Source of the DNA: Phaeovulum sp.
Lineage (GTDB): Bacteria > Pseudomonadota > Alphaproteobacteria > Rhodobacterales > Rhodobacteraceae
Assembly (NCBI RefSeq): GCF_047638075.1
Contig: NZ_JBLJBV010000041.1
Span: forward strand, 4,560 to 68,559
Direction of reading: 5' to 3'
DNA length: 64,000 nt
Below are positions 1-64,000 of this stretch, piece by piece. Made by a program: the position numbers and the translations under genes. Below the pieces are notes generated by a model. That model did no database searches. It was not told the DNA's origin and saw nothing but the letters and a program-made list of their open reading frames with translations. Numbering within the stretch: position 1 is the stretch's first letter; the number at the start of each line of letters is the position of its first letter.

Positions 1-913
1 TCGGGCCGTCGGGGTCCAGGATAACACCGCCGGGGCCGATTGCTTCGGGCAGACCGCCGCGATTGCTGCCCACGACCGGGATCCCGCTGACATGCGCCTC
101 GGCGGCGATACGGCCAAACGCCTCATTCCAGCGGCTGGGGGCAAGGATGATCGCGGCCTCGGCATAGACCGGGCGCATATCGCGCACCGGACCTTGCAGG
201 GTGACATTGGGCAGGGCACCAACAGCCGCCCGCAACGCCGCATCATCATCAGGCGACAGCTTCCACGCCTTGATAAAGACAAAGGGTATGTCGGGGCAGC
301 GTTTGGCAATGGCCAGCGCCACATCAACCCCCTTGTGCGCGTGCGGGTTTATGAACGTCACATTCCCACGCGAAGATGCGACCCTGTAGCGCCCCGGTTC
401 GATCATTGGCAGGATGACGTCGGCCTCTATCCCGTCGCTATGCGCGAAATGCCGGGCGGTGAACTGCGAATTCGCAATGAACCGCGTTCCCGCCAGATCC
501 TTGAGGGTGCCGCCCAGATCGTCGTATTCGACATTGCGCAGATAAATGAAGGTCCGCACCCTGTCACGGTCAATGGCGCGGGCCAGACGCGCCGGAAACC
601 CCGACTGAAAAATAGCGACATCCGCCCCGAAATCGCGCACCGCGGCGGCGGCGGCGGTTTGTGCAAACCAGGCGCGGTAGACCGGATACCCCATCGTATC
701 ATCCCGCACGAAAGGCCGCCCCAGCTTTAGGCCGATACGCGCGCGCAGACCGGTCCAGCCCTCGCCCGTCAGGCCCGCCAGCACCGCAACCGGATACCCA
801 AGGCCGCGCAGTCGCGTGACAAGTTCGTGGGTGCTGGACTGCGCGCCGCCATGAAGCTGCGGCAGATAGGGGTGCGCACTGCCAAACAGGATGCGGGTTG
901 GCCCGGCCGCCAT
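1..913 (-). CDS. Glycosyltransferase family 4 (GT-B), 3'-partial; C-terminus runs off the window start
   Basis: My reverse-strand translation from the ATG at 913-911 reads MAAGPTRILFGSAHPYLPQLHGGAQSSTHELVTRLRGLGYPVAVL. It ends in the GT4 signature APSRWNEAFGRIAAEAHVSGIPVVGSNRGGLPEAIGPGGVILDP. It is absent from the ORF track because it has no stop in the window. The listed + ORF 92..730 is its shadow. Confidence 0.8.
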   Translation of the reverse strand, partial: MAAGPTRILFGSAHPYLPQLHGGAQSSTHELVTRLRGLGYPVAVLAGLTGEGWTGLRARIGLKLGRPFVRDDTMGYPVYRAWFAQTAAAAAVRDFGADVAIFQSGFPARLARAIDRDRVRTFIYLRNVEYDDLGGTLKDLAGTRFIANSQFTARHFAHSDGIEADVILPMIEPGRYRVASSRGNVTFINPHAHKGVDVALAIAKRCPDIPFVFIKAWKLSPDDDAALRAAVGALPNVTLQGPVRDMRPVYAEAAIILAPSRWNEAFGRIAAEAHVSGIPVVGSNRGGLPEAIGPGGVILDPDGP

Positions 914-1407
914 CAGATCAACCCCCTTGTGCCGCAACGCCACCAACCAAACAGCCATACCGGCCGGTTTCAAGGCCGGGTCCGGGCAGGCCGCTGCAAA
1001 ACGATCTGAAATCAGCCGGGTTTGGCATGTATCTGCCGATCGGATTTTCAAAAAGGCAATTTACCGCCGCACCGCAGAACCACCGCCCGCTAGATCTGCA
1101 CAAAAGCCCGTTCCAGATGTTAGTCTTTGACAGTGGGAACGAAATTGGCGCGATTCTTTGGGCGGTTCAACCTAACACTAAGGTTGATTGCCAAAATGCC
1201 CAAGGAAGTCATACTTGGCCGATTATTATTTCGATCTGCGCATACCGCGCTGAAATCTTGCCGGTTTGGCGGGTTGTTGATGTGTGGTGTTCGCGACTAA
1301 CGGCAAAAATTCGCTCTAGATCGTAGGGTGGACTGGAATTGCTACCGCAAGGACGCATCCTTGGCGGTCCGGGTGTGATGTGGGTTTATAAAGAGGAATG
1401 GATTTTC

Positions 1408-2121
1408 ATGGGTCATAGAACTGTGCGTCTTTTGACAGCCTCTGCGGTCACGCGCGATCAATTCAGGCCCAGTGGCGTAAAAGCCAGCCGCCGCCGCGTG
1501 GAAAAGGCGGCCGGCTCACAACTGAAAAGAATTCTTGATATTACGGGGGCCAGCCTTGCAATCATCGCGCTATCGCCGCTGCTGATCTGTGTTGCGCTGA
1601 TGGTCTGGGTTACCTCGCCTGGGCCGGTATTTTACGGCCATCAACGCATTGGTCAGGGGGGCCGCCCCTTCAAATGCTGGAAGTTCAGGTCGATGATCCT
1701 TGATTCTGAGCGCGCGCTTGCCCGCCATCTGGCCAATTCGCCCACCGCGCGCCAAGAATGGCACGAGACCCGCAAACTGCGCGATGATCCGCGGATCACC
1801 TCGATCGGGCAAACCCTGCGCGCGACAAGCCTTGATGAGCTGCCGCAGCTTTTCAACGTTCTGCTGGGCGACATGAGCCTTGTCGGGCCGCGCCCCGTGG
1901 TCAAGGATGAACTGGCGCTATATGGCCGGTCTGCGCGCTATTACCTTAGGGCGCGCCCCGGCATAACCGGCCTGTGGCAGGTCAGTGGCCGCAGTGAAAC
2001 GGCCTATTCGCGGCGTGTCGCGCTGGATCGGGCCTATGTGAAAAACGCGGGGTTCTTGATGGATCTTTCCATCCTGCTGCGCACCGTCCCTGTTGTTCTC
2101 AAGGCGCGCGGCTCTTGGTGA
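1408..2121 (+). CDS. exoY: Polyprenyl-phosphate sugar phosphotransferase (bacterial sugar transferase, ExoY/WbaP C-terminal type), priming enzyme
   Basis: Motifs PFKCWKFRSM and LDELPQLFNVLLGDMSLVGPRP, plus PGITGLWQVSGRS. One N-terminal TM helix. I chose the ATG at 1408 because AGAGGAA lies about 10 nt upstream; the track ORF starts at 1339. Confidence 0.85.
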   Translation: MGHRTVRLLTASAVTRDQFRPSGVKASRRRVEKAAGSQLKRILDITGASLAIIALSPLLICVALMVWVTSPGPVFYGHQRIGQGGRPFKCWKFRSMILDSERALARHLANSPTARQEWHETRKLRDDPRITSIGQTLRATSLDELPQLFNVLLGDMSLVGPRPVVKDELALYGRSARYYLRARPGITGLWQVSGRSETAYSRRVALDRAYVKNAGFLMDLSILLRTVPVVLKARGSW

Positions 2122-3422
2122 CAGGGCGGCTGGACATCGAAGGTTGGCTTGGTTTTTGCCGCACCCTCATGGTGGGCGCGCTGCTGACGGTTGCCGCGGT
2201 GGGCCACGCCCACGCGCAGGAATTTCGGCTGGCCCCGCTGGATCAGGTCAGCCTGCGGGTGCTTGACTGGAACCCGATCGAGGAAACGGTGCGCGGCTGG
2301 ACCGATATTTCCGGTCAATACCACGTCGATGAGGCCGGGCGGTTGAACATCCCCTTCGTCGGGATGATTGACGCCAACGGCAAGACGCTGGATGAGGTCG
2401 GCAACCAGATTTCGCAGGCGCTGCGCGACCATTTTGCCCTTGCCGAGGCGCCCGATGCAACGCTTGATTTCATTGGCGTGCGCACGGTTGTGGTGGGTGG
2501 ATATGTGCGCAACCCCGGCGCTGTCGAGTTTCGCGCAGGGATGACGGTGCGGCACGCGCTGGCGCTGGCAGGCGGGCTGCAAGAGGTGTTGAACCCGGGC
2601 ACCACCGCCTTTCGCGACTATATCACCAATCAGGGCCAGTTGCGGGTCTTGCTGGACCGCAACCGACGCCAGCATGCCATGCTTGCCCGCCTTGCCGCTG
2701 AACGCGATGAGTCCAAAGACATCACCGTGCCGCCTGATCTTTCAAACCCGGATGGCCTTGCGCTGATTGCGGAACAGACAGAAATCATGCAGCGCCGTCG
2801 CGCGCGCCTTGCCTCGGAACGCGAGGCACTGGGCGAACAGACCGACCTGCTTGAGGCAGAGATTGCCGCGCTTAGCCAAAAGACCGCCGCACTGGAACGG
2901 CAGCGCGTTCTGGCCGAGGAATCGCGCGAAAGCGCCCGCAGCCTTGCCGACCGCGGGCTGATCAACAGTGACCGGTTGTTCAACGCCGAAACCCGGCTCA
3001 TATCGCTTGAAAACCAGCTTTTGGATACCTCGACCGCAATTTTGCGCGCGCGGCAGGGCGTTTCCGCGAACAAGCGCGAACTGGAAGAATTCGTGTCGGG
3101 CCGGATGTCGGACGTGATCGACCAGATCCAGACGGTCACCGCCGAGGCCGCCGAAACCCGCGAACGGATCTCGACGACGCTGCATCTTGTTGATGACGGC
3201 GCCGATCAGTTGGCCCTGCAAGAGGGCGCGCGCCTGACGGATGAACAGATCATTCCAGACCCGGTGGTGACGCTTTACCGCCCCGGGCCGGAGGGTGTTG
3301 AGACGCTTGCCGCCGGTCTTGATGCGGTTGTGCAACCCGGCGATCTGGTCGATGTGCAGATCAGCGACGGACCGCGCCGCGCCCAAGGCCGCGCGCGTGT
3401 GGCACCCAACCCGGCGAACTAG
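2115..3422 (+). CDS. exoF: Periplasmic polysaccharide export protein (Wza/ExoF type, Poly_export + SLBB) with a long coiled-coil
   Basis: Signal peptide MVGALLTVAAVGHAHAQE. Export-domain block GQYHVDEAGRLNIPFVGMIDANGKTLDEV, then GGYVRNPGAVEF, then a heptad-rich Q/E/L/R region. The GTGA overlap with the exoY stop could mark the start; the start could instead be the internal M at 2169. Confidence 0.75.
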   Translation: MVTGRLDIEGWLGFCRTLMVGALLTVAAVGHAHAQEFRLAPLDQVSLRVLDWNPIEETVRGWTDISGQYHVDEAGRLNIPFVGMIDANGKTLDEVGNQISQALRDHFALAEAPDATLDFIGVRTVVVGGYVRNPGAVEFRAGMTVRHALALAGGLQEVLNPGTTAFRDYITNQGQLRVLLDRNRRQHAMLARLAAERDESKDITVPPDLSNPDGLALIAEQTEIMQRRRARLASEREALGEQTDLLEAEIAALSQKTAALERQRVLAEESRESARSLADRGLINSDRLFNAETRLISLENQLLDTSTAILRARQGVSANKRELEEFVSGRMSDVIDQIQTVTAEAAETRERISTTLHLVDDGADQLALQEGARLTDEQIIPDPVVTLYRPGPEGVETLAAGLDAVVQPGDLVDVQISDGPRRAQGRARVAPNPAN

Positions 3423-3424
3423 GT

Positions 3425-4636
3425 TCACCCCTCTTGGCGGCCGCGGCCCTGTGATGCGATGATCACGATCAGCATGGTCACGATCTGAAACTGTTGGAAT
3501 CCGACCACCTCGACCATGCTCATCACGCTTAGAAGCACCATCAGCATTGCCGCAAAAAGCGTGTCGGACCGCGTCACTTTAAGCACGCGCCACAGCGCGG
3601 TGAAAAGCGCCGTCAAAAAGATCACCACCTGCAACGCGACCCCGATAGCCCCGATCTCGACCGCGTTCGACAGCCAGGTGTTGTGAAAATGAAACCCGGT
3701 CTTTGACGCGATCCCGAATTCGCGCCACATGCTTTCAGCGACCGGGTTGCCGACCACCCAGACCGCCTGATACCCCTGCCCACCCAGCGGGTGGCGCGCA
3801 AATTCTGATAGCGCGGTCAGCCACAGATAGGTGCGCCCCGTCAGCGTCACATCCTTGCCGGTCACGTCCAGAACCCAGGCCAAAAGCGCATCCTGGTTCA
3901 GCCAGGCAACCAACAGCGCCGCAACGATCGCCAGCACCAAAAGGCCAAGGGAAAACAGCCGGTACCGCCGATGAAACCGGCGCATCAGGGCAAAGACAAA
4001 CCCCGCAACAACCGCCATCAGCACCGCCAACAGCCAGCCGACCGATTGCGCCCGGGCCAGCAGGATCAGGCCCACCGGCACCGATAGCAGCCCCAAAACC
4101 CGCCAAGGGTTGGTTCCATCACGGCCCAAGCCAAGCGCCAGCCCCGCAATCACGAATAACGCCATCACCTGCGCAAAGGCGTTCTTGCTGCCGTAAATAC
4201 CCAAAAACCCCCCGCCATCCAGCCGCGCCCGCCCAATGGCGACACTGGCCAAGGCCGCCACCGCCAACGCCACAAAGACCGTGCGTAGCAGGGTCTGGGG
4301 CGACAGGCGGTTTGCGATGACAAGCGCAACCGCCACCGTCACGCCAAGCTGAACCCCATAGCGCAGCGTCAGCGCCGGATAGGCAGACCACAGCACCGTC
4401 AGCCCACACCACAGCGGCAACGCCAAAACCCACCCGTCGCGCCATAGCGCCGCCAGATTGGCATTGGGCCGCCGCACGATCAGCGCCCCGCCAACGCCCA
4501 GAAAAAGAAGCGCCCCCACCGCCCCCAGCCGAAACATAAAGAGCACAGACACAAAGCCCAAAAAGGCCAGCACCGTATTGGGGCAGATCGTGATCGTTCT
4601 GATCTGGCGCAGGGGTGCGGCCCGGCCTTGGGTCAT
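3425..4636 (-). CDS. exoQ: O-antigen ligase / Wzy-like polysaccharide polymerase family membrane protein (ExoQ-like)
   Basis: About 10 predicted TM helices with a large loop containing RTYLWLTALSEFARHPLGGQGYQ (Wzy_C-like). The start at 4636 gives an ATGA overlap with the stop of the upstream GH16 gene. Confidence 0.65.
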   Translation of the reverse strand: MTQGRAAPLRQIRTITICPNTVLAFLGFVSVLFMFRLGAVGALLFLGVGGALIVRRPNANLAALWRDGWVLALPLWCGLTVLWSAYPALTLRYGVQLGVTVAVALVIANRLSPQTLLRTVFVALAVAALASVAIGRARLDGGGFLGIYGSKNAFAQVMALFVIAGLALGLGRDGTNPWRVLGLLSVPVGLILLARAQSVGWLLAVLMAVVAGFVFALMRRFHRRYRLFSLGLLVLAIVAALLVAWLNQDALLAWVLDVTGKDVTLTGRTYLWLTALSEFARHPLGGQGYQAVWVVGNPVAESMWREFGIASKTGFHFHNTWLSNAVEIGAIGVALQVVIFLTALFTALWRVLKVTRSDTLFAAMLMVLLSVMSMVEVVGFQQFQIVTMLIVIIASQGRGRQEG

Positions 4637-5409
4637 TTCTTGCCTGCCAGTGCGCATAGGATTGAGCCGTCAAATTGGCACGCATCTTGGGGTGCCGTCC
4701 AGGCGATCCAGTCAATTTCCATCTGCAAGGGGCGCCCCGGGTCTTTGAACGGTCCCATCCAATCGGTCAGGGTGCCGCTGCTCCAATGGCTCAGGTATAG
4801 CTTTTGCGCGTTCTGCGGCAAGACCTTGCCCGTGGTTTCATGCATCAGCGCGCCGTCAATGAACCATCGAATCTGCTCCGGCTCCCAGATCACGGAATAG
4901 GTGTGAAACACCTTGTCGGCGGCGGGGGTGACGGGCACGGTTTGGCCGTTGTGCATCTTGCCGGAAACGAAGGTGTTGAAGCTGACCTTGCCGGGGTCGC
5001 GGGTCAGGATTTCAACGTCAATCTCATCATGCGGCTTTTTGTGAACCTCACCGATGTAGGTGAAAAGTGCCGCGTTGACGCCTGAGGCGCGGTCAGTGCG
5101 AATCCGGGCCTCGAACGTGCCGTATTGGTGGGTTTTCTTCGTCTGCACCTCGCCGCAGATATAGGGGCGATCCTTGTTGCCGGTGGATCGCACCATCAGC
5201 ACCAGCTTGCCCTCGCGTAGCTTGACGGCATCGCGCGACCACCAGCAATTTTGGTGCGCGCCGTTCGTCCACCCGTCTGACACATACCAGCGCGATCCGT
5301 CAAACCGCTCAAATGGGTCAAAAAAACTACCCTCGGCCGCCGCCCCGCTGGCCAAATTCAGCCCGACCAACGCTGCCAGAACGGCCCCCATCATTTTTCG
5401 CAATGCCAA
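4633..5409 (-). CDS. exoK: Secreted glycoside hydrolase family 16 (endo-beta-1,3-1,4-glucanase, ExoK-like)
   Basis: Signal peptide MALRKMMGAVLAALVGLNLASGAAAEG. GH16 catalytic motif HDEIDVEIL, and the C-terminal MEIDWIAW strand. Confidence 0.85.
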   Translation of the reverse strand: MALRKMMGAVLAALVGLNLASGAAAEGSFFDPFERFDGSRWYVSDGWTNGAHQNCWWSRDAVKLREGKLVLMVRSTGNKDRPYICGEVQTKKTHQYGTFEARIRTDRASGVNAALFTYIGEVHKKPHDEIDVEILTRDPGKVSFNTFVSGKMHNGQTVPVTPAADKVFHTYSVIWEPEQIRWFIDGALMHETTGKVLPQNAQKLYLSHWSSGTLTDWMGPFKDPGRPLQMEIDWIAWTAPQDACQFDGSILCALAGKK

Positions 5410-5594
5410 AACATTCCCTTTCGTGCTGCCGCGTGGCCACTGGTCGCATATTGGCCGATGTCGTGTTAGCCTAACAGACGCAAACCCGTTTCATGGGCGA
5501 AACTCGGCCTAAACCCCCGGCGGATTCGGGTTTGGTCAAGACGCGGGGCGTGCAAGGTCTGTATATTGCTAAGACAAAGGGGGCCGCCCGATTC

Positions 5595-6881
5595 ATGACT
5601 GACCACCCCCAGCAAAAGACACCGCCCCCCCTTGTCACGGTGATCATGGCCAATTTCCGCGGCGCGCAGCACATTGAGGCCGCCATGCATGCGGTGCTGC
5701 GCCAGTCGCACGAACAGATTGAGCTGATTGTATCGGATGATGCCTCTGATGATGATAGCTACGCCATCGTCACACACATAGCCGCCACCGATCCGCGTGT
5801 CCGGCTGATCACCGCGCAAACCCGGGGTGGCCCGGCGCGCGCGCGCAATGGCGCGCTTGCGGTGGCGCGGGGCGAATGGATCGCCATCGTTGATGCCGAT
5901 GATCTGGTGCATCCTGAACGCATCATGCGGATGCTGGACGCGGCAGCGGCGCTTGGCGCGGATATGGTGGCCGATGATATGATGCCCTTTGGCAATCTGG
6001 CGGCAACGGCGCAGGGCACCCTTTACGGTGCCACCCTTGCCCAAGGCCCGCGCACCATAACCGCCGCCGATATGATCGCCTCGCCCCCGCTGGGCTATCT
6101 GAAACCGCTGATCCGCCGCACCACCTTGGGCGCGCTGCGCTATGATGAAAGCCTGCACAACGGCGAGGATTTCGACCTTTATCTGCGGCTTTTGCTGAAG
6201 GGCGCGCGTTTGGTCCTGTTGCCGCAGCCGACCTATCTTTACCGTCGCCACGCGTCATCAACCTCGCATCGGCTGTCTGCCGGGGTGCTGCAACCGCTGC
6301 TGGCGGCGCATGATCGGCTGACCCCCACGTCGCCCGAAATTGCCGCCCTTCTGGGAAGGCGGCGCAAGGGGCTGGTCCGGTCGCTGCGCTACGCCCGGCT
6401 TGTCGATGCGGTCAAAGCCCGTAATCGGGTGGGCGCGCTGTGGCTTTTGCTAAAGCACCCGGTTCTTGTGGCGGATCTGGCCGAAAGCCTGCGCGACAGG
6501 CGCCGCCGCCACGCCGCGACCCCTGCTGATACCGCGCCCCCTACCGGCCCGATCGTGCTGGCCGCGCCGGATGATGCGCGCCTTGCCCAAGGGTCATTGG
6601 CAAAGGCCACTTTGATTGCTGTGGGCCGCGCCCCCTCAGATGGCCAATACCCTGATGACACCGCCCTAGCCGCGCAGCTTTGCCGCCTTCATGCCTATGC
6701 CGCCCCGGATGTCACCGCGATTGGCCTGACCGGGCTGCGCGGCCTTGGCTATCTGCCCGGCTGGCACAGTCTTTCGGTTTTGCTGACGCCCGAAGAGGCA
6801 GCGATTGCCGGCGCCCTTTTGCCCAAAGACATAACCCCGGTGATCGCGCCCTATCCCGCCACGTCCAAAAGCAGCCGGTAG
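5595..6881 (+). CDS. Glycosyltransferase family 2 with a ~200-aa C-terminal extension of unknown function
   Basis: VTVIMANFRGAQHIEAAMHAVLRQSHEQIELIVSDDASDDDS and IVDADD (DxD). After about residue 230 I recognise no domain. The start is uncertain: the track ORF begins at 5493, and I used the ATG at 5595 just before the GT2 fold. Confidence 0.75.
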   Translation: MTDHPQQKTPPPLVTVIMANFRGAQHIEAAMHAVLRQSHEQIELIVSDDASDDDSYAIVTHIAATDPRVRLITAQTRGGPARARNGALAVARGEWIAIVDADDLVHPERIMRMLDAAAALGADMVADDMMPFGNLAATAQGTLYGATLAQGPRTITAADMIASPPLGYLKPLIRRTTLGALRYDESLHNGEDFDLYLRLLLKGARLVLLPQPTYLYRRHASSTSHRLSAGVLQPLLAAHDRLTPTSPEIAALLGRRRKGLVRSLRYARLVDAVKARNRVGALWLLLKHPVLVADLAESLRDRRRRHAATPADTAPPTGPIVLAAPDDARLAQGSLAKATLIAVGRAPSDGQYPDDTALAAQLCRLHAYAAPDVTAIGLTGLRGLGYLPGWHSLSVLLTPEEAAIAGALLPKDITPVIAPYPATSKSSR

Positions 6882-7837
6882 CCGTCATCGCGCAGCCCGT
6901 CGCGGTCACGCCGCAACGGTTGCAGCTTATCGCGCGCGACCCCCCGCACGATGGCGGCCAGACGCCCGCCCCCGCCCATGGCATATTTCATCGCGGCGGC
7001 CAGACCCTCCTGCGCCTTGCGGTCCAGAAACACCCGGTGATCCAGCTTGGCGCGCACCTCGGCCCGGTAGGCGCGCATCGCGGCCTTTGTCACCGCATCC
7101 GCCTTCGCCTCATGGCGCGCGATGGCGGTATCAAGCGCGCCCAGATCAACGGTAGAGTGGCGCGCGCTTAACGAATTGCTACGCACGATCGCACCGTACC
7201 CAGCCTGCCGCGTGATCCGAAACCGCGCACCCGCCAGCAGCATGCGCACATAGAAATCATAATCCTCGCCCAACCGAAGCGTCCCGTCATAGCCAAGGCC
7301 GTGCCGCAAAAGAAATGCCCGCGACAAAAGCGGTTTCAAAAACCCCATTTCACCGCGTGTATGATGGGCCGAGGCCAGATTGCCCCGAATGAAGCTGGCC
7401 GCATCAATCGCCTCAAACCCGCGCCCTACCCCCGGAAGCGACGCAAAATCAAGCGTCTCTGCCCCCCTTTCGGTGACAAAGGCGACATTGTCCGCGATCA
7501 TGTCCCACCCCGGTTCAGCCAACAGCCGCGCCAGACGGCCGGGCGCAAAGAAATCGTCAGAATCCAGAAGGGCCAACACCTCGCCCGTCGCAACCTTTAG
7601 CGCGCGATTGCGCGCCCCGGCCGGCCCCACGTTCGTCTCAAGTGCGACCAGCCGCACCCGGTCATCGCGCGCCGCCCAGCCCGCGACACAGGCCCGGGTA
7701 TCGTCGCCCGAGGCATCGTCAACCACAACTATTTCGGATGTTTCAGGTTGCGCCAGCGCCGAGGCGATCGCCCGCCCTATTGTCGGCGCGCAATCATGCG
7801 CGGCAATAAGAACACTGACCGTGGGCCTGCGCATCAT
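6851..7837 (-). CDS. Glycosyltransferase family 2 (ExoO/ExoU-like)
   Basis: VSVLIAAHDCAPTIGRAIASALAQPETSEIVVVDDASGDDT, LLDSDD and the GEDYDFYVRML motif. Its 3' end converges on and overlaps the previous GT2 by 31 nt. Confidence 0.8.
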   Translation of the reverse strand: MMRRPTVSVLIAAHDCAPTIGRAIASALAQPETSEIVVVDDASGDDTRACVAGWAARDDRVRLVALETNVGPAGARNRALKVATGEVLALLDSDDFFAPGRLARLLAEPGWDMIADNVAFVTERGAETLDFASLPGVGRGFEAIDAASFIRGNLASAHHTRGEMGFLKPLLSRAFLLRHGLGYDGTLRLGEDYDFYVRMLLAGARFRITRQAGYGAIVRSNSLSARHSTVDLGALDTAIARHEAKADAVTKAAMRAYRAEVRAKLDHRVFLDRKAQEGLAAAMKYAMGGGGRLAAIVRGVARDKLQPLRRDRDGLRDDGYRLLLDVAG

Positions 7838-7853
7838 CCTGCCCCGCCTTGAA

Positions 7854-8153
7854 TTATTTGGGCGCCACATTGTTGCCGTTCAGGGCGTTGGCGCCCCCGT
7901 GCCCGTGATCCGTTTTTGTGCGGTTACGGCGCAGTTTTCTGGCGCGCGCCGCGCTGACAACCATCAACACACCCACATAAAGCAGTTGCGACACGATCAT
8001 GACACTAACGGCAAGACCGACACAGGACCAAAAGCCAAGACCAGCCACAGCGCCGACAATACCCGCCGTGAACGACGCGATGAACATGCCAATCGCAAAA
8101 GCGCCTATACCCACAGTTCCGGTACTTTCCCCGCTAAAATCATCATCTTCCAT
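7854..8153 (-). CDS. Small (99 aa) two-TM membrane protein, possibly an ExoX/SyrA-type exopolysaccharide production repressor
   Basis: Acidic N-terminus, two hydrophobic helices (IGAFAIGMFIASFTAGIVGAVAGLGFW and LAVSVMIVSQLLYVGVLMVVSA), then a basic stretch ARARKLRRNRTK. The size, topology and position inside an exo cluster recall ExoX (about 98 aa). The family assignment is from memory and unverified. Confidence 0.45.
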   Translation of the reverse strand: MEDDDFSGESTGTVGIGAFAIGMFIASFTAGIVGAVAGLGFWSCVGLAVSVMIVSQLLYVGVLMVVSAARARKLRRNRTKTDHGHGGANALNGNNVAPK

Positions 8154-8371
8154 GGTAGTGCGTCAAGAACGGCTGTCAATCACGCAAAACGCCCTATCCA
8201 ATTGTTTTCGTGCGCAATTTAACGAATACCTGCGCACAGTCAAGCGCGCGTGCCCCCTGTTGCAACTGCTGTCATGATCACATCCGAATGAGGCATTGCC
8301 GAGGCGATTGCGAAAATTTCTGCCATTGTGACAAATTTCCGCCTTTGCCACGGTCACCCCCCACGGGCGCA

Positions 8372-10702
8372 TCACTCAAAATACGGGGCCAATTCCTCGT
8401 CAAAGGATTCGACCTGCGCGGGGCCGACATAATTTTTCAGCTCTCGCATATCGACATCGCCCAACACCATGCCCAACACCCGCGATGACAGTTCCGGCTC
8501 TTGCTCCAGGGTTTCGCTGATCAGGCCATAGGGGGTCTTGCCCCATAGCGCCAACAAGACGACCTGATCAACCAGCGCAATCAGCTCTCTTGCGTCCACC
8601 ACCGGGCCCAGCGGGCCAAGATCCACGACCACATGACTATATTCGCGCGCCGCGGCGATCAGGAATTCGCGCATCATACGCGATGACAGCACATCGGCAG
8701 GGTGCGATAGGGTCGCTTTTCCCGACCAGCCGATTGCCTCGACATTCGTCCCCGCAATGCTGACGCGGCAATCGCGCCAATCGGCACTGCCCTCGATGAC
8801 TTCCGCAAGATCACCTTTGGCACCCAGCCCCAGCAGACGGCTTAGCTGCTGGCTACGGGGGTCGCCATCAATCAACAGCACATTATGCGACGAAACCGAC
8901 AGTATCCCGGCCAGATCAGCCGCCAGCGCCGTCTTGCCCACGCCCGGCAAAATGGAGGTGACGCCAATCACCGTTCCACCCTGCCCGGGCAATACGGTCG
9001 ACGAAATATGGCGAATGGTGCGCAGGGTTTCGCTGTAACGGGTTCGGGGCGCGGTGATATGCGCCAGCGGATACTGAATCAGTTGCGCCCCCATAGCCGC
9101 CGTGTCCTTTGCAGACTCGGGTGCCGCCTCATAGTTGCGTCCGGCAACGGGCAAAGGCGGCAGATACCCCAGAAACCTGAGCTTCAGGCCATCGGTCACA
9201 TCTGCGGCGGTGCGCACATACCTTTCGCGCCATTCGCGCAATCCGGCATGCGCCAGCCCGGCCATCAGGCCCAGCACGATCATCAGCGCCAGCACCCTTT
9301 TGGCCGAGGGCGACGCCGCCCCGCGCGGAATTTCCGCAGGGGTCAGCACCCGGATCTGACTGCCCGAATAAAGGCGTAGCTGCTCGGCCCCCTGAAACTG
9401 GCTCAGGAACGTCTCATATAGCCGCATCAGCGTGTCTGTTCGCTGCTTCAACAGGCGATATTCAATCTGTGCGCGCAACGCCTCTGAGTTTTCCTCGTTC
9501 AGCGGCACGATCGCGTCGCGCAAGGATGCCACGCGGGCCTCGGCCACCGCCAGCTCGCCTCGGGCGACCTCGGCCTGGCGTTCCATCTCGGCGTAAAGGC
9601 GTTGCGCGGATTGTTCGATCTGTGCATCCAGAACCGCTATCTGCGGATGGTCCGCACCAAAGTTGCGCATGACGCCATCCCGGCGTTGGGTCAGGGTCGA
9701 CAGGGCCTGCCCCATCTCGGTCAGACGGGTATCGCCGGGTAGGCTTAGCCGGCCCCCCGCGCCACCCGTTAGGGCCGCCACCCCGCGCGCCAGGGCCCCG
9801 TCATAGCTGGCCACCAGGGCGCGGCTGCGGGCAGCCTCGGCCCGCGCCATCGAAAGTTCGGCGTTCAGGCGGTTCAGGTTTTCTTCGGTGATCAGCCGGT
9901 CGCCGGTGGCGACAAGACCGGCCTTGGCGCGGAAGGTCTCGGCATCCATCGCGGCCTTTCGGGCGTCGGTTTCAAGATCGGCCAGCCGGGTTTGCAAAAA
10001 CTTCGTCGTGCGTGTCGTCGCCTCGAACGTCGTGCTTAGCTGATCCGAGGTATAGGCTTCGGTATAGGCGTTGACAATCTGCGCTGCCAACGCGGGGTCA
10101 TGCGACTCGAACTCGATCTGCAGGGCGGTGCTGCGGCCGATCCGCTCGATGATCAGGTCACCTTGCAGGCTGCGCGCCGCCTTATCCCGTAGCGCCTGAT
10201 CGGCGGCATCCGCTGACCCGCCAGTGCCGGGGCCAAAATCGGGCTTTGGCGACAACATATCCAGCGCGGCCCGAACCGTCCCGGTCAGCGTATGCAAGGT
10301 GCGCGATGCCAGCGACGCAGGCGGCGTCATGAACGCCGCTTTTTCGCGCAGCGCAAGGATATCATCAACCCGCAACGCCAGATCGCGTGACCGGAAAACC
10401 TGCTGGGCCGTTTCCACCGACGCATCCGAGACGGTTTCCGTCACCGCCACGTTATCAACCTGTCCCGTGGACTGCCCCGCCAGAAGAACCGTCGCGGCCG
10501 CACGATAGCTGGGCGGGGTCGTTGCCAGATAGACCAGGCCCAGCACACAGAACCCGGCGATCCACAATAGCAAGACCCGCCGCTGACGGCGCGCCGCCTG
10601 CGCAAGTTTGCCAAAGTCAATCAAGACATCACCGCCGCCGGGCTGCGGGTTGGCGGTATTTCTTGTGTCGCTATCCGACATTCTGAATCGAAAATCACTC
10701 AT
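8372..10702 (-). CDS. exoP: Polysaccharide co-polymerase / chain-length determinant with a C-terminal BY-kinase-like P-loop ATPase (ExoP/GumC type)
   Basis: Wzz-like N-terminus with a TM helix (RRVLLLWIAGFCVLGLVYLATTPPSY), a long coiled-coil periplasmic region, a second TM helix, then Walker A GVTSILPGVGKTALAADLAG and LLIDGDPR. The start is moved to MSDFRF (cat at 10700-10702), giving an ATGAGTGA overlap with the exoM stop. The track's 937-aa version adds an Arg-rich extension that overlaps exoM. Confidence 0.85.
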   Translation of the reverse strand: MSDFRFRMSDSDTRNTANPQPGGGDVLIDFGKLAQAARRQRRVLLLWIAGFCVLGLVYLATTPPSYRAAATVLLAGQSTGQVDNVAVTETVSDASVETAQQVFRSRDLALRVDDILALREKAAFMTPPASLASRTLHTLTGTVRAALDMLSPKPDFGPGTGGSADAADQALRDKAARSLQGDLIIERIGRSTALQIEFESHDPALAAQIVNAYTEAYTSDQLSTTFEATTRTTKFLQTRLADLETDARKAAMDAETFRAKAGLVATGDRLITEENLNRLNAELSMARAEAARSRALVASYDGALARGVAALTGGAGGRLSLPGDTRLTEMGQALSTLTQRRDGVMRNFGADHPQIAVLDAQIEQSAQRLYAEMERQAEVARGELAVAEARVASLRDAIVPLNEENSEALRAQIEYRLLKQRTDTLMRLYETFLSQFQGAEQLRLYSGSQIRVLTPAEIPRGAASPSAKRVLALMIVLGLMAGLAHAGLREWRERYVRTAADVTDGLKLRFLGYLPPLPVAGRNYEAAPESAKDTAAMGAQLIQYPLAHITAPRTRYSETLRTIRHISSTVLPGQGGTVIGVTSILPGVGKTALAADLAGILSVSSHNVLLIDGDPRSQQLSRLLGLGAKGDLAEVIEGSADWRDCRVSIAGTNVEAIGWSGKATLSHPADVLSSRMMREFLIAAAREYSHVVVDLGPLGPVVDARELIALVDQVVLLALWGKTPYGLISETLEQEPELSSRVLGMVLGDVDMRELKNYVGPAQVESFDEELAPYFE

Positions 10703-11681
10703 ACCTATCGGAACCTTTGGGCGTGTTTGGGGCCATTGGCGGGCGGTCAGTCTGACCTGTATCCGGCGCACCGTAAATGCTTGGCTGCGCCAACCCCACC
10801 AAATTCGCCATGACACCAACGTGAAGTGCTGCGCGCACGATATTGCCGTTTCTGGCCTTTGCTGACGGGAATTGCACCGTAGCGGCCGCCATGCACCATG
10901 CGGCCTTGGCCAGCGCCACGGCAAACCGCGCCGCCTTGGCGGTTGGCGTAGCGTCCGCATAGTGCAGGCTGGCATAGGTCTGGCCCATGCGGTAGCGACG
11001 GCGCAGCAGCCAGCCCAGACGCGCGCGGGCGTCGGGCACCTCTTCGCTAACCAGCGCGTCCCTGGCGAAAGACAGCCGGGCGCCTCGGCTGCGGGCCGCC
11101 TCAAACCAGGCGCTGTCTTCGCCGCCCGACCGCCCGCGCGCCGGATCAAAGCGCAGGCCCGCAAACGCAGGCGCCGCGCAATCAATCATCGCATTGCAGC
11201 TATGGCCCGCAATGGGGCGCCCATCAGGCCCGGTTTCGGGCCAGGTATCATGCGCCCGCGCCGCCTGCATCCATTCTGGCGCGCCGGGGCGATAGGTTGC
11301 CCGCACCGGCCCCATCACCGCATCGGCCCGGTCTTCGGTCATCCGCGCATCCAGCCGCGCAAGCCAGTCCGGCGCTGCAATCTCATCATCATCAATAAAC
11401 GCAAGCCGCGCCGCGCCGGCCCGCTCAGCGGCCTCCAGAATGGCGTTGCGCGCAACCGCGATATTGCGCGCCGGGGCATGCAGATATTCCACCCCGTGGG
11501 CCGTGCGGGCGGCGAATTTCGCCACCAACCCCGCCGCAGTCGGGCTGTCGTCATTATCGGCCACAATGATCCGCAGCGCCGCACCCTTTGGCACATGCTG
11601 CCGGGCGAGGCTGCCGAGCGTATCAGCCAGCGTTTCGCGCCGAAAGGTGCAGACCCCGATGGCGATCAAACGGGCGCTCAT
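10695..11681 (-). CDS. exoM: Glycosyltransferase family 2 (ExoM-like beta-1,4-glucosyltransferase)
   Basis: MSARLIAIGVCTFRRETLADTLGSLARQHVPKGAALRIIVADNDDSPTA, FIDDDE and SGGEDS. The C-terminal FPSAKARNGNIVRAALHVGVMANLVGL matches my memory of S. meliloti ExoM. ATGA overlap with the exoA stop at 11678-11681. Confidence 0.8.
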   Translation of the reverse strand: MSARLIAIGVCTFRRETLADTLGSLARQHVPKGAALRIIVADNDDSPTAAGLVAKFAARTAHGVEYLHAPARNIAVARNAILEAAERAGAARLAFIDDDEIAAPDWLARLDARMTEDRADAVMGPVRATYRPGAPEWMQAARAHDTWPETGPDGRPIAGHSCNAMIDCAAPAFAGLRFDPARGRSGGEDSAWFEAARSRGARLSFARDALVSEEVPDARARLGWLLRRRYRMGQTYASLHYADATPTAKAARFAVALAKAAWCMAAATVQFPSAKARNGNIVRAALHVGVMANLVGLAQPSIYGAPDTGQTDRPPMAPNTPKGSDRYE

Positions 11682-12685
11682 GGTGCGGCCCTTTGCGCGG
11701 GGGCACGCCGGAAAAGCCCTGTCCAGAACCCGAACGACCACGCCAGATGCATCAGCGCCGCAACCCCCCCGGCGGCAAGGCCGGTCCAGCCGTGCCCCCG
11801 CAAAGCCAGCGCCAGACCACCCCCCAGACAGCCCGCCAACCACACCGCCGCAGGCAGCGCAAACATCGGATGCACAAAGCCCAGCACGGCCAGTAGAACC
11901 GCAGGCACCACAGCAATCACCACCGCTTGCCGCATCCGGGGGCGTATCTGGTGCTTGATCAGCGTCTGCGCCCGGCCGCGCCCGAAATTGCGATACTGAC
12001 GTATCAGCGAAAAGGCGGTATCGCGCGGCAGATAATCCAGCCCGGTGCGCCCCGTCAGCCATATCTTCCCGCCCGCCGCCCCAAGGCGCAAATCCAGCTC
12101 GGCATCCTCATTATGCGAAAACGCCGGGTCATAGCCGCCAACCGCGCGAAACGCACTGACCCGCATCAGCGCGTGATGCCCATGGTCCACCACCTTGCCC
12201 GCCGCCCCGATGCGGTGCGCCGCGCCGCCGTTACCGATCCGCGTGTTCTGCGCCAACGCCACCGCGCGCTGAAACGGCGTTCGCCCAACCGCGCGCATCG
12301 CCACCACGACACTATCCGCGCCGGTAACTGCGGCCTCGTTCAGCAGGACATCGCAATAATCGCCGGGATAAACCGCATGGGCATCAACCCGGATCAACCA
12401 TTCCGCGGCATCGCCAAACCGCTGCACCGCAAGGTTGACCGCGGCACCTTGGATGCGCGCCGGGTTATCCAGCAGGTGCAGCGCGCCATTGGGCAGCGTT
12501 GCTGCGCCAACAATAGGGCGCGTCGCGTCTGACGATCCGCCATCCACCACGATCACGCTGACATCGCGCGCCGCCACCGCTGCGTGCTGGCAAAACGGGC
12601 GCAACCCCTCGATCACCGCGCCGATATGCGCCGCCTCGTTCAGCGTCGGGATGACGATCAGCACTTTGCCCGGCCCCACGTTCAT
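11678..12685 (-). CDS. exoA: Glycosyltransferase family 2 (ExoA-like) with C-terminal TM helices
   Basis: KVLIVIPTLNEAAHIGAVIEGL, VIVVDGGSSDATRPIV and HNEDAELDLRL, with a hydrophobic C-terminal third. ATGA overlap with the exoL stop at 12682-12685. Confidence 0.75.
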   Translation of the reverse strand: MNVGPGKVLIVIPTLNEAAHIGAVIEGLRPFCQHAAVAARDVSVIVVDGGSSDATRPIVGAATLPNGALHLLDNPARIQGAAVNLAVQRFGDAAEWLIRVDAHAVYPGDYCDVLLNEAAVTGADSVVVAMRAVGRTPFQRAVALAQNTRIGNGGAAHRIGAAGKVVDHGHHALMRVSAFRAVGGYDPAFSHNEDAELDLRLGAAGGKIWLTGRTGLDYLPRDTAFSLIRQYRNFGRGRAQTLIKHQIRPRMRQAVVIAVVPAVLLAVLGFVHPMFALPAAVWLAGCLGGGLALALRGHGWTGLAAGGVAALMHLAWSFGFWTGLFRRAPAQRAAP

Positions 12686-13854
12686 GTCGTCAACCCGCCC
12701 GCGCGCAGCAGCCGCAGCCCGCGGCCCGGCATATCCGCGCCCAGTGCTGCCACCAGATCGCGGCATTCTTCGGGGTCCGTGCGCCAGACGGCGGGCGCGA
12801 CATCGGCCTGCGCCTGACGCAAGGCCGCCAGCCGCGCACCGTCAACCTGCGCCAGCATCAACGAGGCCGCCGCAACCGTGGCCTCCTTTAGCCGCAGGCC
12901 GATTTCCAGCCGCTCGGCCATCCGCGCCACCTCGGTCCCGGCAAGGCAGATCGGCGGGACAACGTTCAACCCGCTTTCATAAAGCCTGTTTGGCAGCAGC
13001 CAGTCTGAATTCGCACCCTTTTCATAGCGGTCCACCAGCCAGGCAAGATCCACCTCGCCGTAAATCCGCGCAAGGTCGTCGGGGTAGGCGTAAGGCCCGG
13101 CAAAGTGAAGATCCGGGTTTGCCGCAACAACCGCGTCAAAATCGGGCAGCACGTCATAGGCGGGCTGGCCGCGCAGCATCACCTTGTAGCGCCCAGGCGC
13201 CGCGCGTGTCACCGCATCCAGACAGGCCAGCGAGAACGCGCAGCGCAGAATACCAAACCAGCCGATAACCAGCGGCCCCCCCCTGGCCAGCAGCAGACGG
13301 CGGCCCTGCGCCCCGGCCTCATCCGGCCCGGCCATAACCTTGTTTTCAACCAGCAGAACCGGCGCACGGGTCTGGCGGTATGTATCGAAATACTGCGTCA
13401 CGAACGCGGGCGATGACACAAGCACAAGGTCGACCGCCCGGCACCATCTGCGTTCCAGCGCGCGCAGGGTGCGCCCGATCATATCGCCGCGCAACATCAG
13501 CCGGTGAATATCGAGCACCTCATAAACCAGCCGCGGCGCCTGCCCGCCCCTGCGGCCCGCTCGGTCCGCAATCACCACGGCCAGCGCCAGCGTTTCCAGA
13601 TTGCGCGCGATGATCGCGTCAAAGCCCCGGCCATCCGGCAGGGTGGCGCCCTGCCTTGCGCGCAACACAGCGATCACCCGCTGGCTCATCCGGGCATTGC
13701 GCGTGCGGCCCAGAACGCGCGCCGCACCGGGTAGCGGCCCCTCCCCCCGGCGAAACCCGGCAACCGTTACCACGGCCCCGCCACGGCGCAGCATCGCAAC
13801 ACGCCGCCAGATGGCCGGATCGTCAAGATTATGGGCAATATATAGAACCTGCAC
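12682..13854 (-). CDS. exoL: Glycosyltransferase, ExoL-like (GT-B fold)
   Basis: MQVLYIAHNLDDPAIWRRVAMLRRGGAVVTVAGFRRG at the N-terminus. About 390 aa, lying first in an L-A-M order as in the S. meliloti exoL-exoA-exoM block. Family call is from memory and synteny. Confidence 0.6.
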   Translation of the reverse strand: MQVLYIAHNLDDPAIWRRVAMLRRGGAVVTVAGFRRGEGPLPGAARVLGRTRNARMSQRVIAVLRARQGATLPDGRGFDAIIARNLETLALAVVIADRAGRRGGQAPRLVYEVLDIHRLMLRGDMIGRTLRALERRWCRAVDLVLVSSPAFVTQYFDTYRQTRAPVLLVENKVMAGPDEAGAQGRRLLLARGGPLVIGWFGILRCAFSLACLDAVTRAAPGRYKVMLRGQPAYDVLPDFDAVVAANPDLHFAGPYAYPDDLARIYGEVDLAWLVDRYEKGANSDWLLPNRLYESGLNVVPPICLAGTEVARMAERLEIGLRLKEATVAAASLMLAQVDGARLAALRQAQADVAPAVWRTDPEECRDLVAALGADMPGRGLRLLRAGGLTT

Positions 13855-13974
13855 GATCGGTTTCTGCTCCGTTTCAGTCCGACCGGCATGATGGGTTGCG
13901 GTCCTGTTTTGCTGGGCGGCACATTAGCATGAACTGACCGGGGCGCAGCCGCGAACAGCCTTGGGGCGGCGCTG

Positions 13975-14961
13975 TTAGCTGAATTCCGCCGGCCCCGCGC
14001 GGCCGCAACGCACAAAATGACCGGGCCCCACCTCGATCAGATCAGAGGGGGCGGGGGCGGAATAGACATCCGGCCGGCTGATATCATCGGGGTGAAACCG
14101 ATACCCCGCCGGCGGATTGGGCGCGGTGTTCAGGTTAGCGCGTTTATCCGGGTGCAGCACCGTATCAGGATCAGGGATGGTTGAAATCAGCTTGCGCGTA
14201 TAGGGATGCGTCGGATTGGAAAAGATCGCGTCCCAGCGGCCAAGTTCAACTATCTGGCCAAAATACATCACCGCCACACGGTCGCTCATGTGTTCGACCA
14301 CGCCCAGATCATGGCTGATCATCACGAATGACAGGGAAAGTTCTTCTTGCAGGTCCAAAAGCAGGTTGATGATCTGCGCCCTTACCGACACATCCAACGC
14401 CGAGACCGGCTCATCCAACATCAGGATGCGCGGGTTCAGGATCAGCGCCCGCGCGATGCCAATCCGCTGACGCTGGCCGCCGGAAAACTCATGCGGGTAG
14501 CGTTCGGCAAATTCGGGGCGCAGATCGACCTTTTTCAGGATATCCTCGATCCGGTCGTCGACCTCGCTTTTTGCGGTGGTGCCGTGCAGGCGCAACGGGG
14601 CCGCCAGTGATCCGCGCACCGTCTGGCGCGGATTAAGCGAGGCGTAGGGGTCTTGAAACACCATCTGCGCGATGCGCGCCCGGTCCATCCGGCTGGGGGC
14701 ATTGGCGCCGATGATCGACTTTCCCTCAAACAGGATATCCCCCGAGGTGGGTTCCTGAAGGCCCATGACCGCCAGCGCCGTGGTGGATTTCCCGCACCCC
14801 GATTCCCCAACGATAGACAGGCATTCGCCCTTTTGAAGGTGCAGGTTCACCCCGCTGACCGCCCGCAAAAGCCGCTTGTTACGGGCTAGAAACTGGCTTC
14901 CAACAGGGAAATGCACATGCAGATCCTGAATCTGCAACAGCGGCGCTGGCGGTCTGGTCAT
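13975..14961 (-). CDS. Peptide ABC transporter ATP-binding protein (DppF/OppF type)
   Basis: Walker A GESGCGKST, signature FSGGQRQRIGIARAL and Walker B LMLDEPVSALD, with an oligopeptide C-terminal domain. Confidence 0.9.
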   Translation of the reverse strand: MTRPPAPLLQIQDLHVHFPVGSQFLARNKRLLRAVSGVNLHLQKGECLSIVGESGCGKSTTALAVMGLQEPTSGDILFEGKSIIGANAPSRMDRARIAQMVFQDPYASLNPRQTVRGSLAAPLRLHGTTAKSEVDDRIEDILKKVDLRPEFAERYPHEFSGGQRQRIGIARALILNPRILMLDEPVSALDVSVRAQIINLLLDLQEELSLSFVMISHDLGVVEHMSDRVAVMYFGQIVELGRWDAIFSNPTHPYTRKLISTIPDPDTVLHPDKRANLNTAPNPPAGYRFHPDDISRPDVYSAPAPSDLIEVGPGHFVRCGRAGPAEFS

Positions 14962-15905
14962 GGCCTGCCCCCGCTGCCGGGCGCCTTGGCGCGCAGATGG
15001 GCGTTGCGTTCCGCGTTGCGGGGCTGAAAACAGAATTCCTGCGTCAGGCTTTCCTTATCCGTGATCAGGCTGTCGATATCGACCAGCCGCTGGCGCCCAT
15101 GGTCGTGGCGCGACCCAAGCCGCGGCAGGGCCCCCAACAGACCCTTGGTATAGGGGTGGCGCGGCGTGGCGAACAGATCATAGGTATCGCGTTCCTCGAC
15201 CAGCCGCCCGGCATACATCACCCCGACCCGCTGGCACATATTGGCGATCACGCCCAGATCGTGGCTGATCAGCAGTACGGCGGTGCCCCGCGCGGCGCAA
15301 AGTTCCGCGATCAGCTTCAGCACCTCGGCCTGCACCGTCACATCCAGCGCGGTGGTCGGTTCGTCCGCGATCAGCAGATCGGGGTTGCAGGCCAGCGCAA
15401 TGGCGATCATCACCCGCTGACGCATACCGCCCGACATCTGGAACGGATAGGCCTTGACCCTTTGTTCGGGTGCGGGAACCTTGACGCTGGCCAGCGCGTC
15501 GATAGCCAGCTTATGCGCCTCGTCCCAGCTTTTGCCCTGATGCAGCACGAACATTTCGGCAATTTGGCGCCCCACAGTGGCCAGCGGGTTCAGCGCCGTC
15601 ATCGGTTCTTGAAAGATCATCGCAATCCGGTCGCCGCGCAGATCGCGCATGGCCCGTTCCGACAGGCCGCGCAGATCCTTGCCCTTGAACAGGATCTGCC
15701 CCTCGGTAATTGCCAGCGGCCGTTTCAGCAGCCGGATCATCGACAGCGCCGTCAGGCTTTTGCCTGACCCCGATTCACCGACCAGCCCGAACGCCTCGCC
15801 CGGCAGGATCTTAAGGCTGACATCGCGCACGATCCCCACAGTTCCGCGGCGCGCGGGGATGCCGACATGCAGGTGGCGCAGTTCCAATAGCGGTTCCATG
15901 CTCAT
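14958..15905 (-). CDS. Peptide ABC transporter ATP-binding protein (DppD/OppD type)
   Basis: [23 protein letters not shown] and [11 protein letters not shown]. 4-nt overlap with the downstream ATPase. Confidence 0.9.
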
Positions 15906-16726
15906 GTCCGGCGCGTCCGCATATGCGGGTCAAGCATGTCGCGCAGCCCGTCACCCAGCAGGTTGAACCCCAGCACCGTCATGAAAATCGCCATCCCCGG
16001 CGCGACCGCCGCCCAAGGCGCAATCACGATCAATTCGCGTGAATCGGTCAGCATCGAACCCCAGCTTGGGAACGGCGGGCGAATACCAAGCCCCAGAAAC
16101 GACAGTGCCGCCTCGGCCAGGACGGCCGCACCAATGCCCAGCGTGCTGATCACCAGAATCGGCCCGACCATGTTGGGCAAAAGCTGCGTCGCCATGATGC
16201 GGATATCGGAATATCCCAGCGTCTGCGCCGCCAGCACATAGCCATTCCCCTTTAGCGACAGCGTGGACGAGCGCGCAATGCGGCAGGTCCAGGACCAGTT
16301 GGTCAGCCCCAGCGCAATCAAGAGGCTGGGCAGGCCCGGCCCCAGGATCGCCATGATCGCCAGCGCGAAAATCAGCGACGGAATTGCCAGCATCACGTTG
16401 GTCAGCCCGTTGACCAGATCATCCCACCAGCCGCCCCAATAGGCCGCCGAAATGCCCAGCGACAGCCCAATGACCGAGTTGATAAGCTGCGACACCACCC
16501 CGACCGTCAGCGAAATGCGCGCGCCATAAAGAACGCGGGTAAACACATCGCGGCCCTGCGCATCGGTGCCAAACCAGAAGGTGCCGTCAGGCGGCATCTC
16601 TGCGCTCATCAGATCGGCGTCAAACACCGGATCGAACGAGGTCAGCAGCGGCGCGAAAATGCCGCCCGTAATCACCAGAACGCACAAGAAGCTGCCGATC
16701 CAAAGGTTAAGATTAATGCCCCTCAT
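15902..16726 (-). CDS. Peptide ABC transporter permease (DppC type)
   Basis: BPD_transp_1 EAA-type loop AAQTLGYSDIRIMATQLLPN. The start is set at MRGINL (cat at 16724-16726), giving an ATGA overlap with the upstream permease stop. Confidence 0.85.
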   Translation of the reverse strand: MRGINLNLWIGSFLCVLVITGGIFAPLLTSFDPVFDADLMSAEMPPDGTFWFGTDAQGRDVFTRVLYGARISLTVGVVSQLINSVIGLSLGISAAYWGGWWDDLVNGLTNVMLAIPSLIFALAIMAILGPGLPSLLIALGLTNWSWTCRIARSSTLSLKGNGYVLAAQTLGYSDIRIMATQLLPNMVGPILVISTLGIGAAVLAEAALSFLGLGIRPPFPSWGSMLTDSRELIVIAPWAAVAPGMAIFMTVLGFNLLGDGLRDMLDPHMRTRRT

Positions 16727-17658
16727 GTCTGTTTGATCCTTGGGTCGATCGCCGCATAGATGATGTCGACGAAGGTGTTGATCAGCAAGAACCACAGCAC
16801 GATCACCAAAATCGTGCCCTGCACCACCGGAATGTCGCGGATCGACACTGAATCAACCAAAAGCGTGCCGATACCGGGCCAGGAGAACAGCTTTTCAATG
16901 ACCACCGCCTGCCCCATCATTGACCCGAATTGCAAGCCGATGGTGGTCACGACCAGCACCATGACGTTGCGGGTCAGATGCCAGCGGATCACGCGGGCGT
17001 TGCTCATGCCCTTGGAATGGGCGGTGCGGATGAAATCCTCGTTCATGATTTCCAGCACCCCGGCGCGGGTGGTGCGCGCCAACAGCGCCAGCGGCGTCAC
17101 GCCAAGCGCGATAGAGGGCAGGATCAGGTATTTCAGCGCGCCACCGCCGTAGCCGAAACTGGGCAGCCAACCCAGCACCAGCGCAAAGAAATACATCAGC
17201 AAAAGCCCAAGCCAGAATTGTGGCAGCGACAGGCCCGACACCGCCCCCACCATCGTCACGGAATCCAGCATACTGCCCGGCCGCAACGCTGCGATGAAAC
17301 CCAGCGGAACCCCCACCACGATCGCCAGCCCCATCGCCGCGATCGACAGCTTCAGCGACGGCCAGATACGCGCCTTGATCACCGTCGTCACCGGCTGACG
17401 GGTGCGAAACGAGGTGCCAAGGTCGAACTTGGCCAACCCGACCAGATAAATCCCGAACCGTTCGTAAACCGGTTTGTCGAGCCCGAATTCCTCATTCAGG
17501 CGGGCCATCAGTTCAGGGTCGCCGGCGGTTTTGCCATCGGCCGACATGCTGGACGCAAAGCTGCCCGGAATCACGCTGAACAGCACAAAGATCAGCAACG
17601 CCACCGCGATAAGCGTCGGGATCACCTGCAACAGGCGCCGGATGGTAAAACGCAGCAT
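16723..17658 (-). CDS. Peptide ABC transporter permease (DppB type)
   Basis: MLRFTIRRLLQVIPTLIAVALLIFVLF is a typical DppB N-terminus. The EAA loop reads IRTAHSKGMSNARVIRWHLTRN. Confidence 0.9.
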   Translation of the reverse strand: MLRFTIRRLLQVIPTLIAVALLIFVLFSVIPGSFASSMSADGKTAGDPELMARLNEEFGLDKPVYERFGIYLVGLAKFDLGTSFRTRQPVTTVIKARIWPSLKLSIAAMGLAIVVGVPLGFIAALRPGSMLDSVTMVGAVSGLSLPQFWLGLLLMYFFALVLGWLPSFGYGGGALKYLILPSIALGVTPLALLARTTRAGVLEIMNEDFIRTAHSKGMSNARVIRWHLTRNVMVLVVTTIGLQFGSMMGQAVVIEKLFSWPGIGTLLVDSVSIRDIPVVQGTILVIVLWFLLINTFVDIIYAAIDPRIKQT

Positions 17659-17678
17659 GGCCTAGGCCCTTCTGTGCC

Positions 17679-17703
17679 CTGCGGCCCCGTCAAGGGGCCG
17701 CAG
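17679..17703 (-). promoter_or_regulatory. Intercistronic stem-loop between the binding-protein and permease genes
   Basis: Perfect 10-bp stem ctgcggcccc / ggggccgcag with the 5-nt loop gtcaa. No U-tract follows, so this is more likely an mRNA-stabilising or attenuating hairpin than a full terminator. Confidence 0.4.
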
Positions 17704-17723
17704 ATGCGTTTGAATGACCGGGG

Positions 17724-19316
17724 TCACTTGCGTGAATCGGGGGCTGTATCGTCAATCCAGAGGTCTTCGTAATTCTGGATCGCAAGCTCGGTCGCGTTGG
17801 CCTGCAAACCGTGCAACCAGGGCTGATAGGCCATCACCGCCTTGTTATAGTTGAAAAACCAGCTTGGTGCCTCGTCTTGGACAATGTCATTGGCCTGACG
17901 CAACAGATCAAGTTTTTTGGCCTCGTCCGTCTCTGCCCCGGCTTCTTCAAACAACTTGTCGAAATCCGCATTGTTGAAGGCGTCATAGTTGCACGCGCTG
18001 CGCGAGGTTTTCGAATAAAAGCACTTCAGCGCCGTGTAGGGATCGGGCCCCGACACGTTCGACCACATGAACGACTGAAAGTCACCCGCAGGCACCACTT
18101 CGGCCAGAACCGAGGCCTCGACCGGCTTTGCCGTGGCGCGGATACCGGCCTTGTTCAGCATCGGGATGATCGCCTCAACGATGGTTATCCCCCAGCTTTC
18201 GTTCTGCGTTGCGGTGATTTCGATATCAACACCGTCCGGGTAGCCCGCATCGGCCAAAAGCTGCTTGGCCTTGTCGGGATCATAGGCGTAGGGCACCGCG
18301 TCCTTGTTATAGGCGGGCGATGAAATCGGCAGCCAGCCGGTGGCGCGGTAGGCCTTGTTCTTGACCAGCTTTTCAATGATCAGATCGGCGTTGATGGCAT
18401 GGTTGAACGCCTGCCGGACCTCTTTTTTCGAGAACGGCTCGTAATCGGGGTTAAAGCCGATATGGCGGGTATAAACCTCGGCTACCTCAAGGATGTGATC
18501 TTTCAGGTCAGCGTCGGCCTGATAGGCGACGTACTGCGTTGGCCCCAGCACCGAGGTGTCGATTTCCTTGTTGCGAAACGCAACATCGCGCGCCGAGGCA
18601 TCCTCCAGCAGGATGATGTTGACCTTGTCCAGATAGGGTTTACCCTCTTCGTAGAACTTGTCGAATTTCTTCACCGTGATCTTGGAACCGGGGATGTTTT
18701 CTTCAAACTCGAATGGCCCCAGACCAACCGGATGGATCAAGAAATCAGGGATATCGGCCATATCCTTGGGGTAGATCGCGGCGTTGGTGCGCATCAGGTC
18801 AAAGCCGGGGTCGGTGGGTTCGTCATAGCTGATCTGAAGGGTGTGATCGTCGATCTTCTTCAGGCCCTCGATATGATCGGCCTCGCCCTTGTTGAAGGCG
18901 TCAATGCCGACCACATGCGAAAGATAGCGCGCGCCGGGAAAGGCGTTCGACGGTTTGGCGATGCGTTCGTAGGAAAAGATGATGTCGTCGGCATCCATCG
19001 CGCGGCCATTGTGAAACAGGGCATTGTCGCGCAGCTTGTAAGTGAACACCTTGCGGTCATCCGATACTTCCACGTCGGTCGCAAGTTCCAGTTCCGGCTT
19101 GTTGGTGTCGGAATTCCAGTCGTAAAGGCTGCGGTGAATCGCCTTGGCGGGAAATTCGTCCTGCGTTGCGGGCGAGGTGTGAACATCAAGCGTGCCGAAA
19201 CTGGAGCCATAGGGCGCCACGAAATTCAGCGTGCCGCCGCTTTGCGGGTCATCCGCCCAAGCCACCGCCGATGTGCCAATCAGCATCAGGGCCGATAGTG
19301 TCAGGGATTTCATCAT
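17724..19316 (-). CDS. ABC transporter substrate-binding protein, family 5 (peptide/nickel)
   Basis: Signal peptide MMKSLTLSALMLIGTSAVAWA. About 530 aa with SBP_bac_5 blocks (TYKLRDNALFHNGRAMDADDIIFSYER). Confidence 0.9.
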   Translation of the reverse strand: MMKSLTLSALMLIGTSAVAWADDPQSGGTLNFVAPYGSSFGTLDVHTSPATQDEFPAKAIHRSLYDWNSDTNKPELELATDVEVSDDRKVFTYKLRDNALFHNGRAMDADDIIFSYERIAKPSNAFPGARYLSHVVGIDAFNKGEADHIEGLKKIDDHTLQISYDEPTDPGFDLMRTNAAIYPKDMADIPDFLIHPVGLGPFEFEENIPGSKITVKKFDKFYEEGKPYLDKVNIILLEDASARDVAFRNKEIDTSVLGPTQYVAYQADADLKDHILEVAEVYTRHIGFNPDYEPFSKKEVRQAFNHAINADLIIEKLVKNKAYRATGWLPISSPAYNKDAVPYAYDPDKAKQLLADAGYPDGVDIEITATQNESWGITIVEAIIPMLNKAGIRATAKPVEASVLAEVVPAGDFQSFMWSNVSGPDPYTALKCFYSKTSRSACNYDAFNNADFDKLFEEAGAETDEAKKLDLLRQANDIVQDEAPSWFFNYNKAVMAYQPWLHGLQANATELAIQNYEDLWIDDTAPDSRK

Positions 19317-19366
19317 TCGTCGTGTCCTCCGTGTTGAGTTTCATGCATTTGCTGCATGTTTGCCGT

Positions 19367-20998
19367 TCAAACCCCGGCTTGATAGACCACGCGCCCGCCC
19401 AGAATGGTCATGGCGCAATGGGTGTCATCTCGTATTTCTTCGGGCGTTGCCGTCAGCATGTTGCGCGAAAAAACCGCGATATCGGCCAGTTGCCCCGGCA
19501 CCAGACGGCCCTTCACCCCCTCGGCCTTTTGTGAAAACGCCGCGTATTCGGTATAGGCCTGCAACGCCTTGCCGATCGTCACGCATTGATCCGCATCCAT
19601 CACCGTGCCTTTCCAGGTCTTGCGCGTCAACATGCTGTAGATGTTCGGCCAGGGGTCGGGCTTGCAAACCGGGGCGTCGCTGCCGGTGGCGGGGTGAAAG
19701 CCCAGATCATCCCAGGTTTTCAGCGGATAGCTGGATCTTGAGCGTTCATCGCCAAGCACCGCGATGTAGCTGTCACCGAAATCATGGATGAAAACCTGCT
19801 GCGGGCAGGGGTAGATGCCTGCGGCCTTCATGCGCCTGTGGTGGGCATCGCTGGAAAAGCCGCAATGCTCGATCCGGTGGCGGCGGTCGGGGTCGGGCTC
19901 GGCGGTCAGTGCGGCCTCATAAGCGCCGATCAACTGCCCGATGGCCGCATCACCGATGGCATGGCAGGCCAGTTGATAGCCCATCGAATGGTATTTCTGC
20001 ACAAGGTGGTTCAGCTCATTATCCTGAAGGATCTGCACGCCGGTCGTGGCATCGTCCCCCAAATAGGGCGCGCTCATCCACGCCGTGCGCCCCCCGGCGG
20101 ACCCGTCAAGAAAGATCTTTACCGCGCCAACCCGCAGCATATCATCGCCCACGCCCGACACCAGCCCCGCCTCGTGGCACTGTTCCACGATGGATTTGTC
20201 CGGATCGCCCAAAAGCACCTGCCAGACCCGGACGGGAAGCCGCCCGTCACGCTTGGCCAGATGATAGGCGCGGATTTCGTCAAACCCGGCCCCCATGCCC
20301 ACCGCCGCATCCATGCAAGAGGTGATCCCCTGCGACAAAAGGTAATTGCCCGCGCGTTCCGCTGCATCCATCAGATCGTCAATCGTCGGCGTGGGGGGCG
20401 CGGCGCGCAACAGCCCTTGGGCGTTTTCCGCCAAAAGCCCGGTCAAGCGACCATCGACCTTTTCGATCACCCCGCCCGCAGGCACCGGCGTATTCTCATC
20501 AATCCCGGCCAGCTTTAGCGCCATCGAATTGCCCAGCGAAACATGGCCGCAGGCCCGCACCAGCAACACCGGATGATCCGGCACCGCCGCATCCAGTTCG
20601 CTGCGGTCGGGGTGGCGCCCGGTGTCCAGCTTGACCTGATCATAACCGCGCGCCATCACCCAACCGCCCTTGGGCGTCGTGGCGGCCCTGTCGCGCAGCT
20701 TTTGCAAAAGCGCCGCCAGCGTGGGTGCGGAACCGGGGCTGGCATCAACCCATTGCATTGTTTGGCCCAGTGGCATCAGATGCAGATGCGCGTCATTCAA
20801 CCCCGGGGTCGCAAACTGCCCCTGCAAATCAATGACCTCAGTTTGCGGCCCGCGCAATTCCATCATCCGGGCGTCAGTGCCGGTCGCCAGTATCCGCCCC
20901 TGCCAGATTGCCACCGCCTCGCATAGCCCATCATCAAACCCGCACCAGAACACACCATTATACATGATCATATCGGCTTGGCACGGGGATGCAGACAT
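19367..20998 (-). CDS. Amidohydrolase family protein (Amidohydro_3, YtcJ-like metal-dependent hydrolase)
   Basis: ADMIMYNGVFW N-terminus, metal ligands GLNDAHLHL, CHAIGDAA and RIEHC, and C-terminal ILGGRVVYQ. The start is set at MSASPCQ (cat at 20996-20998). Confidence 0.85.
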   Translation of the reverse strand: MSASPCQADMIMYNGVFWCGFDDGLCEAVAIWQGRILATGTDARMMELRGPQTEVIDLQGQFATPGLNDAHLHLMPLGQTMQWVDASPGSAPTLAALLQKLRDRAATTPKGGWVMARGYDQVKLDTGRHPDRSELDAAVPDHPVLLVRACGHVSLGNSMALKLAGIDENTPVPAGGVIEKVDGRLTGLLAENAQGLLRAAPPTPTIDDLMDAAERAGNYLLSQGITSCMDAAVGMGAGFDEIRAYHLAKRDGRLPVRVWQVLLGDPDKSIVEQCHEAGLVSGVGDDMLRVGAVKIFLDGSAGGRTAWMSAPYLGDDATTGVQILQDNELNHLVQKYHSMGYQLACHAIGDAAIGQLIGAYEAALTAEPDPDRRHRIEHCGFSSDAHHRRMKAAGIYPCPQQVFIHDFGDSYIAVLGDERSRSSYPLKTWDDLGFHPATGSDAPVCKPDPWPNIYSMLTRKTWKGTVMDADQCVTIGKALQAYTEYAAFSQKAEGVKGRLVPGQLADIAVFSRNMLTATPEEIRDDTHCAMTILGGRVVYQAGV

Positions 20999-21039
20999 CG
21001 GATTCGGACCTCTGGATTCAGGTTCAGGCGCCCCGATCC

Positions 21040-21087
21040 TTGACCAGAAAATTCTCAATATCAAATACAAACTTGACCAATATCAAA
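21040..21087. promoter_or_regulatory. Direct-repeat motif in the divergent amidohydrolase/DmpA promoter region
   Basis: TTGACCA (21040-21046) and CAATATCAAA (21056-21065) recur as TTGACCA (21073-21079) and CAATATCAAA (21078-21087). They sit in an AT-rich 130-bp divergent intergenic region. Confidence 0.35.
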
Positions 21088-21128
21088 AACATATGAAACC
21101 AAGGCGTACGATGGAGGGGGCCGATAAG

Positions 21129-22121
21129 ATGACAAAGACCAACCGCAAGCGGCTGCGCGCGCATGGCATTTCGCCGGGGCATTACCCCCCTGGGCCACTG
21201 AACGCGATCACCGATGTGGCGGGCGTTCTGGTTGGCCATTGCACCCTGTCAGAGGGGGCGCGCACCCGCACCGGGGCCACCGCCATCCTGCCCCACGGCG
21301 GCAATATCTTTCAAGACAAGGTGCCAGCGGCGTTGGCGGTGCTGAACGGGTTTGGCAAATTTGCCGGGGCAACGCAGATCACCGAGCTGGGCGAGATTGA
21401 GACCCCCATCTTGCTGACCAACACCCTGGCCACCGGCCGCGCGATCGAGGCGATAATCGCCCACACGCTGGCACAAAAGGGAAACGAGCATGCCGTTTCC
21501 ATCAATGCCGTGGTCGGTGAAACCAACGATTCCGGGCTGAACGACATTCGCGCCCCCCGCCCGTCGGTTGCCGAAATGCGCCTAGCGCTGGAGGTTGCCA
21601 CCTCTGGCGCGGTGGCCGAAGGGGGCGTTGGCGCCGGGACCGGCACCATCGCCTTTGGGCTGAAGGGCGGCATCGGCACCGCCTCGCGCCGCGTCGGCGG
21701 CTGGACGCTGGGCGTGCTGGTGCAAAGCAATTACGGCGGGCATCTTCTGGTTGAGGGTCGCCCCGTGCCCAAGGGCGTGCCCGACCATGACGCCGATGGC
21801 TCTATCGTCATCGTCATCGCAACTGACGCGCCGCTTTGCCCGCGCAACCTTGAACGGCTGGCGCGGCGCGGCTTTGGCGGGCTGGCGCGCACGGGGGCGG
21901 CACTAAGCAACGGCTCGGGGGATTATGCGCTGGCGTTTTCAACCAACCGCAACGATGCGCGGCTGGCCAACGATGCCATGTCACCCCTGTTCGAGGCGGC
22001 GATAGAAACCACCCAAGAGGCAATCCTCAATTCCCTGACCATGGCCGTGGATACCGCTGGCTACAACGCGGCAACCAACACGCCCGCACGGGTGTGCGCG
22101 CTGCGGTTGGGGGGTGCTTGA
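21129..22121 (+). CDS. P1/S58 family peptidase (DmpA / BapA-type aminopeptidase)
   Basis: NAITDVAGVLVGHCTL, GETNDSGLND and GTGTIAFGLKGGIGTASR, followed by the self-processing-type GS region. ATG at 21129 is preceded by GGAGGGGG. Confidence 0.85.
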   Translation: MTKTNRKRLRAHGISPGHYPPGPLNAITDVAGVLVGHCTLSEGARTRTGATAILPHGGNIFQDKVPAALAVLNGFGKFAGATQITELGEIETPILLTNTLATGRAIEAIIAHTLAQKGNEHAVSINAVVGETNDSGLNDIRAPRPSVAEMRLALEVATSGAVAEGGVGAGTGTIAFGLKGGIGTASRRVGGWTLGVLVQSNYGGHLLVEGRPVPKGVPDHDADGSIVIVIATDAPLCPRNLERLARRGFGGLARTGAALSNGSGDYALAFSTNRNDARLANDAMSPLFEAAIETTQEAILNSLTMAVDTAGYNAATNTPARVCALRLGGA

Positions 22122-22148
22122 TCAACACCTGACTTCTGCCCGATCCGG

Positions 22149-22850
22149 TTACCTTGCGGCCAGGTCGGCACGGTCAAGCGTTGCCTGAATGCGGCCACCC
22201 TGCATTCTGATTGCGCGGTCGCACATATGCCCGATCACCCCCGGATCGTGGCTGACCAACACGAAAGTCATGTTGTGCGAAGCCTTAAGATCGTTCAACA
22301 GGTTCAGGATTTCAGCCTGAATCGAGACGTCAAGCGCCGAGGTCGGTTCATCCAGCAGTACCAGCCGCGGCTTGAGAAGCAATCCGCGCGCAATCGCAAT
22401 GCGTTGCCGCTGACCCCCCGATAACTGGTGTGGATAGCGCTGCGCGATCTGCGCCGGCAGCCCCACTTCGTCCAACGCTTTTGCAACCTTCGCCGCGATC
22501 CCCTCCACCCGGCGAACAACCAGCGGCTCGCCCAGAATCCGGGCAACCCGGTGACGTGGATGAAGCGCGGAATACGGGTCTTGAAACACCATCTGTATAT
22601 CATCGCGCAAAGGGCCGGTGATCTTGTGCCCCGGGCGCAGGGGCTCTGCCCCCAGCCGGATCGTGCCGGTCCAATCGGTGTTCAGCCCCCCCACAGCCCG
22701 CAAAACGGTTGTCTTGCCGCAACCCGAAGGGCCGATCAGGCCAAAGGTTTCACCTTCCTGAACGCAAAAGCTGACATCCTGCACCACACGGCGAAACTCA
22801 TTTTCGATCCCGAAGGAAATATTCAGGTTCTCAACGTGCAACAGGCTCAT
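22149..22850 (-). CDS. ABC transporter ATP-binding protein (short, peptide-type)
   Basis: GPSGCGKTT, LSGGQRQRIAIARGL and LLDEPTSALD. At 233 aa it lacks the oligopeptide C-terminal domain. Confidence 0.9.
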   Translation of the reverse strand: MSLLHVENLNISFGIENEFRRVVQDVSFCVQEGETFGLIGPSGCGKTTVLRAVGGLNTDWTGTIRLGAEPLRPGHKITGPLRDDIQMVFQDPYSALHPRHRVARILGEPLVVRRVEGIAAKVAKALDEVGLPAQIAQRYPHQLSGGQRQRIAIARGLLLKPRLVLLDEPTSALDVSIQAEILNLLNDLKASHNMTFVLVSHDPGVIGHMCDRAIRMQGGRIQATLDRADLAAR

Positions 22851-23680
22851 CTGCGCCCCTCTTCACGGTCAATGACCGGCAGCTTCGTGCCATAGGTCCG
22901 CGCCGAGGGTCGGGCCCGCCACAGCGCCGACGTATAAGAGTTTTCAGAGCGCCCCAAATTCTTTGCGGCGATCTGATCGACGATCCGCCCCCCACGCATT
23001 ACCAACACACGGTCCGCATAATCTGCGACCTGTTGCAGATCGTGACTGATCAGCAGCAACCCCATGCCCATTTCGCGCGTCAAGGATCGCATCAGATCCA
23101 GCACCTGCACTTGCAGATCACGATCCAGCGCCGATGTCGCCTCATCCGCGATCAGCAATCTGGGTTCGTTGATCAACATCGCGGCAATCATCACCCGTTG
23201 CCCCATCCCCCCCGACAAGGCGCCGGGGCGGCTGCGGTAAACCCATTCAGGATCCGGCAGACCCACCTTTTCAAGCATCGAAATCGCGCGGGCGCGCCGC
23301 TGCGCTGCGGGCAGGCGCGTGTGCAAAAACAGGCTTTCCTCAACCTGCCGTCCGATCCGCAGCGCCGGGTTGAGCGAATATTTTGGGTCCTGCAAGATCA
23401 GGCCAAGCCCGTTCCCGCGCAGGCCGCGCCATTCACGGGGGCCGATCCGCGTCAGATCGCGCCCTTCGAAACACAGCCGATCAGCGGTTATGCGCGCGCG
23501 GTCCGGCAGCAGCCCCATCACCGCGCGCCCGGTCATCGACTTGCCTGAACCGGACTCGCCTACCAGGGCGACAATCTCGCGCCCGACGGTAAACGAAACC
23601 CCGTCAACCACCGCCACAAATCCCTTTTCAGAGGGAAACGCCACCCGCAGCCCTGCAACATCCAAAAGGGGCTCAGTCAT
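22847..23680 (-). CDS. ABC transporter ATP-binding protein (peptide-type)
   Basis: [23 protein letters not shown] and LIADEATSALD. The start at MTEPLLDV (cat at 23678-23680) overlaps the permease stop (ATGACTGA). Confidence 0.85.
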   Translation of the reverse strand: MTEPLLDVAGLRVAFPSEKGFVAVVDGVSFTVGREIVALVGESGSGKSMTGRAVMGLLPDRARITADRLCFEGRDLTRIGPREWRGLRGNGLGLILQDPKYSLNPALRIGRQVEESLFLHTRLPAAQRRARAISMLEKVGLPDPEWVYRSRPGALSGGMGQRVMIAAMLINEPRLLIADEATSALDRDLQVQVLDLMRSLTREMGMGLLLISHDLQQVADYADRVLVMRGGRIVDQIAAKNLGRSENSYTSALWRARPSARTYGTKLPVIDREEGRR

Positions 23681-24539
23681 GGCGTGGGTCAAGGATATCG
23701 CGCAGACCATCGGCCAGCAGGTTAAAGGAAAGGCTGGTCAGGAAAATCGCCCCCCCCGGCGCGGCGGCGATCCACCATTGATCAAAAATCACCTGCGTTC
23801 CCTCGGCCACCATCGAACCCCATTCTGCGGTTGGCGGCCGCACCCCCAACCCCAGAAAGCCAAGCCCCGCCGCGGCAAGGATGATCCCGCTCATATCCAG
23901 CGCAAGCCGCACGATCGCAGAAGGAAGAACCATCGGCAGGACATGCCCCCACAGCAGGCGATTACCGCGGATACCAACCATTTCCGCGGCCGCAAGGTAA
24001 TCTTTCTGCCGAAGCGCCATGGTCTCTATCCGGGCCTGGCGCGCATAGGCAGGCCAGCTTGTCAGCGCCAACGCCAACGCGCCATTCAACAGCCCCGGCC
24101 CGATGATCGCCACAAAGGCAAACGCCAGCACAAGGCGCGGAAAAGACATCGTAATATCCGTAAGGCGCATCAGGATGCGCTGGATCAGACCCCCGAAATA
24201 CCCGGCAAGAACCCCCACCAGCAGCCCGATAGGCGCCATCAGCAACACCACTGACAGCAGCAGCAGCATCGTGGGCCGCGCCCCCCACACGATCCGCGAA
24301 AGAATATCGCGGCCAAAACCATCCGTTCCCAGCCAATGAACCGGCCCCGGCGGTGCAAGCCGGTTGGCCGTGTCCTGAAGGTTCGGGTCAAAAGGCGAAA
24401 GTACCGGCGCAAGGATCGCGATCAAAATGACAAGGGTCACACCGGCCACGCCAAGACAGGCCGACGGCGACCGGCCCAGTTTGCGCAGCCCAAGACGCAG
24501 GCCCGATTGTTCCGGGGTGGTGACTATGGCGGTGGTCAT
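23673..24539 (-). CDS. ABC transporter permease (DppC type)
   Basis: Six TM helices and an EAA loop YLAAAEMVGIRGNRLLWGHVLP. Confidence 0.85.
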   Translation of the reverse strand: MTTAIVTTPEQSGLRLGLRKLGRSPSACLGVAGVTLVILIAILAPVLSPFDPNLQDTANRLAPPGPVHWLGTDGFGRDILSRIVWGARPTMLLLLSVVLLMAPIGLLVGVLAGYFGGLIQRILMRLTDITMSFPRLVLAFAFVAIIGPGLLNGALALALTSWPAYARQARIETMALRQKDYLAAAEMVGIRGNRLLWGHVLPMVLPSAIVRLALDMSGIILAAAGLGFLGLGVRPPTAEWGSMVAEGTQVIFDQWWIAAAPGGAIFLTSLSFNLLADGLRDILDPRHD

Positions 24540-25600
24540 ACACCCCCCGAACGTTCAGCCAGCAGGTCCGTGAAGGTATTGAGAAGAATGAACGACAAAC
24601 CAATCACCAGCGTCCCCCCAAGAATGGCCGGCGTGTCCCCCGAAAACATCGCCACCGTCAGATACCGCCCGATTCCGGGCCAGGCAAAGACGGTTTCCGT
24701 CAGGACCGCGCCTTCAAGAAGGCTCGCATAGCTTAACGCAACGATGGTGATAAGCTGCCCAGAGATATTTGGCAAAATATGCACAAAGACCACCCGCGTG
24801 ATCGACGCGCCGCGCGCCTGCGCGGTCAGGGTGTATTCCTGCCCGCGTTCAGCCAGGATCAACGCACGCGTCAGGCGCGCAATCCCCGACAAGGCATAAA
24901 TCGCCAGAACCGTCGCCGGCAGGACAAGATGCGCCACCGCGCTGCGAAAGGCGCCCGGCTTGCCTGACATCCAGGTATCTATCAGCATGAAACCGGTTTG
25001 CGGTTTCACCGTATACTGGAACAGAACATCCAGCCGCCCCGGCCCCGAGGCCCATTGCAGCCGCGCATAAAAGAACAGCAAAAACAGCAGCCCCAGCCAA
25101 AAGATCGGCATCGAAAACCCGATCAGCGAGGCCACGCGCGCCACCGCGTCAACCACGCCCCCCGGCCGAATTCCCGACACGATCCCCAGCAGCAGCCCAA
25201 GGCTGGCGCCGATCACGATGGCAACCGTCGCAAGCTCGATCGTGGCGGGAAAGGTGCGCGCGATATCGGACGACACCGGTTGCCCGGTCGAAATCGAACG
25301 GCCAAGGTTTCCGGTCAGCGCCTTGGCCGCATAAATCCCGAATTGCACCGGCCATGCCCGGTCCAGCCCCAGCTCTTCGCGCGCGGCAAGATAGGTCGAC
25401 TCGCTCGCGTGATCGCCCACCATCTGGAGCGCGGGGTCCACCGGCGAAAGCCGCGTCATGGCAAAGGTCGCCACCGTCAGCCCCAGCACGGTCAACGCCA
25501 CGCCCAGGGCCCAGTGCAGCCCGCCCCGAAAAATGCGCGCCCTGCGTTGGGCCGCAACGCGACGCGGGGCGGGGCTGTTTTCCGGGGCGGCGGTTGGCAC
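24536..25600 (-). CDS. ABC transporter permease (DppB type)
   Basis: The BPD_transp_1 loop reads YTLTAQARGASITRVVFVHILPN. It uses a GTG start immediately after the binding-protein stop. The N-terminal ~35 aa extension is uncertain. Confidence 0.8.
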   Translation of the reverse strand: MPTAAPENSPAPRRVAAQRRARIFRGGLHWALGVALTVLGLTVATFAMTRLSPVDPALQMVGDHASESTYLAAREELGLDRAWPVQFGIYAAKALTGNLGRSISTGQPVSSDIARTFPATIELATVAIVIGASLGLLLGIVSGIRPGGVVDAVARVASLIGFSMPIFWLGLLFLLFFYARLQWASGPGRLDVLFQYTVKPQTGFMLIDTWMSGKPGAFRSAVAHLVLPATVLAIYALSGIARLTRALILAERGQEYTLTAQARGASITRVVFVHILPNISGQLITIVALSYASLLEGAVLTETVFAWPGIGRYLTVAMFSGDTPAILGGTLVIGLSFILLNTFTDLLAERSGGV

Positions 25601-27193
25601 TTACTTTTCGACCATATCGTAATAAACCTGATCGGCGTTCAGACCCTGTTTGTAGCCTTTGATGTTATCGCCCAGCACCACCTGATCGTTCCCTTGAAAC
25701 ATGAACACATAGGGTGAACTGTCCTGCACCTTCTTTTGCAGGTCCGCATATAGCGCGGCGCGCTTGGCGGGGTCTTGCTCTTTCACGGCGGCAAGTGTTT
25801 CATCAGAAAGCTCGGGGATCAGCCAACCCGCCTGTTTGGCCACGGTGCTTGCAGTGTTGTCCTTGTTGAGGGCAAAGGCGCTCGCGTTCGAGTGCGGGTC
25901 GAAATAATCAGGGATCCAGTAGCGCAGCGTGATTTGATAATCACCGCTGCGCCCCTTGGCATAGATGTCCGAGGCCACACCGGGCTGAATATCAAGATCA
26001 ATCCCCGCCTCGGCAAAGGTTGATTGCAACGATTGCGCGATTGCCATGAAGGGTTGATCCTTGAACACCGGAAACTCTATCTTGAACGGCGTCTCGATGC
26101 CCGCATCGGCCAGAATCTTGCGCGCCTTTTCAACATCCAGCGTGTAGGGGTTTTCGGTCACTGCCCCCGGAAAGCCTACCGGTAGAAATGCCTGATGAAC
26201 CACCGACTGGCCGCGCAACAGGTTGTTGGCGATCCCGTCATAATCAATCAGATAGCGCGCCGCCAACCAAAAGGCGGGGTTGCCAAGCGTCGCATTGGCC
26301 TGCGAATTGATCAGCAGATAATCGGTTCGCGCCGACGGGATCGACAAAACCGTGACCCCCTCTACCTTTTTAAGCGCCTCGATCTGGTCCGCTGATAGCC
26401 CCCGCGCGATGTCGGCGTCATGCTGTTCAACCAACAGCCGCCGCGCCCCGGCATCGGGGACGTTTTGCAAGATCACCGTTTCCAGCTTTGGCGCCCCGGC
26501 CGGTGACGCCGGATTGGCATTCAGCACCAGGGCCTCATGCGGGATGTAAGAGGCGATGGTATAGGGGCCGCTGCCTGCGGAATGCGTGCGCAGCCAATCG
26601 TTGCCAAAATCATCATCCTTGGCATGTTCCAAGACCGTTTGCGCATCTATGATGGACGAAATCGGCGCGGTCAGGATTGACAGCGCAAAAGACGGCCCGA
26701 CATCGGCGCTCCAGCTTAGTTTCACATGGCTGTCATCAAGTTTCTCAATCGCCTGATCGACGCTTTGCGCCGTCCAGCCCAGTTCGTTCAGAATGAACGC
26801 AGGTGATTTGTTAAGCTTGACGGCGCGCGCAAGCGAAAAGATCACATCCTCGGGGCGCACCGGGTTCCCCGAGGCAAAGGTGGCCCCCGGCCTGAGCGCC
26901 AACGTCAGGCTGTGCCCGTCCTCACCGATTTCCCAGCTTTCCGCCAGCGCCGGATTGATTTTCGTTCCATCGTCGCGGTCGGGTTCCACCAAACGCTGAT
27001 AAAGGCTGTTGAACGATTGGACGGTTGTCAGCTCAAACCCTTCGGCCGGGTCAAAACTGACGGCATCATCAATGGATTGCGCCACGATCAGCGCATCGGG
27101 CGGCGTTTCGGCCATCGCAACCGGCGCAACAATCGCCATTGACAGGCCCAGAACACTGCCAAGCAACCGGGTTTTGGTGAGAGTCATCAGCAT
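25601..27193 (-). CDS. ABC transporter substrate-binding protein, family 5
   Basis: Signal peptide MLMTLTKTRLLGSVLGLSMAIVAPVAMA, with AGGAGA 5 nt upstream of the ATG at 27193. SBP_bac_5-like blocks. Confidence 0.85.
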   Translation of the reverse strand: MLMTLTKTRLLGSVLGLSMAIVAPVAMAETPPDALIVAQSIDDAVSFDPAEGFELTTVQSFNSLYQRLVEPDRDDGTKINPALAESWEIGEDGHSLTLALRPGATFASGNPVRPEDVIFSLARAVKLNKSPAFILNELGWTAQSVDQAIEKLDDSHVKLSWSADVGPSFALSILTAPISSIIDAQTVLEHAKDDDFGNDWLRTHSAGSGPYTIASYIPHEALVLNANPASPAGAPKLETVILQNVPDAGARRLLVEQHDADIARGLSADQIEALKKVEGVTVLSIPSARTDYLLINSQANATLGNPAFWLAARYLIDYDGIANNLLRGQSVVHQAFLPVGFPGAVTENPYTLDVEKARKILADAGIETPFKIEFPVFKDQPFMAIAQSLQSTFAEAGIDLDIQPGVASDIYAKGRSGDYQITLRYWIPDYFDPHSNASAFALNKDNTASTVAKQAGWLIPELSDETLAAVKEQDPAKRAALYADLQKKVQDSSPYVFMFQGNDQVVLGDNIKGYKQGLNADQVYYDMVEK

Positions 27194-27353
27194 TCTGATC
27201 TCCTGCAAGAATAAGGGCATCTTCGTCCAACGCCTGATACGCAGAACAAGGCCTCAGTTCCACACCGTAAATTCAAGAGTCGCAAGGGTCAATTCGCGCC
27301 ACGGCACAGCCGCGGGCTTTTACGGCCAGAGGCCGGGGGCGTTGCGGTGGTAC

Positions 27354-27803
27354 TCATGGCGCTGGTCTATGGTCACGCGCCGCGACGATCGCCCCGAATT
27401 GCTGCGGCTGGATGATCAGATCGGCAAGCGTGTGGCGATCCATGACCGCCATAAAGGCGCCCAATGCCTCGGTGACGATCGCGGGCAAACGGCAAAACGG
27501 CAGGATCACACACCCGCTTGCGGGCGCGAGGCACTCGACCATCTCAAAATCCGGCTCGGTCAGGCGCAACACATCACCCAGACGTATTTCCTCGGGGGGC
27601 AGGCCCAGCGTGAACCCACCGCTGCGGCCCCGCTGCGACCGCAAGATCCCGGCACGGGCCAACACACCGATGATCTTCATCAGGTGCCCGCGCGAAATAT
27701 CATAGATTTCGCGGGTCTCGTCGATCGTTACCAGCCGGTCACGATGCGCCGCCGCAAAAACAAGCACCCGCAACGCGTAATCCGACATCACCGTCAGTCT
27801 CAT
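27354..27803 (-). CDS. Rrf2 family transcriptional regulator (NsrR/IscR-like)
   Basis: MRLTVMSDYALRVLVFAA and SRGHLMKIIGVLARAGILRSQRGRSGGFTLG. Three Cys occur in the C-terminal half (CLAPASGCVILPFC), compatible with Fe-S ligation. Confidence 0.85.
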   Translation of the reverse strand: MRLTVMSDYALRVLVFAAAHRDRLVTIDETREIYDISRGHLMKIIGVLARAGILRSQRGRSGGFTLGLPPEEIRLGDVLRLTEPDFEMVECLAPASGCVILPFCRLPAIVTEALGAFMAVMDRHTLADLIIQPQQFGAIVAARDHRPAP

Positions 27804-27929
27804 ATCTTTCCCCACTCAGATCTGCTGCGCACGCCAATTTGATGGTTTCTTACATACGATCTTAAAAAGAATATTGATAATGTTTTATTTAGAGCGTAGC
27901 GATAGATCATCAAGAAAGAGGTGATACCC

Positions 27930-28190
27930 ATGTCCGACAGCCCCTCCACCACCGCCAAGGCCCCGACAGTCGTCGATTTGCGCCCCATGTTCCCCGCCGA
28001 ACGGCACACGACGGTCTTTGCAGCGCTTGAATCGCTTGAACCCGGTGCTACGTTTGTGTTGATGAACGATCACGCGCCGGTGCCGCTGTTGCAGCGGATC
28101 GCCCAAAACTGGCCTGATCAATTCGAGTCAGAGTTTCTGGCCGACGGCCCCGAGGTCTGGCAGGTGGCAATCACCCGCAAGAACGCCTGA
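27930..28190 (+). CDS. DUF2249 domain protein
   Basis: VVDLRPMFPAERHTTVFAALESLEPGATFVLMNDHAPVPLLQRIA matches the DUF2249 pattern I remember, a family often found near NsrR/hemerythrin genes. AGAGG lies 9 nt before the ATG at 27930. Divergent from the Rrf2 gene. Confidence 0.65.
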   Translation: MSDSPSTTAKAPTVVDLRPMFPAERHTTVFAALESLEPGATFVLMNDHAPVPLLQRIAQNWPDQFESEFLADGPEVWQVAITRKNA

Positions 28191-28243
28191 GCGAAAGCCA
28201 GAGTCAGGATCTAACACCCCACAAAACCCTTAAGGAGGAAATC

Positions 28244-28669
28244 ATGTTGAAACTGATGCTTCCCGACGCCAGAGCCAAGGTTGACATGACAGCCGTTGCC
28301 CAGGCATTTGGCATCAACGCCAAGGGTCTCGACGACGCGATTCATGCCGGCACCGTCAGCCGCTGGTACGAAGTGGGCCAAGACGACCAAGACAACAAGC
28401 CCCATCAGATTTTCGCCTCTGCGAAATTCCGGCGTCGGGTGGACGTCGATGAACATGGGCTCGTGCATTCCGTCGACGCCTACAAAAGCGCATCCGCCAA
28501 CCCGCCGGAACCTACATCAAGCCACGGCAAAGCCCCGCTGACAAAGCCGGTGAACGCCAACATTCAGGACGCAGCCGCCGTTGCCCGCCGCGCCCATCTG
28601 GAGGAACTGCTTGACGAGGCCCTTGACGAAAGCTTCCCGGCCAGCGATCCTGTCTCCATCAGCTTTTGA
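28244..28669 (+). CDS. Hypothetical protein (141 aa) ending in an LDEALDESFPASDPVS motif
   Basis: Strong RBS AAGGAGG 5 nt before the ATG at 28244. Coding-like composition. No family recognised apart from the C-terminal FPASDP-type motif. Confidence 0.6.
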   Translation: MLKLMLPDARAKVDMTAVAQAFGINAKGLDDAIHAGTVSRWYEVGQDDQDNKPHQIFASAKFRRRVDVDEHGLVHSVDAYKSASANPPEPTSSHGKAPLTKPVNANIQDAAAVARRAHLEELLDEALDESFPASDPVSISF

Positions 28670-28757
28670 CAGCACCCAAAGGACAGCCCACCGATGACGC
28701 CACCCGCCCTGCGGGTGATTGCCGTCAAAAGGGCGAACAGCGCAGCAGGGCATCGCA

Positions 28758-29603
28758 ATGGTCGAGCACTCTGACGACGTAGACGAAATTCCGCGCCTGA
28801 AATGGCCACGCCGCTTTCCGGTGCCGCGTGATTTTGGTGTGGGCAAAGGCTCTCATATAACGGTAGGCAAATCGTGGCCCGCCCCGAAAGGCGCGAGCCG
28901 CATTGCCACCTTGCGGATTTATCGGTTCAACCCCGATGATGACAACGGCCCCCGGATCGACACGTTCCGCGTTGATCTGGATGATTGCGGCCCGATGCTG
29001 CTGGATGCGCTGATCTGGATCAAGAACAAGGTGGACCCGACCCTGACCTTCCGGCGATCTTGCCGCGAGGGGGTCTGCGGGTCCTGTGCGATGACGATTG
29101 ACGGCACCAACTGGACGGCCTGCACCCGCGCCATGGATGAGCTTTGCGAACCGGCCACCATCTATCCGCTGGCCAACCTGCCGGTGATCAAGGATCTGGT
29201 CCCCGATCAGGCCCACCTTTTCGCCCAGCACGCCCTGACAGAGCCGTGGTTGAAAACCGAAACCCCCGCGCCCGAACATGAGCGCCCGCAATCGGTGGCG
29301 CAGCGTCAGGCCCTGGATGGATATTACGAATGCATCCTGTGTTTTTGCTGCACATCCGGCTGCCCCAGCCATTGGTGGAACGGCGATCGCTTTCTTGGCC
29401 CTGCCGCCCTTTTGACCGCGTGGCGCTGGCTGGCCGACAGCCGCGATGAGGGCCGGGGCGAACGTCTGGATGCGCTCGATGACCCCTTTCGCCTTTACCG
29501 TTGCCACACGATCCTGAATTGCACCCGCACCTGCCCGCGCGGCCTGAACCCCGGCAAGGCCATTGCCGAGATCAAGCGGATGATGCTGGAACGCGGCGGT
29601 TGA
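28758..29603 (+). CDS. sdhB: Succinate dehydrogenase / fumarate reductase iron-sulfur subunit
   Basis: All three cluster motifs are present: [23 protein letters not shown] and [30 protein letters not shown] is typical of the SdhB N-terminus. The start is uncertain: ATG at 28758, or GTG at 28839, which would match the canonical length. Confidence 0.9.
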
Positions 29604-29617
29604 AAAAGGAACAGACC

Positions 29618-29995
29618 ATGCGCCATCCCCGCCCCAAATCGCCCAATATGCAGAACTACCGGCCTCAGCTGACCTCGGTCATGTCGTTTGGCCACCGGCT
29701 GTCCGGCGTCACCCTGGCCATTTTTGCCTTTGGCCTTGCCGGCTGGCTTTTGGCGGGGGCGGCCGGCCCGGCGGCGTTTGGGCGCGCGCAGGCGATCATG
29801 CTGTCGGGGGTGGGGCGCGTTGTGCTGTTTTTGGTCACGTTGGCGGTCTTTTATCATCTTTGCAACGGTATCCGGCATCTGGTCTGGGATAGCGTGCACG
29901 CGTTTGAGCTGCGTCAGATCTATGCGGGGGGCTGGACCGTGATGATTGCCAGCCTGTTCCTGACATTGGCCCTATGGCTGTGGGTGCTGCTATGA
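29618..29995 (+). CDS. sdhC: Succinate dehydrogenase cytochrome b556 subunit
   Basis: SPNMQNYRPQLTSVMSFGHRLSGVTLAI and HLCNGIRHLVWD motifs, with three TM helices. Confidence 0.85.
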   Translation: MRHPRPKSPNMQNYRPQLTSVMSFGHRLSGVTLAIFAFGLAGWLLAGAAGPAAFGRAQAIMLSGVGRVVLFLVTLAVFYHLCNGIRHLVWDSVHAFELRQIYAGGWTVMIASLFLTLALWLWVLL

Positions 29996-30375
29996 GCGGC
30001 CCCCACCTTACCGCCTATTCTGTCGCGCATGGACGGGGGGCCGCGGGGCATGCGGCGCACCATTGGTGGGCGCAGCGCGTTTCAGCCATCGCACTGGTGC
30101 CGTTGGTGCTGTGGCTTCTGGTGGCATTGGCGGGCGGTGCGGCGGCCGATTACGCAGCGCTGACTGTCTGGCTTGGCGCGCCGCTGAATGCGGCCCTGAT
30201 GATCCTGCTGGTGATCGCGGCCTTCCACCACGCCGCCCTTGGGCTAAAAACCATTGCCGAGGATTATGTCCATTCACGCGCGCGCTTTGCCGTCATCGCG
30301 TTTGTGCAACTTGCTTGCGCGGCGGGCGGTGGGGCGGGTATCGTGGCAACCATGGTGATCGCCATCGCCGGTTGA
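29992..30375 (+). CDS. sdhD: Succinate dehydrogenase hydrophobic membrane anchor subunit
   Basis: ATGA overlap with the sdhC stop. HHWWAQRVSAIALVPL and FHHAALGLKTIAEDYVH motifs, with three TM helices. Confidence 0.8.
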   Translation: MSGPHLTAYSVAHGRGAAGHAAHHWWAQRVSAIALVPLVLWLLVALAGGAAADYAALTVWLGAPLNAALMILLVIAAFHHAALGLKTIAEDYVHSRARFAVIAFVQLACAAGGGAGIVATMVIAIAG

Positions 30376-30420
30376 CCGGGACGGGCAAACCCTTGATTTC
30401 GCTGCGCGGATCTTCGGTTC

Positions 30421-30768
30421 ATGCTATCCGGGCGTCGTGACCTTGCAGCGGCTCGCAGATTCTTCAAACAGGCCATCGGCACGAACCGCGTGCCAGACCG
30501 GGTTTTGATTGACAAAGGCGGCACCAATCTGGCCGGCATAAAAAGTATGAACGTGATCTTGAAATTCACCAGCACGGGGCGATTCAGCATGGCTCAACGC
30601 GTTAACGGTCGCATCGACCAGGTGCTGCAAAGCTACCACTTCGGATCAGGCGATAAACCGGGGGCTATGCTGCGGCGCTATGTCTGGCTTTACAACCAGC
30701 AGTTTTCGCAATCAGCCTTGGGCTGCAAGTCGCCCTTGCAGCCAATGAAGGACTGGTACAAACTCTGA
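30421..30768 (+). pseudogene. Chimeric transposase remnant: an IS6-family internal fragment fused to the C-terminal end of an IS481-like integrase
   Basis: The first half, RRDLAAARRFFKQAIGTNRVPDRVLIDKGGTNLAGI, resembles the central region of IS6 transposases. The second half, VNGRIDQVLQSYHFGSGDKPGAMLRRYVWLYNQQFSQSALGCKSPLQPMKDWY, is an rve-family C-terminus. No DDE core and no terminal repeats are present. Confidence 0.6.
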
Positions 30769-30808
30769 TCAGAGCTGTTCAAGAAACAGCCATACCACCT
30801 TCCGGGAT

Positions 30809-30838
30809 TTGACAGCTGGTTGTTGAATTGAGTAGATA
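30809..30838 (+). promoter_or_regulatory. Possible sigma70-type promoter for the PqqD-like operon
   Basis: Perfect -35 TTGACA (30809-30814), an 18-nt spacer and a weak -10 TAGATA (30833-30838). GGAG lies 6 nt upstream of the ATG at 30853. Confidence 0.3.
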
Positions 30839-30852
30839 ATCTGGAGACTTTA

Positions 30853-31224
30853 ATGACGAGCTTCCTGATCGCGGGACCTGATATCGTTGACGAGCAGTTT
30901 GACGGTGAGATGGTGATCTTGAACCTGCAAACCGGACAATACTTTGGCTTGAACGAAAGCGGCGCCGCCCTGTGGGTAGCCCTTACATCCGGTCAGAACC
31001 CCGAAACCATAGCAGGCCAGCCCGGGGCGGACTTTGCTACCCGTCTTGTTGATCTTGGTTTAATCAAGACGAGTGACTCCGACCCTGTCCAAGGCGTGGA
31101 ACTTACGCTTGCAGCCCCCCCCACCATTGAGGTTTACGATGATTTGTCAGACCTGATCATGGCGGATCCCATCCATGATGTTGACGAGGACAGAGGGTGG
31201 CCAAACCGCCCTGAAACGGCTTGA
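30853..31224 (+). CDS. PqqD-family (RRE-like peptide-binding) protein with a 50-aa acidic C-terminal tail
   Basis: FDGEMVILNLQTGQYFGLNESGAALWVALTSGQNPETIA is the classic PqqD beta-strand/helix pattern. A tail rich in D/E follows. Confidence 0.75.
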   Translation: MTSFLIAGPDIVDEQFDGEMVILNLQTGQYFGLNESGAALWVALTSGQNPETIAGQPGADFATRLVDLGLIKTSDSDPVQGVELTLAAPPTIEVYDDLSDLIMADPIHDVDEDRGWPNRPETA

Positions 31225-31230
31225 CGCCAC

Positions 31231-32286
31231 ATGTTGGAACGTAGCCCTGCCTACCGCGAAAGTGCATATGACCGTCGCCTGATCCAGCTGTTGAAATCTG
31301 TTCTTGACGGGTTTGACACCCTTTCCAAAACCGCGCGGTTTTCCCGCCGTTTGGACGTGGCCGGCACGACGTTTGAAGTCTGCTGTAACGATCACGACTA
31401 TCTGGAGCAGGCAGAACGCGCCCTTGCCACGCGGCCCGGCACTGATGGGCGCATATGCAAAATTGCGGTTATCAGCGCCGACGACCTCGTGGGCGCCATG
31501 CCGGTCTGGACGTTGGACGGATTTCATGAACGTCAGTGGGAAGCCGTTCTTGCACAGACATCCTACCGCCTGCACTACTTTGAGAATCTGGAGTTCTGGC
31601 AGGTCTTTGATGTGGATCGCGGGATCGGTGTCCAGTGGATGAAGGCAAAAGATGCCCTTCCCGCGTGGGACAGCGGGTCTCCGTTGCGGAATTTTGTGCA
31701 GTGGCGGCTGGGAACACAGACCGCGTCACTTCTGCATGGCGGCACCCTGGCCCTATCTGAAAGCGGGGTTCTTCTGGCGGGCGAGGGAGGGGCGGGGAAA
31801 TCCTCGACCGTGCTGGCGGGCATATTTGGCGGGCTGCAAAGCGTTGGCGATGACTACGTCCTTGTCGACGTTGAAAACCTTGTTGCGCGCCCCGTGTTCG
31901 ACACACTCAAACAGGATGAAAAAGGCTTGCGGCGCTTGGGGCAATGGCAACATCCTTTGATCCCAAAGGCCCCCAACTGGCAGGGAAAGCACCAATTCTA
32001 CATGCCGGACGTGGTTGACGGCGGCCTGCCTTCTCAAATTGAATTGAAGGCGATTGTGCTGCCGGAACTGACCTACGCGCAACACACATCACTCATCCCG
32101 ACAACCGCAAAAGAGGCTTTCCTCGCACTTGCGCCCTCTGGCGTGACACAAATTCACTGCGACAGAGCACGGCTTTTCCATGTGGCGGGGCGCATAACCC
32201 GCGCCTTGCCGGCCTACCGGTTGCGGCTAGGGACACAGCCGGATGAAATCGTGCAGGTGCTGCGCACTTTTTTGGAGGCTTTGTGA
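31231..32286 (+). CDS. HPr kinase/phosphorylase-related P-loop protein (HprK-related kinase)
   Basis: GVLLAGEGGAGKSSTVLAGIFGGLQSVGDDYVLVD (P-loop at 31780-31806) parallels the HprK/P block GxSGxGKS...ADD.V. No N-terminal HprK domain is present. Confidence 0.7.
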   Translation: MLERSPAYRESAYDRRLIQLLKSVLDGFDTLSKTARFSRRLDVAGTTFEVCCNDHDYLEQAERALATRPGTDGRICKIAVISADDLVGAMPVWTLDGFHERQWEAVLAQTSYRLHYFENLEFWQVFDVDRGIGVQWMKAKDALPAWDSGSPLRNFVQWRLGTQTASLLHGGTLALSESGVLLAGEGGAGKSSTVLAGIFGGLQSVGDDYVLVDVENLVARPVFDTLKQDEKGLRRLGQWQHPLIPKAPNWQGKHQFYMPDVVDGGLPSQIELKAIVLPELTYAQHTSLIPTTAKEAFLALAPSGVTQIHCDRARLFHVAGRITRALPAYRLRLGTQPDEIVQVLRTFLEAL

Positions 32287-33038
32287 TGGTTGTCACCGTA
32301 ATCATTCCGGTTTTCAACCGGCCCATGGAAATACGCAGCGCTGTGGAATCCGTCATGCGTCAGGCCTGCGCATTGCCGCTTGATATATTGATCGTCGATG
32401 ATGGATCTACGGATGAAACGCCCGAAGTGCTTGCAGCTCTTGCAACCCAAGACCCGCGCATAAGGAATATCAGGCGCGACAACGGCGGCGTCACATTGGC
32501 CCGCAACACTGGGTTGGACGCATTGTTGCCGCAAACGCAATACGTCACTTTTCTAGATTCTGATGACCTGATGGCACCGGACCGTTTTGTGCGCGATCTG
32601 CCCATTCTGATAGAAAATCCGGATCTGGGATTAACCTATGGCGATATGGTCATCACCTTTGCATTGGATCGCAAAAACCTGACGGTTCCACACGATGCCA
32701 AACAGCAACGGCTGACCAGTATTCATTTGGCAAGTTGCCTGTACCGGCGCAACCTGATCGACCGGATCGGTCGTTTCGACGAGTCCCTGAAAATGGCAGA
32801 AGATACCGATTATATCTTTCGAACCTTCGAAATCGGTATTTCGTTTCGCCAGACAGATACCATTTGCCATTACTACCTGCGTCACCCGGGAAACATGTCG
32901 TCAAAACTGCGCGACAACCAGATCTGGTTTGCACGCGCCATTTTGCGTAGTGTCCAGCGCCGCAGGGACGACCCGACCCGTACATTGGTCAAACCCACAT
33001 TCAGCATCGAATTGCAAAAGGACTTTTTTGTATCATGA
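32283..33038 (+). CDS. Glycosyltransferase family 2
   Basis: VTVIIPVFNRPMEIRSAVESVMRQ, LIVDDGSTDETPEVL, LDSDD and EDTDYIFR. GTGA overlap with the upstream stop. Confidence 0.85.
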   Translation: MMVVTVIIPVFNRPMEIRSAVESVMRQACALPLDILIVDDGSTDETPEVLAALATQDPRIRNIRRDNGGVTLARNTGLDALLPQTQYVTFLDSDDLMAPDRFVRDLPILIENPDLGLTYGDMVITFALDRKNLTVPHDAKQQRLTSIHLASCLYRRNLIDRIGRFDESLKMAEDTDYIFRTFEIGISFRQTDTICHYYLRHPGNMSSKLRDNQIWFARAILRSVQRRRDDPTRTLVKPTFSIELQKDFFVS

Positions 33039-33703
33039 GATATGCTGTCGCCATACCAGCGTTTAACGCCGCACAAACCATTCATGAAACGTTGGCATCG
33101 ATAGTGAATCAAACCATCGCTCCGGTTGAAATCGTCGTGGTGGATGATGGATCATCAGACAATACGACAGACATCGTCGAACAGTTTGGCCACGGGGTCC
33201 GGTTAATCAGGCAAGCGAATGCAGGGTGCGGCGCGGCCACAACTGCGGCCATCAACGCCACAAGCGCGCCGATCATGGCAACCGTTGATGCCGATGATCT
33301 GTGGGTGCGAGACAAGCTTGAGCGCCAGCTTGCCAGTTTGAACGGCTTTGGCGCAGACACACTTTCGTTCACAAGAATGCGCCAGTTCCGGCACGAGGAT
33401 CCGGAACGCGGCAGCGGTCGTGTGCAGGATGGTTGGGGCCGCTCGACCCTTGTGATGCACCGCTCCTCCTTCGAAAAAGTCGGGCCCATCATAGATCCGC
33501 CGGGCAATTGTGGTGACATGGTTGACTGGATCGGCAGGGCACGCCAAATCGGGTTGCGCACGCACATGTTGCCACAGGTGCTGGCCCTGCGGCGGATTAT
33601 TTCCAGCAGCATGACCTTCAACCTCAACAACGATCAACGCCGCGCATACCTTGCTGTCGCCCGGGCCTCCATGTTGCGACAGCGGGAAGCAACGAAAAAA
33701 TGA
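33035..33703 (+). CDS. Glycosyltransferase family 2
   Basis: YAVAIPAFNAAQTIHETLASIVNQT, IVVVDDGSSDNT and TVDADD. ATGA overlaps at both ends. Confidence 0.85.
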   Translation: MRYAVAIPAFNAAQTIHETLASIVNQTIAPVEIVVVDDGSSDNTTDIVEQFGHGVRLIRQANAGCGAATTAAINATSAPIMATVDADDLWVRDKLERQLASLNGFGADTLSFTRMRQFRHEDPERGSGRVQDGWGRSTLVMHRSSFEKVGPIIDPPGNCGDMVDWIGRARQIGLRTHMLPQVLALRRIISSSMTFNLNNDQRRAYLAVARASMLRQREATKK

Positions 33704-35166
33704 ACAGCACGCCTTCTCGCGGTTTTCCGAATTTTTCATGGGCGTGGCCGGGTGGCCCGCGCCTGCTGCTGCTGCACGCCGCCATCAACCCCGATGCGCA
33801 AACCGCCCGCGATGCACTGACCGACTGGCTTGCCAACAACGATCTGGACGACGCCGCGTTTCCCGAGCACCGGTTGTTTTCGGCAATAACAACCCGGTTT
33901 GGTCGCTCGCTTGAGGGGTTGGCCGAGTACCCCCGTCTGGTTGGCCTTCAACGGCTGCACTGGACCCAATCGCGGTTGGCAGTGTCACAAAATCTGCCGC
34001 CGCTACGAGACTTTGTCGACGCCGGCCTGAAGGTTGTGCTTTTGAAGGGCGCGGCACGCATTGCCCTCAATCCGGTAGAACAGAAATCCCGCACAGCATT
34101 CGATCTCGACTTGCTCTTGCCGGACGGGGATTTCGAAACCGCCGCAGAGATGCTGACCGCGCAGGATTGGCAGTCCAGCCGCGGCGAGAGTGCCCTTGGT
34201 CTGAAGGCGCGCATATCGAGCGTTCGCGCGCGCAATTTCAAGAAGGGCCGTTTCGGAGACATTGATCTGCACCGTGCTGCTTACCAAAACATTTACGCCA
34301 ACGCGCATTTCGACGCCCTGATGCTGCAAGATGCGCGGACTGCCGAATACTACGGGGTGCCTGTGTTCGTGCCATCTGTTGAGGAACGCTTGGTCATGGC
34401 GATGGGCCACGGCGCATGGGATGGACACCATCATAGCGACTGGCTGGTCGATATTGCTGCAATGCTGGAAACCGAGGCCATCAATTGGGATAAATTGCAT
34501 AAGATTGCGACGGGTCGCCGTCTGCGTGGGCCAAGCGCCATCGCGCTGTCATTTCTGGCGCAAGAAATGAACCTGAAGATACCGCATGAGGTGTTGCGGA
34601 AATTTGGCGCAGACCGGCCGCGCGCGCGAATTCGGGACATACCGGATCTGATCATGGCACGCGAAACTGACGCGTTGAACGGTTCACAAAAGCGCTTGCG
34701 TAAGGTCGTCCACGGTTTTTACCGGCTGCGGCGCTCGGGTAGAAACAGGACGCAGGACGTTAAACTTGTCCGCACCTTTACACGATCAACCGCGCTGGAA
34801 ATCTACAGCCCGGAAGACGTCACCGTGGCCGCAGTGCAGCCTGACAAGGCGCGCGGCGGGCAATGGACCCTGACAGCAAAGCTGCTGGTCAAGGCACCGG
34901 CCATCCGCAGGCGGATCGAACTCGACGTGAATGGTCCGAACCGGAACCTTTGCCATGTTCAGGTGCTGCATCTGCGACAGAAGGCTGGTCTTCAACTTGT
35001 CACTTTTTCAGTGCGGTTGAATTTGACTGATAAAGATTTCCCGATCTCAGTGCTTTCATTGCCAAGTAAATTCATCGAAGCCGAACCCGATAGCCACGAA
35101 TACCGAAAATATAGCAGAGTGTCATTCAAGGCCCTGAGTTTAAAACTTGACCCCGGCAAAACCTAA
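33700..35166 (+). CDS. Uncharacterised nucleotidyltransferase family protein (NTP_transf_5-like) with a ~120-aa C-terminal extension
   Basis: GLKVVLLKGAARIALNPVEQKSRTAFDLDLLLPDGDFETAAEMLTAQDWQS matches the KG...R...D.D.L core of PF14907-type proteins as I remember them. The last ~120 aa look beta-rich, with no recognised domain. Confidence 0.6.
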   Translation: MNSTPSRGFPNFSWAWPGGPRLLLLHAAINPDAQTARDALTDWLANNDLDDAAFPEHRLFSAITTRFGRSLEGLAEYPRLVGLQRLHWTQSRLAVSQNLPPLRDFVDAGLKVVLLKGAARIALNPVEQKSRTAFDLDLLLPDGDFETAAEMLTAQDWQSSRGESALGLKARISSVRARNFKKGRFGDIDLHRAAYQNIYANAHFDALMLQDARTAEYYGVPVFVPSVEERLVMAMGHGAWDGHHHSDWLVDIAAMLETEAINWDKLHKIATGRRLRGPSAIALSFLAQEMNLKIPHEVLRKFGADRPRARIRDIPDLIMARETDALNGSQKRLRKVVHGFYRLRRSGRNRTQDVKLVRTFTRSTALEIYSPEDVTVAAVQPDKARGGQWTLTAKLLVKAPAIRRRIELDVNGPNRNLCHVQVLHLRQKAGLQLVTFSVRLNLTDKDFPISVLSLPSKFIEAEPDSHEYRKYSRVSFKALSLKLDPGKT

Positions 35167-35224
35167 AACCGGCCGTAATATCCTCTATACCGTTTCTGCT
35201 CCAAAATCCGAAAACTATCTTTCG

Positions 35225-35953
35225 TTATGCCGCTGAAGTTGTCTGACACCTTGTCGCGCAAGGTTTTCTAATCGCGCGGGATGGTTTCACGCATGAACGC
35301 AAGAATAGCGTCGGCAAACGGTTTTCGACTTGGGTTGAGGCGCCCCCCATTCCTTGGACAGGATCTGGGGTTTTCCAAGCTCTGATCTGCTCTTGCTGAT
35401 CGGGGTGCGTTGCTTCGACTTTCAGCGAGTAGACCATCGCCGGTGGTTGCCCGCCAGAGGCTTTGTGCGGGCGGCGGTGATTGTAGAACTCCATCCGTTT
35501 CCGGACACCCGCGCGGGCCAGAGACCCGGTCTCCCAGAAACCCACGGCGCATCCATTGCCCGGCAGGCGATTTGGCAGGGCCAAATCTGCCGAGTGGGGG
35601 CAGATAGGTGATGTCCACGCACCAGACCTGGTTTGGCCGTTCCACCTGCAGCCCATGCAGGAGGTAAGGGCAGGCCTTGTGTCTCTTTGCGGGCTTACTG
35701 GTGTTACTTCCGATCCCAAGGCTTGAGTTCTTTCCAAAAAAGAGTTGACCACCGTCAGCTCCCCAATCTTGGCATGCAGATCCCTGACCTGGTCTTCATC
35801 GATGACCGGTGCCTTGCGGCGGCTGCGTTCAAACACACCGGACGCGCCACCACGCAGCGCGCGTTTCCATTGGTTGATCATCGTCGGATGCACGCAGAAC
35901 CGGCTCGCCAGTTCCGACACGGTCGCCTCCCCTTTCAACGCTCCCAGCGCCAC
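35225..35953 (-). pseudogene. Decayed IS3-family element: orfA helix region plus scattered orfB pieces with internal deletions
   Basis: VSELASRFCVHPTMINQWKRALRGGASGVFERSRRKAPVIDEDQVRDLHAKIGELTVVNSFLE is IS3 orfA. ERPNQVWCVDITYLP (alternate frame, about 35600-35645) and EFYNHRRPHKASGGQPPAMVY are rve-domain pieces. The DDE core is missing. Confidence 0.75.
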
Positions 35954-36034
35954 CTTCGCCTTGAACTCAGGGGCGAGCTGCTACCGCCTCGGAAGTTCTG
36001 GTCGCGGCCAATCATTGAAATGTATGCGGCCGGG

Positions 36035-36223
36035 ATGTTGGTTGTGGAAACGATTGCCAAGATCGGGCGAGCGTATTTCATCCAAGGTAAGCCGATCAAG
36101 CAGATCTGCCGTGAGTTGCGGGTGTCGCGGAACGCGGTGCGCAAGGTGGTGCGGTCGGAAGCAACGGAGTTCAGCTATGACCGCTCGACGCAGCCCCGTC
36201 CGAAGATTGATCCCTGGCGCGAT
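36035..36223 (+). pseudogene. IS21-family istA N-terminal fragment
   Basis: [63 protein letters not shown] matches the HTH N-terminus of IS21-family transposases. It breaks off after about 63 aa. Confidence 0.7.
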
Positions 36224-36261
36224 CATCGACTGCCAAAGCGTCAAAAGCGCAGAAAAAGGGG

Positions 36262-36522
36262 GGTCTGGCACAAACCCAACTGCAACAGCTCAAGCTCGCC
36301 AAAATGCTGACAGAAATCAGCCTTGGCGTGCAGGCAAGCCTGCGCGTTGGTCGCCTGATGGAGGATGCCCAGGCTGCGCCTGAAATGATTTCAGTCATCA
36401 AGCGCAACAACTGCGGCAAGGCACTGGCGCGGACATCGCGTGACATGCACGGCGGCAACGGGATCTCGGAGGAATTCCAGATCATGCGCCACATGGTGAA
36501 CCTTGAAACAGTCAACACGAAT
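36262..36522 (+). pseudogene. C-terminal fragment of a glutaryl-CoA dehydrogenase-type acyl-CoA dehydrogenase
   Basis: [86 protein letters not shown] is the Acyl-CoA_dh_1 tail. No N-terminal or middle domain is present, and homology ends at VNT. Confidence 0.7.
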
Positions 36523-36653
36523 GCTGATCAGAAATCAGCGATACCCCAGTTGGCCGCAGCCTTGTCGAGCGACACCACGCACCATCCGAACAAACTCCGG
36601 TGGGCTGATTGTGATCGATCGGCCGGGGCCCGGTGCCGAGCCCCGGCTGAGCC

Positions 36654-36854
36654 TCAGACGGGCATGTTGTCCCAAAGGCTCTCGGCATCGCCGCACACGG
36701 TGATGAGATGCCGCCGCGCGCGCCGCTGGGCCGGTGCCTCGGGGTCCCCGAGGCTGTAGCGCAGCTTGCTCTTCAATTCTTCCGCGCGGGCGGGGTTTGC
36801 CAGGAGATCGTCCACGAACAGGTCAATCTCGTCGCGACGGTTCGTTTGGCTCAT
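36654..36854 (-). CDS. Hypothetical small protein (66 aa)
   Basis: [66 protein letters not shown]. Coding-like, with no family recognised. A 7-bp GC hairpin (ccggggc/gccccgg, about 36623-36646) lies downstream. Confidence 0.35.
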
Positions 36855-36995
36855 GCCATCCTCCCGAGTGAAATGTCGCGCCAGTGCGGGCGCGACTGTT
36901 GCCGTAAGACCACGCAAATACGACCAAAGCGATTCTTGTCTCGCCTTTGTGCTGGGCATCTTTTCGCAAGTCCGACTCATAGGCTGCAAACTGCC

Positions 36996-37160
36996 CTAAC
37001 GTAAACCTGCATCGCGCAATGCTTGCCGCTCCATTCCGGCGAGCCGCGCCGCCTCCGCCCGGCTCGCTCCCTCGGGCGCGGTGGCGATCACATATATCCG
37101 CGCCGTAGTCCGCCCGTCGTGCTCTCGGCGTGCGGTCCGGCGCAACCCTGCTGCCGTCCG
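36996..37160 (-). pseudogene. IS630-family transposase N-terminal (HTH) fragment
   Basis: My reverse translation reads AAGLRRTARREHDGRTTARIYVIATAPEGASRAEAARLAGMERQALRDAGLR*. It parallels the ...RRLAR.EKDGR..RR.LAIA..LEG.SR.EAAR..GMDRQTLRDW... block of IS630-type transposases and stops prematurely. Confidence 0.6.
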
Positions 37161-37261
37161 ATCCTCCCCGATCTTGAGTGCTGCACCATCACATCCTCCA
37201 TATCTGGTAGATGAAAGGGAATCACATTGCGTAGCCTCAATAAAGAGCCTTCCGAGTCAGA

Positions 37262-38245
37262 TCAGCCGCTCGTCGGTACCACTTTACGTTCGGGTGGGGC
37301 GTCGCAGTCCGGGCCTTTCCTGGCCCGGAGGGTTGTCGAGGTCAGACCGACGCCGAGAAGAACGAGAACGACGCCCAGGGCGAAGTAAAGCCCCATCTTG
37401 TCGCCGAACAGTGCCGCCGAGGCTGCAATGCCGAACAGCGGTTGCAGGAACTGTACGCTGGCCGCGATGCGGGCGGGCACGGTGCGCAAGAGCCACAGCC
37501 AAAGGAACAGGCCCGCAGCCGTAACCAGCAGCCCCAGATAGGCCGCGGCGGCCACGGCGACGGGCTCTACCCTGAACGGGGTCTGTGCAATCTCCCATCC
37601 GGTGAAGGGCAGGAGGGCGAGGAAGCCCGCCAGCGTGCTCCATGCCGCGACGGTGACCGTGCCGTGGCTTGCGGTCAACTCCACACTCCAGACATAGTAG
37701 AAGGCGATGGCAAGCGCTGAGATCAGCATCAGGAGGACGCCAAGGGCCGTCGTCTGACCGGCGGTGCTGCCATCGCCTTGCCCCGATGCGACAAGTGCGA
37801 TGCCCGCGAACGCCGCCGCGAGGCCGATCCGCTGCCACCCGGTAACCGGCTGGTGCAGGCGCAGCGCTGCAAAGACCACGACCAAGACCGGGATCACCGC
37901 CGAGATCACCGTACCGACCGAGGCCGAGGTGCCGACGATGCCGAAGGTCTGCGCCACCTGCCCGATGCCGATGCCCAAAAGCCCCAGGGCCACCACCTGC
38001 GGGAGCGCGCGAAGGGGCAGGCGACGGTGGCCAAGCGCAAAGAGAAACAGGATCGGCACCGCGATCCCGAAGCGCAGCGCCGTCAGCGTCATTGGCGGCA
38101 TCGACTCGAGCGCCAGCTTGGTGATCGGGATCGACAGGCCCCAGATCAGCGCCAGACACAGCAGCGCCGCGATGCTGAGCGGCGAGAGCCGAGTTGCAAG
38201 GGATGCAAACGGCGGCGCAGAGGGGATCGAAGTGGTACTGGTCAT
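37262..38245 (-). CDS. DMT superfamily (EamA-like) transporter
   Basis: Ten hydrophobic helices in two EamA repeats (LLCLALIWGLSIPITKLAL, and WSVELTASHGTVTVAAWSTLAG). Divergent from a LysR gene. Confidence 0.8.
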   Translation of the reverse strand: MTSTTSIPSAPPFASLATRLSPLSIAALLCLALIWGLSIPITKLALESMPPMTLTALRFGIAVPILFLFALGHRRLPLRALPQVVALGLLGIGIGQVAQTFGIVGTSASVGTVISAVIPVLVVVFAALRLHQPVTGWQRIGLAAAFAGIALVASGQGDGSTAGQTTALGVLLMLISALAIAFYYVWSVELTASHGTVTVAAWSTLAGFLALLPFTGWEIAQTPFRVEPVAVAAAAYLGLLVTAAGLFLWLWLLRTVPARIAASVQFLQPLFGIAASAALFGDKMGLYFALGVVLVLLGVGLTSTTLRARKGPDCDAPPERKVVPTSG

Positions 38246-38307
38246 GGAGCGTCGCGCGGGTCCAAGAGTGTTCTTTGGTCACCTCTTGCCGCCGAACGCG
38301 CCATCTT

Positions 38308-38320
38308 ACAAACGATTTGT
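38308..38320. promoter_or_regulatory. LysR-type T-N11-A-like palindrome in the divergent promoter
   Basis: ACAAA-CGA-TTTGT has perfect 5-bp arms. It lies 18 nt upstream of the LysR ATG, between the divergent DMT and LysR genes. Confidence 0.45.
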
Positions 38321-38337
38321 TTGCAGGTTATGATTGA

Positions 38338-39294
38338 ATGAAACGCAATCATGAGCCCGCAATGCCCAGCCGCCCGCCGCCGATGCAGACCTTGCGCGCC
38401 TTCGAGGCGACTGGCCGCCTGCTCAGCATGGCGCTGGCGGCGGCGGAACTGAACCTGACGCCCGGCGCCCTCAGTCGCCAGATCCAGACGCTGGAGGCGG
38501 ATCTGGGCGTCGCTCTGTTCCGGCGACTGACCCGGCGCATCGAACTGACGGCCGAGGGCACGGCGCTGCATCAGGTGGCCAGCCGGGCGCTCGCGGAACT
38601 TACGCGCGAAGCGGAGCGGCTGCGGTCGCAGAAGGGTGCGACGCGGCTGACCATCAGCACCAGCGTTTCCTTCGCCAGCAAGTGGTTCGCCCCGCGCCTG
38701 CACCGCCTCGTCGCACGCCTGCCAGAGGTGGATATCCACCTTGAGGTCAGCGACGTGAACATCGACCTGTCCGACCGCCGCGTGGATGCCGCGATCCGCT
38801 ATGGCACGGGCACCTATCCCGGCACGGTCGCGGAGCGCGTCCTCGACGAGACGATGAGCCCCGTCTGCAGCCCCGGCTACCGGGCGCGCATGGGCGGGCT
38901 GGCAGAGCCCTCTGACCTGAGCCGCTGCACACTGTTCAACGAGGAACGTATCCTGCACGACGACAGTGCGCTGCCCAAGTGGGAGCGCTGGTTCACCGCC
39001 GCGGGCGCAACCGGCGCGTGCAGCCGAGGACCGACGTTGAGCCATGGCAGCCTGACGATCGAAGCCGCCATCCGCGGCGAGGGCGTCGTACTGGGCCGCA
39101 GTGCACTTGTGGCGGAAGATATCGCGTCCGGCCGGCTGGTGGAACTTTTCCCCCGGATCCGCCTGCCTGTGGGCCGAGGTTACGACCTTGTCCATCGGCC
39201 CGGTGAGGCGAATGATCCGCTGATCGCCGTCTTGCGGGACTGGCTGAAGGATGAGGTGCGGGCGTTCCTGGCAGCCACCGAGCGCGGCAGTTAG
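38338..39294 (+). CDS. LysR family transcriptional regulator (GcvA subtype)
   Basis: LRAFEATGRLLSMALAAAELNLTPGALSRQIQTLEADLGVALFRRLTRRIELTAEG is the HTH. The LysR substrate-binding C-terminus follows. Confidence 0.9.
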   Translation: MKRNHEPAMPSRPPPMQTLRAFEATGRLLSMALAAAELNLTPGALSRQIQTLEADLGVALFRRLTRRIELTAEGTALHQVASRALAELTREAERLRSQKGATRLTISTSVSFASKWFAPRLHRLVARLPEVDIHLEVSDVNIDLSDRRVDAAIRYGTGTYPGTVAERVLDETMSPVCSPGYRARMGGLAEPSDLSRCTLFNEERILHDDSALPKWERWFTAAGATGACSRGPTLSHGSLTIEAAIRGEGVVLGRSALVAEDIASGRLVELFPRIRLPVGRGYDLVHRPGEANDPLIAVLRDWLKDEVRAFLAATERGS

Positions 39295-39657
39295 CTTGCG
39301 TGCCTCGCTGGATGTGGTGCTACCCAAATTCCGCTGAACCGTCACAAGAGCCGAAGCCCGGTTCCACTCCGAAACAAGAGCTACAGGAGGTGCGGGCGGT
39401 AAATGTCGCACGGGAAGTCGACCCGAACGCGCCGAAGTCGTCGAATAACATATCGAAGACTGACCCTGGCACTTCAGCGAAGGCACGCAGCCGCGCGGCT
39501 CGCGCCGCTGCGGGTGGCGGTGGCCAGGGTCAACTATTGCTCGATATCGAGGGATTGAGGATCACGAGCGCAGACCGGACGGCGCCGGCTTCGGCATTTC
39601 CGATGGGCTAACTGGCCCGATGTTGCATATGCGGGCGTTTAGGGGAACAAAGAGAGA

Positions 39658-40020
39658 TCATTCCGTTCCATCCATCGCCTTGAGGCACATGACGACGTTT
39701 TCGGCTGTGAACTTGAACCCTTGCCTGTCTGGCTGACGCTCGACGTTGATCGGGTATTTTGGCCGGCGGGTTTCGATGCCGACCATACGGAACGTTTCCC
39801 GCCCGGTTGAGAACTCGCGGCCAAAGTCGTCCGGGCTGAGACCATAGTTGTTTGCGAGCAGTTCGAACTTGGCCTTTTCGGGGTCGAAGACGGTCCCGTC
39901 CGCCAAGGGGATACCCACCTTGACGCCGACATTCGAACCAGAAACCCCGCTGATCATGGTGTCAAAGCCGCGCCGGGGACCCCAAAAACCGTCTTCGATG
40001 AATAAGCCGGGCTTAAACAA
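39658..40020 (-). CDS. Hypothetical protein (120 aa; TTG start, possibly 5'-truncated)
   Basis: FKPGLFIEDGFWGPRRGFDTMISGVSGSNVGVKVGIPLADGTVFDPEKAKFELLANNYGLSPDDFGREF has protein-like composition. The only upstream in-frame starts are TTG at 40020 or ATG at 39957. No family recognised. Confidence 0.4.
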   Translation of the reverse strand: MFKPGLFIEDGFWGPRRGFDTMISGVSGSNVGVKVGIPLADGTVFDPEKAKFELLANNYGLSPDDFGREFSTGRETFRMVGIETRRPKYPINVERQPDRQGFKFTAENVVMCLKAMDGTE

Positions 40021-40179
40021 CTCTGGCAGACAGGCTCAGCCCGCTGCCTCAGCGTGACAAAGCCGTAAAATGCGGCACAGCGATCTCAACCTTCAACAGA
40101 GCCGCTCGGTTGTGATTTTGGTGAGTGCTGTTAAGTGTCGTTGGTCTCCCGAAAAGAATTGTCAGCCTTAACTTTCACG

Positions 40180-40244
40180 CATGTCATGTGCGAGATAGTT
40201 TGGGTCTCTTGACACATGTCATGGGGCAGTCTAACTATCTCGCA
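40180..40244. promoter_or_regulatory. Repeat-structured putative operator spanning the HipA-family gene start
   Basis: Perfect 12-bp inverted repeat TGCGAGATAGTT (40189-40200) / AACTATCTCGCA (40233-40244). A 9-bp direct repeat CATGTCATG occurs at 40180-40188 and 40215-40223. The annotated ATG (40216) lies inside the second direct repeat. Confidence 0.55.
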
Positions 40245-42105
40245 TCTCAAGTGCGTGAAGGTTGTAATTTTGCTTTATCTCATCGGTGAAAATCTCGACA
40301 AGACCCGCGCTCACTACCGAGCTGAGACTGGGAAACTTATTCAGCTTATGCGCGGCATTTATGTCGACACTGACGCCGATATCGATGCAATTGTTCTGCG
40401 CAGTGCAGTGCGGATTGCACATTACCTCTATCCAAAGGCGTATCTTTCGGCAGCCAGCGCCAATTTGCTGGCACCCACGCGAGATGGCCGCTTGTTCATC
40501 AGCGGGAAACGCAATCAGCGTACTAGGATCAGGTCTCTGGAGATCATCCAGAACGTAGCGCCAGATCAGCCTGCGGTCGCGACAGCCATTGTCGATGACG
40601 GAGCAGGGGAATTCCAGATCGCCGTCTCGTCGATGCGGCAGCGATTTCTTGAAGCTTTTCGGCAGCGTAGTGAGCACGCCAGTGCGATCGATGAAGGGAT
40701 GCGCACCGAGATCGCCGCGCGTCTTATCGAAGAATATGGCAGCCCATCTGCCGCCGCAGATGCGGTTTGGGCGCTTGCGCGCGCAAACAAATGGTACCGC
40801 GAGGGGGAGCAGACAGAGCGGTATTTGTTACGTTCTGCTGTTGCGGTGGATGTTCGCAACGAAGCAGCACTTTCGTTCTTGGTTGCTTGGCATGGTCAAA
40901 TTGTCGGTCAACTTAGTCATGATGGTTTTGAATGGCGATGGCAGCCACAAGACAAATTCAATTTGCCGCTCGTGCAGCAGCGGGTTCCGGGCCAGCTACC
41001 CCCCTTCATACTGTCACTGTTGCCTGAGGGTTGGCTAGAGAAGGTTCTCAAAGACAACGACGAGCGGGCAATGCTGCGCTCGGGCAAACGATATATGTCC
41101 AACATTACGATCAGCGAAGACGCAGCCGAGCTCGCATCGCTCCCCGCAGACACGCTGGCCGTGTCGTTATCCCGATATACCCACAACGGTGTGTTTGCCG
41201 GAAGCTATGCAGGCCCGGGGCGCGGCAAGCTTGAAGCAGATTTCGAGGCGGGGCTGGCCCGACTTTATGAGCGGGCGGACACACCGCGCCTGTCTGGCGT
41301 CCAGATCAAGGCGCCGATGTATTTGGCGCAGGGTGGCCAATTGTCGCCGAGCACGGGCTTGCCGTTCACTCACATTTTGAAGCCGGCGGGAACCAGCGGA
41401 TTTCAGGCGCTTCCCGTGATCGAATATCTTGCCATGTCTCTTGGCCGTGCGTCAGGGTTGGAGACACCTGACATCGCTTTGGTCGCAATGCCGGATGACA
41501 TGCCCCCGGCCTTGCTGGTCGAGCGATTCGATATTCGCACATCGTCCGAGGATGAACGCCGCTTTGCTTTGGAGGATCTTTGTTCGGTTCTCGATCTGCC
41601 CCCAGATGCGAAGTATGATGGAACTATCGAGAGGATAACTCGTGCTGTTCGGCCGCTGTCGACATCTGCCGGGGCAGATCTGCTGTTAGTCATCAAGCGC
41701 GCACTATTCGCTTGGTTGATCGGCGACGGCGATATGCACCTGAAGAATTTGGCACTCCTAAAGATTGCCGGTCCTGCTGCGGATCGCTTCAGCACAATCC
41801 GGCTCGCGCCGCTCTATGATGCGGTCACGACGAGGGTCTTCCCGAGTCTTGAACAAGATCGCATGGCCCTGAAACTGAACGGCAAAGACGATCGCTTGCG
41901 ACGTCGTGATTTCATGCAGGTGGCGGCGATCGCCGGCTTGGCTACAACCGGTGTGGGCGAAGAGATCGACTATTTCTTGCAGCGCTTCTCCGAAGCCATA
42001 GACGGGGTTTCTGTGCCTGATCTTCCCGGCACGGACCGTGATATCCAGGAGCGAGCAGAGGCGATGGTTGCCATTTGCAGGGAGCGGGTTGCGGCATTCA
42101 CCTAA
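40216..42105 (+). CDS. HipA-family Ser/Thr kinase toxin homologue with a ~215-aa N-terminal extension (possibly AbiEi-like)
   Basis: HipA core: PRLSGVQIKAPM (41290-41310 encodes LSGVQIK), FALEDLCSVL, and LIGDGDMHLKNLALL (GDGDMHLKN at 41722-41748). Also APLYDAVTT and LKLNGKDDRL, with a HipA N-domain-like LVAWHGQIVGQLSHDGFEWRWQ. Residues 1-215 precede this. TGKLIQLMRGIYVDTD...YPKAYLSAASANLLA resembles the G.L.rl.RGvY...aviS..SAl pattern of AbiEi-type antitoxins. The start codon is uncertain. Confidence 0.75.
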   Translation: MSWGSLTISHLKCVKVVILLYLIGENLDKTRAHYRAETGKLIQLMRGIYVDTDADIDAIVLRSAVRIAHYLYPKAYLSAASANLLAPTRDGRLFISGKRNQRTRIRSLEIIQNVAPDQPAVATAIVDDGAGEFQIAVSSMRQRFLEAFRQRSEHASAIDEGMRTEIAARLIEEYGSPSAAADAVWALARANKWYREGEQTERYLLRSAVAVDVRNEAALSFLVAWHGQIVGQLSHDGFEWRWQPQDKFNLPLVQQRVPGQLPPFILSLLPEGWLEKVLKDNDERAMLRSGKRYMSNITISEDAAELASLPADTLAVSLSRYTHNGVFAGSYAGPGRGKLEADFEAGLARLYERADTPRLSGVQIKAPMYLAQGGQLSPSTGLPFTHILKPAGTSGFQALPVIEYLAMSLGRASGLETPDIALVAMPDDMPPALLVERFDIRTSSEDERRFALEDLCSVLDLPPDAKYDGTIERITRAVRPLSTSAGADLLLVIKRALFAWLIGDGDMHLKNLALLKIAGPAADRFSTIRLAPLYDAVTTRVFPSLEQDRMALKLNGKDDRLRRRDFMQVAAIAGLATTGVGEEIDYFLQRFSEAIDGVSVPDLPGTDRDIQERAEAMVAICRERVAAFT

Positions 42106-42193
42106 ATATAGCGACTTTGTATTAGGGGCTGTTGACGTTCATCTTGACGCAATCAAAGCAGCGGCCAGGTTCCAACTGGCTGTGTAGCTGCAA

Positions 42194-42637
42194 TCAGTTT
42201 GGCGCAATTCTACATTCAGCGAGTATCAGTTCATTTGTGCCCACCTTTCCCATGGCCCATGCCTTTTGCATGGCCTCGCGGTATTCCCAAAGCGACACCT
42301 GCGAGATTTCCAGATTGCGATACCGCGCCTCAACGCAGCGACCGCCGTCCAGTTCAACCCAAATCACTGAAAGGTCGCCGGGATCGTAGCGGACGACCCC
42401 CCTTCGGTCTTTGCGGGCAACGTACCCTGCAAGCGCATCAGACCAATATCGGCGGTCGAACAGATGGATGCCATCGCGCCGAACCTGCCGCTGCTCACTC
42501 GGCAAAAAACTCACCCGAAACGCCTCCAAGTCGAAGGGGATGTCGCCCACTATTCCATCGGCGAGCGCTTCCCACTTGGCGACAGGTGTGCAGCCCAGGC
42601 TCGAATGAATGCTGTTGTTGTAGCGGCAAATCTCTAA
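42194..42637 (-). pseudogene. 5'-truncated Mu/TnsB/TniA-type transposase remnant (end of the rve core plus the Mu-transposase C-terminal domain)
   Basis: Reverse translation from 42637 reads LEICRYNNSIHSSLGCTPVAKWEALADGIVGDIPFDLEAFRVSFLPSEQRQVRRDGIHLFDRRYWSDAL...VVRYDPGDLSVIWVEL. YN...HS.LG.TP..W and GI.f....Y plus vrYDP.DlS.i.V are hallmarks. It is cut off by the IS5-family left end at 42638. Confidence 0.65.
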
Positions 42638-43338
42638 GAGGCTGATCGGAAATGAGTTGAGTGAATTCAGAAGGTTGTGATTCTGTTCGGTTGCAAAGCT
42701 AAACGGAGATCGCGATGGCCTGGACTGAACTCACCCGCGCGCAACATAAGCGTAAGACCAAGCGCTATCCAAGCGATTTGACGCCGGAGGAATGGGCAGT
42801 TGTTCGCCCGCAGCTACCCTGTCACAATCGCCGTGGGCGTCCGCGACAGGTGGGGTTGCGCCGGGTCTGGGATGCGATCCAGTATATCGCGGTGGCGGGA
42901 TGCGCGTGGTCCCTCTTGCCCAAGGATTTCCCGCCGGTCTCGACCCTACGCTATTATTTCTATCGGTGGCGCGCCAATGGCCTCCTTGCCGAGATCAATC
43001 GGGCGCTGGTCGCGGCAGCGCGCCTCGCGGCAGGACGGGATATTCAACCGAGCGGTGGCGTGATTGACAGCCAAAGCGTAAAAACCTTTGAAAACACGTC
43101 ACTTTCCGGGTTCGACGCAGGCAAGTGGATCAAGGGTCGAAAGCGCCACATCATCACCGATACCTGCGGCAACCTGATCGCGTGCGAAGTCCACACAGCC
43201 AACATTCAGGATCGGGATGGCGCGCCCGGAGTCTTTGCCAAGCTCCGCCGTGAGGCCCCGAGATTACGTCACATATTTGCGGATGGCGGCTATGCTGGAC
43301 CGAAGCTGCGCGGTGTTGAAGCTCTGTTGATGGCATAG
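42638..43338 (+). mobile_element. IS5-family (IS1031/IS427-like) element, copy 1, 3'-truncated
   Basis: The left end GAGGCTGATCGGAAATGAG is preceded by TAA (a TNA-type target). The transposase ORF 42715-43338 reads MAWTELTRAQHKRKTKRYPSDLTPEEWAVVRPQLP...VIDSQSVKT...IFADGGYAGPKLRG. It then diverges and stops about 70 aa short of the family's C-terminus (the missing part is visible in copy 2). No right end is present. Confidence 0.75.
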
Positions 43339-43410
43339 ATACCCATGACAGAGAGCTATGCGTGCAGCCGGGGCGCGTCAATAACCTGACAAAGCCCCCG
43401 TTTATGGTCG

Positions 43411-44718
43411 TCAACGTGAGAATGTCATTCGCCCCGCTCTCTCAAATCTGTCCGGGGAGAGTTGACTGATATCTACGCATGGCGGTTGAGCCCGCATCAT
43501 TTGTGACAGGACTTTACCCACCATTGGCCCCAGCCCAAAGCCGTGACCGCTGAAGCCCGTGGCAATCAGCAGGCCACTGACCTTTGTTGACGCCCCAATT
43601 GCCGGGACCAGGTCAGGCAGCGTGTCGATATACCCCGCCCAACTCGCCCTGACCCCCAGCCCAGCAAAGGGAGGAAGAAAATGCCCGACTTCATTCAACG
43701 CCTGCTGGATACGCTTGCTATTCGGCGGCACATTTTCGCTTGTTGGGGCGATGTCGGCCAGCGGCGGCGGCGCATTGCGGGACAGCAATTTTCGAAAAGG
43801 TGAAAGATAGTTTATCCGAGAGGATTCAGGCTGCTCGCGTCTGAGTTTCAGATACCACCGGGCATAGCGAATGGAGTCCCACCTTATATCATATTCGCCG
43901 CCTGCCACCGAAAGCACCAGCGCCCCATCCGCACTTTGCCGGACGCCCGTCATCGGGCAAGACAGGCAGTACGGGAATGGCTCGGCGAGAGGCTCTGTCT
44001 TGACCACGGTAGCGCGAATGATCTCTTGTGGTAGCAAGATGCCCAGTGGCCGCACCAGCGCGGCAGTGTTTGCCCCTGCGGCACAAACCACCGTCTCGGC
44101 GCGAAACAATCTGCCGCCGGACCAGACGCCGATAACCTGACCCGCCGCTGTCTCCAGTTTTGAGACCCGGCTGCCCAATATCACCTCAGCACCATGCTCA
44201 AGCGCGGCGTCAAAAAATGCCCGTGTCGCACGGCCCGGCTCTGCACGCCCATCAGATGCGGTGAACATCGCCCCTTTGACACCAACCCCCGGCGCCAGAT
44301 GCGGCAGCTTTGCCATGATTTGCGAAGCATCAAGCGTCACCGTGTCCAAGCCGTAAGGCCGGGCTTCGCTTTGCCATGCTGCGTGCTGCTCCCTTTCGGC
44401 ATCGGTCATGGCCAGCGCAATATTGCCGCCCTGGAACCACCCCACGTTTCGGCCAAGATCCCGTTCAAGACCCTCCCAAAGCTTCAATGCACCCATGGCA
44501 AGCGGCAATTCGCGAAAATCGCGCGCCTGCTGGCGCACAAAGCCAAGATTGCGCCCCGATTGCCCCGACCCTGGCGTGTCCCGTTCAAATAAAAGCACGC
44601 GAAGCCCAGACTTGGCCGCGTAATAAGCAGCCGAGCAGCCAACTATACCGCCGCCAACAATTATGACATCCCAGGTGTCTGTCAGCACCGTCGATCTTAT
44701 GCCGCTGCCCTGTGCCAT
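43411..44718 (-). CDS. FAD-dependent oxidoreductase (DAO family; D-amino-acid / amine dehydrogenase-like)
   Basis: WDVIIVGGGIVGCSAAYYAAKSGLRVLLFERD is the Rossmann GxGxxG motif. About 435 aa with a DAO-type C-terminus GHGFGLGP. Confidence 0.8.
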   Translation of the reverse strand: MAQGSGIRSTVLTDTWDVIIVGGGIVGCSAAYYAAKSGLRVLLFERDTPGSGQSGRNLGFVRQQARDFRELPLAMGALKLWEGLERDLGRNVGWFQGGNIALAMTDAEREQHAAWQSEARPYGLDTVTLDASQIMAKLPHLAPGVGVKGAMFTASDGRAEPGRATRAFFDAALEHGAEVILGSRVSKLETAAGQVIGVWSGGRLFRAETVVCAAGANTAALVRPLGILLPQEIIRATVVKTEPLAEPFPYCLSCPMTGVRQSADGALVLSVAGGEYDIRWDSIRYARWYLKLRREQPESSRINYLSPFRKLLSRNAPPPLADIAPTSENVPPNSKRIQQALNEVGHFLPPFAGLGVRASWAGYIDTLPDLVPAIGASTKVSGLLIATGFSGHGFGLGPMVGKVLSQMMRAQPPCVDISQLSPDRFERAGRMTFSR

Positions 44719-44724
44719 CTGACG

Positions 44725-45492
44725 TCAATGAACCTTGGACAGGAAGGCGCGTGTCCGTTCAAGGCTGGGATTGTCCAGCACCTCGCTGGGCGGGCCACAT
44801 TCGACAATTCTGCCATCAGCCATGAATGCGACGCGGTGGCAAACATTTCTGGCGAAAGCCATTTCATGTGTCACGATCATCATCGTCATGCCGTCGGCCG
44901 CCAGTTTACCCATGACATCCAGCACCTCTCCTACCAGTTCGGGGTCAAGCGCACTAGTAGGCTCATCGAACAGGATCAGCTTGGGCTTCATGGCCAGCGC
45001 CCGGGCAATAGCAACACGCTGCTGTTGACCGCCTGACAGCATTCGCGGGTAAGTTTTCAGTTTTTCGGCCAAACCTACCCGTTCAAGAATGCTGCTGGCA
45101 TGATCTATCGCCTCTGCACGCGTCACCCCAAGCACATGAACCGGCGCCTCGATGACATTCTCAAGAACGGTCTTGTGCCCGAAAAGATTGAAATTCTGGA
45201 ACACCATGCCAATCCTGGCGCGCTGCCTCGCGATCAGGCGTTCGGGTAGCTCATAGGCAAGGTTATGGCTGCGTCGATACCCAATCAGTTCTCCATCAAC
45301 CGTAATGCTGCCGCTTTCGATCCTCTCGAGATGATTGACGCAACGCAGCAGCGTCGACTTGCCCGAGCCCGAAGGGCCAATCAGGCTAAGAACCTCGCCG
45401 GAGCTGACCTCCAGATCGATATCCTTGAGGACGGGAACCGCACCGTAACTTTTGCAGACGCGATCAAACACGACCATCGAATGTGACATCAT
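44725..45492 (-). CDS. Polar amino-acid ABC transporter ATP-binding protein (GlnQ/HisP type)
   Basis: [37 protein letters not shown] and MMIVTHEMAFAR. Confidence 0.9.
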   Translation of the reverse strand: MMSHSMVVFDRVCKSYGAVPVLKDIDLEVSSGEVLSLIGPSGSGKSTLLRCVNHLERIESGSITVDGELIGYRRSHNLAYELPERLIARQRARIGMVFQNFNLFGHKTVLENVIEAPVHVLGVTRAEAIDHASSILERVGLAEKLKTYPRMLSGGQQQRVAIARALAMKPKLILFDEPTSALDPELVGEVLDVMGKLAADGMTMMIVTHEMAFARNVCHRVAFMADGRIVECGPPSEVLDNPSLERTRAFLSKVH

Positions 45493-46409
45493 TGGGCCCC
45501 CTTGGTCAGACCCAGCAGGCGGCGGAACGTCTGGGGGTTGGGTTGATGGTGTGAACGACCATAATGCTGCTCAATCCGACTTTGTATCACGCTCAGAACT
45601 GTGGTCGCCGCCAGATACCAAAGACAGGCAACAATCAGCAGCGGAATGGTCTGGAAATTGCGCGAATAGATGGTCTGCGCCGAATAAAGTAGGTCTGACA
45701 ACGCAATCACACTAACCAAGGACGAGGTTTTCAGCATTCCGATGGTCTGGTTGCCGGTCGGGGGAATGATGACTGGCATGGCTTGGGGTAACACGATGCG
45801 CCAAAGAGCCTTGCCATTCGTCATGCCAAGCGATTTCGCCGCATTCCGCTGCCCCGGATCAACCGCCGTAAGGCCACTGCGGATGATTTCGGACATATAG
45901 GCACCCTCGTTTAGGCCCAAGCCAAGTATGGCCGCCATCACCGGCGAGATCGCATCGTTGGTCGGAATCGAAATCCAGAACGATGTGAATGGAATACCGA
46001 TTGAAAGGTTCGGAAATAGCGCGCCCAGATTATACCAGAAAATCAACTGGACCAGCACCGGGGTGCCGCGAAAGAACCAGATATAGGACTTGGCGATAAG
46101 TGAGATGACGCCGTTCGATGACATCGTCATGACCGCGCAGAACGTGCCCAGGACAATCCCGATCAACATCGTAACCGCTGTCAGCCAGAGGGTCAGGAAA
46201 AGGCCCGAAAGGATACGCTGATCAAACAGGTATGTGCCGATGATCGGCCAGCCGAAGTTCGGATTATCAGCGATGGACCCCACAAAGGACGCAATAACCA
46301 CCAGAAGAACGACCGCCGTCACCTTTCGCCCCCAGGCGCGGTTTGGAACGTAGGTCAGGGTCTGGCGGGTCGCTTCAGGGCTGCGGGTCTTGTTCGACTG
46401 GTTGTCCAT
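45489..46409 (-). CDS. Polar amino-acid ABC transporter permease (HisM/GlnP type)
   Basis: FFRGTPVLVQLIFWYN and the EAA loop QRNAAKSLGMTNGKALWRIVLPQA. The start is set at MDNQSN (cat at 46407-46409). The track's longer N-terminus would overlap the binding-protein gene. Confidence 0.85.
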   Translation of the reverse strand: MDNQSNKTRSPEATRQTLTYVPNRAWGRKVTAVVLLVVIASFVGSIADNPNFGWPIIGTYLFDQRILSGLFLTLWLTAVTMLIGIVLGTFCAVMTMSSNGVISLIAKSYIWFFRGTPVLVQLIFWYNLGALFPNLSIGIPFTSFWISIPTNDAISPVMAAILGLGLNEGAYMSEIIRSGLTAVDPGQRNAAKSLGMTNGKALWRIVLPQAMPVIIPPTGNQTIGMLKTSSLVSVIALSDLLYSAQTIYSRNFQTIPLLIVACLWYLAATTVLSVIQSRIEQHYGRSHHQPNPQTFRRLLGLTKGAQ

Positions 46410-46473
46410 ATCCACTCCGAGTAACGCGGCAGGATGAGGGGCCGACAGATTTCCCGCCGGCCCTGTCCAGATC

Positions 46474-47364
46474 TTACTGCGGCAATCCACTGGTTGCCTG
46501 ATTGATAACCGGCTCATGTTCCATACGCATTGGGGTGACATCCCATTTGCTGTAGATCGCGTCGTATGTGCCGTCGGCCATGACTTCTTTCAGCGCCGCC
46601 AGCAGCGCCTCTCCAAGATCATCTTCGCCTTTGCGGAAAACGATCCCGCTGGGCAGGCGCGGCAAGACATCCACGGCAACAACACGGATCGGATGCGGTG
46701 CGTTTTGCATGATTTCACGGGCAGAAGCAGCCGACGTCAGAACAAAATCCGCACGCGCGGAATAAAGTGACAACAAGACTGCATCCGATGTCCCATATTC
46801 TGAAACGGTCGGTGCTTCCTTGCCGTTTTCCTTACAGCTGTCTGCAAGAAGACCGGTAATCATATCGACCCACTCCGTCCCGCTCTGGGCACTTCCGCGT
46901 AGCCCGCAAAGATCAAGATAACTGTCACCTACAGTCTTGTTGTCCGCCAGGACGTAAGCAGACGACGTCGTATAGCCATAGGTGACAAAGTTGACGACCT
47001 CTTCGCGCACCGGGTTATCGGTGATCCCTTCCATCGCAATATCCCAACGGCCTGACTGCACCCCGGGAATAAGAGAGTCGAACGCGACGGATGTCACGTC
47101 CATTTTCACGCCCAGTTGCTTTGCAATGGCATCCCACAAGTCGACCTCAAAGCCGACCATTTCGCCGGAATCATCAATGTACTGGAACGGCGGATATTTG
47201 GCATCCGTCACCAGTTTAATTGCGCCCGCTTCCCGATACTTCGCCGGAAGCTTGTCTGCGGCCGCTTCTGCGAACGCAGCGCCTCCGCCGAGCGTAAGGC
47301 ACAATGTTGCGGCTGCGGCACGCGCGAAACATGCTCTGCCAAGCTTGATTTTTACTATTTTCAT
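46474..47364 (-). CDS. Amino-acid ABC transporter substrate-binding protein (family 3)
   Basis: Signal peptide ending AAFAEA. SBP_bac_3 blocks: LVTDAKYPPFQYIDDSGEMVGFEVDLWDAIAKQLG and WDIAMEGIT. Confidence 0.85.
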   Translation of the reverse strand: MKIVKIKLGRACFARAAAATLCLTLGGGAAFAEAAADKLPAKYREAGAIKLVTDAKYPPFQYIDDSGEMVGFEVDLWDAIAKQLGVKMDVTSVAFDSLIPGVQSGRWDIAMEGITDNPVREEVVNFVTYGYTTSSAYVLADNKTVGDSYLDLCGLRGSAQSGTEWVDMITGLLADSCKENGKEAPTVSEYGTSDAVLLSLYSARADFVLTSAASAREIMQNAPHPIRVVAVDVLPRLPSGIVFRKGEDDLGEALLAALKEVMADGTYDAIYSKWDVTPMRMEHEPVINQATSGLPQ

Positions 47365-47447
47365 TGTCTTCCTCCCTGTTGATCTGGCTTAGAAAAGATT
47401 TCCCCGACAATTTGCAGTGTCTTGAATGCACTGCTCCGGCGATCAGG

Positions 47448-48944
47448 TCATCCGATCACAAACGGATTTGCGATTTCTTCGGCGGTCGAGATCCACACCG
47501 CCTTGGTTTGAAGATACTCGCGGATCCCTTCGATGCCGTTTTCACGGCCGATCCCGCTTTGCTTGTAGCCGCCAAAGGGGGTCGTATAAGAAATGTCGCG
47601 GTAGGTATTGATCCAGACGCTGCCGGCCTGCAATCGGTCCGACATCCGCAACGCAAGTTTCATGTCTGATGTCCAAACCCCGGCGGCCAGGCCGAATTCG
47701 CTGTCATTGGCAATGGCTATCGCTTCTTCTGGCTCATCGAAGACAATCGTTGACAGAACCGGCCCGAAGACCTCTTCACGCGCAATGCGCATTTCATTGT
47801 GAACGCCAGTAAAGATCGTGGGCTCTACAAAGAAGCCTCTGGCGCACTCGTCATGTTCAGGCCGCTTGCCGCCTAGCACCAGATCGGCACCTTCGTTCTG
47901 CGCGATCCTTACATAGTCAAGCACGCGTTCATATTGCATCTGGTTGGCGATGGGCCCGATCTGCGTGCGTTCGTTGCGCGGGTCGCCGACACGCGCGGCT
48001 TTGGTAAACGCCGTAAGCCGATCCACAAACTCATCATGCACCTTTCGGTGCAGCAACAAACGCGAACCGGCAATACAAGTCTGCCCAGTGGCACCGAAAA
48101 TTCCGCCCACCACGCCGCGCACGGCATTGTCCAGATTGGCATCGGAAAAGACGATGTTCGGAGATTTTCCGCCCAACTCAAGGCTTGCCCTTTTGACGTC
48201 CTTCGCCGCCAGCGAATACAGATACGCCCCAGTTGCGGTAGAACCAGTAAATCCAAGATGCCGCGTCAGCGGATGGGTAACCAGCGGCTCACCCACCTCC
48301 TTGCCATAGCCGGTCACGACGTTGACGACGCCCGGCGGAAAGCCCGCCTCCTCAACCAACTCCATCAGCTTGAGCGCAGTGGCAGAGGTATGTTCGGCAG
48401 GCTTCATGACAAGCGTATTGCCCGCCGCCAATGCCGGTGCCGCCTTCAGCGAGAACAACAGCAACGGAGCATTCCACGGCACGATACCAACACAGACCCC
48501 AAGCGGCTCTGACCGGGAAAAACTGAGGGCCGGCTTGTCACAGGGGTGAACAACCCCCTCGATCTTGTCGGCCAGACCGGCATAATAATAATACCACTTT
48601 GCCACATAGCGGATCTGATGGCGCATTTCGGCCAACAACCGGCCATTGTCCCGCACCTCGATCTCGGCCAGTTCGTCCGCGTGCTTTTCAATCAGCGTCC
48701 CCAGCCGATGGATAATCACACCGCGATCCGATGGATGCATACGCCCCCAAGGACCGTCACGGAAGGCCGCGTCAGCAGCGCGAATGGCGCGGTCTGCGTC
48801 TTGCGCATTGCCGCGCGGCACTAGGGCCCAAGGCTTGGCGGTGAACGGGTCGACCGACTCGATATACTCGCCCCCCGATGGCGCGACCCATTCGCCGCCG
48901 ATGTACATTTGCAGCTTGGTCAGCTCGCCGGTTTCGACCATCAT
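47448..48944 (-). CDS. NAD(P)-dependent aldehyde dehydrogenase
   Basis: MYIGGEWV, FTGSTATG, ELGGKSPNIVF and the catalytic TGQTCIAGSR. AGGAAGG lies 5 nt upstream of the ATG at 48944. Confidence 0.9.
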   Translation of the reverse strand: MMVETGELTKLQMYIGGEWVAPSGGEYIESVDPFTAKPWALVPRGNAQDADRAIRAADAAFRDGPWGRMHPSDRGVIIHRLGTLIEKHADELAEIEVRDNGRLLAEMRHQIRYVAKWYYYYAGLADKIEGVVHPCDKPALSFSRSEPLGVCVGIVPWNAPLLLFSLKAAPALAAGNTLVMKPAEHTSATALKLMELVEEAGFPPGVVNVVTGYGKEVGEPLVTHPLTRHLGFTGSTATGAYLYSLAAKDVKRASLELGGKSPNIVFSDANLDNAVRGVVGGIFGATGQTCIAGSRLLLHRKVHDEFVDRLTAFTKAARVGDPRNERTQIGPIANQMQYERVLDYVRIAQNEGADLVLGGKRPEHDECARGFFVEPTIFTGVHNEMRIAREEVFGPVLSTIVFDEPEEAIAIANDSEFGLAAGVWTSDMKLALRMSDRLQAGSVWINTYRDISYTTPFGGYKQSGIGRENGIEGIREYLQTKAVWISTAEEIANPFVIG

Positions 48945-49056
48945 TCTTGCCTTCCTAACTCTACTCCAACGCCTCCTAACGCTGCCGCGTTTGAGGCCAG
49001 GACGCCCATTCCGATCATGGGTTGGTTGCATCAAGTGGATCTTTCCTTCATACAAC

Positions 49057-49070
49057 TAATGATATTGTTA
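49057..49070. promoter_or_regulatory. Putative HutC/GntR operator, distal imperfect copy
   Basis: TAATGAT-ATTGTTA matches the perfect palindrome at 49165-49178 at 12 of 14 positions. It lies in the AT-rich divergent ALDH/GntR intergenic region. Confidence 0.4.
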
Positions 49071-49164
49071 TCTTATGTGTCAACATATTTCTTTTCCAGT
49101 ATTTAGAACTTATCTATGCCAGCAAGGCTATAGACAGCTATAAAATACCGATGTAGTTATCAAA

Positions 49165-49178
49165 TAATGATATCATTA
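49165..49178. promoter_or_regulatory. Putative HutC/GntR operator, perfect 14-bp palindrome
   Basis: TAATGATATCATTA is a perfect palindrome. It sits 17 nt upstream of the GTG start of the GntR gene, just 5' of its AGGAGAAG RBS. Confidence 0.45.
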
Positions 49179-49194
49179 GTTCAGGAGAAGCTTT

Positions 49195-49965
49195 GTGACC
49201 CGCACGCCCGAGCCGCTCTACAGCCAAGTAAAAACCGCCATTGAAGACCGAATCGACCGCCAGGATTGGCGTGCAGATTTCAAGGTTCCGAGCGAAGAGG
49301 CCCTGTCCGTCGAATTCAACGTCTCACACCTGACCGTGCGTCGGGCGCTGCGGGAACTTCAGGCAGAGGGCGTACTTGTACGGATCCGGGGACGTGGTAC
49401 ATTTGTCGTCGGACCAAAGATGCAATGCGCGGTTTTCGGGCTGGAAGACGTTTCGGAAGAGATCGAGGCGAACGGCGGCGTGCATACCAGCCAGATCATC
49501 ACGCTCTGCGCACTTGAGCCCGAAACTCAGCTTGCAAAACTTTTGCCTGTCGCTGGCGGCACCGTCTTTTATTCGCGGATACTGCACCTCGAAGACGGAA
49601 CCCCAATCCAGTTGGAGGATCGTTTTATCAATGCGGCGGTCGCGCCGGGATACCTTGACCAAGACTTCACCCAGACCACGACCCACGCCTACCTGCTGCG
49701 CGAAACCAAGGTATCCTTTGTCGACAATACCATTCGTGCCATCCGCCCGGACGCCGAAGCGCAGCGGCTTTTGCAGATCGACGCCACCCACCCCTGCCTG
49801 CTGATCAATCGGCAAACCTGGCACAACGATATTCCGGTTACCCGAAGTCGATTTCTTTACCCTGGGGACCGTTACCGCCTATCCAGCGCGCATGAGGCCA
49901 CGGCCAATACGTCGATGATCATGCCGCCATCACGCAATTCAACCCCATCGAGGAGACAATCATGA
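49195..49965 (+). CDS. GntR family transcriptional regulator, HutC subfamily (UTRA effector domain)
   Basis: PLYSQVKTAIEDRIDRQDWRADFKVPSEEALSVEFNVSHLTVRRALRELQAEGVLVRIRGRGTFV is the wHTH. A UTRA-like C-terminus follows. GTG start. Confidence 0.85.
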   Translation: MTRTPEPLYSQVKTAIEDRIDRQDWRADFKVPSEEALSVEFNVSHLTVRRALRELQAEGVLVRIRGRGTFVVGPKMQCAVFGLEDVSEEIEANGGVHTSQIITLCALEPETQLAKLLPVAGGTVFYSRILHLEDGTPIQLEDRFINAAVAPGYLDQDFTQTTTHAYLLRETKVSFVDNTIRAIRPDAEAQRLLQIDATHPCLLINRQTWHNDIPVTRSRFLYPGDRYRLSSAHEATANTSMIMPPSRNSTPSRRQS

Positions 49966-51281
49966 GAGATTTTGTTGCCCGTCTGCACGAGCGTGGAGAT
50001 CTGATGGTGGTCGACAAGGAGGTCGATCCCTTCCACGAACTGGCCGCCGTGACCCATGCGGCACAAAAGCGTTGGGGCAAGCCGATCCTTTTCACCAACG
50101 TGAAAGGCACCAAGTTTCCAGTCGTGACAAATGTCTACGGCTCGCGCGAACGTCTGGCCGAGGTTATCGGCATCGATGCCACCGATTTCTGCCGCCAGTG
50201 GAGCAATCTGGCAAACCTTGGTCAAGGCAGCGGCGAGCCCTTCGTGAAGGTCGAAGATGAGCAGTTGATAGAATGCAAACTGTCCGACCTGCCGCTGATC
50301 ACCTATTCGGATCGCGATGCGGCCCCCTATTTCACCTCTGCGATGTTCATCGCCAAAGATCCCGAGACCGGTGTCGGCAACCTGTCCTACCACCGCTCAA
50401 TGTTCGTGAATGACAATGAGTTGCGGTGCCGCCTTGCGCCGCGCCACCACCTGACCATGTACCATGAAAAGGCTGAGAAGATGGGCCAGCCGCTTGAAGC
50501 GGCAATGCTGATCGGGGCGCCTGCCACATCGTTTCTAACGGCTGCGGCCCCCCTGCCCTACGACGTGGACGAGCTTGAGGTCGCGGCACGTCTGAAGGGT
50601 TCGCCCCTGCCGATGCGCAAATGCCGCCATATCGATCTCGAAGTTCCGGCCGAAACCGAGATTGTCATCGAAGGTCGTTTTCTTCCTAATGAACGCCGCC
50701 TTGAAGGACCTTTCGGTGAATTCATGGGCTATTACGTCCCTGAAGGGCCCAATGCCGTGTTCGAGGTTCTAGGTGTTACCGTACGGCCCAACGCAATGTT
50801 CCACAGCATTCTTTGCGGATCATCCGAAGAGGTTCTGACACTCGAACTGTCAGTTTCCGCCAATATCTTCCAGCGTCTCAGCGCCGCCCTGCCCGGTATC
50901 CTGAACGTCACCTGTCAGCCATTCGTCAACCATGCGATCGTCCAGATCGACCCGCAGTTTGAAGGCCATGCCCGTCAGGTCATGCTGGCCACGATCGGCG
51001 CCGAACCGATCTGGGCCAAGATAATCACGGTGGTGGATGCCGATGTTGACATCTACGATATGGACGATGTCATGTGGGCAACCCTGACCCGCTGCCGGCC
51101 GGACAAGGATATGCTAATCATCCCCGAAACTCCCTCGTTCTACCGCGATGAACAAAAAGACCACTGGGGGCGGTTGCTGGTTGATGCGACCAAACCCTTC
51201 GGCCGCGAAAAAGAGTTTGAGCGCAAGAAAATCCGATTGGCAGACAAGATCAAGTTGTCAGATTGGTTCGGCACAGAATGA
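49962..51281 (+). CDS. UbiD-family (prenylated-FMN dependent) decarboxylase, short form (439 aa)
   Basis: MRDFVARLHERGDLMVVDKEVDPFHELAAV, ILFTNVKGTKFPVVTNVYGSRERL and EGPFGEFMGYY are typical UbiD blocks. ATGA overlap with the GntR stop. Confidence 0.85.
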   Translation: MRDFVARLHERGDLMVVDKEVDPFHELAAVTHAAQKRWGKPILFTNVKGTKFPVVTNVYGSRERLAEVIGIDATDFCRQWSNLANLGQGSGEPFVKVEDEQLIECKLSDLPLITYSDRDAAPYFTSAMFIAKDPETGVGNLSYHRSMFVNDNELRCRLAPRHHLTMYHEKAEKMGQPLEAAMLIGAPATSFLTAAAPLPYDVDELEVAARLKGSPLPMRKCRHIDLEVPAETEIVIEGRFLPNERRLEGPFGEFMGYYVPEGPNAVFEVLGVTVRPNAMFHSILCGSSEEVLTLELSVSANIFQRLSAALPGILNVTCQPFVNHAIVQIDPQFEGHARQVMLATIGAEPIWAKIITVVDADVDIYDMDDVMWATLTRCRPDKDMLIIPETPSFYRDEQKDHWGRLLVDATKPFGREKEFERKKIRLADKIKLSDWFGTE

Positions 51282-51889
51282 AGATGATACCAAAGCACCC
51301 CCCGCGCATCATCGTCGGAATCAGTGGCGCCTCCGGCGCGATTTACGGTGTGCGCGCGCTGGAGCATCTAAGCCGACTCGGCGTGGAAACTCATCTGGTG
51401 ATCACCCGCTCGGCGCATCTGACAATTGCGCAAGAACTGGACATGCGCCCCACCGATCTGGAAGAAAAAGCCAGTGTCGTCCACAATGCCAAAGACATCG
51501 GCGCAACCATCGCCAGCGGATCGTTTCAGACGCTCGGAATGTTGATTGCGCCCTGTTCTGTCCGCACCATGTCTGAAATCGCCACCGGGGTAACTTCGAC
51601 CCTGATCAGCCGTGCCGCCGACGTCGTTCTCAAGGAACGGCGGCGGCTGGTGCTGATGCTGCGGGAAACACCGCTGCATCTTGGCCATCTGCGCACGATG
51701 ACATCAGTCACTGAAATGGGCGCAATCATCATGCCGCCCGTACCAGCCCTGTACACCAGACCGGCCACGATTGACGAAATGGTGGATTACACTGTCGGCC
51801 GCGCACTTGATCTGTTTGGGATAGACATGGGCGGGATGCCGCGCTGGCAGGGTATCAGCCAAGAGATGCAAAAGCAGGACGCCCCGTGA
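51278..51889 (+). CDS. ubiX: UbiX-type flavin prenyltransferase
   Basis: RIIVGISGASGAIYGVRALEHL, MLIAPCSVRTMSEIATG, RRLVLMLRETPLH and IMPPVPALY. ATGA overlap with the UbiD stop. Confidence 0.9.
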   Translation: MKMIPKHPPRIIVGISGASGAIYGVRALEHLSRLGVETHLVITRSAHLTIAQELDMRPTDLEEKASVVHNAKDIGATIASGSFQTLGMLIAPCSVRTMSEIATGVTSTLISRAADVVLKERRRLVLMLRETPLHLGHLRTMTSVTEMGAIIMPPVPALYTRPATIDEMVDYTVGRALDLFGIDMGGMPRWQGISQEMQKQDAP

Positions 51890-52419
51890 AAGAGGAGCCA
51901 CGATTGACCCTTGATTTGGAAAACCCCGCCTGGGCCTTCACGCTGGATCTCTACGCACGTCCCGGCGTGTCAGACGCCTGTCTGACCCTACAAGATCAGG
52001 CCGAGGCTGACATCGTCGCACTCTTCATGGTGATTTACGCCTGGTCGAAACTCAAGATAGCGCTGACGGCTGCTGAAATCGACGGGTTGCACGGCAATAT
52101 GAAGATCTGGCGTGAAGCAACGGTCTTGCCATTGCGGCACATCCGCCGCGCCCTCAAACCGCCGCAACCCGGCATCTCGCAAGAGATAAAGGAAATTCTG
52201 CGCGATCAGGTCAAACGGGCCGAACTTCTGGCGGAGCAGATACAGATTGCCATGGCCGAAGATTGGCTGAAACGCCATCCGTCATCGGGGCATTATTCCG
52301 ACCTCATGCCAATCCTGATTACCCTGCTCACGCGATCACAGGGTACCCTGGTGCCGGAAAGCTGTGTGCAGGCGATTACCACGATCATCCAGAATACTCA
52401 TGAAATGACCCCATCGTAG
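51886..52419 (+). CDS. TIGR02444/DUF2390-like conserved hypothetical protein
   Basis: NPAWAFTLDLYARPGVSDACLTLQDQAEADIVALFMVIYAW and VLPLRHIRRALK match my memory of this family. GTGA overlap with the UbiX stop. Confidence 0.55.
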   Translation: MKEEPRLTLDLENPAWAFTLDLYARPGVSDACLTLQDQAEADIVALFMVIYAWSKLKIALTAAEIDGLHGNMKIWREATVLPLRHIRRALKPPQPGISQEIKEILRDQVKRAELLAEQIQIAMAEDWLKRHPSSGHYSDLMPILITLLTRSQGTLVPESCVQAITTIIQNTHEMTPS

Positions 52420-52472
52420 CGTTTCAAACGGTTTAGTTACTATCGTCCAACTGTCAGACGGAATTAACGATT

Positions 52473-53072
52473 TCAATCTGTTACAAGGAGCCGGGTTACG
52501 CGCCGGATATGGGCGATCAGCAGCCAAGCCTCGGCGCTTTCGATAGGTTTCTCCCAGTCCTTTGCCAACCGACGGCAGCGATCAAGCCATGCGAAGGTGC
52601 GTTCCACGACCCATCTGCGTGGCATCACCTCGAAGCTCTTGGCGGTGTCTGAGAGCTTGGCGATCTGCAGCGTCCGGCGCCCACAGCTTACGAGGGCATC
52701 CTGCGGCTTCGGTCCGGCATAACCGCCCTCCGCGAACATACAGCGCATTTTCGGTGCCTCGCGGCGGAGCCTGGCAAAGACCCCGGGCGCACCGTCACGA
52801 TCCTGAATATTGGCCGTATGAATCTTGCAGGCGATCAGCTTGCCGCAGGTATCGGTGATGATGTGTAATGGCCCGGTTGAGGCCGCCAGGCCGCCCCATG
52901 GCAGGCGGCCTCAACCGGGCCATTACGATCAAATCGCTTGGATAGCGCTTCGTATTGCGCCTATGCTGCGCGCGAGGGAATTCGGTTTAGGCCATCGTGA
53001 TCTCCCATCAGTTTCGCAACCGAACAGAATCACAACCTCCTGAATTTGCTCAACTCATTTCCAATCAGGCTC
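52473..53072 (-). mobile_element. IS5-family (IS1031/IS427-like) element, copy 2; inverted relative to copy 1, internally deleted and inactivated
   Basis: Reverse strand: the left end GAGCCTGATTGGAAATGAG (53072 downward) is flanked by TCA (TNA). Its 5' coding part begins ATG GCC TAA, a stop at codon 3, and runs to ...KRYPSDL. A 62-bp palindrome follows, then the frame resumes at ITDTCGKLIACKIHTANIQDRDGAPGVF...FAEGGYAGPK...RRWVVERTFAWLDRCRRLAKDWEK, ending at 52473. About 300 bp of the gene are missing. The right boundary is approximate. Confidence 0.7.
52865..52926. repeat. Perfect 23-bp inverted repeat with a 16-nt loop, sitting at the internal deletion of IS5 copy 2
   Basis: GTAATGGCCCGGTTGAGGCCGCC (52865-52887) / GGCGGCCTCAACCGGGCCATTAC (52904-52926), with the loop AGGCCGCCCCATGGCA. 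GGCCGCC occurs twice directly and once inverted. The sequence has no counterpart in copy 1. Confidence 0.85.
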
Positions 53073-53410
53073 TGAGACTGAGAACGGTGGTGCGGAAGTG
53101 TGCCATACAAGTGACGTAATAGCCCGTGAATGGCTAGCCGAGGCCATTCGGGCGCAATGGTTCTATCGCGGTGTTTGTCAAAGGTGTTGTCCGGCGATTT
53201 CGGAGACGCTAGTTTCGTGTTCCGGGTTGAGCCAGACGGGTACGGCGGGTTGCTAGCTGCGGGTTTTGCCTGATGTCGCGTTGCGCTTAACTCTGAGACG
53301 CAGCGCGTTCAGCGTCGATTTTTACCTTTAACGATGAGATTCGGTAGTCCTTGGCAAGGCGTTTGGGCCAGTTGGTATTCCCTTTTACCTGATCCGTCTG
53401 GTCGCGGCGG

Positions 53411-53857
53411 TCACGGCTTGGGATCACCGTGCAACACCGCAAGCGCCGCGTGCAACCCTTCGGGAATGGCCAAGGGACGGCCCGTGGCGCGGCTGGTGTT
53501 GACGTGGATCAGATAGCCCACTGCAGCCGCCTGATCTTCATCCTCACGAAACATCGCCAGATCGTAGCGCACCGACGAGCGACCCAGATGCGCGACCCGC
53601 AACCCAAGGGTAACGCGGTCCGGGTAGCGGATTTCGGCCAGGTATCGGCAGCCGGTCTCAACGACGACAAAGCGGGTCGGGTCATCGGGCAACTGATCCG
53701 TGCCCAGATCCGCCAAGGTGCGGTTGACGATGGTATCGAAAAACTGGAAATGCACCGCGTTGTTCATATGACCAAAGGCATCGTTATCGATCCAGCGGGT
53801 CGACATTTCACGCAGGATACCAAAGCCCTGCCGCTGCTGGGGAATGCTGGCTACCAT
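53411..53857 (-). CDS. Acyl-CoA thioesterase (4HBT hotdog fold, YbgC-like)
   Basis: RWIDNDAFGHMNNAVHFQFFD carries the active-site D/H region. 148 aa. The start at MVASIP overlaps the Fe-ADH stop. Confidence 0.8.
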   Translation of the reverse strand: MVASIPQQRQGFGILREMSTRWIDNDAFGHMNNAVHFQFFDTIVNRTLADLGTDQLPDDPTRFVVVETGCRYLAEIRYPDRVTLGLRVAHLGRSSVRYDLAMFREDEDQAAAVGYLIHVNTSRATGRPLAIPEGLHAALAVLHGDPKP

Positions 53858-55020
53858 GCCGCTTGGTAAATGCCCAAGGCATCGTCCAGGGTCAGCGCGC
53901 GCGGATTGTTGACCAGTAGCCGGGTCTGCTTCATCGCATCTGCGGCCATTGCGGCAAGGGCATCTTGCCCGATCCCCACATCGCGCAACCGCTGCGGCAG
54001 CCCGCATCTGTGCGACAGCGCGGCAAGCGCGTCGGCAAAGACAAAGGCGGCATCGGGGGCCAAAGAGTCCATCCCCTCAAACAGGATCGGCGCGATCCTT
54101 GCATAGGCTTCGGGGTGCGTTGCGGCGTTGAAGCGTATCACATGCGGCAGCACCAGCGCGTTCGACAGGCCATGCGGCACCTTGAACATCCCGCCAATCG
54201 GATAGGCCAGCGCATGCACCGCCGCCACCGGCGAATTGGCAAACGCCTGCCCGGCCAGAAGCGAGCCAAGCAACATATCCGATCGCGCCTGAATGTTTGC
54301 GGGTTCGTGCACCGCCGTTTCCAGCGCGGCCCCCATCAGCCGCAGCGCCTCAAGCGCCAGCGCGCGCGACACCGGGTTATTGTTGGGGCTGGCCGAGCAA
54401 TAGGCCTCGATCGCGTGGACCATCGCGTCGATGCCGGTCGCAGCAGTTACCGGGGCCGGAAGGCCCAGCGTCAGATCCGGGTCCAGCACCGCGATATCAG
54501 GCAGCAGCACCGGGCTGACCACGCCGGATTTTTCCTGCCCGCCGGTGGTGACAATTGAAATGGGCGTCGCCTCGGACCCGGTTCCGGCGGTGGTTGGCAC
54601 CAGAACCAGCGGCAGGCGGCCACCACGCAGATTGCCAACCCCATAGCTGGCCCGCAGATCTGATCCGCCGGTTGCCAGCGCCGCACATAGCTTGGCGACA
54701 TCCAGCGACGATCCACCCCCCAGCCCCAAAACGCCCGTGGCGCCAAAGCTGCGCGTAGCCGCCTCGGCGGCAAGCACCAGTGCCTCGGTTGGGTCTGCCA
54801 TCACCTCTGCGAAAACCGCCGTAGCAACGCCCGCACGTTCAAGCGCGGCGCAGGCCCGTGCCGCCATACCGCAGCGCACGATGCCCGCGTCGGTCACGAC
54901 CATCACCCGCGGCCCCAGCGTCGCGGCGGCAACCTCGTCCAGCCGGTCCAGCAGGCCCGCGCCAAAGCGGATCGACGGGGTGGTGTTGAAGACAAAAGGT
55001 GTCACGTTGTTTCGCCCCAT
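53851..55020 (-). CDS. Iron-containing (group III) alcohol dehydrogenase
   Basis: GLGGGSSLDVAKL, VPTTAGTGSE, DAMVHAIEAY and PHGLSNALVLPHV are metal and NAD motifs. Confidence 0.9.
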   Translation of the reverse strand: MGRNNVTPFVFNTTPSIRFGAGLLDRLDEVAAATLGPRVMVVTDAGIVRCGMAARACAALERAGVATAVFAEVMADPTEALVLAAEAATRSFGATGVLGLGGGSSLDVAKLCAALATGGSDLRASYGVGNLRGGRLPLVLVPTTAGTGSEATPISIVTTGGQEKSGVVSPVLLPDIAVLDPDLTLGLPAPVTAATGIDAMVHAIEAYCSASPNNNPVSRALALEALRLMGAALETAVHEPANIQARSDMLLGSLLAGQAFANSPVAAVHALAYPIGGMFKVPHGLSNALVLPHVIRFNAATHPEAYARIAPILFEGMDSLAPDAAFVFADALAALSHRCGLPQRLRDVGIGQDALAAMAADAMKQTRLLVNNPRALTLDDALGIYQAAW

Positions 55021-55640
55021 TCTTCCTTGCCACCGGGTTTTGCGCCAATGCCGTCGAAAAGCGCCTCGAACTGGCGGGCGACGCGGTCGTCCAGCTCAGC
55101 CACGTCGATGCCCAGATCGCGCGCGAATATTTCACGAAACAGCGCATAGCCATAGACCGAGGCGGCATAGGCCGTGTGCAGCGCCGGCAGGTCGTCGATA
55201 TCGCCGACCAACCCCAGCGCCCGGTCACGCTCCAACTGCAACAGGGTGGTTTCGGCATTGGGCATCAGCCGCGGTGATTTTGACCCGTCCAGATGCAAAA
55301 GCGTCGTCAGTTGCAAGGACCGCTCGCCCACCAGCAAGGATCGCAGCGCATGAACGACCCGCGCGCCCAGCTTCATCGGCGTGGTGGGGGTGCGGGTCTG
55401 CACCTGTTTCTTGTCCAGTTCGCGCCTGATCGCTGACCGCAGCAAACCGCGCCGCGACCCGAAGTGATGATAGACAAGGCTGCGGTTGACCCCCGCAGCC
55501 TTGGCCACCTCATTCAGGTTGATCCCCGCCAACACGCCTTGTTCGGCAAGCAGTGCAAGAACGGCATCCTCAACCTTCTCGACGGTCTCGGCGGCGTCAG
55601 CGCGACCTGCTTTGTTGGGCTGGCGGGTGGAGGTATTCAT
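55002..55640 (-). CDS. TetR family transcriptional regulator
   Basis: INLNEVAKAAGVNRSLVYHHFGSRRGLL is the HTH. 212 aa. Confidence 0.85.
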   Translation of the reverse strand: MNTSTRQPNKAGRADAAETVEKVEDAVLALLAEQGVLAGINLNEVAKAAGVNRSLVYHHFGSRRGLLRSAIRRELDKKQVQTRTPTTPMKLGARVVHALRSLLVGERSLQLTTLLHLDGSKSPRLMPNAETTLLQLERDRALGLVGDIDDLPALHTAYAASVYGYALFREIFARDLGIDVAELDDRVARQFEALFDGIGAKPGGKEEWGETT

Positions 55641-55664
55641 GCTGTTTGGCTTTCCTTGGGTGGA

Positions 55665-56423
55665 TCAAAGACCCTTGAATTTCTCACGAACGTTTACACC
55701 ACGCAACGGGCCCAGCAAAAGGGCGCCGTCAAGATCCTCGATGTTGCCAAAGGACGCACGCGCCGCAATCGCGCGGAACTGGCGTTTGGTCAGGAACAGC
55801 GCCTCGGGGTCAATCGTCAAAAGCTGCGCAACCCGTGCGGCCACCGCCCCGGCCAGATCGTCAGCCGGGAACGCCGCAGCGCATAGCCCCGCCTGCACCG
55901 ATTGGGCGCCCGACAGCTCTTCGAACTCGGCCAGCATTGCCCAGGCGCGGGTGGTGCCGACCAGTTCAATCAGCCGATAAAGCGCGCCCCACCCCAGCGG
56001 CAGCGCCAGCTTCAGTTCGGGCAGCGACAGTTTCGCATCCTCGGCCACAAAGCGCATGTCGCAGCACATACCCATGACCAGCCCACCACCAACCACATGG
56101 CCATGAAGCTGCGCAATGGTCAGCGCGTTGGTCCCCATCAGCGCACGTTTCAGGGCAATGCCCACCTCGATCGCGTGTTGGGCAAGCCCTTCGTCTTTCT
56201 CGGCGCTGCTGAAGCCGGGGTATTTCTTCCGGTCAGCGCCCGCGCAGAAAGACCGCCCTTCGCCGCGCAGCACAATGATCCGCGCGCCTTTGGCATCGGC
56301 CGCCTGGAAGGCGGCGGCGACCTCGGTCAGGGCCTCGTAGGTCATGGCGTTCAGGGCTTCGGGGCGGTTCAGGCTAACGGTGGCAACGGTGCCTTCGGTG
56401 TTCCAGCTCAGATCAATGCTCAT
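55665..56423 (-). CDS. Enoyl-CoA hydratase/isomerase (crotonase) family protein
   Basis: VATVSLNRPEALNAM, FCAGAD and HGHVVGGGLVMGMCCDMRF. Confidence 0.85.
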   Translation of the reverse strand: MSIDLSWNTEGTVATVSLNRPEALNAMTYEALTEVAAAFQAADAKGARIIVLRGEGRSFCAGADRKKYPGFSSAEKDEGLAQHAIEVGIALKRALMGTNALTIAQLHGHVVGGGLVMGMCCDMRFVAEDAKLSLPELKLALPLGWGALYRLIELVGTTRAWAMLAEFEELSGAQSVQAGLCAAAFPADDLAGAVAARVAQLLTIDPEALFLTKRQFRAIAARASFGNIEDLDGALLLGPLRGVNVREKFKGL

Positions 56424-57220
56424 GTCGCGCTCCAGTTCGGTTTGCGTTTTTCGGTGAAGGCCAGGGCGGCCTCTGTGCCGTCTTTGGTGGCGACCATGGC
56501 GCTGTGGCGCGCGGCTTCGCGGTCAAGCGCCTCGGCAAAGCCGATCTCATCAGCATCATTCAGGTTGCGCTTGATCAGCGGCAGCGCCAGCGGCGCGGCG
56601 GCGGCAAGGTCGCGGGCAATCCCGATCACGACGGGCAGCAGGTTCTCGGCCTCTTCAATCCCCGAGATCAGGCCAATCTCCAGCGCCTGCGCGGCATCAA
56701 TGGGTTGCGAGCGCAGATAAAGTTCGCGCGCACGCCCTGCCCCAACGATGCGCGGCAAAAGCCAGGTGCCGCCGAAATCGCCCGAAAGGGCGGCGTTGCG
56801 GAACGCGGTGGCAAAGCGCGCGTGTTTTGCCGCATAGCGCAGGTCCGTGGCACAGGCCCAGGAAAACCCCGCCCCTGCACAGGCACCATTGATCGCGGAA
56901 ATGGTGATCTTTGGCATATCGCGCAGCAGTTGCGAGGTGCGCATGTAGGTGCGCAGCCGCCGCGTCTGCGAGGCAAGCGGCCCGTCACCCGCCACAGCCC
57001 CCCCCGGCCCGCGCTTCAGATCACCCCCCGCGCAAAAGGCGCGGCCCGCGCCGGTCACGATCAGCACGCGGATCGCATCATCATTGGCGACGGCTTCCAG
57101 CGTGGACAGTACCTCCTCCAGAAAGTCGGGGGTCATGGTGTTCATCGCGTCGGGCCGGTTCAGCACCAGCTGCGCCACGCCATCTTCAACGGTTGTCAGC
57201 AGGCAATTCGGATCGCTCAT
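56420..57220 (-). CDS. Enoyl-CoA hydratase/isomerase (crotonase) family protein
   Basis: VAQLVLNRPDAMNTM, FCAGGD and NGACAGAGFSWACATDLRY. The start is ATG at 57220 (AAGGAG 8 nt upstream) or at 57226. Confidence 0.85.
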   Translation of the reverse strand: MSDPNCLLTTVEDGVAQLVLNRPDAMNTMTPDFLEEVLSTLEAVANDDAIRVLIVTGAGRAFCAGGDLKRGPGGAVAGDGPLASQTRRLRTYMRTSQLLRDMPKITISAINGACAGAGFSWACATDLRYAAKHARFATAFRNAALSGDFGGTWLLPRIVGAGRARELYLRSQPIDAAQALEIGLISGIEEAENLLPVVIGIARDLAAAAPLALPLIKRNLNDADEIGFAEALDREAARHSAMVATKDGTEAALAFTEKRKPNWSAT

Positions 57221-57233
57221 GGTCATTGCTCCT

Positions 57234-58625
57234 TCATTTCTGGATGGATACGGGGCGCTGGAATTCGCGGATGCCAAACAGCCCCATTTCGCGGCTGCTG
57301 CCCGAATGGCCAAAACCGCCAAAGGGTGCACGCGGGTTGAAGGCGCCGCCGTTGATGTCAATTTGACCAGCCTTCAGCCGCGCGGCGATTGCATCCACAC
57401 GGGCCTCATCGGCGCCCCAAAGTGCGGCGGCAATGCCGTAATCAGTGCCGTTGGCAAGGCGGATCAGGTCATCGTCATCGGTGTACCCCTGCACAACCAG
57501 CACCGGGCCAAAGACCTCGGACTGGACCAGTTCGGCACCGGGGTCGGCTGCCAGAAACACCGTCGGCTTGGTATAATAGCCCGTGTCCATCCCCTCGGGG
57601 CGACCGGGGCCACCCGTCAGGCAGGTCAGGCTTTGGTCATCCATCCCGCGCGCGATGAAACCCTGCACCCGGTCATACTGCGCCTGCGAAATCAGCGGCC
57701 CAAGCCGCGACACCATCCGCGCTGCCAGATCGGCAACCGTCTGCGCCGCCTCTTGCAGACGGTTGGCAGGCACCATAATACGGGTTAGCGCGTTGCAGGT
57801 CTGGCCGGTGTTCAACAGGCCGCCGTTGACGATGATTTTCAGCGCGCGTTCAAAGTCGGCGTCGTCCAGCACGATACCGGCCGATTTGCCGCCCAGTTCC
57901 AGAAAACAGGGCTTGTGCGCGCGGGCGGCGGCCTCGGCCACCGCGCGGCCCCCGTTGACGGACCCGGTAAAGGACACCGCATCAATGCCCGGATGTGCCA
58001 CCAGTGCCGCGCCCGTGGTCGCATCGCCCGGCACCACATTGACCAGCCCCGCAGGCAGTGCCGCGGCCAGAATTTCCATCATCACTGCATTGGTTTGCGG
58101 CACCAGATCGCTGGGTTTCAGCACGACGGTACAGCCCGCCGCCAGTGCGGCCCCCACCTTGGCCATGGCCTGATGCAGCGGATAGTTCCACGGCGTAATC
58201 GCCGCGACCACCCCCAGGGGCCGATGCGTGACGGTGGAATGGCCGATGGTTTCAGACGCCATCGCCTGTTCCACATCTTCGGCGAAACCGCGCAGCACCC
58301 GCACAGGAAGGCCCGCCTGCACCGCAACAGAAATCTTTTCAGGCGTGCCGACTTCGGCGGTGATTGCGGCGGCAATATCGGCGGCGCGGGCCTCGATCGC
58401 GGCGGCAAGATCGTTCAGGGCCTTTCGTCGCTGGTCCAGCGTGCTGTGCTGCCATGCGCTCAGCGCCTGACGCGCCGCCGCAACCGCTGCGTCAATATCG
58501 GCGGGTTCGCAATGAACCGTCTCGCGGTCGATCTGGCCGGTGAAGGGGCTGGACAGGCTTTCGGTGCGGGTACCCGACACTTTGGTGATCTTGCCGTTCA
58601 CTAGCAGTCCGTCATGACGTTTCAT
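57234..58625 (-). CDS. NAD(P)-dependent aldehyde dehydrogenase
   Basis: FTGSVNGG, ELGGKSAGIVL, the catalytic NTGQTCNALTR, and GGFGHSGSSRE. Confidence 0.9.
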   Translation of the reverse strand: MKRHDGLLVNGKITKVSGTRTESLSSPFTGQIDRETVHCEPADIDAAVAAARQALSAWQHSTLDQRRKALNDLAAAIEARAADIAAAITAEVGTPEKISVAVQAGLPVRVLRGFAEDVEQAMASETIGHSTVTHRPLGVVAAITPWNYPLHQAMAKVGAALAAGCTVVLKPSDLVPQTNAVMMEILAAALPAGLVNVVPGDATTGAALVAHPGIDAVSFTGSVNGGRAVAEAAARAHKPCFLELGGKSAGIVLDDADFERALKIIVNGGLLNTGQTCNALTRIMVPANRLQEAAQTVADLAARMVSRLGPLISQAQYDRVQGFIARGMDDQSLTCLTGGPGRPEGMDTGYYTKPTVFLAADPGAELVQSEVFGPVLVVQGYTDDDDLIRLANGTDYGIAAALWGADEARVDAIAARLKAGQIDINGGAFNPRAPFGGFGHSGSSREMGLFGIREFQRPVSIQK

Positions 58626-60073
58626 CTGGCATTCCTTTCGGTTGTTCGGATCTTGCGCCGCCGCTGATCCTCAAGGACCAGATCGACGGCATCGCGCCAT
58701 AGGGCGCAGTCAGCAGGTTGCGTATCTTGCGGCGGCACCAGCAGTGCCGGGGCGGCAAGGGGAAGATCATGGCCAAGAGCTCGGTACGCCAGACGGGCGG
58801 CGCCTTGGGTCGTGGCCTCGGCCCCGGCTGCGCGTGACAGGGGGCGTTTCAGCGTGGCGGCCAGAATGGCGGTAAAGGCATGGCTGTTGGTCAGCCCGCC
58901 ATCAAGGCTGATCGCGGTCAGTGGCACACCGCCCGCGCGTTCCAGCCGGTCGATGATATCGGCGGTGCCGGCAATGATCCCGTCCAGCGTCGCGCGCACC
59001 AGATCGCCGGGGCCAGTCGCGCCCGACAGGCCGAAGAACGCACCGCGCGCGTGGGGCTGCCAATGCGGCACGCCCAGCCCGTCAAGCGCCGCGACATAGG
59101 TTACCCCGCTCAGCTGCGCCGGATCAACCAGCCGGTCGATCGCGCCCGCCTCGGGCAAAACCCCCAGCCGGATCAGCCATTCAACCGAGCTTCCGGCGGA
59201 CATCACCGCCGCTTCGGCACCATACATCACACCATCATTGGTGCTAAGCGCAATGTTGCCAAAGGCGTCGCGTGAATGCTGTGCAAGCGGTGCCGCGCCC
59301 AAAACCACATTCGCCACCCCCGAGGTGCCAAAGGTGATCTTTGCCGTTCCGGGCGCATCGCACCCCTGCCCCACCAACGATGCCTGCTGATCACCGATCA
59401 GCGCCAGAATGGGCGGACTGCCGGGAAGGGCTGTGGCGTTGGCACCCGTGTCGGTGCAAGGCACCGGACGTGCCAACAGCGCAGGCGCAATATCCAGCGC
59501 CTTGGCAAGGTCGTGGTCCCAATCCAGCGCGCCAATGTCAAACAGCCCCGAATGTGAGGCGTTGGTGTGGTCCGTCACATGCGCGCCACCCTCGGACAGG
59601 ATCCAGACCAGCCATGTATCCAGCGTTCCGGCACGCAGTTGACCCGCCCGCGATCGGGTGCGGTCCGGGTCGCATTGGTCCAGCAGCCAGCGCCATTTGC
59701 TGGCCGAAAGACCGGGCAGAAACGCCACCCCTTGGGCGCGCAAGGCACGGTCAAGGTCGCGGGTACGGCCATCGGACCAGCTAAGGACCGGGCCTTGCAC
59801 GGCGCCGGTCGCTGCATCCCAAAGCAGGGCCGTGGTGCGCTGATTGGCAATCGCAATGCCTGGCGGTTGCCAATCAGCGGCCAATGTGCGGGCCTCGTGC
59901 AGCAAAAGGGCTGCAAGCGCATCGCCATCCCATGACAGGCCCTGCGCATCGCGCCGTTCGGGCAGAGCCGCCCGGCGCAGGGCGCGCACCGCGCCTGTGC
60001 TGTCCACGATGGAACAGCGCAGGCTGGTGGTTCCCAGATCAATCACAAGAATGGGCGCGCGCTGCTGGCTCAT
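58622..60073 (-). CDS. FGGY-family carbohydrate kinase (glycerol/xylulose kinase-like)
   Basis: ILVIDLGTTSLRCSIVD, NQRTTALLWD and GDQQASLVGQG. ATGA overlap with the upstream oxidase stop (60070-60073). Confidence 0.8.
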   Translation of the reverse strand: MSQQRAPILVIDLGTTSLRCSIVDSTGAVRALRRAALPERRDAQGLSWDGDALAALLLHEARTLAADWQPPGIAIANQRTTALLWDAATGAVQGPVLSWSDGRTRDLDRALRAQGVAFLPGLSASKWRWLLDQCDPDRTRSRAGQLRAGTLDTWLVWILSEGGAHVTDHTNASHSGLFDIGALDWDHDLAKALDIAPALLARPVPCTDTGANATALPGSPPILALIGDQQASLVGQGCDAPGTAKITFGTSGVANVVLGAAPLAQHSRDAFGNIALSTNDGVMYGAEAAVMSAGSSVEWLIRLGVLPEAGAIDRLVDPAQLSGVTYVAALDGLGVPHWQPHARGAFFGLSGATGPGDLVRATLDGIIAGTADIIDRLERAGGVPLTAISLDGGLTNSHAFTAILAATLKRPLSRAAGAEATTQGAARLAYRALGHDLPLAAPALLVPPQDTQPADCALWRDAVDLVLEDQRRRKIRTTERNAR

Positions 60074-61617
60074 TTCGGCATCGGCGCCTTGTCTTGCCAT
60101 TCAGGCGTGGGCCCGAACGGGCTGGCCAGCCCCATCTTGCCGGGGTTCAGGATGCCCTTGGGGTCAAGGCTGCGCTTGACCTCGGCCAGCAGGTCCAGCC
60201 CGCTGCCCAACGCCTCTTGCATGAAGCGCGCCCGGCCCAAACCGATGCCGTGGTGGTGGCTAAGGTTGCCGCCGCCTGCCAAAACGGTGCGCGCGCCTGC
60301 ATTCCAGACCTCGCGGTACCAGCGCGGACGATCCTCCAGTTCCGGGCGACCGCCGAACATGAAGTAAAGCCCCGCCCCACCCGGATAGGCATGCGAGATA
60401 TGCGCCGTCGCCGTGCGGGTGCCCGGAACCGCCATCATCGCGGCGGTGGTATCGTGATAGATCTTCGCCAACTGCGACCACGGGGCGGTGATCTCCATCG
60501 TGTCAGGCGCGCGATCGACGATCAATTCGTCCAGCGCGTGAACGTTGTTGCGGGTGGACAGCCAACGGTTCACCAGATCGGCCCCCAGCGCCTCGCCGTC
60601 ACATTCGGCGCGCACCACACGCATGATCCCCCCAACGATATCGGCCTCGCCCTCATCATGGATCAGCAGGACATGTTTGTCCTTGGTGCCAAAGTTGCGC
60701 CGCGACTCGGTCGCGTCGTAAAGGCGCACGACCGCAGGACGCGCCCCGCGGTGCGAGAACCGCTTGATCGCATTAACGCCCGCGTCAAAGCTGTCAAACG
60801 CCCAGGCCTCGCTTTCGCTATGGGGGGCAATTTTGTGGATGTTGAGCCGGGCTGACACGATCACCCCCAGCGTGCCCTCGGACCCGACGAAAAGCTGCGT
60901 CATGTCCGGGCCGGTGGCCGAGTGCGAATATTCGCTGGTTTCAATCACCCGGCCATCGGCCAGAACGGCGGTCACGCCGCGGGTGATGTCAGCCATGGTG
61001 CCGTAGCGCGTGGACATCTGGCCCGCACCGGAACAGGCAATCCAGCCGCCGATGGTCGACAGCGCGATGGACTGCGGCCAGTGGCCCGCCGTATGGCCGT
61101 GTTCCTGCAACGCCGCCTCGAACGTGTCGCCAAAGGTGCCGGCCAGAACGTCCACGGTCAGGTCATCGGCGCGCAGATCGGTGATGCCCGACAGTTTGGT
61201 CAGATCCAGCACGACCCCGCCAAAGACCGGCAGCGAATTGCCCAGCACGCCGCTGCGCCCACCGGCGGCGGTTACCGGAATACCCGCCTCATTGGCCAGC
61301 CGCAGCACCGCTGCAACCTCTTCGGTCGAGCCGGGCCGGACCACCGCAGCTGGTAGCCGCGCGACGCGCCCGCTCATTGCCCAGACCATTCCGAGGGGCC
61401 ACCAGTCGCGGCCCCACTCCAGCCGGTCGCCATCATCGGTCGACACGTCGGGGCACACCGCTTCCAGTTTGCGCATGAAGGCATCGCTGACCGTCACAGC
61501 CTTGCCGCCAAGCGTTTCCTGAACCTTGGCACCGACCAGGCCCACGGCACCGGGAATAGGCGTCGGCGCACGGGCGGGAATGGCTATCGGAGTATGGGAC
61601 ATGTTGTTTCCTCTCAT
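60070..61617 (-). CDS. FAD-linked oxidase (FAD_binding_4 + FAD-oxidase_C; GlcD / alkyl-DHAP-synthase-like)
   Basis: VVRPGSTEEVAAVLRLANEAGIPVTAAGGRSG and VLAGTFGDTFEAAL, then SHHHGIGLGRA at the C-terminus. ATGA overlap with the glpD stop. Confidence 0.8.
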   Translation of the reverse strand: MRGNNMSHTPIAIPARAPTPIPGAVGLVGAKVQETLGGKAVTVSDAFMRKLEAVCPDVSTDDGDRLEWGRDWWPLGMVWAMSGRVARLPAAVVRPGSTEEVAAVLRLANEAGIPVTAAGGRSGVLGNSLPVFGGVVLDLTKLSGITDLRADDLTVDVLAGTFGDTFEAALQEHGHTAGHWPQSIALSTIGGWIACSGAGQMSTRYGTMADITRGVTAVLADGRVIETSEYSHSATGPDMTQLFVGSEGTLGVIVSARLNIHKIAPHSESEAWAFDSFDAGVNAIKRFSHRGARPAVVRLYDATESRRNFGTKDKHVLLIHDEGEADIVGGIMRVVRAECDGEALGADLVNRWLSTRNNVHALDELIVDRAPDTMEITAPWSQLAKIYHDTTAAMMAVPGTRTATAHISHAYPGGAGLYFMFGGRPELEDRPRWYREVWNAGARTVLAGGGNLSHHHGIGLGRARFMQEALGSGLDLLAEVKRSLDPKGILNPGKMGLASPFGPTPEWQDKAPMPK

Positions 61618-63305
61618 GAGCGGTCTTGCGCCCGGGTTGGGATGTCATGGGCAAGCACGCCCAATTCTCGGCGAAGGGTTGATTTCAGGGTTGCGGTCTC
61701 GGCGGTGATGCGGGCGGCGGGCCACCCTGCCAAAGCGCCAACCGTCGCGCCGATCCGGTCGGCGTCAGCCAGCACCGCGCGGCCATCGTAAAGCGCGATC
61801 CGGGTGCGGCGCAGCAGCGCGTCAGACAGGGAGGTCGCCATTTCGGCGTGCAGGCCCCAGACCGCCTCGGCGACGGTGGTTTCGCCCATCGCGGTCAGGG
61901 TCTGGTCCATGCCCGGCGCCAGCGACGCAAGCTGGCGGACCTGCACGGCACGGTCGCCATAGCGTTTGCCCAGCCGGTCGCCATCTTGCAAATGGCTGGC
62001 ACCGGTGCTGTAGCCATGCAGCTTCAGGTTCCGGGTGCGGCAGCGGGCAGGCTTTCCCAGCGCGTTGCACACCGCATCCACCGTGCCTTCGGCCATTTCG
62101 CGGTAGGTTGTCAGCTTGCCACCCGTTACGGTGACAAGACCCTCAGCCTCAAGCGAGATGCTGTGTTTGCGTGACAGATCCGCGCTGCGGGCGCCTTTGC
62201 CCCCGGCAATCAGCGGCCGGAACCCGGCCCAACCGCCGGTAATGTCTTCGGGGGTGATCGGGCGTTTCAGGTGCCGGTTCACCCCGTCAAGGATATAGCC
62301 GACATCGGCTTCGGTGATTGTCGGCTGATCGACATCCGCGGGGTCTGTCGTCTCGGTCGAGCCGATATAGGCAAACGGTCCCTCATCCACCACCGAAACC
62401 GTGCGCCGGTCGCTGGCCACCGGCAGGCTGACGGCAATATCGTTGCCGGTCAGTGCGCGCGGCACAACGATATGGGTGCCTTTCGCGGGGGCCAGTTTGC
62501 GGTCACTGGCAATGCCCGCAACGCCCAGAAACTCTTGCGCCCAGATCCCGGTCGCATTGACGATCATCCGCGCCCGGACCTCGATCTGATTGCCGTCAAC
62601 CTCGATCCGTGCGGTGCGCCCGCCCTTGGCAAAGTCTGACACACCAACACAGCGCGCATGGTTCAGCACCGCCGCGCCCTTGGTCGCCGCCGTGGCCAGC
62701 ACCGCCAGAGTCAGCCGCGCATCATCGGCCCGCAGGTCGTGAAACAGATAGCCCGCGCCGATCCGGTCCATATCAAGCCCGGTCATATGCGCGCCAACCG
62801 CATCATGGCTAAGCCTGCGGTGGCGCCGGCCCAGACGCCAGGCGCCCGCGAACTGATAGCTCCACAAGGCACCGCCAAGCGCGCGCGACAGTTTCGGGTT
62901 GATCACGCCGCCCTTCAGGAACAGCGGAATCATGAAGGGCATCACCCGCACCAGATGCGGCGCATTACGTTGCAGCGCGTGGCGTTCGCGCAGGGATTCC
63001 CGCACCAGCGCCACATCGCCGGTTTGCAGATAACGAAAGCCGCCATGGATCATCTTTGACGACCGCGACGACGTGCCCGAGGCAAAATCGCCCTTGTCAA
63101 TCAGTGCCACGCTAAGTCCGCGCGCCACCGCATCAAGCGCGACACCCGCCCCGGTAATGCCACCGCCAATCACCAGCACATCGAATTCGGCCGCCGCCAT
63201 ACGGTCGCGCTGTGCGGTGCGGTGCGCCAGCGGTTCTGACGCGGCCATCTGGGAAATGCGCGCCAGGATGGCGTTATCCGCCGGATGGGGCGCGGTCAGG
63301 GTCAT
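61614..63305 (-). CDS. glpD: FAD-dependent glycerol-3-phosphate dehydrogenase family protein
   Basis: [53 protein letters not shown] is the GlpD signature. 563 aa with the DAO_C-like C-terminal domain. Confidence 0.85.
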
Positions 63306-64000
63306 GCCGGCACCTTGGCGACAATGCGCGTGGCGCTGCTATCCCAAACGAACCAGGCCTTCGCGCCAATCGTCAACGAGGGGTCCATCCGCCCGCCCCG
63401 CGCAATCAGCGTGGCACCCGTGGCATCCTCGGCCTCGACCCGGACGCTGGCCCCGGCAAAAACGATGTCGGAAATGGTTACCGGAACCGCGTTGTCAATT
63501 TCAGTGCCGGGGTCGGCAGGCAGAACCCGGATCCGTTCCGGGCGCGCCATGATTTTGACCGCGCCATCGGCTTCGCCGGGCAGCGGGGCATAGCGGCCAC
63601 CTGCCTCGCTGGCGGTAACGACGCCACCCCGAACGGTGCAGGCGAAAATATTGGAATCGCCCAGAAATGTAGCCACGAATTCGCTTCCGGGGTTATTGTA
63701 TAGCTGTTCGGGGGTGCCGATCTGTTCCACCGCGCCTTCGCGGAACACAACGATCCGGTCTGACAGGGTCAGGGCTTCGTCCTGATCGTGGGTCACGAAA
63801 ATAATGGTGACGCCCAGTTCGCGGTGGATGCGGCGCAGCTCCATTTGCAGGGCCTCGCGCAGGCGCTTATCAAGCGCGCCAAGCGGTTCGTCCAGCAACA
63901 GCAACTTTGGTTCAAACACCACAGCCCGCGCCAGTGCCACACGCTGCTGTTGTCCACCCGAAAGCTGATGCGGGCGACGGTCGCCGTACGCCTCAAGATG
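63302..64000 (-). CDS. ABC transporter ATP-binding protein (UgpC/PotA/MalK type), 5'-partial; N-terminus beyond the window end
   Basis: [43 protein letters not shown], then a TOBE-like C-terminal domain. Walker A lies outside the window. Confidence 0.85.

Follow-up and report, generated by a model that had tools for sequence, protein, structure and literature searches.

We hold, with moderate confidence, that positions 40170-42105 of the 64,000-nucleotide window (the whole stretch of DNA that was analysed) form a self-contained, monocistronic and self-repressing HipA-type toxin or defence cassette, for which the DNA binding, the toxicity and the trigger are predicted. The cassette encodes one protein in which an AbiEi-like module is joined to a HipA kinase, and this AbiEi-HipA fusion is best read as a new organisation of Hip kinases. 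HipA kinases are the founding toxins of bacterial persistence, and in the present family the regulator fold of another toxin-antitoxin class has been welded to the toxin, with the control DNA moving along. The family bears on the problem of how a 'toxin-antitoxin' protein encoded by one gene is held harmless by itself. Both candidate operators are delimited to single-base precision, natural variants of operator and helix predict specificity swaps, and the flexible linker (residues 191-198) shows the split point of the protein. The coordinates of all features are collected in Table 1. The published classification of Hip kinases has eleven gene organisations, none of them with an AbiEi-type module (Table S2B, PMC8262856), and no description of an AbiEi-HipA fusion was found in the searchable literature; the hipBA rows of Table S1 of PMC8262856 also held no kinase of 610-616 aa and no MLYL(I/V)GEN start, which weighs little.

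Table 1. Features of the AbiEi-HipA cassette in positions of the window; residues follow the 611-aa numbering.
Feature	Position	Strand	Basis or remark
O1, candidate operator, 31-bp imperfect palindrome AACTTTCACGCATGTCATGTGCGAGATAGTT	40170..40200	.	just upstream of the -35-like box
TTGACA, -35-like box	40209..40214	+	between O1 and O2; putative promoter assignment
O2, candidate operator, 31-bp palindrome AACTATCTCGCATCTCAAGTGCGTGAAGGTT	40233..40263	.	stops 6 nt short of the start codon
AbiEi-HipA fusion kinase CDS	40270..42105 (stop included)	+	TTG start, 611 aa; homologue N-termini
AbiEi-like module	40270..40839	+	residues 1-190; AF2 model, Foldseek to 6Y8Q, AbiEi HMMs
Flexible linker	40840..40863	+	residues 191-198; pLDDT <50 (full-length model), sequence and length variable in the family alignment
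HipA N-subdomain 1 (HipS / Couple_hipA-like) and connecting region	40864..41271	+	residues ~199-334; phmmer, Foldseek
HipA_C kinase core	41290..41985	+	Pfam PF07804, 129.9 bits; alignment to E. coli HipA
Gly-rich loop LSGVQIK	41290-41310	+	within the kinase core
ATP-binding Lys in FTHILKP	41365-41385	+	within the kinase core
Catalytic motif GDGDMHLKN	41722-41748	+	within the kinase core
Mg-binding motif APLYDAVTT	41806-41832	+	within the kinase core

Judged from its sequence, the part from residue ~199 to 611 is a complete HipA, made of a HipS-like N-subdomain and the core, with the catalytic residues conserved. K181, D309 and D332 of E. coli HipA align with K371, D488 and D517 (611-aa numbering), and the VAGAQEK of HipA aligns with the LSGVQIK of the fusion kinase. 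In an alignment of 14 diverse family members S342, G343, Q345, K347, K371, D488, H490, K492, N493 and D517 are invariant, which agrees with the intact kinase core described in the earlier note and leaves no core motif degenerate. N-subdomain 1 matched the HipS chains 7ab4_B and 7ab3_B in phmmer (E ~2e-4); with the full-length model, Foldseek matched HipS 7ab3_E/B and aligned whole HipA across ~450 columns, and Pfam Couple_hipA was not reported at E <= 1 in the window protein. The full-length AF2 model is closest to the HipA of E. coli and Shewanella (TMt 0.70-0.73), followed by HipT, AbiEi and HipS. Its pTM is only 0.69 and the linker is disordered, and the model does not support the idea that the N-terminal module is docked on the kinase in a fixed, inhibitory position.

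The sole domain found by a Pfam scan of the ORF, when read as 629 aa, was HipA_C at residues 359-590 (129.9 bits, cut-off 30.5), so the N-terminal extension of ~200 residues is real. From the AF2 model of residues 1-202 (pLDDT 91.9, pTM 0.84) we infer that residues 1-190 are an AbiEi-fold module with a presumed antitoxin role. Its sole significant Foldseek match in the PDB was the AbiEi of S. agalactiae (6Y8Q, E 3.8e-6, probability 1.0), which was aligned over its whole length (TM 0.49/0.50, 198 columns, 195-residue target) and was matched again from the full-length model (E 4.4e-5). The AbiEi models of PADLOC matched 10 of 13 diverse family members (best E 1.1e-6) as well as the isolated N-domain of the window protein (E 1.8e-3), and Pfam AbiEi_4 matched five of the 13 (best E 5.8e-4), the AbiEi HMM match covering profile positions 29-179 of 201 in some members. 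Across the family these matches indicate homology to AbiEi, short of in-threshold membership; the window protein alone had no Pfam AbiEi match at E <= 1 and was sub-threshold for every AbiEi profile. A search of PDB sequences with the N-domain profile returned nothing related (best E 0.13, an unrelated protein), and the relation to AbiEi was there found by fold comparison only.

The DNA-reading part of the module consists of strand 2-5, helix 11-19 and a beta-hairpin 23-33 with an invariant RG(I/V)Y, and the rest resembles the alpha/beta C-terminal domain of AbiEi. This is an abbreviated winged helix, missing about the first 25 AbiEi residues (helices 1-2) and having one helix and a hairpin against the three helices and three strands of AbiEi (PMC7319586), so it is not self-evident that such a part can bind a 31-bp palindrome. 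AbiEi represses its own operon via inverted repeats in the promoter, for which the full-length protein is required (PMC7319586), and the palindromes in the putative promoter of the fusion kinase have the same arrangement, which adds a third support beside the profile and fold matches. The likeness to AbiEi that had first been seen by eye was thus supported for the fold and for the family as a whole, with the reservations that the winged helix is shorter and that the window protein by itself stays under the Pfam cut-off.

The question which family of Hip kinases the protein belongs to, with YjjJ as the example given in the earlier note, was answered by placing it outside YjjJ/HipH: NF007297 gave 13.3 bits (cut-off 401), and BLASTP to E. 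coli HipH gave 23.9 bits, limited to the catalytic motif, the two kinases being only distantly related. In E. coli K-12, HipH (YjjJ) is related to HipA and encoded by a single gene of its own (monocistronic), and its N-terminal HTH was proposed as a cis-acting antitoxin (PMC8262856) or an autoregulator, and the fusion kinase likewise is a single gene with no HipB and an N-terminal DNA-binding-type domain on a Hip kinase. The HipH extension, however, is ~100 aa with a classical HTH, whereas that of the fusion kinase is ~190 aa with a predicted two-domain AbiEi-like fold and is followed by a HipS-like N-subdomain 1, which the fusion kinase keeps unlike HipH. The HipL family was also rejected, as the order in the fusion kinase is AbiEi-like, HipS-like and core, with no C-terminal extension and no HIRAN match (PMC8262856).

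With hipBA of E. coli K-12 and Shewanella oneidensis the cassette shares a complete HipA (71 bits to E. coli HipA), but there is no separate HipB gene, DNA binding presumably being left to an unrelated fold in cis. The hipBA promoter carries multiple palindromic operators, and the fusion-kinase promoter also has multiple palindromic sites. The Ser of the Gly-rich loop stands directly before Gly (LSGVQ), like S59 of HipT and unlike the S150 position of HipA. In fused defence proteins of the CapRel type a cis-acting antitoxin domain lies in the single polypeptide. EzeT of E. coli is likewise a single-polypeptide toxin-antitoxin with a cis-acting antitoxin domain (cited in PMC8262856), and the fusion kinase resembles both in having toxin and presumed neutralising domain in one chain, as a stand-alone gene in mobile DNA; it is unlike them in that the toxin and regulatory folds both differ and that the regulatory domain is also a likely transcriptional autoregulator. 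With AbiEi (COG5340; PDB 6Y8Q, 1ZEL; AbiE / MenAT systems) the likeness extends to a structural match of the predicted fold over the whole AbiEi length, the signature G.L..(I/L).RG(I/V)Y ... SA..L matched by AbiEi HMMs, and the paired inverted repeats in the own promoter (PMC7319586). In contrast to AbiEi, the module is not free-standing, lacks the first residues mentioned above and has no DUF1814/AbiEii nucleotidyltransferase gene nearby, its partner 'toxin' being the covalently attached kinase.

DNA homology to the closest loci extends from 40167-40170 through 42103-42121, that is from O1 to the stop codon, and the toxin and its regulator seem to move together with their control DNA, as a single unit of 1.95 kb. 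The upstream neighbour, a divergent ORF of 120 aa (39658-40020, minus strand), had no Pfam, NCBIfam or PADLOC match and was absent from all 87 related loci compared, and it was rejected as a partner. The lack of a HipB/Xre partner gene reported earlier was confirmed: no HTH/Xre or hipB gene lies beside the kinase in the window or in the homologous loci L001 and L004-L007, no DUF1814/AbiEii gene is among the Pfam-annotated neighbours in L001-L006, and an all-against-all comparison of ORFs in 3.5 kb around 50 loci found no conserved gene that could be a hidden HipB or other partner. The largest neighbour clusters were those of local synteny, namely prfC (six Burkholderiales loci) and a tyrosine integrase just upstream of the gene (five loci). 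The gene often lies on a plasmid or beside an integrase. Marine and soil Proteobacteria carry the family on plasmids and islands, and it also occurs in other phyla, the cassette being found across phyla at 57-69% identity. Full-length copies are present in ~47 species genomes and on 70 PLSDB plasmids; one copy adjoins parAB/repB, and the copy of pSMR1-4 adjoins a TerB-N / ATPase / DEAD-helicase / DUF4297 defence cluster. No full-length homologue was found in phage genomes, and with the distant member P0211 as seed, a search for homologues gave two proteins only and added nothing. The architecture that had been called unusual is an AbiEi-like module joined to HipA as proposed, but it belongs to a widespread family and is not a one-off fusion.

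These surroundings also have to be weighed for an alternative without a toxin, in which the protein would act as a regulator of the one-component kind or as a signalling kinase. It would then be a DNA-binding transcription factor with a HipA-like domain for sensing a signal or for modifying a specific target or itself, and would serve the physiology of the host with no growth arrest. Neither an antitoxin gene nor a conserved partner was found, as such a regulator would have it, and the stable chromosomal position of the six Burkholderiales copies upstream of prfC fits a housekeeping regulator as well as a mobile toxin; moreover, effects on cell division, on carbon metabolism and on the assembly of ribosomes are reported for E. 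coli HipH, the other monocistronic Hip kinase with a DNA-binding domain (PMC9948734). The palindrome pattern, however, has two matches in the 64 kb, O1 and O2 only (0 expected), so the operator-like sites found in the window all lie in the own promoter; the passage of the cassette between phyla and its association with plasmids, integrases and a defence cluster are further points against a host regulator, and each experimentally analysed HipA/HipT kinase in Table 1 of PMC8262856 is part of a toxin-antitoxin module. We regard this alternative as unlikely.

The centres of O1 and O2 are 63 bp apart, and O2 spans the presumed -10 and transcription start as well as a Shine-Dalgarno-like element (GAAGG, 40257-40261). 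The left arm of O2 presumably contains the -10 (TAACTA, 40232-40237, a weak match), and because of this weak -10 the TTGACA promoter was not called by a scan for consensus sigma-70 promoters. The paired-palindrome layout is found upstream of 43 of the 50 homologues, in several phyla; among shuffles it was seen in 3 of 10,000, and among random positions in 3 of 1,851. When the upstream regions are aligned, the TTGAC box is conserved and the surrounding spacer is not; the DNA flanking the palindromes is also not conserved across homologous loci, and the palindrome arms are conserved in sequence, not merely in pairing. Two operator classes can be distinguished by arm sequence (AACTTTC vs AATTATC) and by spacing (62-67 vs 54-57 bp), and each goes with its own version of helix 11-22 and of the hairpin (LMRG vs LVRG), a co-variation which represents essentially two clades and hence is confounded by phylogeny. 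Long palindromes are also paired in members at 28-31% identity, where the pairs differ.

This control region would have a different meaning if the module had lost DNA binding and controlled the kinase only, the palindromes being bound by a host factor or O2 serving as a translation-controlling RNA hairpin, which we consider improbable. The winged helix without the first two AbiEi helices would fit this, as would the position of O2 in the presumed 5' leader, overlapping the ribosome-binding site, and the M. tuberculosis AbiEi homologue Rv1044 fails, according to PMC7319586, to recognise its cognate promoter. An RNA role leaves O1 unexplained, as O1 lies upstream of the -35 box with the same sequence as O2; it also agrees poorly with arms conserved in more than their pairing, and the Rfam scan of 39600-42700 gave no match. 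Against a host factor stands the joint change of operator class, spacing, N-terminal helix and hairpin among loci in unrelated hosts, as such a factor would not keep pace with the cassette like this.

Under the preferred reading of a self-repressing toxin or defence cassette, the AbiEi-like module would bind both palindromes, probably with one dimer on each. O1 and O2, six helical turns apart, would cover the -35 flank, the -10, the transcription start and the ribosome-binding site, and binding there would repress the gene's own transcription by analogy with AbiEi and HipB on their operons. The module, or the DNA-bound assembly that it forms, may keep the attached kinase quiet until the restraint is lifted by phage infection, by loss of the plasmid or island, or by proteolysis of the N-terminal module or linker. 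The freed kinase would then phosphorylate a translation factor, likely an aminoacyl-tRNA synthetase as with HipA and HipT, and growth would stop. The invariant S342 of the Gly-rich loop is a candidate site of inactivating autophosphorylation. AbiEi is reported to neutralise AbiEii by inducing autophosphorylation of the toxin (bioRxiv 10.64898/2026.01.19.700257), which parallels the switch-off of HipA kinases, likewise by autophosphorylation. A bolder form of the proposal, put forward tentatively and with low confidence, is that the AbiEi-like module is a cis-acting antitoxin which makes the HipA kinase autophosphorylate at S342 and thereby inactivate itself while tethered to the two operators, with phage infection or element loss firing the kinase. 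If true, this would be a one-gene abortive-infection or addiction system uniting the mechanisms of AbiE (type IV/VII) and HipBA (type II).

The reading frame itself is uninterrupted on the + strand from 40216 to 42105 and gives the 629 aa described earlier when counted from the first ATG. The gene start at 40020 given in the earlier note had to be corrected, this position being the end of the upstream divergent ORF. On comparison with homologues the true start is most likely the TTG at 40270, giving 611 aa: more than 100 homologue clusters have 610-612 aa with the N-terminus MLYL(I/V)GEN, and a TTG start is also present in five homologous loci. The homologue N-termini and the operator position favour this TTG over the ATG at 40216, which falls within the promoter between O1 and O2 and was rejected. 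Some gene callers begin 616-aa forms at the GTG at 40255, but this codon falls within the conserved arm of O2 and is missing from most loci. The motifs read earlier from the translation were all located where they had been placed, namely LSGVQIK, GDGDMHLKN and APLYDAVTT of Table 1 together with LSFLVAWHG (40870-40896), TGKLIQLMRGIYV (40327-40365) and YLSAASANLLA (40441-40473).

An artefact of annotation or assembly, by which an AbiEi-like antitoxin and hipA were merged by a frameshift or a pseudogene decayed in IS-rich DNA, might be suspected from the truncated transposase genes (42194-42550, 42715-43338) and gene fragments around, but it is hardly credible, as more than 100 clusters (610-620 aa) share one continuous architecture, full-length copies occur in the many species genomes counted above, the catalytic residues are all intact, and the window protein is 93% identical to the homologue P0001 over 97% of the 629-aa query without a frameshift. 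The N-domain search listed no complete stand-alone protein of ~200 aa, its non-fusion matches being fragments, and four matches of odd length proved on inspection to be fragmentary or garbled gene calls; a frameshifted separate upstream gene is refuted by the conservation of the single ORF in the family. The truncated Mu-type transposase noticed beside the gene was verified as a Mu-transposase C-terminal fragment (42194-42550, minus strand, E 1.2e-15). The gene had also been placed in lower-GC DNA, and its GC of 0.535-0.578 is indeed below that of 37-40 kb (0.62-0.67), but 43-54 kb is equally low (typically 0.53-0.59).

The kinase gene in the window is genuine and intact, and belongs to a sizeable, undescribed family. 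The open frame at 40216-42105 (+) is unbroken from its first ATG, in agreement with the HipA-type ORF of 629 aa claimed by the earlier note, and every motif quoted there was found in its place; position 40020, which had been taken as the beginning of the gene, is the end of the divergent upstream ORF. The likely start is TTG 40270, giving 611 aa, because more than 100 clusters of 610-612 aa in the first homologue search have the N-terminus MLYL(I/V)GEN and TTG occupies the same start position in five related loci. ATG 40216 falls between two predicted operators, O1 and O2. Pfam assigned HipA_C alone to the 629-aa ORF (residues 359-590, 129.9 bits, cut-off 30.5), and the N-terminal extension noticed earlier, about 200 residues before the HipA part, has no Pfam assignment. 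The lower GC content described for this DNA holds against the 37-40 kb stretch only and not in an absolute sense.

Residues ~199-611 of the 611-aa form, which is used for numbering from here on, are a complete HipA rather than the core alone. Searching of PDB sequences by phmmer gave Legionella HipT (1.3e-17) and E. coli HipA (1e-10), and residues 205-260 separately matched HipS, a Couple_hipA domain (3.6e-4). The AlphaFold model of the full-length protein (pLDDT 87.6) could be superposed over ~450 columns on the entire HipA of E. coli and of Shewanella (TMt 0.70-0.73), and HipT gave TMt ~0.8; the kinase is nearer to HipA and HipT than to HipH. In the pairwise alignment with E. coli HipA (71 bits), ATP-binding K181, catalytic D309 and Mg-binding D332 correspond to K371, D488 and D517, and LSGVQIK pairs with VAGAQEK of HipA. 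These residues are invariant across a 14-member alignment with identity down to 29%. The kinase, claimed earlier to be intact, is without any sign of decay. S342 in the Gly-rich loop is also invariant, and aligns with the position of HipT S59, not with HipA S150.

Among 1.84 billion representative proteins, the N-terminal domain (residues 1-200) had no more than 222 matches. Every complete match is a HipA fusion of 600-684 aa, the others being fragments or garbled metagenomic calls, a result that restricts the module to this kinase family. In three metagenomic homologues (P0123, P0127 and P0142) it stands behind an unrelated leader of 125-200 aa or carries a low-complexity Arg/Ser-rich tail; these give the impression of gene calls with a frameshift or a wrong start, not of new architectures.

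The resemblance of this module to AbiEi antitoxins, first seen by eye, is supported by two independent lines, profile HMMs and predicted structure. Of 13 diverse members, PADLOC AbiEi models matched 10 (best 1.1e-6) and Pfam AbiEi_4 five (best 5.8e-4); the domain of the window protein was matched by PADLOC AbiEi with E 1.8e-3, and the profile alignment spans position ~28 to ~180 of ~200 in some members. For the AlphaFold model of residues 1-202 (pLDDT 91.9, pTM 0.84) only one PDB entry was significant, the AbiEi antitoxin of S. agalactiae (6Y8Q), of which two chains matched with E 3.8e-6 and 1.7e-4 (probability 1.0, TM ~0.5). Both AbiEi domains are covered, as the alignment has 198 columns against 195 residues in the target, and the match returned with the full-length model (4.4e-5). 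A profile search of the domain against the PDB by sequence only gave no match. The AbiEi winged helix consists of three helices and three strands (PMC7319586), whereas the DNA-reading part of our model has a strand (2-5), one helix (11-19) and a beta-hairpin (23-33). As the HMM alignments also all begin near profile position 25-30, the winged helix is cut down, and what remains of it in the model looks like the recognition helix plus wing.

The upstream intergenic region contains two 31-bp imperfect palindromes, O1 and O2, which were absent from the earlier note. Their centres are 63 bp apart, and O2 ends 6 nt 5' of TTG 40270 and overlaps a GAAGG ribosome-binding element. A degenerate operator pattern has two matches in the 64-kb window, O1 and O2 themselves, and zero in 100 shuffles. 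Of the related loci collected (80 fetched from species genomes and seven from other searches), 50 have a full-length homologue, and the layout was present in 43 of these. It was defined as a pair of 31-mers with 10 or more of 15 pairs complementary, lying 50-70 bp apart, the downstream one finishing not more than 20 nt from the start codon. Of shuffled upstream regions 3 in 10,000 passed this test, as did 3 in 1,851 positions drawn at random from the same loci. An alignment of nine upstream regions shows conservation of O1, the TTGAC box and O2; the spacer and the DNA 5' of O1 are not conserved.

Features of the putative kinase gene promoter and downstream transposase remnants in the window
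Feature	Position	Strand	Sequence	Description
O1, predicted operator	40170-40200		AACTTTCACGCATGTCATGTGCGAGATAGTT	31-bp imperfect palindrome
TTGACA box	40209-40214		TTGACA	Flanked by O1 and O2
O2, predicted operator	40233-40263		AACTATCTCGCATCTCAAGTGCGTGAAGGTT	31-bp imperfect palindrome
Mu-transposase C-terminal fragment	42194-42550	-		118 aa; E 1.2e-15
Truncated IS4/IS5-type transposase	42715-43338	+		207 aa; DUF4096 and first half of DDE_Tnp_1

Two operator classes parallel two versions of the protein N-terminus, a co-variation which has essentially two clades behind it. Class A has the arms AACTTTC...GAAAGTT at a spacing of 62-67 bp, with residues 10-22 DK(T/A)R(A/S)HY(Q/L)AETGK (representative helix DKTRAHYQAETGK) and the hairpin LMRG. 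Class B has the arms AATTATC...GATAATT at 54-57 bp, with residues 10-22 DAKRAHQRAQAGE and the hairpin LVRG. Within one locus O1, O2 and their half-sites share the inner variant, CGCAT..ATGCG, CGTAC..GTACG or CGTAG..ATACG. The palindromes are much more likely to be protein-binding sites at the DNA level than an RNA hairpin, because O1 is 5' of the -35 box and the arms are kept in sequence, beyond pairing; an Rfam scan for an RNA element gave no match. AbiEi autoregulation works through paired inverted repeats in the promoter (PMC7319586), and the N-module is the obvious candidate for binding O1 and O2, since the kinase is the only gene always accompanying the sites. In two distant loci (L064 and L066, 28-31% identity) the gene is preceded by paired palindromes that differ from these and are much longer than the 31-bp operators: in L064 (5787-5912) a ~50-bp palindrome, TGTCTAAAAAATCGGTCTTATAAT/ATTATAGGATCGAAGTTTTAGACA, with a third related arm, and in L066 (5856-5992) two ~55-nt palindromic units 81 bp apart.

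DNA homology to the closest relatives (L028, L007 and L006 with ~90% DNA identity; L001-L003 with 77%) extends from 40167-40170 to 42103-42121, that is from the first base of O1 to just beyond the stop codon. The flanks are unrelated and the genes called around homologues vary by locus. An all-against-all ORF comparison within 3.5 kb at 50 loci gave no conserved neighbour, the largest groups being prfC downstream (6 Burkholderiales) and a tyrosine integrase just upstream (5 loci); a HipB-like gene is absent, which bears out the lack of a HipB/Xre partner claimed earlier, and no DUF1814/AbiEii gene is present near the kinase gene. The divergent 120-aa ORF (39658-40020, -), said to belong to no recognised family, indeed has no match in Pfam, NCBIfam or PADLOC; it lies outside the conserved cassette and has no counterpart in the 87 related loci.

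To judge from its distribution, the family is disseminated by horizontal transfer. Full-length copies with 57-69% identity were found in Alpha-, Beta- and Gammaproteobacteria, and also in Acidobacteriota, Gemmatimonadota, Chloroflexota and Desulfobacterales MAGs. In PLSDB a full-length copy is carried by 70 plasmids, with hosts including Pseudosulfitobacter, Rhizobium, Mesorhizobium, Agrobacterium, Acidiphilium and Acidovorax. One copy adjoins parA/parB-repB; none was found in phage genomes. On plasmid pSMR1-4 (NZ_CP022419.1; locus L007, 2419-11536) the 92%-identical homologue is directly followed by genes for a TerB N-terminal domain protein, an ATP-binding protein, a DEAD/DEAH helicase, a 'DUF4297 family anti-phage-associated protein' and a second ATP-binding protein, apparently a defence island at the beginning of the plasmid record. 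In six Burkholderiales MAG loci (within L018-L030) prfC, identified as release factor RF3 by GTP_EFTU and RF3_C (E 1e-40 to 1e-54), lies on the same strand ~100-165 nt 3' of the kinase gene. This adjacency could be no more than synteny, or could point to a connection with translation termination; in E. coli, hipH is situated about ten genes from prfC, probably by coincidence.

The architecture and the mobile context are established, as are the catalytic residues, which are intact, the AbiEi-like fold of the modelled N-terminus, the operator pair, which is conserved and co-varies with the protein, and the lack of any partner gene; from these we propose the following working. The N-module would bind O1 and O2, probably with one dimer on each site at a distance of six helical turns, and repress the bracketed promoter. 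The N-module, or the DNA-bound assembly, would also restrain the kinase; this is the weakest step, because the full-length model (pTM 0.69, linker 191-198 disordered) gives fixed docking no support. Once freed, the kinase may phosphorylate a translation component and stop growth, as HipA phosphorylates GltX and HipT phosphorylates TrpS (PMC8262856). Such an arrest would help to retain the plasmid or island, or would act as abortive infection. Autophosphorylation is the off-switch of HipA kinases, and the invariant S342 may be such a switch. AbiEi and MenA antitoxins are reported to neutralise toxins via induced toxin autophosphorylation, the AbiEi loop for it being D85/E86/I87 (bioRxiv 10.64898/2026.01.19.700257; PMC11375011); a link between this and the HipA off-switch is more speculative.

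It is less probable, though worth weighing, that the protein is a non-toxic regulator or signalling kinase, as its fixed place 5' of prfC in Burkholderiales and the reports of pleiotropic, non-classical HipH behaviour would suggest; the cassette is however mobile and the operators are found at its own gene only. The truncated winged helix could mean that the N-module acts on the kinase only and the palindromes serve something else, which we consider improbable, as O1 is identical to O2 and the operators co-vary with the N-terminal helix. A fusion artefact or pseudogene is hardly credible and is refuted by the single ORF, conserved family-wide.

Functionally, the protein has its closest analogue in HipH/YjjJ, which is monocistronic with an N-terminal HTH. 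Membership in that family, a comparison already raised by the earlier note, was rejected, the YjjJ model giving 13 bits against a cut-off of 401 and E. coli HipH 24 bits. The Hip gene organisations tabled are hipBA, hipAB, hipEB, hipBST, hipH, hipL, hipQF, hipQG, hipIN, hipJS and hipMP, and the classification text has no mention of AbiE or winged-helix domains (PMC8262856). No description of an AbiEi-HipA fusion was found in the literature searched, of which coverage is incomplete, and databases name the proteins only 'HipA domain-containing protein' or 'type II toxin-antitoxin system HipA family toxin'. The gene appears to represent a new Hip kinase organisation, in which a regulator of AbiEi type is fused to the kinase and a predicted operator pair belongs to the same gene. 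Its architecture bridges two toxin-antitoxin classes and is unusually experiment-ready; the biology is what we infer from it.

The truncated Mu-type transposase reported beside the gene was recovered as the downstream fragment of the table; on plasmids of Actibacterium and Gemmobacter, genes annotated 'Mu transposase C-terminal domain' match it with ~83% DNA identity. The region 35633-37240, as read by eye, and the transposase remnants of 42194-43338 set the kinase cassette in a mosaic of IS debris. By eye this region 35633-37240 is a run of gene fragments with further short ORFs, in which ORF 35633-36310 has an HTH-bearing N-terminus resembling an IS21-type transposase and contains IAKIGRAYFIQGKPIKQICRELRVSRNAVRKVV, and ORF 36304-36759 resembles the C-terminus of an acyl-CoA dehydrogenase.
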